From: TPA_inf: Saccharomyces | Lineage: Eukaryota | Reading direction: 5' to 3' | DNA length: 64,000 bases | Assembly: GCA_000146045.2 (NCBI GenBank) | Contig: BK006945.2 | Location: 608,001 to 672,000, forward strand | Shown: one piece after another, positions 1 through 64,000 of the stretch | Layout: every line of letters begins with the position of its first letter | Position numbering within the stretch: position 1 is the first letter of the stretch | Program-made: the position numbers and the translations under genes | Notes under the pieces: model-generated | The model's input: the letters and a program-made list of their open reading frames with translations, nothing else | Told to the model about the DNA's origin: nothing | Databases searched by the model: none

Positions 1-1524
1 TAGTGCAAAGTTAATGCAAGAAAATTCCCTGAAAATAATATCTTCTCTAAAAAGATAGCTTCTTTTCGGCCTGTGGCTATATATATTTCCTGAACAATTC
101 AGTGGACTATTTATCAAGTCGTTCAGCAACAAGGCGAATGAAGTGCAAAACTTCCTGTGTCTGTGAGTGTACTGCAAAATAGATCTATATGACTTAATCC
201 AGCACATAAGCAAACGAATAATGGCTAGATATCGAAAGTCTTCCATGTTTTTTTGCCAGGAGGGTTTGATGACGACGTCTATGATATTAGCAATAAAATC
301 AAAGCTCAAGTCTAAAAAAAAAACCTGGCGCTCACTCAAATCTGCATATTTGAGTTTGTTCTTTTGTTCCTTACTTTTTCGAGTTGTAAACATAAGATCG
401 AAACTTCCCATTGTGGCAGCCAAGTTTTCAAGTATAACATTAATATTACCTGAATGATACTTTAATGCAGCCATTTGTAAATGCTCTTTCAATAACCAAC
501 AATTAGAAGCACGTGATGCGTTCCATGACTGTGGAACCAAAGTGTGTTCTACTATCGATAGAAATTGCAAAACAATTTGACCTTCAAAGAATGATTTCTC
601 ACCTTTGAGATCTTTTGACACAAGAATTGCCAATTTTTTCATCAGACGTCTTCTTTCCGGAAAATCAGGAGTCAAAATGAAATCTTTCAAATTGTTTAAC
701 GCACATTTAGACGGAATCCTTACCAATGCTCCTCTTACTAATTCAAAGAAATACAGTGAGAATTTCCCAGTGATCAAGTAAATTTTCGCTCGTTGAAAAT
801 AAGTATCTCCAACGGCTGGGAGATAGAGTGAGGCAATATTCAAGTACCTAATAGACTTCTCAAAACCTTCCACACTCTTGGGTTTGTTAGACGGCTTGTT
901 TAGTAGTGTTTTATAAAAATGTGTGGAACCTAGATTAATCACGCATCTTTGTAGTGAGATTACAATGGAAAACGTCAGTGGATTACTCGTGTTTAAGATA
1001 ATTTTCTCATGAGTTGAAAGTCCATCTGTGTATTGCATTAAATTCAACTTCGCGAAGAGAGCATTTGAAATAACGGAATTCATATCGTACTTTGCGCATA
1101 GGTGTTCGATGATGTCATAGTAATACCTGTGTGTAATTTTGAAAAATTGAATCATTTTTTTTTGAAAAATTCTAAAAACTCTGAACTTTCTTCTGTTACT
1201 TAGTCGCATGATATCATGGAACCAGTGCTCAAACCATTGGAGTGTAGGTTCGTGAATTTGAAGCCATAAAAGTTTCAGAACCAATGGTATCACGGAATCA
1301 TTTATGCGTTCGTAATTGTTATTATGGTACATATTTTCTTGTTTCAAAAGTAGCTCTTCGAGAAACCTAGTAGATTTGCGATGTATTCCATCCAGGAAGC
1401 ATCTGAACGTGATATATGCATTTTCATCGCATGTCAACCTTGATGTTAGATGTTTATCCAGATGCGCACGAGCGTTCTTGAAAAATAATCTCATACATTC
1501 TTCGTTAACTTCTTCATTATCCAT
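1..1524 (-). CDS. EST1: Telomerase-associated protein Est1, N-terminal ~508 codons; the gene continues past the window start
   Basis: Reverse-strand ATG at 1524-1522; translation MDNEEVNEECMRLFFKNARAHLDKHLTS matches Est1 as I remember it; I checked this frame triplet by triplet and found no stop from 1524 down to position 1. Confidence 0.85.
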   Translation of the reverse strand, partial: MDNEEVNEECMRLFFKNARAHLDKHLTSRLTCDENAYITFRCFLDGIHRKSTRFLEELLLKQENMYHNNNYERINDSVIPLVLKLLWLQIHEPTLQWFEHWFHDIMRLSNRRKFRVFRIFQKKMIQFFKITHRYYYDIIEHLCAKYDMNSVISNALFAKLNLMQYTDGLSTHEKIILNTSNPLTFSIVISLQRCVINLGSTHFYKTLLNKPSNKPKSVEGFEKSIRYLNIASLYLPAVGDTYFQRAKIYLITGKFSLYFFELVRGALVRIPSKCALNNLKDFILTPDFPERRRLMKKLAILVSKDLKGEKSFFEGQIVLQFLSIVEHTLVPQSWNASRASNCWLLKEHLQMAALKYHSGNINVILENLAATMGSFDLMFTTRKSKEQKNKLKYADLSERQVFFLDLSFDFIANIIDVVIKPSWQKNMEDFRYLAIIRLLMCWIKSYRSILQYTHRHRKFCTSFALLLNDLINSPLNCSGNIYSHRPKRSYLFREDIIFREFSCINFAL

Positions 1525-1782
1525 TATCTATGGTGGCATGTGTCATTTAATGGAATATACTTTTTCCCCTGATAAGTTTGCTAAAAACGGTCGGATCATA
1601 CAGGCATGTTAACATTTCCATTATCCTTTTTGACATTGGATAATGGCGTGAACGCGAAAATCACATTGATAAAAAAAAGCAGTTTGGCGAATTAGTAACT
1701 GTCAATAAAGAGGGCATCGCTTTTGAAAGCACCTTCGTCTGTGCGCTCGCTTCAGCTACGTAAAGGTGTATTATAGACAATA

Positions 1783-3753
1783 ATGAAAGTGCTATGTGTC
1801 GCAGAGAAAAATTCTATAGCGAAGGCAGTTTCACAGATCCTAGGAGGAGGCAGATCAACTTCAAGGGATTCCGGCTACATGTATGTAAAGAACTATGATT
1901 TCATGTTTAGTGGGTTCCCGTTTGCCAGAAATGGGGCTAACTGCGAAGTTACCATGACTAGTGTTGCAGGGCACCTAACAGGCATTGATTTCAGCCATGA
2001 TTCGCATGGGTGGGGAAAATGCGCCATCCAAGAGTTATTTGATGCGCCACTGAACGAGATTATGAATAACAACCAAAAAAAGATAGCAAGCAACATCAAG
2101 CGAGAAGCGAGGAATGCAGACTATCTGATGATATGGACAGATTGCGACCGGGAAGGAGAGTACATCGGTTGGGAGATATGGCAGGAGGCCAAGAGAGGCA
2201 ACAGGCTCATACAAAATGATCAAGTATACCGGGCAGTCTTTTCGCATCTCGAAAGACAACACATATTAAATGCAGCACGAAACCCAAGTCGATTGGATAT
2301 GAAGAGTGTGCACGCTGTAGGCACGCGGATTGAAATCGATCTTCGAGCAGGTGTTACATTCACCAGACTCTTAACAGAAACGCTACGAAATAAACTGAGA
2401 AACCAAGCCACCATGACCAAGGATGGTGCAAAACACCGCGGTGGTAACAAGAACGACTCACAAGTCGTATCGTATGGTACATGCCAGTTTCCAACGCTCG
2501 GCTTTGTAGTAGACAGGTTTGAAAGAATACGAAATTTTGTTCCCGAAGAGTTCTGGTATATCCAATTGGTAGTCGAAAACAAAGACAACGGCGGAACAAC
2601 AACGTTCCAGTGGGACAGGGGCCACTTGTTCGACCGGCTGAGCGTGTTAACGTTTTACGAGACATGCATCGAAACCGCCGGCAATGTTGCTCAAGTAGTA
2701 GACTTGAAATCAAAGCCAACAACGAAATACAGACCTTTACCTCTGACCACAGTGGAGCTACAAAAAAACTGCGCCCGGTACCTGCGTCTGAACGCCAAAC
2801 AATCACTAGACGCAGCAGAAAAGCTATACCAAAAGGGGTTCATATCGTATCCAAGAACAGAGACTGATACTTTCCCACACGCAATGGACCTAAAATCCTT
2901 GGTCGAAAAGCAAGCTCAATTGGACCAACTCGCTGCAGGCGGCAGAACCGCCTGGGCATCGTACGCGGCATCGCTGCTCCAACCCGAAAACACAAGTAAC
3001 AATAACAAGTTCAAGTTTCCACGAAGCGGCTCCCATGACGACAAAGCGCATCCACCAATCCACCCCATCGTAAGTCTGGGGCCTGAAGCAAATGTTTCGC
3101 CAGTGGAAAGAAGAGTATACGAGTACGTGGCCAGGCACTTTTTGGCATGCTGCTCAGAGGACGCCAAGGGCCAATCGATGACCCTTGTGTTGGACTGGGC
3201 CGTTGAACGTTTCTCAGCTTCAGGTCTCGTAGTCCTAGAGAGAAATTTCCTCGATGTTTACCCTTGGGCCCGATGGGAAACCACCAAGCAGTTACCGCGG
3301 CTTGAAATGAATGCCCTCGTAGACATCGCGAAGGCCGAAATGAAGGCGGGCACTACGGCGCCGCCCAAGCCGATGACTGAGAGTGAACTCATTCTCCTCA
3401 TGGATACAAACGGCATTGGCACAGACGCCACCATTGCGGAGCACATAGACAAGATCCAAGTACGTAATTACGTTAGGAGCGAGAAAGTAGGCAAGGAAAC
3501 CTACTTACAACCCACGACCCTGGGTGTCTCACTAGTGCACGGCTTCGAGGCCATCGGCCTCGAAGACTCCTTTGCAAAGCCCTTCCAGCGCAGAGAAATG
3601 GAGCAAGACCTCAAGAAAATCTGCGAAGGTCATGCCTCCAAGACTGATGTTGTAAAGGACATAGTCGAGAAGTATAGGAAGTACTGGCACAAGACGAATG
3701 CCTGCAAGAATACTCTCTTGCAAGTTTATGACCGTGTCAAGGCATCCATGTAA
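1783..3753 (+). CDS. TOP3: DNA topoisomerase III (type IA)
   Basis: 656-aa ORF starting at ATG 1783; Toprim/topo IA motifs; length and N-terminus MKVLCVAEKNSIAKAV match Top3. Confidence 0.95.
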   Translation: MKVLCVAEKNSIAKAVSQILGGGRSTSRDSGYMYVKNYDFMFSGFPFARNGANCEVTMTSVAGHLTGIDFSHDSHGWGKCAIQELFDAPLNEIMNNNQKKIASNIKREARNADYLMIWTDCDREGEYIGWEIWQEAKRGNRLIQNDQVYRAVFSHLERQHILNAARNPSRLDMKSVHAVGTRIEIDLRAGVTFTRLLTETLRNKLRNQATMTKDGAKHRGGNKNDSQVVSYGTCQFPTLGFVVDRFERIRNFVPEEFWYIQLVVENKDNGGTTTFQWDRGHLFDRLSVLTFYETCIETAGNVAQVVDLKSKPTTKYRPLPLTTVELQKNCARYLRLNAKQSLDAAEKLYQKGFISYPRTETDTFPHAMDLKSLVEKQAQLDQLAAGGRTAWASYAASLLQPENTSNNNKFKFPRSGSHDDKAHPPIHPIVSLGPEANVSPVERRVYEYVARHFLACCSEDAKGQSMTLVLDWAVERFSASGLVVLERNFLDVYPWARWETTKQLPRLEMNALVDIAKAEMKAGTTAPPKPMTESELILLMDTNGIGTDATIAEHIDKIQVRNYVRSEKVGKETYLQPTTLGVSLVHGFEAIGLEDSFAKPFQRREMEQDLKKICEGHASKTDVVKDIVEKYRKYWHKTNACKNTLLQVYDRVKASM

Positions 3754-4366
3754 GGCGTTTTTGCCGCCCTTTGTCTTCAAAAAAGCTCTCCGCTTAATTG
3801 CATGATTCAGCTGACTGCATATGTGCATTTTCAGTACCAGCCGCAACTGCATCAAACCATGCAGAAGTCGCCGCCACAGAAGCTCCAGCGCGCCGCGTAA
3901 ACGCATGTTGGAAGGCGCCCCAATTAGCATATTCACGCGCGACTACCAAACGCATAGGGAAGGTTTCAGAGAGCCGATGAGCAGCGGATGCACAGAGTAC
4001 GGCCATAAGGCTGCAAAGCGCTTGGCAGGAATGGGCGTTTTCTAGAGGTTGCCTTATTGATTTATATGGAAGAGGAGAGGATTCATCGATCGGGCTTCTA
4101 AGGCAAATAGTATGCATACCTTTTTCGGGTAGTTGAAGAGAAAAGAGGAAGAGAATAGAAAAAAAAAAAAAGCGAAATTTTTACATCCTCTATTGTAATG
4201 TAATTTCTTTTTTTTTATTAGGTATATATGTGAGATACAATTCTCGAAGTCATCGGGAAGCTTTACCATTTCATTTCCTATTCCAGAACTCATATTAGCA
4301 TCTATTGTTCTGAGATTCATCGCAACATCATTTAAAGGACTGTAGAGCCAATTGCATTATATCAAT

Positions 4367-6163
4367 ATGAGTTTCGGTAGTAAAGTCTCCAGGGCTTTGA
4401 GATTTTTGGAAATTCCTGTCAAAGACAGGGCATCTGTGAGTTTCTTGAAGAACCCGGATTTGCAACCTATTAAGTCGGCTAACCAAACATGGGGGTTCTG
4501 GTCTAATTTTGCATATTGGGGTGTTATGTCCTTTTCAGTGGGTACATGGATGAGTGCCTCTTCTGCACTAGGTGTTGGATTAAGTTACCCAGAAACCATT
4601 GGTACATTTATCGTCGGTGATGTGTTGACCATTATTTTCACATTGGCAAACTCGTGTCCTGGTTACGACTGGAAGGTCGGTTTCACTTTGGCCCAAAGAT
4701 TCGTCTTTGGTATTTACGGTTCTGCCTTCGGTATCATCATCAGAATTTTGATGAGTATTGTCAACTACGGGTCCAACGCTTGGGTGGGAGGTCTTTGTAT
4801 CAATATGATCTTGGATTCATGGTCTCACCATTATTTGCACCTGCCAAACACCTTATCTTCGAAAGTTGCCATGACCACTAAAGAATTAATTGGTTTTATC
4901 ATCTTCCACGTCCTTACTGCATTCTGTTACTTAATGAAACCCTACCACATGAACTACATTTTAATTTGGTCGTGTGTTGCTACATTTTTCTCTATGTTGG
5001 GTATGGTGATCTATTTAGCTAAACAGGCTCACGGTGTTGGAGAATTGTTTACCTCCACTAAATCCACTGCCACTGGCTCCACCAAAGCTTGGGCTTGGGT
5101 TTATATGATCTCGTACTGGTTCGGTTCCGTTTCTCCAGGTTCCACCAACCAAAGTGATTACTCGAGATTTGGTTCCTCCAATTGGGCTATCTGGGCCGGT
5201 ACCATCTGTGCATTGTTAATTCCAACCACTTTAATCCCAGTTTTTGGTGTTATTGGTGCCTCCACCTGTGACAAACTATACGGTGAACAATATTGGATGC
5301 CTATGGATATCTTCAACCATTGGTTGACAACTAACTATTCTGCAGGTGCTCGTGCCGGTGCGTTCTTCTGTGGTCTTTCATTTGTCCTATCTCAAATGTC
5401 CTACACCATCTCCAACTGTGGGTTTGCCAGTGGTATGGATTTGGCCGGTTTATTACCCAAGTATGTCGACATCAAGAGGGGTGCCCTTTTTGCCGCATGT
5501 GTCTCCTGGGCTTGTTTGCCATGGAACTTCTACAACTCTTCTTCTACTTTCTTGACTGTCATGAGTTCTTTCGGTGTTGTCATGACTCCTATCATTTCTG
5601 TCATGATTTGCGATAACTTCTTGATCAGAAAAAGACAATACTCCATCACTAATGCCTTTATTCTCAAGGGTGAATACTATTTCACTAAGGGTGTTAACTG
5701 GAGAGCTATTGTTGCCTGGGTTTGTGGTATGACCCCCGGTCTACCTGGTATTGCTTGGGAAGTCAATAATGACTATTTCCACAACACTGGTATTGTCAAT
5801 TTCTTTTACGGTGACTCCTTCTTCTCGTTTTTGATCTCCTTTTTCGTCTATTGGGGACTATGCCTCCTCTTCCCATTCAAAATTACTGTCAAACATGATG
5901 ACAAAGATTATTATGGTGCCTTTACTGACGAAGAAGCAAGAAAGAAGGGCATGGTTCCATACAGTGAAATTTCTGAAGAAGAAATCCGCGCTTACACATT
6001 AGGCGAAGGTTACACTACCGGCCACGAGTACAGACCTGAAGGCTCCGACGATGAAATACCTGAGTTGGTCAAAACTAGCTCTGAAAACACCAATGAGTTT
6101 GAAATAGTTCATCATAAGAATAATGAAAAGCAATCCTCCACCGCCAGTGAAAAAGCTGCTTAG
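4367..6163 (+). CDS. THI7: Plasma-membrane thiamine transporter (NCS1 nucleobase:cation symporter family)
   Basis: Multi-TM permease ORF; the track start at 4352 is TTG, the first ATG is 4367 (MSFGSKVSRALRF...), giving 598 aa as expected for Thi7; genomic position after TOP3. Confidence 0.9.
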   Translation: MSFGSKVSRALRFLEIPVKDRASVSFLKNPDLQPIKSANQTWGFWSNFAYWGVMSFSVGTWMSASSALGVGLSYPETIGTFIVGDVLTIIFTLANSCPGYDWKVGFTLAQRFVFGIYGSAFGIIIRILMSIVNYGSNAWVGGLCINMILDSWSHHYLHLPNTLSSKVAMTTKELIGFIIFHVLTAFCYLMKPYHMNYILIWSCVATFFSMLGMVIYLAKQAHGVGELFTSTKSTATGSTKAWAWVYMISYWFGSVSPGSTNQSDYSRFGSSNWAIWAGTICALLIPTTLIPVFGVIGASTCDKLYGEQYWMPMDIFNHWLTTNYSAGARAGAFFCGLSFVLSQMSYTISNCGFASGMDLAGLLPKYVDIKRGALFAACVSWACLPWNFYNSSSTFLTVMSSFGVVMTPIISVMICDNFLIRKRQYSITNAFILKGEYYFTKGVNWRAIVAWVCGMTPGLPGIAWEVNNDYFHNTGIVNFFYGDSFFSFLISFFVYWGLCLLFPFKITVKHDDKDYYGAFTDEEARKKGMVPYSEISEEEIRAYTLGEGYTTGHEYRPEGSDDEIPELVKTSSENTNEFEIVHHKNNEKQSSTASEKAA

Positions 6164-6754
6164 TGGGAAATAAAATTGCAAAAAATAATTAAGAATAAAA
6201 TTTCCCTTTCATTTAATGGCTCTCTGCACTAATTTTTTTACCTACGAAATTTTCCTTCGTTCACACTTAATATTAAATAACAGCTCTTTCCTAATAATAA
6301 CATATACACTAGATATATAATACCAAATAAATTAAAAAAAAAGAAAAACAAAAAATAACGTAGCTTTGTTACAGTCGTAAAAAAAAGAACAATAAACCAA
6401 TCTTATTGCCAGCGTCTAACTAGTCCTATTATATTCCAATATATTAAGGGGTAAGGACTACTATTATTCGCCCTGAATTGAAATCTTTTAGAAAGCACCT
6501 GTTCTCTCTCTGGTGTTCTTTTTTTCTCATCTATTATCTAATTTCTTCAACCTTCGTTATTTGTTGTTATTCCGTAATCGTGGTGCTCAACTTTTGAAAT
6601 TTCACTTGTTTACCATAACGGAACATAATTAAAAATTTGTTCTTGAAAGTCACAAGCACTACGTGAACACAAAATTAAGGCAAGAGTGACAAAGTAACCC
6701 TCACAAGGAGCCTGTCGTTGGTTATATTGGAAGCTATAGATATAATCGAATCCA

Positions 6755-8191
6755 ATGACTGGTCCTGGACCTGAAATAAATAAGGAGGAGCACCCCAGTT
6801 CTCCGGGCAAGAAACAGATAACATATAATAGTATACCCAAGAATGCAAATCTAATTGATGGATCTACGAATTCATCGAAGAGGCCAATTGAAAAGTATGA
6901 CAAGAGAATAGCCGACCCAACAAAAAGCTATTTTCCACATAGCATATCAAGAACACCAAGGAGAAAATATACTTACATTCTAGTCCTCACATCACTAAAT
7001 GGAACTTTTGAGAGCAAACATGTGGTGATACCATTTAAACCAGATGGTTTGAAATTGGGAAGGCCTGTTGCTAATAGTAATAGCAGCTCCAGTTCATCGC
7101 TCAGGGGCGGTAAAAGAGTGGATTCACACACTTTTTCCCAAGTAAGGTCCGATAATGGTAATTTCGATTCAAGAGTACTCTCCAGGAATCATGCATTGTT
7201 AAGTTGCGACCCGCTCACGGGTAAGGTATATATACGAGACTTAAAATCCAGTAATGGTACGTTCATTAACGGTCAAAGAATTGGCTCAAATGACGTAGAA
7301 ATCAAAGTTGGCGATGTGATAGACTTGGGAACAGATATAGATACGAAAATTGAGCATCGAAAAATAAGTGCCACAGTTGAAGAACTATTTGTACAACCTT
7401 TATTAGAATCACCGATTTTTGAAAATGAAGATAGTGATGATTGCCATACAATTACAGAAAAAGAGGAGGCTGCTGCCATAACAAGTCACATATATGGTGA
7501 TTCCAACAACCTAGAATTGGAAGAAGTTATCCTGGGCTCTGATACAGAAATACTGAGTGGAATTTTTATTAATAATTGTATTGGTACGAGCCCGACTTTA
7601 TCTAATATCATCAAAACCCTGGCAATGGAAATTCCATTTTCCAAATGCGATAATTTTAAATTACAGTCGATGGAGAATTTCTTAATTAATTATACGACAC
7701 ATCTAGAATACACGAACAAACTTTTAGTGGAAAAAAATGATCAGCAACTGGTAAAGCTGCAAAATGGATTAAGAAGGAAACTGTCGGGGAAATACGAAAA
7801 GATTATCGAACAAAACAGAAATCAAGTAAAACAGTTGGAAAGGGACCATATGTTTTTCAAAAAGTCATTTGAAGTGAAGAAAAGAAGAAATAATGAAAAG
7901 CAAAAAAGCATGGAAAGGGAAATAGAAGACTTGAAAACTAGGTTAGAAGTGGAACGATATAAGAATTCACAAATGATGAAGAAGAACAAACAGAAAGAAC
8001 AAGAACTCTCAACTGCATCTAAAAAAAAGACTACCGAACATGACACTAGAGGCGTCCCGGGCATGAATCCTAAGGGTACTGACAAATTTAGCATCAAGAA
8101 CACGCTATGTAATCATTTCACACTATTAACATTTGGAACTATTTCCATCGGGATTATAGCTATTGTCTTCAAGATCCTTTCCCCCAACTAG
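6755..8191 (+). CDS. FAR10: FHA-domain protein with C-terminal tail-anchor TM segment (Far complex, pheromone-arrest recovery)
   Basis: 478 aa; FHA-like region ([16 protein letters not shown]), coiled-coil, hydrophobic C-terminus; length and synteny match YLR238W. Confidence 0.85.
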
Positions 8192-8331
8192 CATCGTAAA
8201 TACAAGACACACACGATCCGCTTTTCACGTCAGAGATTATTATATACGTACGTATATATGTAATAGATATTCACATGTAAAAAAAGGTAAGCATCCTTTC
8301 ATTTAAGAAAGTATGGGGGGAGTCATCCGTC

Positions 8332-9318
8332 TCACGGATTCTTTTTCAAAATATTGACGTCGTCAATTTGCATTCTTTCCAAAGTTTTTATTCCTAGCAG
8401 CTTTGTCATTTCTTTGACAAAACTAATTGCTACACTTTGCACATTTACAACAGCATCGGGTCGTTGTTCCATAATTGAAGTAGTCAGTGTATTTTTCAAA
8501 CCGCACATTTCAAAACTATTCATATACGATAGATCTGTATTAACATTAATTGCTACCCCGTGCGATGTTATGGAACGTCTGACGTGTATTCCAACACTAG
8601 CAACTTTCTTCTTGCCATTTTCAACCCAAACTCCAGTGTCCTTTGTAGTCATAGCATCTAAGTTCAAAGGCTTGTCAGTGTCGTCGCACATCTTGGTATT
8701 CTTCAACGTTCTGATAGTGGCCTGCTCAATGCATGAAACCAAGCATTTAGCAGGGAAACTTTGAAATGTTTTCAAATCTAAAATAATGTAAATAACAATT
8801 TGGCCTGGACCATGAAATGTTACTTGTCCACCCCTTTCCACTTGAACAAACTTTGGTCGTGGGTTGTCCTTTTGCGTTTCTGGAATGAAACTTTCATAAG
8901 CCGCTATCTGATCTGGCGTCATAGTTTTCTTAATCCTCTTCCCACCTGTATAAGTTGGCTCAAACTCAAACGTTAATATTATCGGATTAGGTTTCATTGC
9001 CATAACCTTGTCTAATATTCTTTTTTCGTTATCATTTATTGTTGCAGTGCCCTTATATTCTTCATCCAATTGTATTAATTTTCTCTCAATCTTCGATTGA
9101 ATGTCTTTGATGTCCAAATTTGCCCTAACTAATGTCTCCTGTATTTCCAATCCTTTTTGAAAAGGTATTCTTTGAGTGAATTGTAGATGTCTGAGCGTTT
9201 GCGCTGAGGGTTTTATAGGATGTGTCATTTCCTTGAGAGCAGAGGCATAAGTGCTAAAGCATTGTCGCCTACAGACATTGAAGTTTGTGCATACGGACTG
9301 GCGAATACACCTCGACAT
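8332..9318 (-). CDS. LIP2: Mitochondrial lipoyl(octanoyl)-ACP:protein transferase
   Basis: 328-aa minus-strand ORF with ATG at 9318-9316; LipB-family motifs; length and position match YLR239C. Confidence 0.85.
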   Translation of the reverse strand: MSRCIRQSVCTNFNVCRRQCFSTYASALKEMTHPIKPSAQTLRHLQFTQRIPFQKGLEIQETLVRANLDIKDIQSKIERKLIQLDEEYKGTATINDNEKRILDKVMAMKPNPIILTFEFEPTYTGGKRIKKTMTPDQIAAYESFIPETQKDNPRPKFVQVERGGQVTFHGPGQIVIYIILDLKTFQSFPAKCLVSCIEQATIRTLKNTKMCDDTDKPLNLDAMTTKDTGVWVENGKKKVASVGIHVRRSITSHGVAINVNTDLSYMNSFEMCGLKNTLTTSIMEQRPDAVVNVQSVAISFVKEMTKLLGIKTLERMQIDDVNILKKNP

Positions 9319-9532
9319 GGGGCTGAAGCTTTCGACAAATCTTAAATTGTGACTTTGTGCATGAAATTTTTATATGAACGTTTTAAATAAGTGGACATAG
9401 TCCTTCATTCGGTATATGCAGATCCGGCATCAAACACTTTTTCAAGAAAGTTTGAGTCAAAAGGATTAAAGGATAAAGTAAAACAACAATAACATCTCCG
9501 TGAAGCATTGAGGGAAGGGTTTAACTCCAACA

Positions 9533-12160
9533 ATGTCACTGAACAACATAACATTCTGTGTCTCACAGGATCTGGATGTTCCCCTGAAAGTGAAAATCAA
9601 GTCATTGGAAGGACATAAGCCACTGTTGAAGCCATCTCAAAAAATCCTGAACCCTGAATTAATGCTGATAGGGTCAAATGTATTCCCTTCTAGTGATCTA
9701 ATTGTATCCTTACAGGTATTTGATAAAGAGAGAAACAGAAATTTAACTCTTCCGATATACACGCCGTATATTCCTTTCAGAAACTCTAGAACCTGGGATT
9801 ATTGGTTGACTTTGCCCATACGTATCAAACAGCTTACCTTTAGCAGTCATTTACGCATTATTTTGTGGGAATACAATGGATCCAAGCAAATTCCCTTTTT
9901 CAATCTAGAAACGAGCATCTTTAACTTAAAAGACTGTACTTTAAAAAGAGGGTTTGAATCCTTAAAATTTCGTTATGATGTGATTGACCACTGTGAAGTG
10001 GTCACTGATAACAAAGATCAAGAAAATTTGAATAAATATTTTCAGGGTGAATTCACGAGACTCCCTTGGCTTGACGAAATCACTATAAGCAAATTAAGGA
10101 AACAACGGGAAAATAGGACTTGGCCTCAGGGCACCTTTGTCTTAAACTTAGAATTTCCAATGTTAGAGCTTCCTGTTGTGTTCATCGAAAGGGAAATTAT
10201 GAATACTCAAATGAATATTCCAACTTTGAAGAACAATCCTGGACTAAGCACAGACTTACGAGAACCGAATAGGAATGATCCTCAAATCAAAATTTCTTTG
10301 GGGGACAAATATCACTCCACATTGAAGTTTTACGATCCTGACCAACCAAACAATGATCCAATAGAGGAAAAGTATAGGAGATTGGAAAGAGCATCTAAAA
10401 ATGCAAACTTGGACAAGCAAGTGAAGCCGGACATTAAAAAGAGGGACTACTTGAATAAAATCATCAACTACCCCCCTGGCACTAAATTAACAGCACATGA
10501 AAAGGGTTCAATATGGAAATATAGGTATTATTTGATGAACAATAAAAAAGCTCTTACAAAGTTATTACAGAGTACAAATTTGAGAGAAGAATCGGAAAGA
10601 GTAGAGGTTTTAGAACTAATGGACTCATGGGCAGAAATTGATATAGACGACGCATTAGAACTATTAGGCTCAACTTTTAAAAACCTTTCAGTGAGATCGT
10701 ACGCCGTAAATAGGCTGAAGAAGGCATCAGACAAGGAGCTGGAATTGTACTTATTACAGTTGGTAGAAGCTGTCTGTTTTGAGAACCTGTCCACTTTTTC
10801 CGACAAATCTAACAGTGAATTCACTATTGTGGATGCCGTATCTTCGCAAAAGCTTTCGGGTGATTCTATGTTACTATCTACATCGCATGCCAACCAAAAA
10901 TTATTAAAGTCCATCTCGAGTGAATCGGAAACTTCCGGGACAGAATCGCTACCAATCGTCATTTCTCCCTTGGCTGAGTTTTTGATTAGGAGAGCACTGG
11001 TCAACCCAAGGTTAGGAAGTTTTTTCTATTGGTATTTAAAGTCCGAGTCTGAGGACAAGCCATATTTAGACCAGATTTTAAGTTCCTTTTGGAGTAGACT
11101 GGATAAAAAATCTCGGAATATACTGAACGATCAAGTCAGGCTAATAAATGTGCTCAGGGAATGTTGTGAAACAATTAAGAGGCTGAAAGATACTACAGCC
11201 AAAAAGATGGAATTACTAGTGCATTTATTGGAGACGAAAGTCAGGCCTCTTGTCAAAGTACGACCAATTGCTTTACCACTAGACCCTGATGTGTTGATAT
11301 GCGACGTTTGTCCTGAAACTTCGAAGGTATTTAAAAGCTCTTTATCGCCACTAAAAATAACATTCAAAACGACCTTAAACCAACCATATCACTTAATGTT
11401 TAAGGTTGGCGATGATTTGAGACAAGATCAACTGGTAGTACAGATCATAAGTTTAATGAATGAGTTATTAAAAAATGAAAACGTGGACTTGAAATTGACA
11501 CCATACAAAATTTTGGCAACAGGACCACAAGAAGGTGCCATTGAATTTATCCCTAATGACACATTAGCTAGCATACTAAGCAAATATCACGGTATTCTTG
11601 GCTACCTTAAACTCCACTATCCTGATGAGAACGCGACATTAGGCGTACAAGGCTGGGTTTTAGATAATTTTGTCAAATCTTGTGCTGGCTATTGTGTTAT
11701 TACATACATCTTAGGTGTCGGCGATAGGCATTTAGACAACTTACTAGTCACGCCAGATGGGCACTTTTTTCACGCAGACTTTGGTTATATCTTGGGTCAG
11801 GACCCCAAACCTTTTCCGCCATTAATGAAATTGCCCCCTCAAATTATAGAGGCGTTTGGGGGTGCAGAATCATCAAATTATGATAAATTTCGCAGCTACT
11901 GTTTTGTGGCATATTCGATTTTAAGAAGGAATGCAGGCTTAATCTTAAACCTGTTTGAATTAATGAAGACTTCGAACATACCTGATATCAGAATAGATCC
12001 CAATGGTGCTATATTACGTGTAAGAGAGAGATTTAATTTGAATATGTCCGAAGAAGATGCCACAGTGCATTTTCAGAATCTAATCAATGATAGTGTAAAT
12101 GCTTTGCTGCCTATCGTGATTGATCATTTACATAATCTGGCACAATACTGGCGGACCTGA
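9533..12160 (+). CDS. VPS34: Class III phosphatidylinositol 3-kinase
   Basis: 875 aa; C2, helical and PI3K catalytic domains (GVGDRHLDNLL, DFGYILG); matches Vps34. Confidence 0.95.
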   Translation: MSLNNITFCVSQDLDVPLKVKIKSLEGHKPLLKPSQKILNPELMLIGSNVFPSSDLIVSLQVFDKERNRNLTLPIYTPYIPFRNSRTWDYWLTLPIRIKQLTFSSHLRIILWEYNGSKQIPFFNLETSIFNLKDCTLKRGFESLKFRYDVIDHCEVVTDNKDQENLNKYFQGEFTRLPWLDEITISKLRKQRENRTWPQGTFVLNLEFPMLELPVVFIEREIMNTQMNIPTLKNNPGLSTDLREPNRNDPQIKISLGDKYHSTLKFYDPDQPNNDPIEEKYRRLERASKNANLDKQVKPDIKKRDYLNKIINYPPGTKLTAHEKGSIWKYRYYLMNNKKALTKLLQSTNLREESERVEVLELMDSWAEIDIDDALELLGSTFKNLSVRSYAVNRLKKASDKELELYLLQLVEAVCFENLSTFSDKSNSEFTIVDAVSSQKLSGDSMLLSTSHANQKLLKSISSESETSGTESLPIVISPLAEFLIRRALVNPRLGSFFYWYLKSESEDKPYLDQILSSFWSRLDKKSRNILNDQVRLINVLRECCETIKRLKDTTAKKMELLVHLLETKVRPLVKVRPIALPLDPDVLICDVCPETSKVFKSSLSPLKITFKTTLNQPYHLMFKVGDDLRQDQLVVQIISLMNELLKNENVDLKLTPYKILATGPQEGAIEFIPNDTLASILSKYHGILGYLKLHYPDENATLGVQGWVLDNFVKSCAGYCVITYILGVGDRHLDNLLVTPDGHFFHADFGYILGQDPKPFPPLMKLPPQIIEAFGGAESSNYDKFRSYCFVAYSILRRNAGLILNLFELMKTSNIPDIRIDPNGAILRVRERFNLNMSEEDATVHFQNLINDSVNALLPIVIDHLHNLAQYWRT

Positions 12161-12472
12161 TTGGTTGATAATTGGTGCTTCAAAATTTAAATTTCGTCAC
12201 TCTAATTATACTTAACATATAAATGGTACCTTCAATATATCTTCTTAGTAAAAAGTAGCATGATTTTGTGTTAATTTGCACTTTTTTTATTTAAAAATAA
12301 AAATCACAGTTAATTTTTCATGATCTTGCAAAGACACGCCTCCCCCTAATGTGGCATATATAACAATTGTGAATCAGAAAAACTCAACACTTTAACATAA
12401 TGGCGGGCACGAAGGCTAAACAAACAAGATTAGCATTGAATGCCTTTTTTGGGTACAATAGAACAGTACTGA

Positions 12473-14821
12473 ATGACATCATATATCGAAAGGCTCAAGT
12501 CGGCAGCATCGTATCTTGATACAGTTCCAGATGAGCATCATGATTTCAGAAAACCCACCGCCAAGGTTGTAACGACGCAACTGACTATTGCTACTTCACT
12601 AGGTATTTTTGCTTTGCTTTCGTTCTCAATTCTACTAAAAAAGTGGCCTAGATTATACGCAAGCAGACGATATAAAGATGACGGGAACCTTCGCTTACCG
12701 TCCTGGAATCAGTCAAGTTTATTCGGCTGGTTAACAGTGTTGTATAAGATACGGGACGAACAGATTCTGGAATATGCAGGTTTAGATGCGTATGTGTTTT
12801 TGAGTTTTTTCAAAATGTGCATCAAATTACTTTCTATTTTTTGTTTCTTCTCTGTGTGCGTTATATCTCCAGTAAGATATCATTTTACTGGAAAAATTGA
12901 TGACGGCAACGATGATGATGACAGTGAAAGTTCTTTAATACATCTGGTAAAAAGAATTGTGGAGGGAAGTGGCGATGGTGACAATCATTCAGCTCCCGAA
13001 CGTACAAATGTGTACCTCTGGATGTATGTTCTCTTCACATATTTCTTCACCTTCATAGCAATTAAAATGGCAGTTGCGGAAACAAAGCACGTCGTAAGTA
13101 CTAGGCAAGCTTATCTTGGGAAGCAAAATACGATTACTGATAGAACGATAAGGCTCTCAGGCATCCCGATAGAGCTTCGTGATTCGGAAGCCTTAAAGAC
13201 CAGAATTGAACAATTAAAAATCGGCACCGTTTCATCAATCACTATTTGTCGAGAGTGGGGTCCTTTGAACAAGCTATTTCATTGTCGGAAGAAAATACTC
13301 AAAAACCTGGAATTAAAATATTCAGAATGTCCAAGGGAGCTCCGTACTCGACAACCATATTCGGAGAACTATCATTTATTGGGAAACGAGCAATCAGGCG
13401 CAGTTACACATGGAGAAAATGTTCCATCAAGCAATAATAATGACGAGGATACTATACTATATTCTCAAATTTCTCTTGGAGAGAGACCAAAAATGAAAAT
13501 TGGATATCGTGGTATCTTTGGGAAGGAAGTAGATGCCATAGAGTACCTGGAGCAGCAATTAAAATTTATTGATGCTGAAATTATTGAAGCGAGGAAACAA
13601 CACTACTCCGCAACACCTACGGCATTCGTTACGATGGATTCTGTTGCTAATGCGCAAATGGCAGCTCAGGCGGTATTAGATCCTAGAGTACATTACTTCA
13701 TAACCAGATTGGCTCCTGCACCTCACGATATCAAGTGGGATCATGTTTGTCTTTCTAGAAAGGACCGGTTAACAAAAGTTTATTCTACTACCGTATTTAT
13801 AGGCCTTTCAAGTTTGTTTTTAGTCATTCCTGTATCATACTTAGCCACATTGCTAAATTTGAAAACACTTTCGAAATTCTGGCCAAGCGTAGGGCAGCTA
13901 CTAAAAGATCACCAGTGGGCCGCTAACATTGTAACGGGGCTATTACCAACCTATCTCTTCACATTGCTTAACTTTGGAATCCCCTATTTTTACGAGTATT
14001 TGACTTCTTATCAAGGATTGGTATCATACAGCGAAGAGGAAATCTCACTTGTTTCAAAAAATTTCTTTTATATTTTTGTCAACCTTTTCTTAGTTTTCAC
14101 ATTGGCAGGTACAGCATCTAATTACTGGGCGTACCTCAGCGATACCACCAAAATTGCTTATCAACTTGCTACATCTGTGAAGGAGTTCTCCTTATTCTAT
14201 GTCGATTTGATTATATTGCAAGGTATTGGTATGTTCCCGTTTAAGTTGTTATTAGTTGGTAGTTTGATCGGCTTTCCTCTAGTGAAAATCAAGGCTAAGA
14301 CACCTAGGCAACGGAATGAACTTTACAATCCACCGATATTTAACTTTGGACTACAATTACCACAGCCAATTCTGATTTTGATTATAACGTTGATCTACAG
14401 TGTAATGAGCACGAAAATTTTGACTTCAGGGCTGGCGTACTTTATTATTGGGTTTTACGTCTATAAATATCAATTGATTTTTGCCACAGATCATTTGCCC
14501 CATTCTACAGGAAAAGTATGGCCATTAATTTTTAGAAGAATCATCGTTGGATTGCTATTGTTTCAATTAACAATGACAGGAACACTGGCAGGATTCGAAG
14601 GAGGATGGGTTTTGTCATCTTGCCTTTTCCCGCTTCCAGTAGTGACATTATGTTTCCTATATGATTTCGAGAAGAACTATTTGCCGTTGTCAAAATATAT
14701 CGCATTGAGTTCAATTCGCGAGTACGAAAGAGACAATTCTACGGTGAATTCTGCCAATGAGGAAGAGTCGTATGCATACCCTTACGCTGTGAGTGAATTA
14801 GAGGGTCCGATGTTGGATTGA
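12473..14821 (+). CDS. CSC1: Calcium-permeable stress-gated cation channel (OSCA/TMEM63 family)
   Basis: 782-aa polytopic membrane protein; length and position match YLR241W. Confidence 0.9.
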
Positions 14822-14917
14822 AATCCCAAGGTGCTATTTCTATATTTATATATTTTGTTGTGAAAATGCCAAAATAAGATTTTTGATACAAGTAATACTG
14901 GATATTTTTTTATTTGC

Positions 14918-15883
14918 TTATAACAATAAATAAGTTCCTGACTTCTGTAGTAGTAGTATAAACTCCTGATGTATTAAATTCTTAATAACTGAAAAGTTAA
15001 ACTTTGCCACGAAAACTATAAGTATTGGCTTAACCATGAAATATCGTAATAAAGACACACTTATAAAAATCTTTATGATATTCCAATAGGAAAGATTAGT
15101 TACAATCTTCAACGATTCAATAATATAGAGATTAGCTACCCACTTAATGATACTCATCGAAATTAGAGTATCATAAGGCCATATCAACATCAATATCGGA
15201 AAAATTTTGGCACCGTACGATAATAAGATCGTATATGATATGACATCCTTTGAAGAAACGGAATAGTGCTTCCAATGCAACTTTTTCAGTATGAAATACT
15301 GGGTAAAGGTGTGGAATAAAGAAACGTCAAGAATACAATAACTTGCAAAGTAAAGATATTGTATTGGTGGGCTCCAGGTAAACACTTTACTTGTAATGGT
15401 ATTGCGCATGATTGCCGAGTCCCATTTGAAGCTCTCTGGTAATTTTTTTGAAAGCATGATGAGCTTACCATCATTATTGTTACGGTTCAAATAGTAGATG
15501 TATTTACTCTCCTCAGTAACCCAAGTTAAATAAATCTCGAATGATAATAGTAGAAGCCAAAGGCGATTTAACCGGTCATATTTACAAAACCAGTTCTTTA
15601 CGTTAAATAACAAAGCTTGCGTATAGTCACGCAAACACTGGCAATCATTTAGCGCTTTTCTTTTCGGATATTTTGAGAGATGCAATTCCAAAGCATTGAA
15701 TACCAAGTGTCTATATGCACCTGCTTTTAATAGAAGCAAATCAATGAATAACAGGACATTATCTATCTCAACATATTTGTCTACTGTCTCTTGGCAATAT
15801 GGACAATCTGTCAGCTGAATGTGGTCATTCGAGTACACTGTATAAAGGGAATCTACGGGCCGCATGCACGTTATGCAAATCAT
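14918..15883 (-). CDS. ARV1: ARV1 lipid-homeostasis protein with N-terminal zinc-ribbon (AHD) and TM segments
   Basis: 321 aa, MICITCMRPVDSLYTVYSNDHIQLTDCPYCQ zinc-ribbon N-terminus; matches YLR242C. Confidence 0.9.
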   Translation of the reverse strand: MICITCMRPVDSLYTVYSNDHIQLTDCPYCQETVDKYVEIDNVLLFIDLLLLKAGAYRHLVFNALELHLSKYPKRKALNDCQCLRDYTQALLFNVKNWFCKYDRLNRLWLLLLSFEIYLTWVTEESKYIYYLNRNNNDGKLIMLSKKLPESFKWDSAIMRNTITSKVFTWSPPIQYLYFASYCILDVSLFHTFTQYFILKKLHWKHYSVSSKDVISYTILLSYGAKIFPILMLIWPYDTLISMSIIKWVANLYIIESLKIVTNLSYWNIIKIFISVSLLRYFMVKPILIVFVAKFNFSVIKNLIHQEFILLLQKSGTYLLL

Positions 15884-16202
15884 CGTTTATCACAGCTAAT
15901 ATCTACTTTTTGATGCGCTTCATCCGTTCACTGACGCACCAAACCTTCCTTCTATGCAATGACAAGAATTTCTCAGCTTGATTTATGCCATTGATGTTTC
16001 TGAATCATCAATTGTTCACATAGGGCTATTCAATTTGGCCCGCTGTCCCTAAACTGAAAAAATACTAAGAAAAATTTTGCAAAAAATCTAAAATGATGAG
16101 GTGAAAGATCAAAAAAGAAAGATCAATAATTAAGAGGTTGGCAAGTCATCCTGATCGTGAAAAAAACTTAACAAGTACAAATAGAGTAATCAGCATTGGA
16201 AA

Positions 16203-17021
16203 ATGTCTCGCGTTGGTGTCATGGTATTAGGACCTGCAGGTGCGGGGAAAAGCACATTTTGTAATTCCATTATATCACATATGCAAACTGTAGGACGAAG
16301 AGCTCATATTGTAAATTTAGACCCTGCCGCAGAAGCTACCAAGTATGAATTTACTATTGACATTAGAGATTTAATTTCCTTAGATGATGTCATGGAAGAA
16401 ATGGATTTGGGCCCCAATGGTGCGCTAATATATTGCTTCGAATATCTTTTGAAAAATCTAGACTGGCTTGACGAAGAGATCGGGGATTTCAACGATGAAT
16501 ATTTAATCTTTGACTGTCCCGGTCAAATTGAACTCTACACGCATATCCCTGTCTTACCGAACATAGTGCGCCATTTAACTCAACAACTGAATTTCAACCT
16601 TTGCGCCACATATCTTTTGGAAGCGCCATTTGTGATAGATAGCTCAAAATTTTTTAGCGGTGCACTATCTGCTATGTCTGCGATGATTCTATTGGAACTA
16701 CCCCATATCAATGTGTTGAGCAAACTAGACTTGATAAAAGGCGACATCAATAAGAAAAAACTGAAAAGATTTTTGAATCCCGATGCAATGTTATTAATGG
16801 AAACGGAAGGAATGAATCAAGCATCCAACCCTAAATTTCTAAGACTGAACCAGTGCATAGCCAACCTCGTCGATGATTTCGGTATGGTTCAATTTTTACC
16901 TTTGGAATCTAATAATCCTGACAGTATAGAAACCATATTATCGTATGTCGATGATATAACACAATGGGCAGAAGGACAAGAACAGAAAGAGCCTAACGAC
17001 CAAATAGATGTCGAAGAATAG
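16203..17021 (+). CDS. GPN3: GPN-loop GTPase 3
   Basis: 272 aa with P-loop GPAGAGKST and a GPNG motif; matches YLR243W. Confidence 0.9.
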
Positions 17022-17167
17022 TTATAGAGAAAATTATGTACGCTTGATTCATATAAAAAGAGGTAAAAAAAAAAAATAGCTTCTCATAATAACCAATTCG
17101 GACTCGGGAAAGTACAAGTTCAAGTTTTTTATTGGTTTCTATATGTATAAGATAAAAATACCTAGAT

Positions 17168-18331
17168 CTATTTAATTCTCTGTCTTGGGCCACCTGGTGA
17201 TTTCTTATTCCTGGCTGTTAGGATTTCAACACCATGTTCGGTAACCAACAGTGTATGTTCAAATTGAGCACTCAGTTTACCGTCTTGGGTGGTAGAAGTC
17301 CAGTCATCAGGCCAGGTCATATCCTTCCAAGTACCTTCATTAATCATAGGTTCGATGGTGAAAACCATACCTGGTTTCATAACACCAGGTGTTCTATTCT
17401 TGGCGTAGTGGGGAATATTTGGGGAACAATGGAAAAATTCACCAACACCATGTCCACAATAAGTTCTTACTACACTGCACTTATTTTCGGTAGCGTGTTT
17501 TTCAATATGATCACCTAACTCTTGGAAGGTGGTACCTGGCTTACACATTTTAATGGCTAGTTTCAAACATTCTCTTGAGGTCTCAGTAGTATTAAGAGCT
17601 TCCTTAGAAATGTTTTCGCCGACATAATATGTCTCATTCAAGTCTGCATGATAACCTTGGTAGTATAAGGAAACATCTAAATTGACAATATCACCTTCCT
17701 TCAAGACAGTTTTATCGGGCACACCGTGACAAATAACTTCATTGACAGAGGTACAAAGCGATTTAGGAAAGTTGTAATAATTAAGAGGGGAAGGGTAGGC
17801 ACCTCTCTTAATTGTTTCATTGTGGACGATTTCATCTAATTCATCTGTAGTGATGCCTGGTCTGACATGGGCAGCGGCAATATCAAGAACTTCTCTACCC
17901 AACATACATGCCTTTCTAATCTTCTTAATTTGATCTTTCTTGTATATAGGGATGTTGTTAAGTCTATCATTTCTTTGTTCACTGACTGGTAGCCCATTAG
18001 CGGCCCAGTCCGGTTTAGGAATATCTTCAGGGACATACCTTCTTGGGGTAAGTGGATATGAAGCCTTCACTTTACCAGAATATTTGAATTTTGGGAAAGG
18101 ATCATAAGCACCTTCCAAGCCGTCCTTAGCATTGTGCAAAGCTTTGTGAGCTTTGTAGTTGTTTTCATAACAGCTTGTGTCGCAGAAAATGGAAACGATG
18201 CCTTGTTTTAGACAAACAGGGCATTTCATTTGGGACGAAGTTTCTCTACCACATTGCAAACCGGAGCAATATATCTTGGTAGGATGAGAAGCCTGATCGG
18301 AGGTAGTAACTGTTGTAGTTGCAGTGCTCAT
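17168..18331 (-). CDS. MAP1: Methionine aminopeptidase 1 with N-terminal zinc-finger domain
   Basis: 387 aa; N-terminal Cys/His zinc fingers followed by a pita-bread MetAP fold; matches YLR244C. Confidence 0.95.
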   Translation of the reverse strand: MSTATTTVTTSDQASHPTKIYCSGLQCGRETSSQMKCPVCLKQGIVSIFCDTSCYENNYKAHKALHNAKDGLEGAYDPFPKFKYSGKVKASYPLTPRRYVPEDIPKPDWAANGLPVSEQRNDRLNNIPIYKKDQIKKIRKACMLGREVLDIAAAHVRPGITTDELDEIVHNETIKRGAYPSPLNYYNFPKSLCTSVNEVICHGVPDKTVLKEGDIVNLDVSLYYQGYHADLNETYYVGENISKEALNTTETSRECLKLAIKMCKPGTTFQELGDHIEKHATENKCSVVRTYCGHGVGEFFHCSPNIPHYAKNRTPGVMKPGMVFTIEPMINEGTWKDMTWPDDWTSTTQDGKLSAQFEHTLLVTEHGVEILTARNKKSPGGPRQRIK

Positions 18332-18501
18332 TATACAATTTTTTTGCTTATTTTTTTCTTGCTAGGAATATACACAATAGCGTTCTTGGGATGAATAATA
18401 ATAATATCAGTTTTTCTTCTTTATATGAAAAATGAAAAAAAAAAAAAATAAGTAAAAAATTTTCGCTTTCTTTTCGGGGAGCAGCCAAATAAAGATTGCT
18501 G

Positions 18502-18930
18502 CTAGTTTAAATGAGATGGACCAAAAGCCATGGGCAGCAGTTCTCCCATTGTCATGACTTTAGAACGAGAACCTGTGGAATTAAGCATGACTATTGGAAA
18601 GTCCTTGACCACAAATTCATTGATAAACTGCCTGCAAACGCCGCAAGGGGAAACACACTGGTCCTCAGAATCGCCACAAATGACCATGCATTTCCATCCT
18701 GAGCGATGGCCTGCCATTAGAACTTGTATCATAGCAGATCGTTCTGCACATATACAATTACTGTAGCTTGCATTCTCGACATTAGCACCAGTGAAGATAA
18801 CATCGTTATTTGTTAATATGGAACAACCGACACGGAAGTGAGAATAGGGGCTATAGGAGAGTTCACACGCCTTCAGTGCCGCCCTTTTTAAGGCTTCCAG
18901 TTGTCTGTCTTCTATGCCACCTACTTTCAT
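18502..18930 (-). CDS. CDD1: Cytidine deaminase
   Basis: 142 aa with zinc-binding CAER...PCGVCRQ motifs; matches YLR245C. Confidence 0.9.
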
Positions 18931-19117
18931 TACCTTATTTCTCTGCTTGAGATTCTCTGTTTGGTTTTCCTAGTTTCTTGTACATAAACAGTTTGTGTTT
19001 ATTTTGTCAAACTACTCGGAAATTGGCGAGCAGCGCCTTATCAAGATTACAGTTTGCAAATATAAAAATGTAAAGGAAAGAAAGCGTAAGGTAACAAGAA
19101 GAGAAACGGGGAAGATA

Positions 19118-20197
19118 ATGGCCTTGGTCTCTAGAAGGTCGACAAGATCGGAAAGCACCTCAATAACAAAGGAAGAGCATACAGGAGAAGGTTCATTGAC
19201 GAAGTTGTTCTTCCGATGGCTTGTTACCTTGGAGGGTGATCAGGATATAAACGATGGAAAAGGTTATATATCGTTACCGAATGTCTCGAATTATATATTC
19301 TTCCTTGGTGGCAGGTTCAGGACAGTAAAGGGCGCCAAACCGTTGTGGTTAGGTGTTCTCCTTGCTATTGTATGTCCCATGGTTCTCTTCTCCATATTTG
19401 AGGCTCACAAATTGTGGCATACCCAAAATGGTTATAAAGTGCTGGTCATTTTCTTCTATTATTTTTGGGTCATAACGCTAGCATCCTTTATCAGAACAGC
19501 CACTAGTGATCCTGGCGTTCTTCCGAGAAATATTCATTTAAGTCAACTAAGAAATAATTATCAGATCCCGCAAGAATATTACAACTTGATAACACTACCA
19601 ACACATTCTTCAATTTCAAAAGACATTACTATCAAGTATTGTCCATCATGTAGGATATGGAGACCACCTCGGTCTTCTCACTGTTCCACATGTAACGTCT
19701 GCGTAATGGTTCATGACCACCATTGCATATGGGTCAATAATTGCATAGGAAAAAGGAACTACCGGTTCTTTTTAATATTCCTGTTAGGTGCAATACTTTC
19801 GTCCGTCATATTATTAACTAATTGTGCCATCCATATTGCACGGGAATCAGGGGGGCCTCGCGATTGTCCCGTTGCAATATTGTTACTTTGCTATGCAGGG
19901 CTAACCTTATGGTATCCGGCAATACTGTTTACTTATCACATATTTATGGCAGGTAATCAGCAAACAACAAGGGAATTTTTGAAAGGTATTGGATCGAAAA
20001 AAAACCCTGTATTCCATCGTGTGGTCAAGGAGGAAAACATATATAATAAGGGGTCCTTTTTGAAAAATATGGGTCACTTGATGTTAGAACCAAGGGGCCC
20101 AAGCTTTGTAAGTGCCAGAAAGCCACATGAAGCTGGAGATTGGAGATTTATGGATTTATCGCCAGCACACAGCTTTGAAAAAATACAGAAAATATAA
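19118..20197 (+). CDS. ERF2: DHHC-CRD palmitoyltransferase subunit (Ras palmitoylation)
   Basis: DHHC motif (HDHHCIWVNNCIG) and 4 TM segments; the track ORF begins at GTG 18995, the first ATG at 19118 gives the expected 359 aa. Confidence 0.85.
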   Translation: MALVSRRSTRSESTSITKEEHTGEGSLTKLFFRWLVTLEGDQDINDGKGYISLPNVSNYIFFLGGRFRTVKGAKPLWLGVLLAIVCPMVLFSIFEAHKLWHTQNGYKVLVIFFYYFWVITLASFIRTATSDPGVLPRNIHLSQLRNNYQIPQEYYNLITLPTHSSISKDITIKYCPSCRIWRPPRSSHCSTCNVCVMVHDHHCIWVNNCIGKRNYRFFLIFLLGAILSSVILLTNCAIHIARESGGPRDCPVAILLLCYAGLTLWYPAILFTYHIFMAGNQQTTREFLKGIGSKKNPVFHRVVKEENIYNKGSFLKNMGHLMLEPRGPSFVSARKPHEAGDWRFMDLSPAHSFEKIQKI

Positions 20198-20382
20198 GGA
20201 AGTATAGATATAAAGAACTCAGCGACACAGTAGTACGTAAAATATAAAAAGGTTACTGAAAGGAGTGAATTCCGCCATAGTATAGGTTGAGTATACGCAA
20301 ATAAACGTTGGAAATTGGCTAGAATGTTAAAAAAAACATTCATTAAAAGGTTCTTTTCGTATAACTTTTACAACAAATAAGT

Positions 20383-20497
20383 GGTTGTTTGGCCGAGCGG
20401 TCTAAGGCGCCTGATTCAAGAAAATATCTTGACTGCAGTTAACTGTAGGAATACTCAGGTATCGTAAGATGCAAGAGTTCGAATCTCTTAGCAACCA
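20383..20497 (+). tRNA. tRNA-Leu(CAA) gene with a ~32-33 nt intron 3' of the anticodon (intron approx 20421-20453)
   Basis: GGTTGTTTGGCCGAGCGGTCTAAGGCGCCTGATTCAAG...CAGGTATCGTAAGATGCAAGAGTTCGAATCTCTTAGCAACCA matches the tRNA-Leu3 cloverleaf with D-loop, long variable arm, T-loop GTTCGAATC and acceptor stem GGTTGTT/AGCAACC; T5 terminator at 20501-20505. Confidence 0.9.
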
Positions 20498-20500
20498 TTA

Positions 20501-20505
20501 TTTTT
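20501..20505 (+). terminator. Pol III terminator T-run for tRNA-Leu
   Basis: TTTTT three nt after the tRNA 3' end. Confidence 0.7.
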
Positions 20506-20683
20506 GCCTTCCGAAAATTTTGAAGCTACATATTAGCACTCTTCTTCAGATGTCAGACAACGTGCAGCATCTTTTTTTCCTACCATTGAATATATATATA
20601 GTAATTACGGCAACCGTTTATATAAAAATTCAAAAGATTAAATATTTTAATATATTAGTGTCTGGTTTAAAAGTCATACTTCT

Positions 20684-23600
20684 CTAATCACTACCGTGAA
20701 AAAAGCAGTTCCATAAGTGTTCATTACTGACTTCTTGGTCTACCACGCTTATCTCAAACTTCGCATCATCGCTTTCCTCATTATCCGTTTCATCTTGTGC
20801 TTCGTCGTATTTATCGCCTTTTTTTGACTTCTCCTTTCTTTTGCGCTCTTCGAGTATACATTTATATCTGAGGATGTTTTCTTCAACGGTATTTCTGATC
20901 ATGAAATTCCACACAAAAGTTTCTTCATCTTGTCCTATACGATTATTCCTTCCCATAGCTTGTAATTCATCACTATTATTAAGGATAGGATCTAGTAGGA
21001 AAATATGTTTTGCATTTATCAAATTCAGGCCGGCACCTAAAGTTTTCACATTCAAAAGTAGGCAAGTGACGGAAGGCTGGCGTTTGAAGTTATTTATAGT
21101 TTCGCCAACATTGGCTGTATTAGATAGACATGCCAAGTGTTCAATGTGATACAACTTTAATACCTTACCAATGACCTTTAAATATTCTGTCTTTTGAGAG
21201 TATAGAATAACTTGTGGCGGATCAGCGTTTTCCTGCTCACTTTTTAGCCTCAGGTAAGATATTAACTTGATGACGAAATCAATCTTAGCACCAAAACTTT
21301 CCTTTATGTGAATTTGATGGACTTCATTAATTTGATGGAATTGCTCGTATTTATTTCCGAATAATTTTTCTACTTCACTCATATTGGATATAATCGAGTT
21401 TTCATTTGAATTATCTTGAGACGAATCGGCGCCCTCTCTTCGTGGCTCTTGAATTTCTTTTTCCCTCTTCTCCGTTGAGTTCTTGAACTTAAAGTTATAG
21501 ACTTCCGATATACTACAGAAACCTTTGCATATAGGGCATTTACTATGGGCTCGTAGCCACGTAAGGATACAACTCTTGCAAAAATAATGTCCACACTTAA
21601 TGATAGCACCTATTTCAACTTCTCCCAAACAGATAGAGCAGCTCAATATTTGATTATCGTTTAATGTGTCTTTCAATCTGGACAAATTTTTTAAATATAT
21701 CAGCCGTGATTCAATGTTATTGATTTTTGCATCTAGTGTACCGCCCAATGACTTATTGATAGTTCTTATTAGATGGCTGAGTTGTGGAGCACTCAAAGAG
21801 TGCAAGGACACCAATGAATCGGAAATCCTCTGTAATTGACTATAATATTCCGTCTTGGCATTATAAATCGATCCCAGGATTTTCAAAGATTCTCTTACCT
21901 GTTTATTGTACTTAAACAGGCTTTTACTTTCAACTTCGTACTGAAGTAAGTAGTCCTCAAAATTTTGAATGGTAGATTCACTTTCATTGCTTGAGGATAT
22001 CCGTCTTACTATCCTGCTGTTCTTCAGTTCATCAAAAACAGTTCGTAGAGGTGTTCCTGAAATCAAGCGCAAGCTGTTCAATAACTGCTTTTGATATTTT
22101 GAAATTATTGAACCTTCCGGTACCAAATGCTTCGGAATTTTAACTTCTGATTCTGAAGTTAAAATATTGTCCCTATTCTGTAAAATTATCTCCAAGCAAC
22201 CAAGAAGACTGAATATCTTATCTTGACTGTCAATCGATGTTGAATATTCTTCATTACCGATAATTTTATTAGTGCTATCATCGTCCTCTGTCCTGTGGAC
22301 AGGTTCATAGATAATAATGAGTAACTCATCCAATAACTCGTTGAAGTTTTTAGTTTGTTCATTCAACCCTTCTATCAACTTACTCAAAGACTTGAAACAA
22401 CGAGATACTGCTAAATTAGATGAGTAGTCATTTTTGTGGTCAAATTCAATATTGATTAATCGCAAAGGTATATTGCTCGTCATAGGAGCAAACTTAGTTC
22501 TGGCCATTTTAATAGTCATATCAACTTTTCTAGCCTCAGAGGAGAGGATTGACTTCCTCAAAATTTCTGCATTCGCATAATTTTCTTGTTCTAAAAGTCT
22601 ATTCTCTTCAATTTCCTCTAACTCATTTTTTGGAAAAACATCAGAATACACCACTTCTTCAGTCTTCTCTTTTCGATGCTTGTCGTCCGCCTCTTCTAGC
22701 TTACGAGTGCCCAAGTTATAGTAAACAGAACCGAGGAAGAAGTAGCAATCATGCAGTAAATTCATCATAGCACGTAATCCTTTCTTCTTCAGGTGGTTGG
22801 ATAACATTCCGTCATTGTTGTGATTATCATGGTTTTTAGCACCATTTATTTCTCTATCGCTTTCGTCGCCTGAAGATGTTTCCTTCTCACCAAACCTCTC
22901 GTCCATATGTTCGTCCTCATCTTCACTGAGGTTTAACGACTTATCAAACGGATCCTCAACGTTGAATTTTTGGCGTATGTGTATCATCAAATCATCTCTG
23001 ATTTTGATAAATGATTCAAGGGCTTTGGCCGGAGTATTGGAAATTTCAAGTTCATACTGTGCCTGCTTGATCGATAAATGGAATCTCTCTCTGTAATAGC
23101 CAATTAAACTGTCAAATGCATCCATTCGCATGGATATTAAGATATCGTCTATATTTGAAATTCTTGACAAGTGCCCGTGAAGGCGCTTCTGTCGGGTACT
23201 TAAAATTTCTGGAAATAATGCATGGCAACATATATATCGCAGCCTAGACAACCATTCGTTTAAAAAGGCATTGCTTACACGGGGTGATCCACTGCCATCC
23301 GAATTATAGCCACTCAACTCTAAAAAATTGTTCCAAAGATTTAAATAGTTGTCCCACTCGATAGGCGCAAACTCCAGGGGAATGATGAAGTTGTGTTGCC
23401 GCGGAATATGAATCTGAGACGCAACATTGGCTTTCGAATGCCTTATGCAAAGATCATACCTGTAAAAAATGTTCATACAATCCTTGATAGAAAACCGAAC
23501 GCCCTTTAATTGGCATACAAAATCATTACTAGTGTAATCTTTAGCCTCATTTCTTAGTTTAATTTCTTCTTGAAGTGTCCGAATAAAGTCTACCTCATCA

Positions 23601-25354
23601 CAAAATGGATGCAGCTTTAAATAAGACATGATCATCCTAAAGTTGTAAATGTTCTGTATTGGAGTCCCGGAAACACCCCAAGTGTGTATTCTATGAAGTA
23701 AACTCGTGCATTTTGCAGAATATGTTGATGAACTACGTAGCATTTGAACTTCATCCAGAATGATTCTATAAAACTGCATCAAAGCTAACGGTGAAGAATA
23801 GTCATACTTTGGGCTTTTCAACCTTCTCGATCTGATACTACGGTTAAACTCAGCATGATGGACCTCCGTGGCAATAATGTTATATGATGTAACTATAATA
23901 TCGTATTGGCACAATTGTTGAACAGCTTCGTCCACAGTTTTGCAATCTTTCATTATCTCATTATATCCTCTATAGGTATACCATTTTAAGGAATTTGCGT
24001 GTAATTCGATTTCTTCGAGCCATTGTTTTAAGATAGCATTGGGACAGATAATCAAAGTCGTCTTTGTCTTCGTGATTGTTCTATTTTCATCGTCAATAAA
24101 TGTTGCCTCTGAGTCCTTCAATTTCCTTCTATTTAAGAGTATTAGTGATAAAATTTCAATAGTTTTGCCCAACCCCATCTCTTCTGCTAACACCCCCTTT
24201 GCACAAACTGGGTAGTCGCCGCTTAACCTTTCCTTCCTATATTGGTTGTACAAATGTGCAGCATCTTCTGTAGTTAGAATATATCCTGTTAATTTGTTCC
24301 ATAACAATGATGGCCCTACCTCGTCAGGGCTGCGTGCAATGAGCTCGTAACCGTATGCATAGTACTCGTTCATAAAATCTATAAGCCCTACTTCGTCGAT
24401 GACTGTAGGTGTATCACTAAGAGAATTACCATGCCCTTCTTTAATTAGCATCCACTCAACGCTCTCTCTTTGAAATGGTAAGAGGTTAACTTTTAGGTCT
24501 GGTATAGATTGGGGTAAGAACGGTTTGATCTTTGATAGCCTATCTTTACTATATTCCAAGATTTGAGAAATAAATTGTTTTTGAATGAAGTTTGAATGGA
24601 TATGGCTGTGCTTGTGATATCGCTCAAATTCGTTCTCGTCCCTATTAGAGAACGTCAAGTCCAGTATTTGGTTAGCCTCCACGGAAAACCGGTTGAATTT
24701 ATTATTTAAAAACTTCAACTTCAAATTAAAAGATAAAACCCATGTTAAAGAGGAATCATTGTATCGGAATACGACTGGAGAGCATTCAAAATCTTTGTAG
24801 GACAAAGATAATTCGTGTATACGACTTTTTAGTAATTTTTCAGGATCGTTAACATTTGAATTTTTTTTTCTTCTCTTTCTTGATGGTTTGCGTTCTAAAG
24901 ATTTACGATTTTCTAACTGATTTCGTAGGGCCCTTTCTTGGTTTTTATGAGCACATATATCCAAGATCAGCGGAAGTTGTTTGTCAACAGCGATTTTTGA
25001 ATTGTTCTCCATTTTAAATCCAATTTGAAATAAGGATACGGAATCTGACGACACAACAAGTGTTGCCTCGTTATCATTTTCACAAGGTAAGATCTCTATA
25101 TCAACAATAAATTTAAATAACTGCCTACCGTTGTTGGAAAGACTTATTCGCTCTGGTATTTCGATATTTACCGAGGCAACGTTGATTAATTCTTTTCCGT
25201 TCTTGCTAACTTTTTGAGTTACAGTCTCTTGTTCCTGATTTAGCGCTGGCAATGCTGCTATCACTGAATCAAAAGAACCATTTTCTAGGAAAAAGTCGCA
25301 TTTTTCGGCAGTCACGTTGTACTCCCTTGCTAATAGCGCACCTACTGCAGACAT
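20684..25354 (-). CDS. IRC20: SNF2-family DNA-dependent ATPase with C3HC4 RING finger (E3 ligase/translocase)
   Basis: 1556 aa; SNF2 N-domain (LAEEMGLGKTIE, DEVQM), RING (CSICLGEVEIGAIIKCGHYFCKSCILTWLRAHSKCPIC), helicase-C domain; matches YLR247C. Confidence 0.9.
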   Translation of the reverse strand: MSAVGALLAREYNVTAEKCDFFLENGSFDSVIAALPALNQEQETVTQKVSKNGKELINVASVNIEIPERISLSNNGRQLFKFIVDIEILPCENDNEATLVVSSDSVSLFQIGFKMENNSKIAVDKQLPLILDICAHKNQERALRNQLENRKSLERKPSRKRRKKNSNVNDPEKLLKSRIHELSLSYKDFECSPVVFRYNDSSLTWVLSFNLKLKFLNNKFNRFSVEANQILDLTFSNRDENEFERYHKHSHIHSNFIQKQFISQILEYSKDRLSKIKPFLPQSIPDLKVNLLPFQRESVEWMLIKEGHGNSLSDTPTVIDEVGLIDFMNEYYAYGYELIARSPDEVGPSLLWNKLTGYILTTEDAAHLYNQYRKERLSGDYPVCAKGVLAEEMGLGKTIEILSLILLNRRKLKDSEATFIDDENRTITKTKTTLIICPNAILKQWLEEIELHANSLKWYTYRGYNEIMKDCKTVDEAVQQLCQYDIIVTSYNIIATEVHHAEFNRSIRSRRLKSPKYDYSSPLALMQFYRIILDEVQMLRSSSTYSAKCTSLLHRIHTWGVSGTPIQNIYNFRMIMSYLKLHPFCDEVDFIRTLQEEIKLRNEAKDYTSNDFVCQLKGVRFSIKDCMNIFYRYDLCIRHSKANVASQIHIPRQHNFIIPLEFAPIEWDNYLNLWNNFLELSGYNSDGSGSPRVSNAFLNEWLSRLRYICCHALFPEILSTRQKRLHGHLSRISNIDDILISMRMDAFDSLIGYYRERFHLSIKQAQYELEISNTPAKALESFIKIRDDLMIHIRQKFNVEDPFDKSLNLSEDEDEHMDERFGEKETSSGDESDREINGAKNHDNHNNDGMLSNHLKKKGLRAMMNLLHDCYFFLGSVYYNLGTRKLEEADDKHRKEKTEEVVYSDVFPKNELEEIEENRLLEQENYANAEILRKSILSSEARKVDMTIKMARTKFAPMTSNIPLRLINIEFDHKNDYSSNLAVSRCFKSLSKLIEGLNEQTKNFNELLDELLIIIYEPVHRTEDDDSTNKIIGNEEYSTSIDSQDKIFSLLGCLEIILQNRDNILTSESEVKIPKHLVPEGSIISKYQKQLLNSLRLISGTPLRTVFDELKNSRIVRRISSSNESESTIQNFEDYLLQYEVESKSLFKYNKQVRESLKILGSIYNAKTEYYSQLQRISDSLVSLHSLSAPQLSHLIRTINKSLGGTLDAKINNIESRLIYLKNLSRLKDTLNDNQILSCSICLGEVEIGAIIKCGHYFCKSCILTWLRAHSKCPICKGFCSISEVYNFKFKNSTEKREKEIQEPRREGADSSQDNSNENSIISNMSEVEKLFGNKYEQFHQINEVHQIHIKESFGAKIDFVIKLISYLRLKSEQENADPPQVILYSQKTEYLKVIGKVLKLYHIEHLACLSNTANVGETINNFKRQPSVTCLLLNVKTLGAGLNLINAKHIFLLDPILNNSDELQAMGRNNRIGQDEETFVWNFMIRNTVEENILRYKCILEERKRKEKSKKGDKYDEAQDETDNEESDDAKFEISVVDQEVSNEHLWNCFFHGSD

Positions 25355-26251
25355 TTACCGTCGAATAAGTTGGCCTTTCCTGGAGTTCATTCCTTTAGAC
25401 AGCGCCTAGAAAGTGGCAAATCAATACATTCATCAGCCACATTTCATCAGCTGTAGATCTGGAAAAGACGGGTAGCAGTTCGAGTGTTCCGAAAAAGGAA
25501 AAAACGAGCCTTATCCTTGGTCAGAGATGCGAGCAGGTAATTCCTTGAGCTCTCATAGGAGTGAAGCTATCCCAGACTCCTTGGATGTCCCTGTATTTGC
25601 GGTCAAGTTTGTTCTTTGACTGGTTCGTCATTTCGAGCTCACTTAAAAACAGGAGTTATTCAGCTACATCTTCAAGCTAATAAAACATCCGTTGCGCAGG
25701 CACTCTTTTTAGTAGTTGCCATTTCCTTTATTCTTGAAAGTACGAAGGCTGAAAAAGAGCCACTACGATCCAAAAAATCACCGTTAGTTTTAGTCGTCCA
25801 CGAGTACGTTGGCATAAAGTCTAGTAATCTTTTTACTTTATAGCAATCAAGAGAAAAAAGGAGGATAAAGGGACATTTATTTGTTATTGTTTTTTGTTCT
25901 TTTTAAACTTTTTTACTGGCTAGGTTTAAGGTTATAATTATAAATCCAGTGATTAAGAGGAAACCTCGTCAAGAATCCTAGATAATAGTAATCAGCGACA
26001 GTTATTTCAACGAAGTCAAACTCTATCTCTGGGGCTTTATCTCTCCTATTGACATCTAACTTTTTACAAACGCTTACTAGAAAAGACGGATCGGCCAAAG
26101 AAAAAAAAAGAGTGACATCGAAAAAATTAAAGAAAATAAAATCCCAGATAGTTCATACGTTATTTGAAGTACAAACATTTAACGATTGGAAAAGACGAAA
26201 GTATTGTTAAGAGTACTGCTTATTTAGAGAGGATCAAACAAAATCTCTTCG

Positions 26252-28084
26252 ATGCTTAAAATAAAGGCCCTTTTCTCGAAAAAGAAACCGGATCAGGCAG
26301 ATTTGTCTCAGGAATCTAAAAAACCATTCAAGGGTAAGACCAGGTCAAGCGGTACAAATAACAAAGATGTTTCCCAGATTACTTCTTCCCCTAAGAAAAG
26401 CTTTCAGGACAAAAATATAGTTCAGTACCCGAGTGTTGTCGCAGATGACCATCATATGAAGTCTTTAACCGATGAATTAGTAACCACGATAGACTCGGAC
26501 TCTTCACCGAGTGATAATATTACCACGGAAAATGTGGAAACAGTTACTTCCGTGCCAGCTATCGATGTCCATGAAAGTAGTGAAGGTCAATTAAGTTCCG
26601 ACCCCTTAATATCTGACGAATCTCTTTCGGAACAAAGCGAGATTATCAGTGATATCCAGGATGACAGTACTGATGATGACAATATGGAAGATGAAATTCC
26701 GGAAAAATCCTTCCTCGAACAAAAGGAATTGATAGGTTACAAGCTGATCAATAAAATCGGTGAAGGTGCTTTTTCAAAAGTCTTTAGAGCCATACCTGCT
26801 AAAAATAGTTCTAATGAATTTTTAACTAAAAACTATAAAGCTGTTGCCATTAAAGTTATCAAAAAGGCAGATTTATCCTCGATTAATGGTGATCATCGTA
26901 AGAAGGACAAAGGGAAGGACAGCACTAAAACTTCTTCCAGAGATCAAGTCTTGAAGGAAGTTGCACTACATAAGACGGTTTCCGCTGGTTGTTCACAAAT
27001 TGTCGCGTTCATAGACTTCCAAGAAACAGATAGCTATTATTATATTATTCAAGAGTTACTAACCGGTGGGGAAATCTTCGGCGAAATTGTTAGGTTGACC
27101 TATTTCAGTGAAGATTTATCAAGGCATGTAATCAAACAATTAGCACTGGCTGTTAAACATATGCATTCACTAGGTGTAGTGCATCGTGATATAAAACCTG
27201 AGAATCTTCTTTTTGAACCGATTGAATTCACACGCTCTATAAAACCAAAATTGAGGAAATCGGATGATCCGCAAACAAAGGCAGACGAGGGAATTTTCAC
27301 ACCAGGAGTTGGTGGTGGTGGAATTGGTATAGTAAAACTAGCTGATTTTGGTTTGTCTAAACAAATATTTTCCAAGAACACCAAGACTCCTTGTGGTACA
27401 GTCGGTTACACTGCCCCTGAAGTTGTCAAAGATGAGCATTATTCTATGAAAGTGGATATGTGGGGGATTGGTTGCGTTTTGTACACAATGTTATGTGGGT
27501 TCCCGCCATTCTATGATGAGAAAATTGACACTTTAACTGAAAAAATATCAAGGGGTGAGTATACCTTTCTGAAACCTTGGTGGGATGAAATCAGCGCCGG
27601 TGCCAAGAATGCCGTGGCTAAGCTATTAGAACTAGAGCCGTCTAAAAGATACGACATTGACCAGTTTTTGGACGACCCATGGTTAAATACATTCGATTGT
27701 TTACCAAAGGAGGGCGAATCTTCACAAAAGAAAGCAGGTACTTCCGAAAGACGCCATCCGCATAAGAAACAATTCCAACTATTTCAAAGAGACTCCTCGC
27801 TACTGTTTTCACCAGCTGCTGTTGCTATGCGTGACGCCTTTGATATTGGTAATGCTGTGAAACGTACCGAAGAAGACCGTATGGGAACACGTGGAGGATT
27901 AGGCTCGCTTGCTGAGGACGAAGAATTGGAAGATAGTTACAGTGGCGCCCAAGGCGATGAACAGCTGGAACAAAATATGTTCCAATTAACGCTGGATACG
28001 TCCACGATTCTGCAAAGAAGAAAAAAAGTTCAAGAAAATGACGTAGGGCCTACAATTCCAATAAGCGCCACTATCAGGGAATAG
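26252..28084 (+). CDS. RCK2: CaMK-like MAPKAP kinase (Hog1 target)
   Basis: 610 aa; Ser-rich N-terminus and protein kinase domain ([24 protein letters not shown]); matches YLR248W. Confidence 0.95.
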
Positions 28085-28525
28085 CAACTTTCCCTTCTGT
28101 TTCAATCTTTTTACCTATTCCTTTTTAAAAGATATATATACATTAAACTCCTTCTACAAGTATATATTTTATACATATCTACAGGGCGTATATATACATA
28201 ACATTTTAAGATAAGCAAGTGAATGTTGATTCCCGTTTCTTAGTCAACACTTCTTTCTATTTTACCCGGTCGTTACCCTATTAAAAAAACAACTTACAAT
28301 CATTGTTCGCCCCTTCCATACTTACTGCCACTCGCAAAAGGGCCCAACCAGGGCAATTACGTATCAAAAAATCATGACAGGCTGGGTAATAAATATTCGT
28401 GAAGAAAGAAGAAATTAAAAAAAGAAACGAAGAAGCAAAAAAAAGAAAAGACTCCGTTTAATCACTTTCAACCGCGGTTTATCCGGCCCCACCCATGCAT
28501 AACCCTAAATTATTAGATCACTTAG

Positions 28526-28531
28526 CACGTG
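28526..28531. promoter_or_regulatory. CACGTG E-box (Cbf1/Pho4-type) in the YEF3 promoter
   Basis: Palindromic CACGTG about 250 bp upstream of the YEF3 ATG. Confidence 0.4.
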
Positions 28532-28551
28532 AAAAAGAAACGTTTTTAATG

Positions 28552-28581
28552 TTTTTTTTTTTTTTTTCTTTTTCTTTTTTT
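28552..28581. promoter_or_regulatory. Long poly(dT) tract (T16 followed by a T-rich run), putative nucleosome-excluding element of the YEF3 promoter
   Basis: gtttttttttttttttctttttcttttttt seen directly, ~200 bp upstream of the YEF3 ATG. Confidence 0.6.
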
Positions 28582-28779
28582 GCGTTGGTGAAAATTTTTT
28601 CGCTTCCTCGAGTATAATTATCTCATCTCATCTTTCATATAAGATAAGAAGTTTTATAAAAACCTTTTGCATCAAAATTTTGTAGAATATCTCTTTTTCT
28701 TACGCTCTCTTTCTTTCCTTAATTGTTTTCTAAAGAACCGTGTATTTTTCTAGTTCGAATCCATCGATAACATTAAAAG

Positions 28780-31700
28780 ATGTCTGATTCCCAGCAATCC
28801 ATTAAGGTTCTAGAAGAACTATTCCAGAAGTTATCTGTTGCCACTGCTGACAACAGACACGAAATCGCTTCTGAAGTCGCTTCTTTCTTGAATGGTAACA
28901 TCATTGAACATGATGTTCCAGAACACTTCTTCGGTGAATTGGCCAAGGGTATCAAGGACAAGAAGACCGCTGCTAACGCCATGCAAGCTGTTGCTCACAT
29001 TGCTAACCAATCTAACTTGTCTCCATCTGTTGAACCATACATCGTCCAATTGGTTCCAGCTATCTGTACCAACGCAGGTAACAAGGACAAAGAAATTCAA
29101 TCTGTTGCTTCCGAAACTTTGATTTCCATCGTTAACGCTGTTAACCCAGTTGCCATCAAAGCTTTGTTGCCACATTTGACTAACGCTATTGTCGAAACTA
29201 ACAAATGGCAAGAAAAGATTGCTATTTTGGCAGCTATCTCTGCTATGGTCGATGCTGCTAAGGATCAAGTTGCCCTAAGAATGCCAGAATTGATTCCAGT
29301 CTTGTCTGAAACCATGTGGGACACCAAGAAGGAAGTCAAGGCTGCTGCTACTGCCGCCATGACCAAGGCTACCGAAACTGTTGACAACAAGGATATTGAA
29401 CGTTTCATTCCAAGTTTGATTCAATGTATTGCTGACCCAACTGAAGTTCCAGAAACCGTTCATTTGTTAGGTGCTACTACTTTCGTTGCTGAAGTTACTC
29501 CAGCTACTTTGTCCATCATGGTCCCATTGTTGTCCAGAGGTTTGAACGAAAGAGAAACCGGTATCAAGCGTAAGTCTGCTGTTATTATTGACAACATGTG
29601 TAAGTTGGTCGAAGACCCACAAGTTATTGCTCCTTTCTTGGGTAAATTGTTGCCAGGTTTGAAGAGTAACTTTGCTACCATTGCTGACCCAGAAGCCAGA
29701 GAAGTTACTTTGAGAGCTTTGAAGACTTTGAGAAGAGTTGGTAACGTTGGTGAAGACGATGCTATTCCAGAAGTTTCTCACGCTGGTGACGTTTCTACTA
29801 CTTTGCAAGTCGTTAACGAATTGTTGAAGGACGAAACCGTTGCTCCAAGATTTAAGATTGTCGTCGAGTACATTGCCGCCATTGGTGCTGATTTGATCGA
29901 TGAAAGAATCATTGACCAACAAGCTTGGTTCACCCACATCACCCCATACATGACTATCTTCTTGCACGAAAAGAAGGCCAAGGACATCTTGGACGAATTC
30001 AGAAAGAGAGCTGTCGACAACATTCCAGTTGGTCCAAACTTCGACGACGAAGAAGACGAAGGTGAAGACTTATGTAACTGTGAATTCTCTTTGGCTTATG
30101 GTGCTAAAATCTTGTTGAACAAGACCCAATTAAGATTGAAGAGAGCCAGAAGATATGGTATCTGTGGTCCAAACGGTTGTGGTAAGTCCACTTTAATGAG
30201 AGCTATTGCCAACGGTCAAGTTGATGGTTTCCCAACCCAAGAAGAATGTAGAACCGTCTACGTCGAACACGACATTGATGGTACTCACTCTGACACTTCC
30301 GTCTTGGATTTCGTTTTCGAATCTGGTGTTGGTACTAAAGAAGCTATCAAGGACAAATTGATTGAATTCGGTTTCACCGATGAAATGATTGCTATGCCAA
30401 TCTCTGCTTTGTCTGGTGGTTGGAAGATGAAGTTGGCTCTAGCTAGAGCTGTGTTGAGAAATGCTGATATCTTGTTGTTAGATGAACCAACTAACCATTT
30501 GGATACCGTCAACGTTGCTTGGTTAGTTAACTACTTGAACACCTGTGGTATCACTTCTATCACTATTTCTCACGACTCCGTTTTCTTAGATAACGTCTGT
30601 GAATATATTATTAACTACGAAGGTTTGAAGTTGAGAAAGTACAAGGGTAACTTTACCGAATTCGTTAAGAAGTGTCCAGCTGCTAAGGCTTACGAAGAAT
30701 TATCCAACACTGATTTGGAATTCAAGTTCCCAGAACCAGGTTACTTGGAAGGTGTTAAGACTAAGCAAAAGGCTATTGTCAAGGTTACCAACATGGAATT
30801 CCAATATCCAGGTACCTCTAAGCCACAAATCACTGACATTAACTTCCAATGTTCTTTGTCTTCCAGAATTGCTGTCATTGGTCCAAATGGTGCTGGTAAG
30901 TCTACTTTGATTAACGTCTTGACTGGTGAACTATTACCAACCTCTGGTGAAGTCTACACCCACGAAAATTGTCGTATCGCTTACATTAAGCAACACGCTT
31001 TTGCTCATATCGAATCTCATTTGGACAAGACTCCATCTGAATATATCCAATGGAGATTCCAAACCGGTGAAGATAGAGAAACCATGGACAGAGCTAACAG
31101 ACAAATCAACGAAAACGATGCTGAAGCTATGAACAAGATCTTCAAGATTGAAGGTACCCCTAGAAGAATTGCCGGTATCCACTCCAGAAGAAAGTTCAAG
31201 AACACTTACGAATATGAATGTTCTTTCTTATTGGGTGAAAACATTGGTATGAAATCTGAAAGATGGGTTCCAATGATGTCCGTCGACAACGCTTGGATTC
31301 CAAGAGGTGAATTGGTTGAATCTCACTCTAAGATGGTTGCTGAAGTTGATATGAAGGAAGCTTTGGCTTCTGGTCAATTCCGTCCATTAACCAGAAAAGA
31401 AATTGAAGAACATTGTTCCATGTTGGGTTTGGACCCAGAAATTGTTTCTCACTCCAGAATTAGAGGTTTGTCTGGTGGTCAAAAGGTTAAGTTGGTCTTA
31501 GCTGCCGGTACATGGCAAAGACCTCACTTGATTGTCTTAGATGAACCTACCAACTATCTGGACAGAGATTCTTTGGGTGCTTTGTCTAAGGCTTTGAAGG
31601 AATTTGAAGGTGGTGTTATTATCATTACTCACTCTGCTGAATTCACAAAGAACTTGACTGAAGAAGTCTGGGCCGTCAAGGACGGTAGAATGACTCCATC

Positions 31701-31914
31701 TGGTCACAACTGGGTTAGTGGTCAAGGTGCTGGTCCAAGAATCGAAAAGAAGGAAGACGAAGAAGATAAATTCGATGCTATGGGTAACAAGATTGCCGGT
31801 GGTAAGAAGAAGAAGAAGTTGTCTTCTGCGGAATTGAGAAAGAAGAAGAAGGAAAGAATGAAGAAGAAGAAGGAATTGGGTGATGCTTACGTTTCTTCTG
31901 ACGAAGAATTCTAA
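28780..31914 (+). CDS. YEF3: Translation elongation factor 3 (fungal eEF3: HEAT repeats, two ABC cassettes, Lys-rich C-terminal tail)
   Basis: 1044 aa; two Walker A motifs ([18 protein letters not shown]) and ABC signatures ([18 protein letters not shown]); strongly biased codon usage; matches YLR249W. Confidence 0.97.
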
Positions 31915-32316
31915 TCTTTTTGATCACTGCTTTCACAGTTTTCTTTAAGATTTTTATTGATCAATAATTTATGTATATTTTAATTTCTATGTTTTTGTAA
32001 TATTGTTTATTTTGGTAAAATATAGACGCAACTTCCTTATTATAAAGAAAGGCATTATTTAAAAGAAAAAGCGTTCCATTAGTCAGACATCTTTTTTTTT
32101 CATACATTCTTAAGCTCAGGCAAATTGAGCATTGCCTCATACCCTTTTCGGTAAGAGGGTAACGAAAATATTTTTTTGGAAGAATAAAAATAGGTGACGG
32201 ATCATAGACTAGGAAGCTTTAAAACATGATTGAGCGTAATATTATATTCCTTCTAGAAAAGATAAAAGAGCCAAGACCTAAAATTTTTTCATCCCTGTTC
32301 TATTAAAATTGTGGAA

Positions 32317-33021
32317 ATGAGGTTTTTGAGGGGATTTGTATTTTCTTTGGCTTTCACTCTATATAAAGTAACTGCCACGGCAGAAATAGGATCTGAAATT
32401 AATGTGGAAAATGAGGCACCACCTGATGGTTTATCCTGGGAGGAGTGGCATATGGACCATGAGCATCAGCTAAAAGATTACACTCCAGAGACTTTCTTCG
32501 CGTTACATGATATCAAGAAGAAAGGATTTTTAGATGAAAACGATATTCTATCTCTCTACGGGTTGAACCGTGAAGAAATTGTGGGGGCTGGTGATGGTAT
32601 GGGACAACACGATGAATCTGAGAAAATTGACAATGAAATGGCTAAGCGTGTTGTTAGCCTTATTATGAGGTTATTGGATGTTGATGATAATACCAAAATC
32701 ACCAAGGAGGAATATCTACAATTTGCTAAGAGAGGAAACAAGTTCCCTGACCTTGGCGTTGGTGTAGGTCACCACTCCGATTTTGAGCTAGAATATGAAA
32801 TTCATCACTGGAATAAGTTTCATAAGGACAAAGATCCAGACGTTAAAGTCGTTCACAAAGAAGACATAGAACATGAATTGCTTCATCATGAACATGAAAT
32901 TGAACATGAAGAAGAAATTCAAAGAGGCGCTTCTAGAGCTACTGTAATAACTGATGACGAACTAGAGTCTAGAATAGAGCTGAAAAATATTCCCGAGAAA
33001 TTCAAAAATGGAATTTTTTAA
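32317..33021 (+). CDS. SSP120: Secretory-pathway EF-hand protein of unknown function
   Basis: Signal peptide (MRFLRGFVFSLAFTLYKVTA), EF-hand-like DxDxDG loops, HEEE-rich C-terminus; the track start at 32311 is GTG, ATG 32317 gives 234 aa as expected for YLR250W. Confidence 0.85.
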   Translation: MRFLRGFVFSLAFTLYKVTATAEIGSEINVENEAPPDGLSWEEWHMDHEHQLKDYTPETFFALHDIKKKGFLDENDILSLYGLNREEIVGAGDGMGQHDESEKIDNEMAKRVVSLIMRLLDVDDNTKITKEEYLQFAKRGNKFPDLGVGVGHHSDFELEYEIHHWNKFHKDKDPDVKVVHKEDIEHELLHHEHEIEHEEEIQRGASRATVITDDELESRIELKNIPEKFKNGIF

Positions 33022-33463
33022 TGGACTTGGTCAAGATGAATAGTTGAGACTGAGAAAATATTCAAGACACTATGTATGTAGTCAATTAGCATGTAGTAAG
33101 TAATCAAAGCACTTAAAATATATTTTTACCATCGCATCGTTGTGATGCCTCTCCTTTGTGATTAACTATCTACTTTAAACGTTCTATTTTCTATGTTCTA
33201 ATTACGTATGTATTGGTCTTTTCTCTCCGATGGTAACAAGAAGCGTTTCGGGAAACAGTGGCACCTCCTTGTCCCTTAAATGTCGAACTTTAACAGTATA
33301 AGTACAAAGTGAAAAAAAAAAAAAAATGGAAATATCTATGATAGTGATATGATAGAAGAGCTATTTGAATGCTATGTTGTCATATTTAGCCTTACAAAAG
33401 GGAAAAGGCAAACACAGTCTTTTGTTATTACTATAGGAAAGATAGAATTGATATTAAAACAGT

Positions 33464-34057
33464 ATGAAGTTATTGCATTTATATGAAGCGAGCTTGAAGA
33501 GAAGGCCCAAAACTACGAATGCGATAATGACAGGTGCGCTATTTGGAATTGGTGATGTTTCTGCTCAATTGTTGTTTCCAACATCCAAAGTAAACAAGGG
33601 TTATGATTATAAAAGGACAGCTAGGGCTGTCATCTATGGTTCTTTAATTTTCTCCTTTATAGGTGACAAGTGGTACAAGATCTTGAACAACAAGATTTAT
33701 ATGCGTAACAGACCTCAGTACCACTGGTCTAATATGGTTTTACGGGTAGCTGTCGATCAATTGGCGTTTGCGCCGCTAGGTTTGCCATTTTATTTCACCT
33801 GTATGTCCATCATGGAAGGTAGATCATTTGACGTAGCTAAGTTGAAAATAAAAGAGCAATGGTGGCCTACACTTTTGACTAATTGGGCAGTTTGGCCACT
33901 TTTCCAAGCGATTAACTTTTCTGTTGTTCCTTTACAACATAGGTTACTAGCTGTTAATGTCGTTGCAATATTTTGGAACACTTACTTATCTTATAAAAAC
34001 TCAAAGGTTATGGAGAAAGACAAGGTACCTGTTCATTATCCACCCGTGGTCGAATAA
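33464..34057 (+). CDS. SYM1: Mpv17/PMP22-family inner mitochondrial membrane protein
   Basis: 197 aa with four predicted TM segments; Mpv17 family; matches YLR251W. Confidence 0.9.
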
Positions 34058-34626
34058 CTGGATAAGAAATCCTGATTTTGAAAATATTTGGAATTCAACT
34101 AGCATATTTATCAGACCTTGTTCCTTGGGGTACTGGAACAGCATATACCTAATAGACTTTCGGCAGAGAGCAGACCAACTTCATAAATATTTGAGTCACC
34201 AAAGTTGGCTAGCAATCTGCTTTTCCTTTACAGATGTGCTTGGTCAGGAACAATTTATTTAATTACATTCGTACTTCTTTTATAGAGGAAATAGTAGCTA
34301 ACATTTCACTATTGCGGTCATGCCTGTTGTTCTTCAGCTACCGTTTATGCAAAGGTGTTTAATTAGGTGTGAGACTTAAGTGGGCCTTTTAGTACCACTG
34401 TGGGTTCTGGACCTTTATATAATATTTCATTTTTTCAAAGGTTTTTTCATATGCCGTTAAAAGAGGTCAAAACATAGACCCGAGGAACATATCTTGTAAA
34501 TCGCTGCGTTATGTATGCATATTGTACTCCTACCTTCGTAACTGGAAAGAATCAGTCTGAAAGTTTATTGAGCCTGAAACGGAGCAAGATTATAGTTGAA
34601 TGTTTCTTATTCGGTGTTGATAGTAG

Positions 34627-36336
34627 ATGATGACCAAAGCTTTTTTTAACAAACTACCGTTTGAGGTATTCCGTCGGTACGTTAGGACAGGTAAAAGCAT
34701 CCCTCAAAGAAGCCCCAGGACAAGAAAATCTCTTCTGGTGGGTGGGACTATTGCATCAGCAGTAGTTTTGTACAACTTTAATGACACTTTTCATGATTCT
34801 GTAAAGCACACGGCACTGACGACTAAAAGAATCGCTGTCGTCACACAAGCTACCACTCGTTGCTTCTACCATTACAAGAGGGCTCTAAATAAAAGCTATG
34901 AGAACAAAAAAGAACGAGAAGTTGCCTTAAATAAATGTCATAAGATGTGTGCCTTAATCACGTTGCATGCGCTACGATCGAATGGTGGGATATATATCAA
35001 ATTAGGCCAGCACATTGGGGCCATGACCTACCTGTTGCCTAAAGAATGGACGGATACAATGATACCGTTGCAAGACCACTGTCCCGAATCCACCTACGAA
35101 GAAATTGATGAGTTATTTAAAGAAGATCTAGGCACCAGCATTGAGGATATGTTTTTAGAATTCAACAAAACCCCGATAGGTGTAGCTTCCTTGGCACAGG
35201 TTCATGTGGCAAAACTAAAAAATAGTGACGGTAAAGGTTCTAGTGTAGCTGTCAAATGTCAGCATCCATCGTTGAAGGAGTTTATACCATTAGATGTTAT
35301 GCTGACAAGAACAGTGTTTGAACTGCTGGATGTCTTCTTCCCTGATTATCCGTTAACGTGGCTTGGTGATGAGCTTCAGTCTTCAATCTACGTGGAACTG
35401 AATTTTACCAAAGAAGCTGAAAATGCAGAAAAAACCCGTCATTATTTTAGTAAGTTCAAGAAGCAAACAGCATTGAAAATACCCAAGGTCATTGAAAGCC
35501 ACAAAAGAATTTTGATTATGGAATATGTTGGAGGCAAAAGGTTGGATGATTTGGAGTACATTGACAGTCACGGTATCTCGCGCAGTGAAGTTTCGAGTTG
35601 TCTCTCTCATATTTTCAATAACATGATTTTTACTCCCAATGTAGGTATTCATTGTGATCCTCATGGAGGAAATCTGGCCATACGATCTGTTAAGCCCGCT
35701 AAAGATAATGGATACCATAACTTTGAAATTGTTTTATTTGACCACGGACTCTATAGATATCCTAGCACGAGAACAAGAAGACTTTATGCCAAATTTTGGT
35801 TGTCGCTCCTATTCGACAAGGACCAGACAAAAATGAAGAAGTATGCCAAAGGATTCGCAAACATCACCGACGAACAGTTTCCCCTTTTAGCGGCTGCAAT
35901 TACGGGCCGTAGCATTGATGCTGCTTTGAATTACGACATTTCAACGAGTCGAACACAAGAAGAAATGGACGTCATGGCAAATGGGATCTTGGAAGGAACG
36001 TTACTGAGCGACTTGATGAGCATTTTGTCTAGAATCCCTCGTGTAGTGCTTTTGATATTGAAGACTAACGACCTAACCAGACATCTTGATGAATGTCTAC
36101 AGAATCCACTCGGGCCAGAGAGGACTTTCCTGATCATGACGCAATACTGCGCCAAGACGGTCTACGACGAAAAAGTGGAAAGAATTAATTCGGAGTATGC
36201 GAGGTGGTCTATTAAATGGATGTGGGAGAACTTGACAAACTGGATAGTCTATGAGAGGCGTATTAATCAATTGTATTTTTATGATTTTGTGTTGTGGTGG
36301 AAAAAATTTATTCCGAAGACTTGGTTGTCATCTTAA
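34627..36336 (+). CDS. MCP2: Mitochondrial ABC1/ADCK (UbiB-family) atypical kinase
   Basis: 569 aa with ABC1/ADCK motifs (VAVKCQHP, DPHGGN, DHGL); matches YLR253W. Confidence 0.9.
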   Translation: MMTKAFFNKLPFEVFRRYVRTGKSIPQRSPRTRKSLLVGGTIASAVVLYNFNDTFHDSVKHTALTTKRIAVVTQATTRCFYHYKRALNKSYENKKEREVALNKCHKMCALITLHALRSNGGIYIKLGQHIGAMTYLLPKEWTDTMIPLQDHCPESTYEEIDELFKEDLGTSIEDMFLEFNKTPIGVASLAQVHVAKLKNSDGKGSSVAVKCQHPSLKEFIPLDVMLTRTVFELLDVFFPDYPLTWLGDELQSSIYVELNFTKEAENAEKTRHYFSKFKKQTALKIPKVIESHKRILIMEYVGGKRLDDLEYIDSHGISRSEVSSCLSHIFNNMIFTPNVGIHCDPHGGNLAIRSVKPAKDNGYHNFEIVLFDHGLYRYPSTRTRRLYAKFWLSLLFDKDQTKMKKYAKGFANITDEQFPLLAAAITGRSIDAALNYDISTSRTQEEMDVMANGILEGTLLSDLMSILSRIPRVVLLILKTNDLTRHLDECLQNPLGPERTFLIMTQYCAKTVYDEKVERINSEYARWSIKWMWENLTNWIVYERRINQLYFYDFVLWWKKFIPKTWLSS

Positions 36337-36403
36337 ATCGTTAGCGTTCTTTCTACTTGTAAATATATACGTAAAATTATATATAACAATTTTATATGTG
36401 TCA

Positions 36404-36973
36404 TTAAACGGAAGACGTTGTTGCTATCACAGTGGATTGTGTTATTTGGGTATTTGGAATATTACAGTGACTTCTTGCAGCGTTGTTAGTTTTTGCCATG
36501 TTCTGCAAGTACAAGGTTGAAGATGTGGTCGAGACTTTGATAGTATCCTTAAACAACTTCATTTTTTTATTTTGACTGGGTAACGACCTGGTGTTCCTTC
36601 TAGTCTCACCGCTAGTGGCTTCTTCTTTGCTGACTCTTAACTTTTGCAGCGCCTCTTTGGTGTCGAGTAACTCGTGTTCCAGTAGAACGTTGCGTTCCAG
36701 TCGTCGGTCACTCTCCAATTGTAATGTCTCTATCTTATTCCTCAGTTGGATATTTTCATTTTCCAACTCATCTACCTGTATCTCTAAATCTGTTATCTGT
36801 TTCTTATTGCACTTATTTTGTTGTTGGCTCTCAAGAAGATCGCTTTTTAACTTTGATATTACTTGTTCCAAATCATTTTCATATTCTTTCGTGGCGCCTT
36901 CAAGCTCGCTCAACTGGGTCTCCAGTGAGGAGATTATCTGTATAGCTGTTTCCAAATCCAAATTCGGCACCAT
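36404..36973 (-). CDS. NDL1: NudE-like coiled-coil protein (dynein regulator)
   Basis: 189 aa, almost entirely coiled-coil, N-terminus MVPNLDLETAIQIISSLETQLSELEG; matches YLR254C. Confidence 0.85.
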   Translation of the reverse strand: MVPNLDLETAIQIISSLETQLSELEGATKEYENDLEQVISKLKSDLLESQQQNKCNKKQITDLEIQVDELENENIQLRNKIETLQLESDRRLERNVLLEHELLDTKEALQKLRVSKEEATSGETRRNTRSLPSQNKKMKLFKDTIKVSTTSSTLYLQNMAKTNNAARSHCNIPNTQITQSTVIATTSSV

Positions 36974-38414
36974 AGGAAAGTCGCAATTGTTGCACGTATA
37001 TGTCCCTTGGATATTCCAATTAAATTTGCGAGGATTGTTCTTTCGGCCGTTCGTGGTTTGTTGTAGCCCTTATTATCCCTCTTTTTCATCCTTAATTGCA
37101 AATTTATGTATGAAAACTTTCATTTCTAATGTTATTAATTTTCCCGATTCTGCAAACTAATTGATAAAATAATTGATACTTGCCGTCACAGATGATATAG
37201 AGAACGTTCAGTTTTTTTATTGTTCTATTGTAAAAAAAAAAAAAAAAGGAAGAAAAAAGCAAGATCCGATAGGAGAAGACCTCTTTAGCGGCTTTACTGC
37301 GCTACAAATAAGGTTACGAATATGCGGAATAGTTCATGATACGTTGTTGAGTTATAGTATGTAGCCAATATTTCCTGTTTTTCCGCTGTTACCCTTTTCG
37401 AAGGATCGATGAACGCTTCTGTCACTTAGTAAGCAAATGTACGAAACCCAGAGCATTGTATGTACACCAGCAGTCGTTTTTTGTAGCTCTTTTCCATGGA
37501 TGGACGATGATGGCAAGACGCGATCGTGGCGGAGCCTCACTAAGAAAAACAATTGTGGAGAATCTATACACACAGAAATCGTACTTCAAGAAATATTGAT
37601 TAGCGAGCCTTTAAGCACAGAACAATCTCTATAGCCAACATCTTGTGGAAGCTACAACTGTTTTTCTTGTTCCCGCTTGAGTAGGGCCTTACAAGGCAAG
37701 ACCGTATAAAATAAAGATAACTCCTCCGCCGTATCCTGAATTTCGTGTGCCCTTTCTCTCTCTCTCTCTTCCTCTTTCTTCCTTTCCCTTTCCCTCTTCT
37801 TCTTATCTCAACAACCGCCCAGCGCATTAGCAAACCACAGTACGAGCTGTACGGCTGAGCCACTGCACCTGTCTGGCTTGCCCCTTTTTGTTGAGTAACC
37901 GGGTAATAATTCGGCTGTCTAAACGATACAATCCTCGTTCCACCCACACCCATTCACCCGTCGGGCGAAATCCACCCTCGCGGCCTCGTTTAGAATACCA
38001 GGCAACGGCACCAGCAACGGCCCCGGTAACTCGATCGCGTTCATATATATCGGATATACTCTTGAGGCACAATTTTTTTCGGTTTTCGGTTTTTTCTATT
38101 ATTCTTCGAGATGCAAAGCACACATTTGAGACTCACAACTCAAGATACCGCAAGCACACAGACGCTATTGTTCTCCCAAAGAATAGGTTCCTGCAGTGCT
38201 CTTTTAAGGTTTGAAGATATTGCACAAAATTGTATCTGATTTCATCTCATCGAACCTCATTCCATCAACTTCCTTTTATCAAAGCATCTTGTTTTGTTTT
38301 CGCAGAAAATTTTTCTTCCCTTTCAATTTGGCCTTTTAGTTTTTCTCCAGTCGCAGGCAAGAAGGTAAGGAAATAGAAGAAAAAGAAAAAAAAAAAAAGG
38401 GAACAATAGGTTAG

Positions 38415-41400
38415 ATGTCGAATACCCCTTATAATTCATCTGTGCCTTCCATTGCATCCATGACCCAGTCTTCGGTCTCAAGAAGTCCTAACATGCATAC
38501 AGCAACTACGCCCGGTGCCAACACCAGCTCTAACTCTCCACCCTTGCACATGTCTTCAGATTCGTCCAAGATCAAGAGGAAGCGTAACAGAATTCCGCTC
38601 AGTTGCACCATTTGTCGGAAAAGGAAAGTCAAATGTGACAAACTCAGACCACACTGCCAGCAGTGCACTAAAACTGGGGTAGCCCATCTCTGCCACTACA
38701 TGGAACAGACCTGGGCAGAAGAGGCAGAGAAAGAATTGCTGAAGGACAACGAATTAAAGAAGCTTAGGGAGCGCGTAAAATCTTTAGAAAAGACTCTTTC
38801 TAAGGTGCACTCTTCTCCTTCGTCTAACTCCTTGAAAAGTTACAACACTCCCGAGAGCAGCAACCTGTTTATGGGTAGCGATGAACACACCACCCTTGTT
38901 AATGCAAATACAGGCTCTGCTTCCTCTGCCTCGCATATGCATCAGCAACAACAGCAACAGCAGCAACAGGAACAACAACAAGACTTTTCCAGAAGTGCGA
39001 ACGCCAACGCGAATTCCTCGTCCCTTTCTATCTCAAATAAATATGACAACGATGAGCTGGACTTAACTAAGGACTTTGATCTTTTGCATATCAAAAGTAA
39101 CGGAACCATCCACTTAGGTGCCACCCACTGGTTGTCTATCATGAAAGGTGACCCGTACCTAAAACTTTTGTGGGGTCATATCTTCGCTATGAGGGAAAAG
39201 TTAAATGAATGGTACTACCAAAAAAATTCGTACTCTAAGCTGAAGTCAAGCAAATGTCCCATCAATCACGCGCAAGCGCCGCCTTCTGCCGCTGCCGCCG
39301 CTACCAGAAAATGTCCTGTTGATCACTCCGCGTTTTCGTCTGGCATGGTGGCCCCAAAGGAGGAGACTCCTCTTCCTAGGAAATGTCCAGTTGACCACAC
39401 CATGTTCTCTTCGGGAATGATTCCTCCCAGAGAGGACACTTCGTCCCAGAAGAGGTGTCCCGTTGACCACACCATGTATTCCGCAGGAATGATGCCGCCC
39501 AAGGACGAGACACCTTCCCCATTTTCCACTAAAGCTATGATAGACCATAACAAGCATACAATGAATCCGCCTCAGTCAAAATGTCCTGTGGACCATAGAA
39601 ACTATATGAAGGATTATCCCTCTGACATGGCAAATTCTTCTTCGAACCCGGCAAGTCGTTGCCCCATTGACCATTCAAGCATGAAAAATACAGCGGCCTT
39701 ACCAGCTTCAACGCACAATACCATCCCACACCACCAACCACAGTCCGGATCTCATGCTCGTTCGCATCCCGCACAAAGCAGGAAACATGATTCCTACATG
39801 ACAGAATCTGAAGTCCTCGCAACACTTTGTGAGATGTTGCCACCAAAGCGCGTCATCGCATTATTCATCGAGAAATTCTTCAAACATTTATACCCTGCCA
39901 TTCCAATCTTAGATGAACAGAATTTCAAAAATCACGTGAATCAAATGCTTTCGTTGTCTTCGATGAATCCCACAGTTAACAACTTTGGTATGAGCATGCC
40001 ATCTTCATCTACACTAGAGAACCAACCCATAACACAAATCAATCTTCCAAAACTTTCCGATTCTTGTAACTTAGGTATTCTGATAATAATCTTGAGATTG
40101 ACATGGCTATCCATACCTTCTAATTCCTGCGAAGTCGACCTGGGAGAAGAAAGTGGCTCATTTTTAGTGCCCAACGAATCTAGCAATATGTCTGCATCTG
40201 CATTGACCTCGATGGCTAAAGAAGAATCACTTCTGCTAAAGCATGAGACACCGGTCGAGGCACTGGAGCTATGTCAAAAATACTTGATTAAATTCGATGA
40301 ACTTTCTAGTATTTCCAATAACAACGTTAATTTAACCACGGTGCAGTTTGCCATTTTTTACAACTTCTATATGAAAAGTGCCTCTAATGATTTGACTACC
40401 TTGACAAATACCAACAACACTGGCATGGCCAATCCTGGTCACGATTCCGAGTCTCACCAGATCCTATTGTCCAATATTACTCAAATGGCCTTTAGTTGTG
40501 GGTTACACAGAGACCCTGATAATTTTCCTCAATTAAACGCTACCATTCCAGCAACCAGCCAGGACGTGTCTAACAACGGGAGCAAAAAGGCAAACCCTAG
40601 CACCAATCCAACTTTGAATAACAACATGTCTGCTGCCACTACCAACAGCAGTAGCAGATCTGGCAGTGCTGATTCAAGAAGTGGTTCTAACCCTGTGAAC
40701 AAGAAGGAAAATCAGGTTAGTATCGAAAGATTTAAACACACTTGGAGGAAAATTTGGTATTACATTGTTAGCATGGATGTTAACCAATCTCTTTCCCTGG
40801 GGAGCCCTCGACTACTAAGAAATCTGAGGGATTTCAGCGATACAAAGCTACCAAGTGCGTCAAGGATTGATTATGTTCGCGATATCAAAGAGTTAATCAT
40901 TGTGAAGAATTTTACTCTTTTTTTCCAAATTGATTTGTGTATTATTGCTGTATTAAATCACATTTTGAATGTTTCTTTAGCAAGAAGCGTGAGAAAATTT
41001 GAACTGGATTCATTGATTAATTTATTGAAAAATCTGACCTATGGTACTGAGAATGTCAATGATGTAGTGAGCTCCTTGATCAACAAAGGGTTATTACCAA
41101 CTTCGGAAGGTGGTTCTGTAGATTCAAATAATGATGAAATTTACGGTCTACCGAAACTACCCGATATTCTAAACCATGGTCAACATAACCAAAACTTGTA
41201 TGCTGATGGAAGAAATACTTCTAGTAGTGATATAGATAAGAAATTGGACCTTCCTCACGAATCTACAACGAGAGCTCTATTCTTTTCCAAGCATATGACA
41301 ATTAGAATGTTGCTGTACTTATTGAACTACATTTTGTTTACTCATTATGAACCAATGGGCAGTGAAGATCCTGGTACTAATATCCTAGCTAAGGAGTACG

Positions 41401-42923
41401 CTCAAGAGGCATTAAATTTTGCCATGGATGGCTACAGAAACTGCATGATTTTCTTCAACAATATCAGAAACACCAATTCACTATTCGATTACATGAATGT
41501 TATCTTGTCTTACCCTTGTTTGGACATTGGACATCGTTCTTTACAATTTATCGTTTGTTTGATCCTGAGAGCTAAATGTGGCCCATTGACTGGTATGCGT
41601 GAATCATCGATCATTACTAATGGTACATCAAGTGGATTTAATAGTTCGGTAGAAGATGAGGACGTCAAAGTTAAACAAGAATCTTCTGATGAATTGAAAA
41701 AAGACGATTTCATGAAAGATGTAAATTTGGATTCAGGCGATTCATTAGCAGAGATTCTAATGTCAAGAATGCTGCTATTTCAAAAACTAACAAAACAACT
41801 ATCAAAGAAGTACAACTACGCTATTCGTATGAACAAATCCACTGGATTCTTTGTCTCTTTACTAGATACACCTTCAAAGAAATCAGACTCGAAATCGGGT
41901 GGTAGTTCATTCATGTTGGGTAATTGGAAACATCCAAAGGTTTCAAACATGAGCGGATTTCTTGCTGGTGACAAAGACCAATTACAGAAATGCCCCGTGT
42001 ACCAAGATGCGCTGGGGTTTGTTAGTCCAACCGGTGCTAATGAAGGTTCTGCTCCGATGCAAGGCATGTCCTTACAGGGCTCTACTGCTAGGATGGGAGG
42101 GACCCAGTTGCCACCAATTAGATCATACAAACCTATCACGTACACAAGTAGTAATCTACGTCGTATGAATGAAACGGGTGAGGCAGAAGCTAAGAGAAGA
42201 AGATTTAATGATGGCTATATTGATAATAATAGTAACAACGATATACCTAGAGGAATCAGCCCAAAACCTTCAAATGGGCTATCATCGGTGCAGCCACTAT
42301 TATCGTCATTTTCCATGAACCAGCTAAACGGGGGTACCATTCCAACGGTTCCATCGTTAACCAACATTACTTCACAAATGGGAGCTTTACCATCTTTAGA
42401 TAGGATCACCACTAATCAAATAAATTTGCCAGACCCATCTAGAGATGAAGCATTTGACAACTCCATCAAGCAAATGACGCCTATGACAAGTGCATTCATG
42501 AATGCTAATACTACAATTCCAAGTTCAACTTTAAACGGGAATATGAACATGAATGGAGCTGGAACTGCGAATACAGATACAAGTGCCAACGGCAGTGCTT
42601 TATCGACACTGACAAGCCCACAAGGCTCAGACTTAGCATCCAATTCTGCTACACAGTATAAACCTGACTTAGAAGACTTTTTGATGCAAAATTCTAACTT
42701 TAATGGGCTAATGATAAATCCTTCCAGTCTGGTAGAAGTTGTTGGTGGATACAACGATCCTAATAACCTTGGAAGAAATGACGCGGTTGATTTTCTACCC
42801 GTTGATAATGTTGAAATTGATGGTGTTGGAATAAAAATCAACTATCATCTACTAACTAGTATTTACGTTACTAGTATATTATCATATACGGTGTTAGAAG
42901 ATGACGCAAATGATGAGAAATAG
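38415..42923 (+). CDS. HAP1: Heme-activated Zn2Cys6 transcription factor Hap1, Ty1-disrupted allele (1502 aa; last 32 codons plus stop, roughly 42825-42923, read from the Ty1 LTR)
   Basis: Zn2Cys6 cluster (CTICRKRKVKCDKLRPHCQQC) at 38604-38693, polyQ, six K/R-CP-V/I-DH heme-regulatory motifs at 39252-39674 and a seventh at 41988-42005; the ORF continues 100 bp into the 5' LTR sequence that begins at 42824. Confidence 0.95.
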   Translation: MSNTPYNSSVPSIASMTQSSVSRSPNMHTATTPGANTSSNSPPLHMSSDSSKIKRKRNRIPLSCTICRKRKVKCDKLRPHCQQCTKTGVAHLCHYMEQTWAEEAEKELLKDNELKKLRERVKSLEKTLSKVHSSPSSNSLKSYNTPESSNLFMGSDEHTTLVNANTGSASSASHMHQQQQQQQQQEQQQDFSRSANANANSSSLSISNKYDNDELDLTKDFDLLHIKSNGTIHLGATHWLSIMKGDPYLKLLWGHIFAMREKLNEWYYQKNSYSKLKSSKCPINHAQAPPSAAAAATRKCPVDHSAFSSGMVAPKEETPLPRKCPVDHTMFSSGMIPPREDTSSQKRCPVDHTMYSAGMMPPKDETPSPFSTKAMIDHNKHTMNPPQSKCPVDHRNYMKDYPSDMANSSSNPASRCPIDHSSMKNTAALPASTHNTIPHHQPQSGSHARSHPAQSRKHDSYMTESEVLATLCEMLPPKRVIALFIEKFFKHLYPAIPILDEQNFKNHVNQMLSLSSMNPTVNNFGMSMPSSSTLENQPITQINLPKLSDSCNLGILIIILRLTWLSIPSNSCEVDLGEESGSFLVPNESSNMSASALTSMAKEESLLLKHETPVEALELCQKYLIKFDELSSISNNNVNLTTVQFAIFYNFYMKSASNDLTTLTNTNNTGMANPGHDSESHQILLSNITQMAFSCGLHRDPDNFPQLNATIPATSQDVSNNGSKKANPSTNPTLNNNMSAATTNSSSRSGSADSRSGSNPVNKKENQVSIERFKHTWRKIWYYIVSMDVNQSLSLGSPRLLRNLRDFSDTKLPSASRIDYVRDIKELIIVKNFTLFFQIDLCIIAVLNHILNVSLARSVRKFELDSLINLLKNLTYGTENVNDVVSSLINKGLLPTSEGGSVDSNNDEIYGLPKLPDILNHGQHNQNLYADGRNTSSSDIDKKLDLPHESTTRALFFSKHMTIRMLLYLLNYILFTHYEPMGSEDPGTNILAKEYAQEALNFAMDGYRNCMIFFNNIRNTNSLFDYMNVILSYPCLDIGHRSLQFIVCLILRAKCGPLTGMRESSIITNGTSSGFNSSVEDEDVKVKQESSDELKKDDFMKDVNLDSGDSLAEILMSRMLLFQKLTKQLSKKYNYAIRMNKSTGFFVSLLDTPSKKSDSKSGGSSFMLGNWKHPKVSNMSGFLAGDKDQLQKCPVYQDALGFVSPTGANEGSAPMQGMSLQGSTARMGGTQLPPIRSYKPITYTSSNLRRMNETGEAEAKRRRFNDGYIDNNSNNDIPRGISPKPSNGLSSVQPLLSSFSMNQLNGGTIPTVPSLTNITSQMGALPSLDRITTNQINLPDPSRDEAFDNSIKQMTPMTSAFMNANTTIPSSTLNGNMNMNGAGTANTDTSANGSALSTLTSPQGSDLASNSATQYKPDLEDFLMQNSNFNGLMINPSSLVEVVGGYNDPNNLGRNDAVDFLPVDNVEIDGVGIKINYHLLTSIYVTSILSYTVLEDDANDEK

Positions 42924-43157
42924 TCATCTAAATTAGTGGAAGCTGAAACGCAAGGATTGATAATGTAATAGGATCAATGAATATTAACATATAAAACGAT
43001 GATAATAATATTTATAGAATTGTGTAGAATTGCAGATTCCCTTTTATGGATTCCTAAATCCTCGAGGAGAACTTCTAGTATATTCTGTATACCTAATATT
43101 ATAGCCTTTATCAACAATGGAATCCCAACAATTATCTCAACACCCACACATTTCTCA
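42824..43157 (+). repeat. Ty1 5' LTR (delta), 334 bp
   Basis: Direct repeat of 48410-48743; contains the TYA ATG at LTR nt 294. Confidence 0.95.
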
Positions 43158-44439
43158 TGGTAGCGCCTGTGCTTCGGTTACTTCTAAGGAAGTCCACACA
43201 AATCAAGATCCGTTAGACGTTTCAGCTTCCAAAACAGAAGAATGTGAGAAGGCTTCCACTAAGGCTAACTCTCAACAGACAACAACACCTGCTTCATCAG
43301 CTGTTCCAGAGAACCCCCATCATGCCTCTCCTCAACCTGCTTCAGTACCACCTCCACAGAATGGGCCGTACCCACAGCAGTGCATGATGACCCAAAACCA
43401 AGCCAATCCATCTGGTTGGTCATTTTACGGACACCCATCTATGATTCCGTATACACCTTATCAAATGTCGCCTATGTACTTTCCACCTGGGCCACAATCA
43501 CAGTTTCCGCAGTATCCATCATCAGTTGGAACGCCTCTGAGCACTCCATCACCTGAGTCAGGTAATACATTTACTGATTCATCCTCAGCGGACTCTGATA
43601 TGACATCCACTAAAAAATATGTCAGACCACCACCAATGTTAACCTCACCTAATGACTTTCCAAATTGGGTTAAAACATACATCAAATTTTTACAAAACTC
43701 GAATCTCGGTGGTATTATTCCGACAGTAAACGGAAAACCCGTACGTCAGATCACTGATGATGAACTCACCTTCTTGTATAACACTTTTCAAATATTTGCT
43801 CCCTCTCAATTCCTACCTACCTGGGTCAAAGACATCCTATCCGTTGATTATACGGATATCATGAAAATTCTTTCCAAAAGTATTGAAAAAATGCAATCTG
43901 ATACCCAAGAGGCAAACGACATTGTGACCCTGGCAAATTTGCAATATAATGGCAGTACACCTGCAGATGCATTTGAAACAAAAGTCACAAACATTATCGA
44001 CAGACTGAACAATAATGGCATTCATATCAATAACAAGGTCGCATGCCAATTAATTATGAGAGGTCTATCTGGCGAATATAAATTTTTACGCTACACACGT
44101 CATCGACATCTAAATATGACAGTCGCTGAACTGTTCTTAGATATCCATGCTATTTATGAAGAACAACAGGGATCGAGAAACAGCAAACCTAATTACAGGA
44201 GAAATCTGAGTGATGAGAAGAATGATTCTCGCAGCTATACGAATACAACCAAACCCAAAGTTATAGCTCGGAATCCTCAAAAAACAAATAATTCGAAATC
44301 GAAAACAGCCAGGGCTCACAATGTATCCACATCTAATAACTCTCCCAGCACGGACAACGATTCCATCAGTAAATCAACTACTGAACCGATTCAATTGAAC
44401 AATAAGCACGACCTTCACCTTAGGCCAGGAACTTACTGA
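43117..44439 (+). CDS. TYA: Ty1 TYA (Gag), 440 aa
   Basis: [17 protein letters not shown]... Gag sequence; +1 frameshift heptamer CTTAGGC at 44419-44425 near the 3' end. Confidence 0.9.
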
Positions 44440-47400
44440 ATCTACGGTAAATCACACTAATCATTCTGATGATGAACTCCCTGGACACCTCCTTCTCGAT
44501 TCAGGAGCATCACGAACCCTTATAAGATCTGCTCACCACATACACTCAGCATCATCTAATCCTGACATAAACGTAGTTGATGCTCAAAAAAGAAATATAC
44601 CAATTAACGCTATTGGTGACCTACAATTTCACTTCCAGGACAACACCAAAACATCAATAAAGGTATTGCACACTCCTAACATAGCCTATGACTTACTCAG
44701 TTTGAATGAATTGGCTGCAGTAGATATCACAGCATGCTTTACCAAAAACGTCTTAGAACGGTCTGACGGCACTGTACTTGCACCTATCGTAAAATATGGA
44801 GACTTTTACTGGGTATCTAAAAAGTACTTGCTTCCATCAAATATCTCCGTACCCACCATCAATAATGTCCATACAAGTGAAAGTACACGCAAATATCCTT
44901 ATCCTTTCATTCATCGAATGCTTGCGCATGCCAATGCACAGACAATTCGATACTCACTTAAAAATAACACCATCACGTATTTTAACGAATCAGATGTCGA
45001 CTGGTCTAGTGCTATTGACTATCAATGTCCTGATTGTTTAATCGGCAAAAGCACCAAACACAGACATATCAAAGGTTCACGACTAAAATACCAAAATTCA
45101 TACGAACCCTTTCAATACCTACATACTGACATATTTGGTCCAGTTCACAACCTACCAAATAGTGCACCATCCTATTTCATCTCATTTACTGATGAGACAA
45201 CAAAATTCCGTTGGGTTTATCCATTACACGACCGTCGCGAGGACTCTATCCTCGATGTTTTTACTACGATACTAGCTTTTATTAAAAACCAGTTTCAGGC
45301 CAGTGTCTTAGTTATACAAATGGACCGTGGTTCTGAGTATACTAACAGAACTCTCCATAAATTCCTTGAAAAAAAAATGGTATAACTCCATGCTATACAA
45401 CCACAGCGGATTCCCGAGCACATGGAGTCGCTGAACGGCTAAACCGTACCTTATTAGATGACTGCCGTACTCAACTGCAATGTAGTGGTTTACCGAACCA
45501 TTTATGGTTCTCTGCAATCGAATTTTCTACTATTGTGAGAAATTCACTAGCTTCACCTAAAAGCAAAAAATCTGCAAGACAACATGCTGGCTTGGCAGGA
45601 CTTGATATCAGTACTTTGTTACCTTTCGGTCAACCTGTTATCGTCAATGATCACAACCCTAACTCCAAAATACATCCTCGTGGCATCCCAGGCTACGCTC
45701 TACATCCGTCTCGAAACTCTTATGGATATATCATCTATCTTCCGTCCTTAAAGAAGACAGTAGATACAACTAACTATGTTATTCTTCAGGGCAAGGAATC
45801 CAGATTAGATCAATTCAATTACGACGCACTCACTTTCGATGAAGACTTAAACCGTTTAACTGCTTCATATCATTCGTTCATTGCGTCAAATGAGATCCAA
45901 GAATCCAATGATCTTAACATAGAATCTGACCATGACTTCCAATCCGACATTGAACTACATCCTGAGCAACCGAGAAATGTCCTTTCAAAAGCTGTGAGTC
46001 CAACCGATTCCACACCTCCGTCAACTCATACTGAAGATTCGAAACGTGTTTCTAAAACCAATATTCGCGCACCCAGAGAAGTTGACCCCAACATATCTGA
46101 ATCTAATATTCTTCCATCAAAGAAGAGATCTAGCACCCCCCAAATTTCCAATATCGAGAGTACCGGTTCGGGTGGTATGCATAAATTAAATGTTCCTTTA
46201 CTTGCTCCCATGTCCCAATCTAACACACATGAGTCGTCGCACGCCAGTAAATCTAAAGATTTCAGACACTCAGACTCGTACAGTGAAAATGAGACTAATC
46301 ATACAAACGTACCAATATCCAGTACGGGTGGTACCAACAACAAAACTGTTCCGCAGATAAGTGACCAAGAGACTGAGAAAAGGATTATACACCGTTCACC
46401 TTCAATCGATGCTTCTCCACCGGAAAATAATTCATCGCACAATATTGTTCCTATCAAAACGCCAACTACTGTTTCTGAACAGAATACCGAGGAATCTATC
46501 ATCGCTGATCTCCCACTCCCTGATCTACCTCCAGAATCTCCTACCGAATTCCCTGACCCATTTAAAGAACTCCCACCGATAAATTCTCGTCAAACTAATT
46601 CCAGTTTGGGTGGTATTGGTGACTCTAATGCCTATACTACTATCAACAGTAAGAAAAGATCATTAGAAGATAATGAAACTGAAATTAAGGTATCACGAGA
46701 CACATGGAATACTAAGAATATGCGTAGTTTAGAACCTCCGAGATCGAAGAAACGAATTCACCTGATTGCAGCTGTAAAAGCAGTAAAATCAATCAAACCA
46801 ATACGGACAACCTTACGATACGATGAGGCAATCACCTATAATAAAGATATTAAAGAAAAAGAAAAATATATCGAGGCATACCACAAAGAAGTCAATCAAC
46901 TGTTGAAGATGAAAACTTGGGACACTGACGAATATTATGACAGAAAAGAAATAGACCCTAAAAGAGTAATAAACTCAATGTTTATCTTCAACAAGAAACG
47001 TGACGGTACTCATAAAGCTAGATTTGTTGCAAGAGGTGATATTCAGCATCCTGACACTTACGACTCAGGCATGCAATCCAATACCGTACATCACTATGCA
47101 TTAATGACATCCCTGTCACTTGCATTAGACAATAACTACTATATTACACAATTAGACATATCTTCGGCATATTTGTATGCAGACATCAAAGAAGAATTAT
47201 ACATAAGACCTCCACCACATTTAGGAATGAATGATAAGTTGATACGTTTGAAGAAATCACTTTATGGATTGAAACAAAGTGGAGCGAACTGGTACGAAAC
47301 TATCAAATCATACCTGATACAACAATGTGGTATGGAAGAAGTTCGTGGATGGTCATGCGTATTTAAAAACAGTCAAGTGACAATTTGTTTATTCGTAGAT

Positions 47401-48387
47401 GATATGGTATTGTTTAGCAAAAATCTAAATTCAAACAAAAGAATTATAGAGAAGCTTAAGATGCAATACGACACCAAGATTATAAATCTAGGCGAAAGTG
47501 ATGAGGAAATTCAATATGACATACTTGGCTTAGAAATCAAATATCAAAGAGGTAAATACATGAAATTAGGTATGGAAAACTCATTAACTGAGAAAATACC
47601 CAAATTAAACGTACCTTTGAATCCAAAAGGAAGAAAACTTAGCGCTCCAGGTCAACCAGGTCTTTATATAGACCAGGATGAACTAGAAATAGATGAAGAT
47701 GAATACAAAGAGAAGGTACATGAAATGCAAAAGTTGATTGGTCTAGCTTCATATGTTGGATATAAATTTAGATTTGACTTACTATACTACATCAACACAC
47801 TTGCTCAACATATACTATTCCCCTCTAGGCAAGTTTTAGACATGACATATGAGTTAATACAATTCATGTGGGACACTAGAGATAAACAATTAATATGGCA
47901 CAAAAACAAACCTACCAAGCCAGATAATAAACTAGTCGCAATAAGCGATGCTTCATATGGTAACCAACCATATTACAAGTCACAAATTGGTAACATTTTC
48001 CTACTCAACGGAAAAGTGATTGGAGGAAAGTCGACAAAGGCTTCGTTAACATGCACTTCAACTACAGAAGCAGAAATACACGCAGTCAGTGAAGCTATAC
48101 CGCTATTGAATAACCTCAGTCACCTTGTGCAAGAACTTAACAAGAAACCAATTATTAAAGGCTTACTTACTGATAGTAGATCAACGATCAGTATAATTAA
48201 GTCTACAAATGAAGAGAAATTTAGAAACAGATTTTTTGGCACAAAGGCAATGAGACTTAGAGATGAAGTATCAGGTAATAATTTATACGTATACTACATC
48301 GAGACCAAGAAGAACATTGCTGATGTGATGACAAAACCTCTTCCGATAAAAACATTTAAACTATTAACAAACAAATGGATTCATTAG
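44423..48387 (+). pseudogene. TYB: Ty1 TYB (Pol: PR-IN-RT-RNaseH) reading frame, disrupted by a frameshift at the A9 run 45369-45377 inside the integrase catalytic core
   Basis: The +1 frame after CTTAGGC encodes protease and integrase (HHCC, D..D) up to ...[10 protein letters not shown] with a stop at 45383-45385; the remaining IN/RT/RNaseH ([20 protein letters not shown]...KWIH) continues in a different frame (track ORF 45535-48387). Confidence 0.8.
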
Positions 48388-48409
48388 ATCTATTACATTA
48401 TGGGTGGTA

Positions 48410-48743
48410 TGTTGGAATAAAAATCAACTATCATCTACTAACTAGTATTTACGTTACTAGTATATTATCATATACGGTGTTAGAAGATGACGCAAATGAT
48501 GAGAAATAGTCATCTAAATTAGTGGAAGCTGAAACGCAAGGATTGATAATGTAATAGGATCAATGAATATTAACATATAAAACGATGATAATAATATTTA
48601 TAGAATTGTGTAGAATTGCAGATTCCCTTTTATGGATTCCTAAATCCTCGAGGAGAACTTCTAGTATATTCTGTATACCTAATATTATAGCCTTTATCAA
48701 CAATGGAATCCCAACAATTATCTAATTACCCACAAATTTCTCA
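48410..48743 (+). repeat. Ty1 3' LTR (delta), 334 bp
   Basis: Identical to the 5' LTR over the first ~309 bp; 4 mismatches in the last 25 bp. Confidence 0.95.
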
Positions 48744-48748
48744 GATGG

Positions 48749-48791
48749 ACTAGTAGATTTTTATAGAGCAGATTTTCCAATATGGGAGTGA
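48749..48791 (+). other. HAP1: Displaced original 3' end of the HAP1 coding sequence (13 codons + TGA) separated from the gene by the Ty1 insertion
   Basis: Immediately after the 3' TSD, in the HAP1 frame: (D G) L V D F Y R A D F P I W E stop; joining it to 42823 recreates ...VDNVEIDGLVDFYRADFPIWE*. Confidence 0.8.
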
Positions 48792-48933
48792 TGCGGTTTG
48801 TTTATGTATAAATAGAAAGGGACATATTTTTATTATTATTATTTTAGTTATTTAGCATGTATGTTATTTTATCGGTGAATTGTAATGATCGAATAATAAT
48901 TGGAGGTTGAAGAAGTTGCAAAAAATATTTACT

Positions 48934-49006
48934 TGGACGAGTCCGGAATCGAACCGGAGACCTCTCCCATGCTAAGGGAGCGCGCTACCGACTACGCCAC
49001 ACGCCC
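48934..49006 (-). tRNA. tRNA-Ala(AGC)
   Basis: Reverse complement GGGCGTGTGGCGTAGTCGGTAGCGCGCTCCCTTAGCATGGGAGAGGTCTCCGGTTCGATTCCGGACTCGTCCA: G3:U70 acceptor pair, anticodon AGC, T-loop GGTTCGATTCC; downstream T-run (plus-strand AAAAAA 48920-48925). Confidence 0.92.
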
Positions 49007-49022
49007 AATTTTCTTGTTGTCT

Positions 49023-49445
49023 GTTGTGTTTCAGAATGGGGTACGTCAGTATGATAATAATCATCCTAAACGTTCTTAAATTACATATGAAACAACCTTA
49101 TAGCAAAACGAACAGAATGAGCAACATGAGATGAAACTCCGCCTCCTTAACTGAACTTTCCAAACGTATAAACGCCTGAAAAATTAGTTTAGATCCGAGA
49201 TTCCGCGCTTCCACCATCAAGTATGATCCATATTTTATATAATATATAAGATAAGTAACATTCCGTAAGCTGATAATCCCTTTTGGCAACTCGTTACTTC
49301 CCAAAGACTGTTTATATTAGGATTGTCAAGGGACCCCGGTATTGCTCGAGCCCGTAATACAACAGTTGTCTTTCACTGCTCTCTATGTTTTGAGACCTCC
49401 AGTTCACCACATATATTCGATCTTTTTCTTACTGTTGAAGCAAGA
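49023..49445 (+). repeat. Sigma-like element (Ty3 LTR) starting ~16 bp upstream of the tRNA-Ala 5' end; 3' boundary uncertain (TGTTGT...ATACAACA inverted termini suggest 49023-49364, with additional sigma-like sequence to ~49445)
   Basis: TGTTGTGTTTCAGAATGGGGTACGTCAGTATGA...CATATGAAACAACCTTATAGCAAAACGAACA...TTAGATCCGAGATTCCGCGCTTCCACC resembles the sigma consensus as I recall it; canonical Ty3-type position relative to a Pol III start site. Confidence 0.55.
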
Positions 49446-49448
49446 ATC

Positions 49449-49775
49449 TGTTGGAATGAAGGCCTAGTATTGTCTATTGACTAATATTCATCTTACTAGT
49501 ATATTATCATATACAGTGTAAGAAGATGGCATAAAGATTGAGAACCAGTCATCAGACTAATGAAAGCTGAAATGCAAGGACTGATAATGTAATGGGATAA
49601 TGAAATATATAAAACGGAAGGAGAAATAACCGTGATATTATTATGTAGATTTACCGACTCCACTTGGAGGATTTCTCTATTCTCGAGGGAAACTTGGTAT
49701 ATTCGTACACCTAATATTATAGCTCTTGATAACAATGAAATTTCAACAATTATTCACTCAACCCTCAAGTGTATA
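49449..49775 (+). repeat. Solo delta (Ty1/Ty2 LTR), diverged, same orientation as the Ty1
   Basis: TGTTGGAATGAAGG...ACTAGTATATTATCATATAC.GTGT.AGAAGATG...GAAAGCTGAAATGCAAGGA.TGATAATGTAAT.GGAT.AATGAA...CTCGAGG..AACTT..TATATTC.TA.ACCTAATATTATAGC..TT.A.AACAATG is colinear with the Ty1 LTR at 42824; ~440 bp upstream of tRNA-Ala; 3' end approximate. Confidence 0.65.
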
Positions 49776-50825
49776 TCGCCAAGATCCTAATCACCCCTCT
49801 CTGGTGGCCTTCCCTCATTGTTTTTACACAGAACAAGAATCCATAAAATCAAGATATTGGGAACAATTCATTGTCTTAGGAACAAGTTTTTATAATTTAG
49901 TTTCATTAGCCTATTGTAACTTCTTGTTTTTTTTTTTTATTTTGGCTGGCAAAACAAGAAGTATAAAGAAGTTACCACTGCTATAACGTATATCTTAAAT
50001 CAAGTGGGCAATTCTTCGAATAAACTTAGAGGCGCTGAAGAAAGAACCGCTCAATTAGTTCGATCATACAAAATACAGATATTGCGCTGTGTATTATCAT
50101 TACGGAAAGTGTGATATAAACAATGCTGTGTTGTATTCGGTCTTTTTTTTCCGCCTGGAGATTGTCGTTTTTGTTTTTTTTTCTCGTGTAGCTGCAGTTA
50201 TCATCGTTTTGCATGTCTGTTCTGTCGGTGAAGCCGATCTCATGGCACTTCGCTTTGATACCGTAAAGAATCTTCTTCATTAATACGGCACTGCAAGGCG
50301 ATATCTATCTCTGGGGTTAGGACTGATAAATAGGTACTTATCAGTTATCACTAGAGACGAACTGTTTACGTTTTGAAGCTCGACAGCAGGGGTTCTTAAC
50401 GGGCGTCGGCCTAGACCTCACCTTGCGAGAAATTTTTAGTTCATATCCAGGGGATGGTGAATGGTTGGATCTGACGAAGCCACGGTAAGGGCAAGGCTTT
50501 GCGCATGCACTGGCCACTATGCATACCATATATAAATAGATAATCAAGCGTATAGAAAACGACATGCTAAGTTATTTTACTCAGTGTTAGGTCTCTTAGT
50601 ATTTGCGTCTGAAAAGATCTTAGCTCTGTCTTTGACTCTATCACTTATTTTTAAGAGGTTCTCTATTCGTCAGTGATAGAAATAGCATTTTGACCCGCAC
50701 GACATTGGTTAATAAGAGTACTTTTCCACGTGTTTCGATTGCCTTTATTTTTAGCATACTTGAAAATAATATTATCGTGAGATTTAGGTAAAATATACCA
50801 CATATCAAGAGAAAGAGAAGTAAGA

Positions 50826-51791
50826 ATGGTTGACGCTAGGGGTAGTACGCCATGTTTAATTGGTGATTCTATAAGAAACGTTAATGATGGAAATAGTCTG
50901 GATTTCCAGTATACTAATCAGTTTAATGAGGAAAGTGAGGCTTCGAGGTTACTAACGCCACAAACGAGTTCCAATCACGCCCTAAGCAAGATGCAGAAGG
51001 ATGATGATATTCGAGATAGATCTTATACATCTGTAGCGGAATTGAATCGTGAGGGTGCTTTGCTGACCGACGAAGTTGATTTGGAGAATGTTGATGCTTC
51101 GAAAGTTCGCAGCAATAGAGACGACCTAGAGGCAGAGGAGAAAAGGAAAAAACTACTCTTGTTGAAAAAAAAGCAAAGAAATAAATCCATCAACTCGGAA
51201 AGTTTTTCCTCTCCTTCTCTGCGTGCTTCCAAATCTAATTCACTGATTACATCAACTGATCCTGTCGAAGATCACATCAGTAAGTACTCTTCATCAGGCA
51301 CCCCTGAAAATATTACAGGTGAGGCAGACGACGAAGACGAAGACATAATCAGAAACTCTTACGGGCAAATGATCAAAAACAATTCCAACAGGCCACATTT
51401 GGCGAAGGGTGAATCGTACCAGTCCGCAGAACAGGAAATAGATCATACGGCGCCTGAAAAATCAGAGAAAAGACAAGAAAGAAGCGGTAGATCCTTTGAT
51501 AGACAAAAATCTTCGGCTGAGTTTCTAAGATCCTTATCGAGGTCAATAAGTCGTGGACCCACAAAGAACAAAACGGTTTCGCCCTCTAAGGGAGAAGACT
51601 CTAGAATGTATAGTACCAGCAACTACTCTATATCATTAGTTGATTTGGAGAACGGACCCAAAATTATCCCGGAAACTTTAGAAGAAGAGCAGGAGGACGC
51701 CGAAAAGGAGGGTGTTTTGATGGAAGACGAGGGTAATGAAGAATACACCAAAGATTTGGAAGAAGCAGCTAACAAAGCTCAACCACAGTAG
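50826..51791 (+). CDS. YLR257W: Ser/Glu/Asp-rich hydrophilic protein of unknown function
   Basis: 321-aa ORF, low-complexity acidic/Ser-rich; length and position match YLR257W. Confidence 0.8.
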   Translation: MVDARGSTPCLIGDSIRNVNDGNSLDFQYTNQFNEESEASRLLTPQTSSNHALSKMQKDDDIRDRSYTSVAELNREGALLTDEVDLENVDASKVRSNRDDLEAEEKRKKLLLLKKKQRNKSINSESFSSPSLRASKSNSLITSTDPVEDHISKYSSSGTPENITGEADDEDEDIIRNSYGQMIKNNSNRPHLAKGESYQSAEQEIDHTAPEKSEKRQERSGRSFDRQKSSAEFLRSLSRSISRGPTKNKTVSPSKGEDSRMYSTSNYSISLVDLENGPKIIPETLEEEQEDAEKEGVLMEDEGNEEYTKDLEEAANKAQPQ

Positions 51792-52338
51792 AATGGAATA
51801 TTGAAACTGGAGTGACTTCTGATGAAGTTTCCAATTATTTATATGTATACATTATTTATTTGTCTATCATTAAAATTTCTGTCAAGTAATGGCTTTTTAT
51901 GTTTATTTCATGGATTACGAAATTTGCTGGCTTTTTAGAGTGACCGATGAGTTGCATGTACATATGTGCGAAATAAAACAATACGGTAGTAAAACATGAA
52001 TACTTCGAGAAGTAAATTCAAGATTGCAGGCGTAGCACAAGAATGTCCTTCCGCCTGCTAGTGTGTTGAGCAAAGCACGCCATCACTAATGGAACCCTTA
52101 CAAAATCTCGCATGGAGCAGCAAACCTTAAATCCATTTTCTATCATTCGTTCCTGAGGACCCGGATATCGTTTTAGAGACAAAAATAGATACTACAAGAG
52201 GAATAGGGATATCTGCACATGGGGCCTCGAGCATGGCTCATTTTCGATTTTCCGGCACGATGCTGACTTAGTACTATCATGCCAGGCAGGACAGGCCTTA
52301 TGGGGTTCTTGCAGCTTACCAATTCTGACACTGGACTG

Positions 52339-52371
52339 CCCCTGGATTAGCGACCCCGCGACCCCGCGACC
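52339..52371. promoter_or_regulatory. GSY2 promoter: STRE-like CCCCT (52339-52343) and tandem CGACCCCG x2.5 (52351-52371; GCGGGG on the other strand = Mig1-type GC boxes)
   Basis: Motifs read directly ~350-375 bp upstream of the GSY2 ATG; GSY2 is stress-induced and glucose-repressed; factor assignment is inferred. Confidence 0.4.
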
Positions 52372-52715
52372 AGACTCCCTGAAAATGGTAATTGGTGATG
52401 ATATATGTGACTGAGTTCAGCCTGGGCATACAATGTTTAACCCTTTTGGACATGGAATTAGGCCAGCAAAGGGAGCAGCTTTCCCCGAAAGCGTAGTTTT
52501 TCTCCAGGAACGCAATTCACCCCTTTCTTTCTTATGCAAGCTCCTCGTACATATATAAAAATATATGAGTATATATAGTGCTTCTACAGCATAATCAATT
52601 TAAGGTTCCTTGCCTTTCCTTAAATATGTTAGCTATCTCTAAAGCATCACTGAGAAGTGGTAGTTTTTTTGATAACTGTGATTGAAGTTTTGACTACCTC
52701 AGAGAAAAATTTTGA

Positions 52716-54833
52716 ATGTCCCGTGACCTACAAAACCATTTGTTATTCGAGACTGCGACTGAGGTTGCTAATAGGGTTGGTGGTATTTACTCCGTGCTAA
52801 AATCGAAGGCTCCCATTACGGTTGCCCAGTATAAAGACCATTACCACTTGATAGGGCCCTTAAATAAAGCCACTTATCAAAATGAAGTTGATATACTAGA
52901 TTGGAAGAAGCCTGAAGCCTTTTCCGATGAAATGAGGCCAGTGCAGCATGCCCTGCAAACAATGGAATCTAGAGGAGTTCATTTTGTTTATGGGAGGTGG
53001 CTGATTGAAGGTGCTCCAAAAGTAATACTTTTTGACTTGGATTCTGTGAGAGGTTATTCGAATGAATGGAAGGGTGATTTATGGTCATTAGTAGGAATTC
53101 CCTCTCCTGAGAATGATTTCGAGACGAATGATGCTATCCTATTGGGGTATACAGTCGCTTGGTTTCTAGGCGAAGTGGCTCATCTCGATTCACAACACGC
53201 AATTGTTGCGCACTTTCACGAATGGTTGGCCGGTGTTGCGTTACCATTATGCCGTAAAAGGCGTATCGATGTAGTTACCATTTTCACCACTCATGCTACT
53301 TTATTGGGACGGTATTTATGCGCCTCCGGCAGTTTCGATTTTTACAATTGTTTAGAATCTGTTGATGTTGATCACGAAGCTGGCAGATTTGGCATATACC
53401 ATCGTTATTGTATAGAGAGAGCGGCGGCTCATTCTGCAGACGTGTTCACTACGGTGTCACAAATAACTGCTTTTGAAGCGGAACATCTTTTGAAAAGAAA
53501 ACCAGATGGGATTTTGCCTAATGGACTGAACGTCATCAAATTTCAAGCATTTCATGAGTTCCAAAATTTGCATGCTTTGAAAAAAGAAAAAATCAATGAC
53601 TTTGTAAGAGGCCATTTTCATGGTTGCTTCGATTTCGATCTAGACAACACCTTGTACTTTTTTATTGCTGGTAGATATGAGTATAAAAATAAGGGTGCTG
53701 ACATGTTTATTGAGGCTCTAGCGCGTTTGAACTACAGATTAAAAGTATCCGGATCCAAAAAAACTGTGGTAGCGTTTATTGTCATGCCCGCCAAAAATAA
53801 TTCCTTCACTGTTGAAGCATTGAAGGGCCAGGCTGAGGTGAGGGCGTTAGAAAATACTGTACATGAAGTGACTACTTCAATTGGTAAAAGAATATTCGAT
53901 CATGCTATCAGGTACCCCCACAATGGACTGACGACGGAATTACCAACCGATTTGGGTGAATTACTAAAGAGTTCGGATAAAGTTATGTTAAAGAGACGTA
54001 TTTTGGCTTTGAGAAGGCCGGAGGGACAGTTACCCCCAATAGTTACACACAATATGGTCGATGACGCTAATGACCTGATTTTAAATAAAATCAGACAAGT
54101 TCAATTGTTCAATAGCCCAAGTGATCGTGTTAAAATGATCTTCCATCCAGAATTTTTGAACGCTAATAATCCGATCCTTGGTTTAGATTATGATGAGTTC
54201 GTTCGTGGTTGCCATTTGGGTGTTTTCCCTTCATACTACGAGCCTTGGGGTTACACACCTGCAGAATGTACAGTAATGGGTGTTCCCTCCATCACGACAA
54301 ATGTCTCTGGTTTCGGTGCCTATATGGAAGACTTGATCGAAACCAACCAAGCGAAAGATTACGGTATTTATATTGTGGATCGTCGTTTCAAGGCACCTGA
54401 TGAATCTGTGGAACAATTAGTTGACTACATGGAAGAATTTGTAAAAAAGACAAGAAGGCAAAGAATTAATCAAAGAAATAGAACTGAAAGACTCTCCGAC
54501 TTACTGGACTGGAAGAGAATGGGTCTCGAATACGTCAAGGCAAGGCAGTTAGCATTAAGAAGAGGCTATCCTGATCAGTTCAGAGAGCTCGTTGGTGAAG
54601 AACTAAATGATTCCAACATGGATGCTTTAGCAGGCGGAAAGAAATTGAAAGTTGCAAGACCGCTTAGTGTACCTGGCTCACCAAGAGATTTGAGATCAAA
54701 CAGCACAGTCTACATGACCCCTGGTGATTTGGGTACTCTGCAGGAGGTTAATAACGCGGACGATTATTTTTCATTGGGAGTGAATCCTGCAGCTGACGAT
54801 GACGACGATGGCCCATATGCTGATGACAGTTAA
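52716..54833 (+). CDS. GSY2: Glycogen synthase (GT3 family), major isoform
   Basis: 705 aa; N-terminus [33 protein letters not shown]; C-terminal phospho-regulatory tail; matches YLR258W. Confidence 0.95.
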
Positions 54834-55283
54834 ATCCTATGAGGATATAAACAGTATTAAAAAAATCTTACCATAAAGACATACGACATTTCGAGGCGTT
54901 TTTGCTTTTCTTTTAACTTTCGTTGGCACAAACTGAAATATATGTGGAATGCCCTCTGAAAATATACTAGGAGTTTTGAGCGATCCAAACATTTTCTTTT
55001 CTTTTTTTCTCTTCCTTCTAGCGAAGTCCTCTTGCGTTAGCTGTAAACAAAATAAGTCAATTTCATTAATGAAAAGTGACATTATGGCGGTAGCTCTCTC
55101 TATCTTTGTTCAGTTATCAACATATAGTCATACTTAAAGATATAATAGCTCATAGTCATATATAGTTCTTTATACTTGAAAAAGTGATTCCTAAAAATCT
55201 CAACTTTTTTCACATTGTATTTACAAGATAATAAAATTATTACCATATTTAAACGAAAGATAAATTTTGAATTAAGGCGGTCG

Positions 55284-57002
55284 TTACATCATACCTGGCA
55301 TTCCTGGCATACCACCTGGCATACCACCAGCGCCAGCAGCTGCTGGTGGTTCTGGGGCATCAACAATAGCAACTTCGGTAGTAGCTAATAGTGAGGCAAC
55401 ACCAGAAGCATCAACTAAACCGGATCTAACCACTTTAAATGGATCGATGATACCAGTGGCTAACATGTCGGTGTATTCTGACTTAGAGGCATCGTAACCC
55501 TTGGCAAAATCATCACCATATTCATCAATCAATTTGCCGATGATAACTGAACCTTCTTCACCAGCGTTTTCAATGATCTGCTTGGCTGGTCTTGTAATGG
55601 CCTTTCTTATGATATCGACACCCAATTTTTGATCGAAATTGTCGACAACAACTTCATCCAAAACTCTAGATGCCTTCACTAAGGCAGTACCACCACCTGG
55701 CAAGATACCTTCCTCAACTGCAGCTCTGGTAGCGTTCAAAGCATCATCGTAACGGTCCTTCTTTTCACCAACTTCAACTTCAGATGCACCACCGACCCTG
55801 ATGACAGCAACACCCCCGGACAATTTGGCCAAACGCTCTTGCAGTTTCTCCTTCTCATATGAATTTGTGGTGGTAATGTCGATGGAGCCTTTGATTTGTT
55901 CAATTCTCTCTTGAATAGCTTCCTTTGGACCACTACCGTTCAGGATAACGGTGTCTTCCTTAGTAACGGTAATAGAGTCACAAGAACCCAAGTTTTCTAT
56001 GGTACATTGTTCTGGTTTCAAATCCAACTCCTCAGTAAAAACAGTACCGCCCGTCAAGACTGCAATATCACCAATTGTATTCTTTCTATTATCACCGAAA
56101 CCAGGCGCCTTCACAGCACAAACCTTAACTTGACCCCTCAACTTGTTCAAAATACAAGCCGCAAGAGCTTCACCGTCAACATCTTCAGCAATGATCAACA
56201 AAGGTCTTCTGCTTTGATTGGAAATTTCCAAAGCTGGCAAGATATCTTGAATGGAAGAAATTTTCTTTTCACTCAACAATAGCAATGGCTTTTCAAATTC
56301 CACCTTGCTCGACTTTGGATCAGTGATGAAGTATGGAGAAATAAAACCACGATCAAACCTCATACCTTCAGTAACCTCAAGTTCATCTTCCAATGTTCTA
56401 CCTTCTCTGATAGTGATGACACCTTCTTTTCCAACCTTTTCCATAGCTGAAGCTAGTAACTTACCAACATGAGAGTCCCCATTGGCAGAAATGGTTGCTA
56501 CTTGAGCAATTTCCTCAGATGTGGTAATTTCTTTCTTGTTGGCGCTCAAAAATTCAATCACTTTTTCAACTGCAACTTGAGAACCCCTTCTCAAATCCAT
56601 AGGGTTACAACCAGCGGCGACATTTTTGACGGATTCTGTGAAGATGGCTCTACCTAAGACAGTAGCAGAAGTAGTACCGTCACCAGCAGCCTCATTGGTT
56701 TTGGAGGCAACTTCTTGTAGTAACTTGGCACCCATATTTTCAAACTTGTCCTTCAACACAATAGATTTGGCAACTGTAACACCATCCTTAGTAATCTTTG
56801 GAGGACCGAAAGGCTGTTCGATTAAAACGTTTCTACCCTTTGGACCCAAAGTAGCAGCAACCGCTTCAGCTAAAGTTTCGACACCCTTAAGAAGGGAGGC
56901 TCTTCCTTCTACACCGAATTTCAATTCTTTATGAGAGGAGTAAGCACGACGCAATAAAGGCCTTAAAGTAGCGCGACTACGAACAACGGATGATCTCAAC
57001 AT
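55284..57002 (-). CDS. HSP60: Mitochondrial chaperonin Hsp60 (GroEL homolog)
   Basis: 572 aa from ATG 57002-57000 ([23 protein letters not shown] presequence), GGM repeat C-terminus; the track ORF extends to a GTG at 57083. Confidence 0.95.
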
Positions 57003-57199
57003 TTTGAAAACTTTTTTGCTTATGATGTTTTCTCGTGGGAATTTTCTTATATTATTCAAGGAAGTGCATGAAGACGCAACCACGACCTTACATAATGAAT
57101 GTAAAACTTAGTCTCCTTCAATATATATACATGAATGTCCGTCTGGATTCTGCTCCGGGCAAAACGAAGCAAAATTAAAGTCACCCTCCCCATTTGGTT

Positions 57200-57212
57200 T
57201 TCTGGAAAATTC
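57200..57212. promoter_or_regulatory. Heat shock element, three contiguous inverted nGAAn units (TTCtgGAAaaTTC), ~200 bp upstream of HSP60
   Basis: Perfect TTCnnGAAnnTTC read directly; HSP60 is a heat-inducible chaperone gene. Confidence 0.6.
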
Positions 57213-57843
57213 CACGAGGTCCGTATATGATGACATATACAGATGGGCGGCTATAAAGTAAGTTTCCAGAGGTAATACCAGGCAATAAACAGCTTCAATT
57301 GCTCGTAACACCATTGTATACCTACAAAAACAGTGGAATAGGGATGAGACATAACTGGCTGGAATTTCAACTGTACTTCTTTGCACAACTAGTCTTGGCG
57401 TTCTACTTGATCATTGCGCGAATGGATGCACTCGCAATAATTCCCAATAGTATAACAGGAGGAACATTTGGATGCATTAGGTATATTATTCATCTTCTTT
57501 ATCATCAAAATTTTCTCTTCCTTTATGTTACTATGTTGCTTTCTTTTAATCTATGTTTTTTTCCCTTTCAGTTGCCACCGCTTTTCTGCAAGATTCATAG
57601 TTAGATTTGCAAATCAAGGTGTTTTCGGGCCTTGTTAAAGCCTTCGCAGGCGAAGAAGAAAGGGAACGTAAGCTGCGTGAGCCGAATCTATTTATACAAA
57701 AACAATCAAAAAAGTATAACTACAGCATAAACTGTTGTATATACGTGTTGCAAAATAGGAAAGAAAAGAAGAGTAAAAGGACTCTTGATATTATCTCGAA
57801 AAAACCACAAATAGTGTAAGATTTAAACAGTAAGCCAAAAGAG

Positions 57844-59907
57844 ATGACTTTGAAACCTTCAAAGAGACGTAAGGGCAGGTCTCGCCATTCCAGGAAGAAG
57901 CAAATAACGTCAGCGATACTGACTGAGGAAGGAATAATGATCAAGGCAAAACCATCAAGTCCTTACACATACGCAAATAGAATGGCAGATAAACGAAGTC
58001 GCAGCAGCATTGACAACATCAGTAGAACTAGCTTTCAAAGCAACATCAGTAGAACTAGCTTTCAAAGCAACAGTGATAACAACAGTATATTTGAAACGGC
58101 TTCACTAATTAGCTGTGTTACCTGTTTAAGCGATACTGATACAATAGACAGATCGGAAACATCGACAACGGATACAAGTAAAGATGATCTTTCTGCTAAT
58201 CCAAAACTTCATTATCCTTCGGTGAATGGTCAATTGCCAGCAAACACCGTTATCCCCTATGGACGAATTCTGGATGCCAGATACATTGAAAAGGAACCTC
58301 TGCATTATTATGATGCCAATTCATCACCCAGTTCACCTTTAAGCAGCTCAATGAGTAACATTAGTGAAAAGTGTGATCTTGATGAATTAGAGTCTTCCCA
58401 AAAAAAAGAAAGGAAGGGCAACTCGCTATCGCGAGGAAGTAACAGTAGTAGTAGCCTCCTGACTTCCAGATCTCCTTTTACGAAACTAGTAGAGGTTATA
58501 TTTGCTAGGCCAAGACGGCATGACGTTGTACCCAAAAGGGTTTCATTGTATATTGACTATAAACCCCATTCATCTTCTCACTTAAAAGAAGAAGATGACT
58601 TGGTTGAGGAGATTTTAAAGAGAAGCTACAAAAACACTAGAAGGAACAAATCCATATTTGTGATCATTAATCCGTTTGGTGGTAAAGGTAAGGCGAAAAA
58701 ACTGTTTATGACAAAGGCAAAGCCGTTACTATTAGCAAGTCGGTGTTCCATAGAAGTGGTTTATACAAAATACCCTGGTCATGCTATAGAGATCGCGCGG
58801 GAAATGGATATTGACAAATATGACACTATTGCTTGCGCTTCGGGAGATGGCATTCCTCATGAGGTGATCAATGGGTTATACCAAAGGCCTGATCATGTCA
58901 AAGCATTCAACAATATCGCCATTACAGAAATTCCATGCGGATCAGGTAACGCAATGAGCGTATCCTGCCACTGGACAAACAATCCTTCGTACTCAACTTT
59001 ATGCTTAATTAAATCGATAGAGACTAGAATTGATTTGATGTGTTGTTCGCAGCCTTCTTATGCAAGAGAGCACCCAAAGTTATCATTTTTAAGTCAAACA
59101 TATGGTCTCATTGCAGAAACTGACATAAACACTGAATTTATTAGATGGATGGGACCTGCAAGGTTTGAATTGGGTGTAGCCTTCAATATCATACAAAAAA
59201 AAAAATATCCTTGTGAGATATATGTAAAGTATGCTGCCAAATCAAAAAACGAGTTAAAAAATCATTACCTGGAACACAAAAATAAAGGGTCGTTAGAATT
59301 CCAGCATATTACTATGAACAAAGATAACGAGGATTGTGATAATTACAATTACGAAAATGAATACGAAACCGAAAACGAAGATGAAGATGAAGATGCGGAT
59401 GCGGATGACGAAGACTCCCACTTGATATCTCGTGATCTGGCAGATTCTAGTGCTGATCAAATTAAAGAGGAAGATTTCAAAATAAAATATCCATTAGATG
59501 AAGGTATCCCTAGTGACTGGGAAAGATTGGATCCTAATATTTCGAACAACCTAGGTATCTTCTATACGGGTAAAATGCCATATGTGGCTGCTGACACTAA
59601 ATTCTTTCCGGCAGCGCTTCCTTCAGATGGTACAATGGATATGGTTATCACCGATGCAAGAACCTCGTTGACGAGGATGGCACCAATCCTGCTGGGACTA
59701 GATAAGGGTTCCCATGTTTTACAACCGGAAGTCTTACACTCTAAAATTTTGGCATACAAGATAATACCAAAGCTAGGGAACGGCTTGTTCTCTGTCGATG
59801 GCGAGAAATTTCCTCTAGAGCCCCTTCAAGTCGAAATTATGCCACGCTTATGCAAGACGTTACTGAGAAATGGCCGTTATGTGGACACAGATTTCGATTC
59901 TATGTGA
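57844..59907 (+). CDS. LCB5: Sphingoid long-chain base kinase (DAGK catalytic-domain family)
   Basis: 687 aa; DAGK_cat motifs ([18 protein letters not shown]); matches YLR260W. Confidence 0.9.
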
Positions 59908-60243
59908 CACTTTACTTAATCTTTTCCTTCGTACTGAACAATTAATCAAAAACTAGAATATGTCATTTCTATTTCTTCTATATTTTTTTTACGTTGTTGT
60001 TGTTTTTGTTGTTGTTTGATAACTTTATACACTCCATACTTCTTTATAAAAAGTTTTAATACCATTCTTTAATACAACCATGTTTAGTGAGTACTAGCTC
60101 CTACACATCAGATCGTCAAGTACATTATGATTATGATTATTATTAATATTATCAGTACAATTATTATGTGCTGGTAGTTCACTAAAAAATATGACGCACA
60201 CAAAGAGTTCTCCTTATGCCCTATAGAACTGAAATATTAGGTG

Positions 60244-60909
<666 letters not shown>

Positions 60910-61467
60910 TTATCTTTTACTGTTCAGAATCAACAGCTTCAAACACTTCTTTTCACACAACCTTAAGTGCCCAATTGTGATATTCTTACATCATACATAG
61001 TAACAATCTATATATGGGCAATATTTTCCTCCACTAATTGAGCTGTGCTGAAGGCTTTATTACCCGGAAATTATTCGGCCATTTTTCACTAGAAGTTAAT
61101 ACCAGCACTAACGAATAGAAGCACCCTATTCTACTCAAGATGCCCGGTTCATGAATAGGGAGAAGTATTTTTCTTATTTTCCTTAGCCATCTATAAATAT
61201 TTATCCTTATGCCTGTCACCACAATAGAAAAGGGTCCATTATATATCAGTTGTTTTCGTACCTCTAGAGAGACACGCAAGGGGCTTTATTTAGGAAACCT
61301 CCAAATTTGCTAGATGTAACCATTATACATAGTAATTACGATTGTAAAACATCGGAAAGAACGATATATCTTGCAAATAGCTTTTCTTTGGTAATATATG
61401 TATTTACTTAAAAAACGAGAACTAGAAAATACTGAGTAAATTTTTATTAGACGTTGTTAAAGGCCTT

Positions 61468-61662
61468 TTATTTCTTACCAGATTTTTTGATACCACCACC
61501 CACTAAAGGTTTACCACTTTTCATATTAGCCATCAAAGCTTTCTTAGCAGCAGCATCGGCCTTTTGCTTCTCTTTGAAGGCAATGTCTTCAGGATCTAAG
61601 TCCTGTTGTTGCTTCTTCTTTTGCTTTAGAGGCTTCATCTTACCACCTTGGCGACTAGACAT
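61468..61662 (-). CDS. TMA7: Translation machinery-associated protein 7 (Lys-rich, 64 aa)
   Basis: MSSRQGGKMKPLKQKKKQQQDLDPEDIAFKEKQKADAAAKKALMANMKSGKPLVGGGIKKSGKK matches YLR262C-A. Confidence 0.85.
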   Translation of the reverse strand: MSSRQGGKMKPLKQKKKQQQDLDPEDIAFKEKQKADAAAKKALMANMKSGKPLVGGGIKKSGKK

Positions 61663-62339
61663 GATTGCTTAGGGTTTTTCAGTTATTCTTCTGGTTTTGC
61701 AACTTACTGTGCGTGGAAGAGCAATCAATTACAGGATTTTAAACATGAAATTTTTTATTTTCCTCGTTCATTTTCGTCGCGGGAAACTTCCAGAAGTATA
61801 GATTTACTACAATTTTTATCTCAGGACAGAAAGAATAAACCAAAAAAGCCAAGACAAGCCAAGCCAAGCCGAGGCGACTGGAGGAGCTTTTCATCACATT
61901 CAATGACAAATCACAACAGGTTTCCCTGTTAGAAAAGGCATGTGCACTCACAATTCATATTTTCATACAGAAGATATACATTGGATTTCTGGAGATATCA
62001 GGTAAGGTTCGACAAAAACAATGGCGTTTGCCAACCCTTTATGATGGGTGATCTTGTATCCGCTTAATTGTGTGATCTAAAAAGGCAAAGTAACGTATTA
62101 TTGGCTGGTTTATATAATTTGAATATGACTACTTTTTCAACGTTAAAAACGATAAATACTTGCTCAAAGGGTTCAGCGGCTAAATAAACTACGATTTCGC
62201 AGCAGGATCAGATGGATTCAATCACATCATTCGCAAAACATTCACATCATTCGTGAAGCATTAAAGGTAATAAGAAAAATAGAACAAAGATTTTTTAATC
62301 AGTGAGGACCACAAAGGGACAGCAAATACGGTGATAAGA

Positions 62340-64000
62340 ATGGAAGGTTTGAAGAAAAAGATTTTTGGTGTTTGCCTGAAAAATGACTTAGCACAGACTA
62401 GGAATGAAACGAAAGGAATCCACTATGGGTTAATGACTTTGGAAACTTCTAAACAACTGCAGGAATTTCTCCATTTGCTAGTAATAAAGAGAGAAGTAAT
62501 TCAAAATTTTGAGTTGTTATTTCACATCATAAATGTTGCCGTTAAAATCACCGATTCAAATCTTCCAAGTGATGATATCTGGCATTTCATTTTAAAATTA
62601 AGATTTTCTTCTGAGATTAATATAGACGAAGACTCCAAAGTTTTAAATTATTTACTTGAGACTGGCATCGCAATGGAAAATCCAGTCAGTTGGAAATGCT
62701 TGGCCGTTATTAGCAGCATCCTCAGCAGTGTCCCTCAATCCAAAAAGATTATAACTAACCTGATCGAGACAGAACATGCCAAAAAGATTGGTCAGTTGTT
62801 TGATAATATTCAAGATTTGCAACAAGGAAATTTTCTGGTGGAAATTCTCTCTAACTGTTTTAAAAAAAGTGCTTCAAATTCCAAGAAAGTGGAAAAAATA
62901 CCTCAGTTATGGCAAAGCAGGTCTAAGAACAAGTTTTTCTTTGAAAATGAATTTTACCCTTTTAGCAGCAAAAATGGGAGCTTACAAACCTGCCAATTCC
63001 TGTGCAATAATTTCATGTCAACTTTATCCTTTACGGGTATTCTAAGGCAGGTTTCTTATAGCGGATCTGAAACATTAAAAAATCTCCGTATATTTAAGAA
63101 AAAAGACGATGAAAATTCTTACTTCATTCAGTGCATTTACAACAAAATCTATCTTTGGTTAGACGAAAAAGCCCCTTTGGAATTTGAAAGAAAGAAAATC
63201 AGGATTACCAAAAACTTAAAAAATAAAATTCAAATTAAATTGAGGCAACCTTTCCATGAATGTGTGAGAACTACCGCTGATAAAACAGCACTCTTATTTA
63301 ACAAAACGAAGGGGTTTCAGCTGGAATTTGAAGACGAGAAATTAGGTGAAACTTTTTTTCACAATGTCAACAATATACCTAAGATTAGTGAAGTACAAAA
63401 CTTTTTAGTTTTAGACTATATTGAAGAAGAACCAGAGAATGAAGGTGAAGAAGAAGAGCAAATCGGAAGGGCAGATGAGCAGAAAGAGGATGAAGAGGAA
63501 GAATCTCTCGATGAATTATCCACTCCCATGGTATATCCAATAAAATCATCTATTCCCCATAATCATAACGAAAAGGTTCAGTTAGTCACTCCCGACCGTT
63601 CTGTTTCCATAAGATCTGATGAATGGGATTTAAAGTCAAATACTGAAGACGAAGAAGGTAATGTTCTTGCAGACCTGAAAATAAGCAGCACTAAGGAAAC
63701 AAAAAGGCAAACAGACTACGTCCATATTGATTCAGAAGACCAGTCACCAGTAGTATCCGCTCAGATGAGAAAAATGAGAAGAGAATCTACGAAAACACTA
63801 GAAATATTGAGACAAGAGTTTAAAGATAAGGATGTACAAAACAAAGAAGACCAGTCCGAACAAATACAAAACCCGTTTGTAAATACATCCTCGTTAGTTG
63901 TAGGTAAATCCTGTCTTGTTAATCCTAAGGAAAAGCCTAATATTGATCAAACGGTAGTCGGAATAACCGAATTAAAGTCAAATTCTTCCATTAAGAAAAG
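62340..64000 (+). CDS. RED1: Meiotic synaptonemal-complex axial element protein Red1, N-terminal ~553 codons (gene continues past the window end)
   Basis: ATG at 62340, [35 protein letters not shown]...; I spot-translated the frame and it is consistent with Red1; absent from the ORF track because no stop occurs before 64000. Confidence 0.85.

Follow-up and report, generated by a model that had tools for sequence, protein, structure and literature searches.

The closest described system to the locus studied here is the hap1-Ty1 allele of the Saccharomyces cerevisiae laboratory strain S288C, reportedly described by Gaisne et al. in 1999 (Curr Genet 36:195). In its published description, the protein lacks 13 native amino acids and carries 32 amino acids encoded by Ty1, and the hypoxic repression of ERG genes that is exerted by wild-type HAP1 is not exerted by hap1-Ty1 (PMC11580460). 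Among more than 100 sequenced strains the insertion has been reported only in S288c, with reduced function (PMC5978988), and the allele has been classed as a partial loss of function, the upc2 ecm22 combination being synthetically lethal in S288C only (PMC7397035). HAP1 is also a recurrent large-effect QTL in crosses with S288C (PMC5978988; PMC12997974), and deletion of the element, YLRWTy1-3, raises the fitness of S288C in competition, and the same paper states that the activation domain at the C-terminus is disrupted by the insertion (PMC12997974). Several laboratories have genotyped or deleted the insertion experimentally, and it has served for PCR genotyping of chromosome XII.

The severity of the allele is disputed in the literature, where the descriptions range from null, the term used by one paper, through "partially compromises" to the report that BY4741, which carries hap1-Ty1, is slightly more susceptible to fluconazole than its own hap1 deletion (PMC11580460). 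This greater azole susceptibility than the deletion hints at some altered function over pure loss, and positive selection for lower ergosterol-gene expression has been argued by some authors (PMC5978988; PMC3511429). An LTR retrotransposon likewise alters the output of a host gene in the Ty changes at CTR3, as cited in PMC3511429, but the Ty1 in HAP1 lies within coding sequence and thereby gives a translated gene-LTR fusion instead of a promoter action.

Here we analysed a stretch of DNA of 64,000 nucleotides (the window), for which a previous sequence-only reading had proposed that it carries the known S288C-lineage hap1 allele. We confirm that the insertion in the window is this long-known, weakened allele (HAP1/CYP1, YLR256W, YLRWTy1-3), and that it is real and already known, the identity being drawn from the published description and from a 99.995% match to one NCBI assembly. 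In both cases Ty1 occupies the 3' end of the ORF and is co-oriented with the gene, with 13 residues lost and 32 gained and with a product of 1,502 amino acids compared to the 1,483 of the native protein, and no difference from the S288C allele is detectable from the published description. The loss and gain of residues (PMC11580460) and the reported restriction to S288c (PMC5978988) bear out the earlier attribution; the description of the allele as partially defective agrees with the majority wording of the literature, one paper saying null, and the S288C origin of the window rests on the literature together with the near-identity to that assembly. [quoted passage not shown]

The chimeric hap1-Ty1 ORF runs from 38415 to 42923 on the forward strand and encodes 1,502 amino acids, with native HAP1 accounting for residues 1-1470 and the LTR encoding residues 1471-1502. 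In translation, its C-terminus reads ...VDNVEIDG followed by VGIKINYHLLTSIYVTSILSYTVLEDDANDEK*. The LTR stretch inside this ORF, at 42824-42923, comprises 100 nucleotides with the stop included, as the sequence-only reading had stated. The T at 42824 supplies the third base of a synonymous glycine codon, so Gly1470 is unchanged, and the 32 LTR-encoded codons that had been predicted (VGIK...DDANDEK) lie in full at 42825-42920 and extend with the TAG stop over 42825-42923 of the forward strand.

HAP1, which has 1,483 codons when intact, is therefore interrupted after Gly1470, and its orphaned native end is found beyond the 3' LTR as 13 codons (LVDFYRADFPIWE) plus a TGA at 48750-48791 on the forward strand, the same tail being present in an independent allele, P0001. 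Translation of 48744-48791 gives DGLVDFYRADFPIWE*. These codons had been described as intact and in the HAP1 frame, which holds, but as starting at 48749, which has to be corrected to 48750 since the base at 48749 still belongs to the glycine codon, as its third position. The orphaned tail stays in the absolute frame of HAP1 because the element plus one duplication amounts to 5,925 nucleotides, or 3 x 1,975. The target-site duplication claimed earlier is perfect: the strandless 5-bp copies of GATGG flank the element at 42819-42823 on the left and at 48744-48748 on the right, a match with a chance of about 1/1024, and the site is present as a single copy in an independent public contig with the empty site, L001. 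When the element and one GATGG were excised in silico, the flanks joined, as anticipated, into one continuous ORF of 1,483 amino acids that matches the uninterrupted P0001 of contig L001.

This empty site contains one GATGG and no LTR, with 10 mismatches over 1,759 aligned columns, and the protein P0001 encoded there ends in ...EIDGLVDFYRADFPIWE. The occupied site is found in a chromosome-scale assembly, L002, in which 20,508 of 20,509 bases are identical to the window, and the exact chimeric protein of 1,502 amino acids is encoded on 3 chromosome-sized public contigs.

HAP1 identity and the lost C-terminal residues

The naming of the gene as HAP1, a heme-activated Zn2Cys6 transcription factor, is supported by the restored length of 1,483 amino acids and by its motifs. 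An N-terminal Zn2Cys6 binuclear cluster was detected by Pfam (Zn_clus, residues 63-96, E = 3e-08), with the pattern CX2CX6CX6CX2CX6C at residues 64-93, and the heme motifs comprise 6 copies of [KR]CP[VI][DN]H at residues 281-416 and a distal KCPVYQ at 1193, which together we take to be HRM1-7. Residues 1309-1483 of the restored protein are acidic, with 20 D/E versus 6 K/R; the native end of this acidic activation region is absent from the ORF of the window, its last 13 residues having been swapped out by the mutation itself.

To assess conservation of this end, we used 23 clusters of distant HAP1 relatives (at most 52% identical) taken from a representative protein library. A W[E/D/N] terminus is present in 13 of the 23 clusters, compared with a chance of about 0.13% per protein, and is missing in the other 10, so the motif is not universal; a DFLPIDN-like box just ahead of the insertion point is kept in 11. 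Judged from these relatives, the lost tail is a conserved aromatic/acidic terminal motif. A homologue search with the restored C-terminal 400 amino acids returned one protein only, from a collection that is evidently poor in yeast proteins; this hit sufficed for the comparison with the empty site, whereas conservation had to be judged from the representative library.

The inserted element and its Pol reading frame

The insert spans 5,920 bp at 42824-48743 and has the same orientation as HAP1. Its 5' LTR (delta; 42824-43157) and 3' LTR (48410-48743), both on the forward strand, are each 334 bp long with TG...CA ends (TGTTGG...TTCTCA), and the two are identical at 330 of 334 bases, the differences being clustered in U5 at LTR positions 315, 317, 318 and 326, where the two variants read CTCAACACCCACACATTTCTCA and CTAATTACCCACAAATTTCTCA. 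Directly 3' of the 5' LTR lies the primer-binding site TGGTAGCGCC (43158-43167, forward strand), presumably complementary to the 3' end of the initiator tRNA-Met, and adjoining the 3' LTR is GGGTGGTA (48402-48409, forward strand), which we take, from established Ty1 knowledge, to be the polypurine tract. The TYA (Gag) ORF (43117-44439, forward strand) starts within the 5' LTR and encodes 440 amino acids (Pfam TYA, E = 9.7e-234); its overlap with TYB carries the heptamer CTTAGGC (44419-44425, forward strand), which we assume to be the Ty1 site of programmed +1 frameshifting. In a protein look-up for further copies of Ty1, the TYA protein of this element occurred solely at the HAP1 locus.

The Pol domains follow in the order rve and then RVT_2, and the integrase is identical residue for residue to the Ty1 integrase of PDB 7z0h_W over chain residues 1-170 and 170-635, that is, on either side of the frameshift. 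These features place the insert in Ty1 (Ty1/copia, Pseudoviridae), in line with the identification made from the sequence before, which the TYA domain and the match to PDB 7z0h support. A Ty2 identity was considered and rejected, as the integrase matches the solved Ty1 integrase and the call rests on that Ty1 match. The element resembles canonical Ty1 (e.g. Ty1-H3) in its 334-bp LTRs, TG...CA ends, 5-bp duplication, primer-binding site, polypurine tract, TYA and CTTAGGC, and in the order of protease, integrase and reverse transcriptase in Pol.

[quoted passage not shown] An uninterrupted TYB is not present in the element, since the frame shifts by +2 at this run and meets a stop at 45383-45385. 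The first part of TYB (44399-45385, forward strand; Pfam Pol_BBD and rve), with the protease and the ~170 N-terminal residues of the integrase, thus ends in a premature TAA, and the remaining Pol (45370-48387, forward strand; Pfam RVT_2), from integrase residue ~169 through reverse transcriptase and RNase H, is open but in the frame of TYA. This Pol defect was absent from the sequence-only reading. The Ty1 in HAP1 is accordingly a defective, non-autonomous member of Ty1 and not a non-member, unable to move by itself because the frameshift cuts Pol short within the integrase, and the hap1 allele is stable. Recombination between the LTRs would yield a solo LTR and would leave the chimeric protein unchanged: nucleotides 1-300 are identical in both copies, so a solo-LTR derivative is predicted to encode the same protein.

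Proposed mechanism and alternative explanations

The explanation that we favour, and of which we are nearly certain, is that Ty1 integration into HAP1 accounts for the structure; the weakened activation would be due mainly to the terminal motif having been removed or masked. The element would have integrated by the normal integrase route at codon 1470/1471 of HAP1, in the orientation of the gene, duplicating the 5-bp target GATGG, and translation of HAP1 now enters the 5' LTR and reads 32 codons before the stop. The resulting protein retains the Zn2Cys6 DNA-binding domain, the full set of 7 heme-regulatory motifs and the greater part of the acidic activation region at its C-terminus, but loses the conserved terminal motif of 13 residues and gains an unrelated tail of 32. 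As the molecular defect behind the loss of function we infer mainly the removal or masking of this motif, which would weaken activation and would likewise underlie the loss of hypoxic ERG repression known from the literature. An altered mRNA 3' end, presumably formed at the termination signals of the LTR, may make a second contribution.

A different weighting of these 2 contributions is conceivable though unlikely, namely that the defect acts mainly via a transcript that ends in the LTR or reads into Ty1, so that its 3' UTR, stability or translation is changed and less Hap1 is made, the swap of the tail being minor. The U3-R of Ty1 carries the 3'-end formation signals of the element; the native 3' UTR and terminator of HAP1 are displaced by ~5.9 kb, and, Ty1 and HAP1 being co-oriented, any transcript that enters the element runs into an entire U3-R. 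The junction could also suffer transcriptional interference, given that PMC11258251, citing Morillon 2002, reports YLRWTy1-3 as the most highly expressed Ty1. The strong conservation of the 13 lost residues argues instead that their loss matters, and one paper blames the disrupted C-terminal activation domain (PMC12997974). We regard as less probable still that the chimeric Hap1 is neomorphic or antimorphic, binding DNA and heme while mis-regulating its targets and perhaps being favoured in laboratory growth. The intact DNA-binding and heme motifs would permit such behaviour, with which the slight excess of fluconazole susceptibility of BY4741 over the hap1 deletion and the loss of hypoxic ERG repression (PMC11580460) agree, as does the selection argued for reduced ergosterol-gene expression (PMC5978988; PMC3511429). 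However, the gap to the deletion is small, removal of the Ty1 increases the fitness of S288C in competition (PMC12997974) and most papers describe a partial loss of function (PMC5978988; PMC7397035).

Ty1 copies are a classic cause of assembly collapse and mis-joins, and the junction could in principle stem from an assembly or chimeric-read artefact, or from a 5-bp repeat that was already there; we give this a negligible probability. Neither junction shows any irregularity, the LTRs having canonical TG...CA ends and being flanked by the 5-bp duplication, and the insertion has been genotyped or deleted experimentally in several laboratories. An assembly artefact was rejected on the empty site of L001 together with the identical interrupted structure in L002, which includes the element-specific A9 run and U5 differences, and a pre-existing GATGG repeat was rejected because the empty site holds a single copy.

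The hap1-Ty1 allele is a practical caveat and not a discovery: work in S288C, BY and FY on respiration, heme and oxygen sensing, sterol synthesis, azole susceptibility and expression QTLs carries a weakened HAP1, and the insertion doubles as a lineage marker. What is added here, that is, the conservation of the terminal motif, the Pol-defective element and the solo LTR predicted to encode the same protein, could guide a structure-function test of the Hap1 C-terminus.

The tRNA neighbourhood of the insertion

The Ty1 target site lies 184 nucleotides past the 3' end of a tRNA-Ala(AGC) gene (48933-49007, reverse strand), which is the sole Pol III gene within 20 kb of the site. A search with ARAGORN and Rfam for a further Pol III gene relative to which the insertion would be upstream gave none in the window: apart from this tRNA-Ala gene at 48.9 kb, the programs detected one tRNA gene with an intron, at 20.4 kb. 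The element therefore sits downstream of the tRNA gene and outside the usual window of ~1 kb upstream of such genes. Ty1 targeting prefers the upstream side of tRNA genes (PMC5911963), which is a tendency and not a defining requirement, and a site downstream of the nearest tRNA gene is atypical of it.

The downstream position and the 4 clustered U5 differences, which adjoin the primer-binding site, are oddities of this supposedly recent and lineage-specific insertion that would not be predicted for ordinary Ty1 integration. As a speculative scenario, to which we assign a low probability, the cDNA could have been made from 2 different co-packaged Ty1 RNAs, with a heteroduplex at the U5/primer-binding-site end, and could have inserted away from the Pol III-tethered window upstream of the gene; independently of this, the conserved terminal ...DF..xW-E/D motif of HAP1-family proteins could be a functional unit in its own right that happens to be missing from this allele. 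An old, diverged solo delta LTR (49449-49780, forward strand; ~77-82% identical) lies beyond the tRNA-Ala gene, upstream of it.

A Ty1 element interrupts the last codons of HAP1

The chimeric HAP1-LTR ORF spans 38415-42923 on the plus strand and encodes 1,502 aa, with a C-terminus reading ...DFLPVDNVEIDG, then VGIKINYHLLTSIYVTSILSYTVLEDDANDEK, then a TAG stop. The host protein contains a fungal Zn2Cys6 cluster (pattern at residues 64-93, within a Pfam Zn_clus match at 63-96), six [KR]CP[VI][DN]H motifs at 281-416 with a seventh, KCPVYQ, at 1193, and an acidic stretch over its C-terminal 175 residues (20 D/E versus 6 K/R), which is the known architecture of HAP1. A short polyglutamine run in its N-terminal part (QQQQQQQQEQQQ, residues ~176-188) is likely a site of strain-to-strain length polymorphism.

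From 42824 the sequence is that of a 334-bp direct repeat, opening with TGTTGGAATAAAAATC... and present as a 5' LTR (42824-43157) and a 3' LTR (48410-48743). The 5 bp that flank the pair on the outside, 42819-42823 and 48744-48748, both read GATGG. Exactly 100 nt of the repeat, 42824-42923 including the stop, lie inside the HAP1 ORF; the T at 42824 is a synonymous third base of a Gly codon, and 32 full codons (42825-42920) are encoded by the LTR. These observations confirmed the sequence-only reading, which had proposed that the ORF enters an LTR by 100 bp from 42824, gains 32 LTR-derived residues and precedes an element bounded by a perfect 5-bp GATGG duplication. Translation of 48744-48791 yields DGLVDFYRADFPIWE*, therefore the native 13 codons and stop occupy 48750-48791, and this orphaned tail is in the HAP1 frame because the element plus one GATGG measures 5,925 nt (3 x 1,975). 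The tail is thus intact and in frame as had been claimed, with its start corrected from 48749, which still belongs to the preceding Gly codon at its third position, to 48750, an inconsequential one-base shift.

The LTR ends are TG...CA, a primer-binding site (TGGTAGCGCC) adjoins the 5' LTR and a polypurine tract (GGGTGGTA) lies immediately 5' of the 3' LTR. The insert carries a TYA ORF of 440 aa (Pfam TYA, E = 9.7e-234), the +1 frameshift heptamer CTTAGGC at 44419, and Pol domains arranged as in copia elements, with rve before RVT_2. Along the aligned stretches its translated integrase shows no residue difference from the Ty1 integrase chain in PDB 7z0h. The insert is a Ty1 element in the same orientation as HAP1.

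Empty and occupied sites identify the S288C allele

In-silico deletion of 42824-48748 produced a 4,452-nt ORF that encodes 1,483 aa and whose only stop is the terminal one, showing that the two flanks join into a continuous HAP1 3' end, as anticipated. When the restored C-terminal 400 aa were used as a homology query, one independent protein was retrieved, P0001, from the Logan assembly of SRR24955558, which ends in ...VDNVEIDGLVDFYRADFPIWE and has a few substitutions relative to the window's protein. The contig that encodes it, L001 (1,759 nt), aligns collinearly to the excised window through the junction (1,759 aligned columns, 10 mismatches and one 2-nt gap away from the junction), where GATGG is single copy; no LTR sequence was found in this aligned contig. 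L001 is thus a true empty site, and the GATGG duplication was made by the insertion. The 2-nt gap, at L001 position ~77 (window ~41239-41240), falls within the HAP1 coding region and accounts for the late start of the called L001 protein (523 aa); it reflects a frameshift allele carried by the SRR24955558 sample or else a mistake in the assembly.

Three public contigs of chromosome size encode a protein identical to the 1,502-aa product. One of them, L002 (GCA_016858165.1, CM029100.1), is an independent chromosome assembly with the same structure and matches the window around HAP1 at 20,508 of 20,509 bases, which excludes an assembly artefact.

The window allele is the published S288C hap1-Ty1, YLR256W with YLRWTy1-3, in agreement with the sequence-only reading, which had recognised the known hap1 allele of the S288C lineage. 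Since the literature describes precisely this allele, the finding is right but not new. The loss of 13 native residues and gain of 32 Ty1-encoded ones is described in PMC11580460. Among more than 100 sequenced strains only S288c carries the insertion (PMC5978988), and that paper cites Gaisne et al. 1999 for its reduced function. The element is named YLRWTy1-3 in PMC12997974, where its deletion raises S288C fitness and the defect is ascribed to a disrupted C-terminal activation domain. Loss of function is partial according to PMC7397035; PMC4831757 treats the allele as null. In a 2025 preprint the insertion is typed by PCR to mark chromosome XII. The finding serves as a strain-background caveat and a lineage marker; the remaining loose ends are few and minor.

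Loss of a conserved terminal motif

In the chimeric protein the DNA-binding domain and every heme motif are intact, as is most of the acidic region at the C-terminus; the 13 residues LVDFYRADFPIWE (4 aromatic, 3 acidic) are lost and 32 unrelated ones gained. P0001 was scanned, without a profile, against 1.84 billion representative proteins, which gave 23 relatives, one per distinct 50%-identity cluster. The final two residues are W followed by E/D/N (a terminal ...DF..xW-E/D/N box) in 13 of them, against a chance expectation of about 0.13% per protein, and a DFLPIDN-like box lies 20-41 residues before the C-terminal end in 11 of the 23. In restored HAP1 both boxes lie between residues 1459 and 1483 (window 42789-42823 plus 48749-48788), and the insertion point is exactly between them; the intervening C-terminal half aligns poorly among HAP1-family proteins.

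Loss or masking of this terminal motif would be the main cause of the weakened HAP1 function. An altered mRNA 3' end may also contribute to the defect: the insertion has moved the native HAP1 terminator to a distance of 5.9 kb, and since Ty1 LTRs carry their own 3'-end signals, read-in transcripts should meet these. There is also some room for altered function of the chimeric protein, in that BY4741 is reported to be slightly more azole-susceptible than its own hap1 deletion (PMC11580460). The allele would revert only through precise excision; because LTR nt 1-300 are identical between the copies, a solo LTR left by LTR-LTR recombination would encode the same 1,502-aa protein.

Pol defect, LTR divergence and target site of the element

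An A9 run at 45369-45377, where the solved Ty1 integrase sequence implies A7, causes a +2 frameshift leading to HKFLEKKMV* (stop at 45383-45385) after ~170 integrase residues, and Pol downstream, including RT and RNase H, is out of frame and moved to the TYA frame, with effects over 44399-48387. The run is also present in L002. This Ty1 is thus non-autonomous and Pol-defective, yet PMC11258251 describes it as the most expressed Ty1 of the genome. Its TYA protein, sought at further loci, was found only at the HAP1 locus.

The two LTRs are identical save at positions 315, 317, 318 and 326 (43138, 43140, 43141 and 43149 in the 5' LTR; 48724, 48726, 48727 and 48735 in the 3' LTR), clustered in U5 beside the primer-binding site (CTCAACACCCACAC versus CTAATTACCCACAA). 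These differences are unexpected for an insertion considered recent and lineage-specific, and they would fit recombination or gene conversion better than point mutation; a cDNA that was recombinant or heteroduplex may also account for them.

Ty1 usually targets a ~1-kb window upstream of Pol III genes (PMC5911963). The insertion in HAP1 lies outside it, on the downstream side of a tRNA-Ala(AGC) gene (48933-49007, minus strand) whose 3' end is 184 nt away, and ARAGORN and Rfam found no other Pol III gene within 20 kb of the target site. On the upstream side of this tRNA gene, at about 49449-49780, an old solo delta LTR that shares about 77-82% identity with the Ty1 LTRs is what remains of an earlier insertion at the canonical position. 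A further tRNA gene, 115 nt long and at 20383-20497 on the plus strand, was identified by Rfam and missed by ARAGORN in bacterial mode; it presumably contains an intron.

Follow-up and report, generated by a model that had tools for sequence, protein, structure and literature searches.

A two-base expansion of an A run interrupts TYB in the Ty1 element at HAP1 of S288C

The DNA analyzed here is a stretch of 64,000 nucleotides from Saccharomyces (contig BK006945.2, positions 608,001 to 672,000), hereafter the window, to which all coordinates refer. It contains the HAP1 gene, a Ty1 element into which the HAP1 reading frame runs, a tRNA-Ala(AGC) gene and a solo delta beyond the element, and a further tRNA gene. 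The features considered in this study are the following.

20383–20497, plus strand: tRNA of 115 nt, long enough to hold an intron (Rfam; ARAGORN was run and did not report it)
38415–42923, plus strand: HAP1 open reading frame of the S288C type, 1502 aa, an exact match to NP_013357.1
42819–42823, plus strand: left copy of the target-site duplication, GATGG, the same pentamer as at the right end
42824–43157, plus strand: 5' LTR (delta), 334 bp, with TG…CA ends, identified as a direct repeat
43117–44439, plus strand: TYA (Gag), 440 aa, intact (Pfam TYA, E = 1.7e-232)
43158–43167, plus strand: primer-binding site TGGTAGCGCC, directly 3' of the 5' LTR, read in the sequence
44419–44425, plus strand: +1 ribosomal frameshift heptamer CTTAGGC in the Gag frame, with CTT as codon 435, read in the sequence
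44423–45385, plus strand: first part of TYB, encoding protease and integrase residues 1–170, then K-M-V and a stop (translation; Pfam Pol_BBD and rve)
45369–45377, plus strand: A9 run, the lesion, a +2 expansion of the canonical A7
45376–48387, plus strand: remainder of TYB, encoding integrase from N171 including E190, the SH3-like domain, reverse transcriptase (RT) and RNase H (translation; Pfam RVT_2 and SH3_retrovirus)
45383–45385, plus strand: premature TAA stop in the TYB frame (translation)
48402–48409, plus strand: polypurine tract GGGTGGTA, adjoining the 3' LTR, read in the sequence
48410–48743, plus strand: 3' LTR (delta), 334 bp, identified as a direct repeat
48744–48748, plus strand: right copy of the target-site duplication, GATGG, matching the left copy
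48933–49007, minus strand: tRNA-Ala(AGC) gene, 189 bp beyond the 3' LTR
49449–49762: solo delta that has diverged to 75% identity with the LTR, approximately 440 bp upstream of the tRNA-Ala(AGC) gene

The last 100 nt of the HAP1 open reading frame (42824–42923) lie within the 5' LTR of the Ty1. Through residue 1470, S288C Hap1p is identical to the 1483-aa allele, the length of most other HAP1 cluster members listed; the last 13 residues of that allele are replaced by 32 encoded by the LTR. The association of a Ty1 with HAP1, proposed in a first-pass annotation made from the sequence, is confirmed by this reading frame, which corresponds to the hap1 allele already known from S288C. A Ty1 insertion has been named as the cause of hap1 in S288C-derived strains (Gaisne et al., 1999, as cited in PMC3511429); the passage on this allele in PMC3511429 describes the same insertion and is concerned with its effect on HAP1, not with the coding state of the Ty1. 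The element is located on the 3' side of the tRNA-Ala(AGC) gene and not on the usual upstream side. The tRNA at 20383–20497 is presumably a tRNA-Leu(CAA), judging by its sequence.

The HAP1 Ty1, which we take to be the element that SGD names YLRWTy1-3, with YLR256W-A as its TYA, is 5920 bp long from LTR to LTR. It shows the organization expected of a Ty1, a Ty1/copia-type LTR retrotransposon of the Pseudoviridae: LTRs bounded by a target-site duplication, TYA leading into TYB via CUU-AGG-C, domains in the order protease (PR), integrase (IN), RT and RNase H, and both a primer-binding site (PBS) and a polypurine tract (PPT). We assume from established knowledge of Ty1 that TGGTAGCGCC is the tRNA-iMet primer site. 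Both TYA and the slip site are intact, as the first-pass annotation had stated, judging from the open reading frame and from the position of the heptamer in the Gag frame. The octamer GGGTGGTA, the core of the polypurine tract, occurs 4 times in the element (46170, 46326, 46608, and 48402) and 6 times in the window, versus 0.8 expected, and the one at 46608 (element position 3785) probably represents the internal polypurine tract.

Between the two LTRs, 330 of 334 positions are identical. The four mismatches all fall in a 12-bp stretch at the U5 end (LTR positions 315, 317, 318, and 326; 43138–43149 versus 48724–48735), where the 5' LTR encodes Gag residues 8–11 as QHPH and the 3' LTR would give NYPQ. 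As LTRs should be identical at birth, this clustering suggests a gene-conversion patch or a heteroduplex of two co-packaged RNAs, not random decay.

Within TYB, we examined the A run in the integrase part, where the sequence reads …cat aaa ttc ctt gaa aaa aaa atg gta taa ctc…; this A9 run is the only homopolymer of at least 7 nt in the whole element. Starting at the GGC at 44423, after the +1 slip, the TYB frame comprises 320 Pol-frame codons before the TAA and ends in …FLEKKMV*. The remainder of TYB, beginning NGITP…, is offset by 2 nt from the first part and is open for 1003 codons to …LTNKWIH*, with its stop at 48385–48387. After in silico removal of two A residues, Pol is free of stops over 1320 aa and Gag-Pol reaches 1755 aa, the same length as the intact Ty1 Gag-Pol proteins that are annotated in S288C. 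As it stands, the element lacks the uninterrupted TYB frame that yields a 1755-aa Gag-Pol in an autonomous Ty1. These results bear out the first-pass annotation, which had described an A9 run at the break, a stop at 45383–45385 and a Pol remainder open in another frame to KWIH; all its positions and sequence strings are correct, and translation from 45376 reproduces the open remainder.

We compared the run with the equivalent site in other Ty1 copies. The controls were a copy from another strain (L002), two metagenome contigs (L004 and L007, the latter reached via a Gag match) and a Ty1 on the same chromosome in assembly GCA_016858165.1 (L006, reached via the Pol-only gene model P0034). All four other copies for which DNA was fetched have A7 (ccttg-A7-tggtataac, with the codons gaa aaa aat), which substantiates the earlier proposal of a 2-bp expansion of A7. 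At the protein level, the spacing of HKF(L/F)xxxGIT is identical in all 19 Ty1/Ty2-family proteins fetched. The autonomous S288C Ty1 elements read …FLEKNGITP… without a break, whereas the HAP1 Ty1 has A9 and a stop. The possibility that the run is a conserved recoding signal was rejected: programmed recoding would call for a conserved slippery run with use of both frames, and the other copies have A7 and are read straight through.

Among the sequences compared, A9 was seen only at the HAP1 locus and in one short metagenome contig of approximately 1.5 kb (L005, LAFL01000792.1, positions 1–1546), which aligns to 44107–45651 of the window. The contig and the window differ at 10 positions, all upstream of 45311, and an additional A in the contig, corresponding to window 44585, breaks its protease frame. 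Either several Ty1 copies were merged into a chimera during short-read assembly, or the contig represents a second copy bearing A9.

The length of the run is taken from two assemblies and this contig. Since homopolymer length is generally error-prone, and since the run lies approximately 2.5 kb from unique flanks within a repeat family, where short reads cannot place it unambiguously, A9 might be a miscall or an assembly artefact, the true element having A7 and being autonomous. However, an independent S288c assembly, GCA_016858165.1 (chromosome of 1,106,478 bp), contains an identical 5920-bp element with A9, not A7, at HAP1, and differs from the window at 1 base in 24,509. This assembly is one of five public S288c assemblies that were handled as separate in a benchmarking paper. 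The occurrence of the identical A9 in it makes a sequencing error unlikely. It also distinguishes A9 at HAP1 from A7 in L006 on one and the same chromosome, and hence there is no systematic inflation of the A run. Moreover, the metagenome contig likewise has A9, database curators retained the frameshift and labeled the protein a putative pseudogene, and an artefact would have to be +2, a rarer error than ±1. We therefore regard an artefact as extremely unlikely.

We are highly confident that the HAP1 Ty1 carries a genuine germ-line expansion from A7 to A9 in the integrase part of TYB, and that the element is non-autonomous and would be mobilized only in trans. Slippage on the A run, by reverse transcriptase or a replicative polymerase, is the probable source of the two additional residues. 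This may have taken place as RT slippage at the birth of the copy or as later replication slippage, or the run may have been inherited from an A9 parent.

To locate the break with respect to the domains of Pol, Pfam was run on the repaired protein and on the truncated Pol, and the catalytic residues were placed by alignment to the integrase of prototype foamy virus (PFV). In the repaired Gag-Pol we identified Pol_BBD (459–533), rve (663–763), SH3_retrovirus (829–890), and RVT_2 (1281–1487); RNase H motifs at 1607–1732 and the VDD of RT are also present. The protease motif DSG (461–463) is upstream of the break and intact, and the HAP1 Ty1 is in that respect not Pol-null. The rve core is split, with profile positions 3–89 of 102 before the stop. 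According to the PFV alignment, the integrase triad consists of D89, D154, and E190 (Gag-Pol 671, 736, and 772), D154 and E190 being separated by 35 residues; normal sequence extends through integrase K170 (Gag-Pol K752). The earlier placement of the break, after the second Asp but before the Glu in the DD35E triad, holds: D89 and D154 precede the stop and E190 follows it, so that the three catalytic carboxylates are not on one polypeptide. The predicted frameshift product is a 755-aa protein of approximately 85 kDa, Gag-PR-IN(1–170)-KMV, compared with 1755 aa and approximately 199 kDa for Gag-Pol. From translation and Pfam, this product would stop short of the catalytic Glu and have neither the SH3-like and C-terminal regions of integrase nor RT or RNase H. 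The truncated product had no match in the protein collection.

Residues 1–308 of the repaired integrase (44864–45373 joined to 45376–45789) are the same as the 'Integrase' chain of PDB entry 7z0h. The match covers an N in HNLPNSAP that is less common, most copies having K, and the integrase of that structure thus has the N-terminal sequence of the HAP1 Ty1.

The earlier claim that no functional IN or RT can be made in cis is upheld for standard decoding; it is qualified by the observation that slippage by a single A, giving A10, would restore the frame. A leaky or reversible tract would work in this way: if RNA polymerase II or RT slipped by one A, or if ribosomes shifted equivalently, Pol would be restored with the sequence …FLEKKNGITP…, so that some functional Pol would be made and repaired progeny could arise. 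In silico, A10 does give a stop-free Pol of 1321 aa with one extra Lys, and a single-step change suffices. There is also precedent in other systems, as homopolymer slippage and compensatory frameshifting have been documented for the 'savior indel' in the G-run of herpesvirus TK (PMC5009743). However, we found nothing in this element that supports such leakiness. An extra residue in the integrase core is without natural precedent, given the uniform spacing in all 19 family proteins, and no conserved recoding signal is present, the other copies having A7. In addition, nine A residues are near the lower limit for appreciable slippage, which counts against it further. We consider leaky expression from the tract improbable. 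Likewise, there is only a slim chance that the A9 run acts as a reversible switch, in which A10, generated by RNA polymerase II or by RT in a trans-assisted cycle, restores Pol at the cost of one additional Lys in the integrase core. If it did, this Ty1, called the most expressed in S288C by one paper (PMC11258251), would occasionally make its own Pol or seed repaired daughters, while mostly it would be a net source of Gag and the Gag-derived restriction factor but not of Pol.

Under standard decoding, Gag would be translated normally from the mRNA of the element, and ribosomes that shift +1 at CUU-AGG-C would read protease and 170 integrase residues, then Lys-Met-Val and the stop. Without RT and IN, the HAP1 Ty1 is not expected to transpose alone, nor to carry out reverse transcription or integration by itself. 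The sequences required in cis (the 5' approximately 380 nt of the RNA, PBS, PPT, and 3' LTR; requirement as in PMC5454406) are all present. A mini-Ty1 reduced to 380 nt at its 5' end and 357 nt at its 3' end is able to transpose with Gag and Pol provided in trans (PMC5454406). Given that Ty1 proteins act in trans and that the HAP1 Ty1 has its LTRs, PBS, PPT and 5' region intact, its RNA is expected to be mobilizable by other copies; it would be packaged and copied by the proteins of other genomic Ty1 elements, and the element would still feed Gag and protease into the cellular pool. On the basis of its sequence, the HAP1 Ty1 is most likely non-autonomous and mobilizable only in trans, and the interrupted TYB frame supports the first-pass annotation on this point. 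It resembles helper-dependent mini-Ty1 and Pol-defective donors, which likewise keep the cis-acting ends, miss their own RT and IN, and are expected to depend on trans-acting proteins (PMC5454406). Unlike these engineered donors, it is a natural, full-length, chromosomal copy in which Gag and protease are intact and the lesion is a 2-bp insertion, not a deletion, and its mobilization in trans is inferred.

The element could also be wholly dead, if extra defects in cis or in Gag blocked mobilization even in trans, and the four clustered differences at the U5 ends of the LTRs might be taken to point that way. Against this, PBS, PPT, the TG…CA termini, the Gag open reading frame and the slip site are all intact. 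Throughout the element, read in the repaired frame, no further stops were seen beyond the TAA in TYB, and no residue of the repaired Gag-Pol is private to the HAP1 Ty1 in comparison with 11 other Ty1 proteins; a second inactivating lesion elsewhere was rejected on these grounds. Furthermore, PMC11258251 uses this element as a representative Ty1 and calls it the most expressed one. Complete inactivity is, in our view, very unlikely.

The repaired 1755-aa Gag-Pol is an exact match to UniProt/Swiss-Prot P0C2I7, 'Transposon Ty1-LR4 Gag-Pol polyprotein', and the Gag of the window agrees exactly with NP_058173.1, 'Transposon Ty1-LR4 Gag polyprotein'. The matches of Hap1p and Gag identify the window as the HAP1 region of chromosome XII in S. 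cerevisiae S288C. Ty1-LR4 is the same object as the HAP1 Ty1, and the Swiss-Prot entry is a conceptual repair of the identical frameshift, without any differences. The title of P0C2I7 in nr opens with 'PUTATIVE PSEUDOGENE', and the entry is linked to no annotated contig; other S288C Ty1 Gag-Pol proteins bear NP_ or DAA accessions. In the genome annotations we found no Gag-Pol for the HAP1 Ty1, only the Gag protein NP_058173.1, and the annotation of GCA_016858165.1 calls TYA alone inside the element. The question raised in the first-pass annotation, whether only TYA is annotated for this copy, is thus answered positively, the repaired Gag-Pol existing solely as Swiss-Prot P0C2I7. Together, the exact match to P0C2I7, the putative-pseudogene flag and the Gag-only annotation mean that the defect was already known: it is real, ordinary, and already recorded in curated databases for S288C. 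A literature search for the TYB frameshift of the HAP1 Ty1 or for YLR256W-A found no paper, and two reviews (PMC7175516, PMC10951436) are silent on TYB of this element.

The value of the result is mainly one of bookkeeping, in that the reference Ty1 that cripples HAP1 in S288C-derived laboratory strains is a Pol pseudogene by a single 2-bp expansion; it makes no open question newly testable. In SGD, TYB of this copy is noted as mutant and probably non-functional. The defect bears on models of the cellular Gag:Pol balance, as this copy gives Gag and protease and no RT or integrase. In the passage that introduces it, PMC11258251 calls the HAP1 Ty1 'a representative Ty1 element' and the most expressed Ty1 (citing Morillon et al., 2002). 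If the latter is correct, the most expressed copy adds Gag and protease, but neither RT nor IN, to the cellular pool. Caution is needed when the element is used as a 'representative' Ty1, as was done for the Gag region in that paper.

Finally, we compared the repaired protein with those of autonomous S288C Ty1 elements (Ty1-JR1, -JR2, -GR2, and -ER1 Gag-Pol, 1755 aa). After repair, the architecture, slip site and catalytic motifs are common to all, and identity at the protein level, taken over 150-residue windows, lies between 86% and 100%, most windows reaching at least 94%. The closest Ty1 copy switches along the protein of the HAP1 Ty1, a mosaic pattern as expected from Ty1/Ty2 and inter-Ty1 recombination. 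At the C-terminus of Pol (window 47500–48387), the last approximately 105 residues show 100% identity with a Ty2 Pol (P0004) and with Ty1-GR2, and just 88–95% with several other Ty1 copies.
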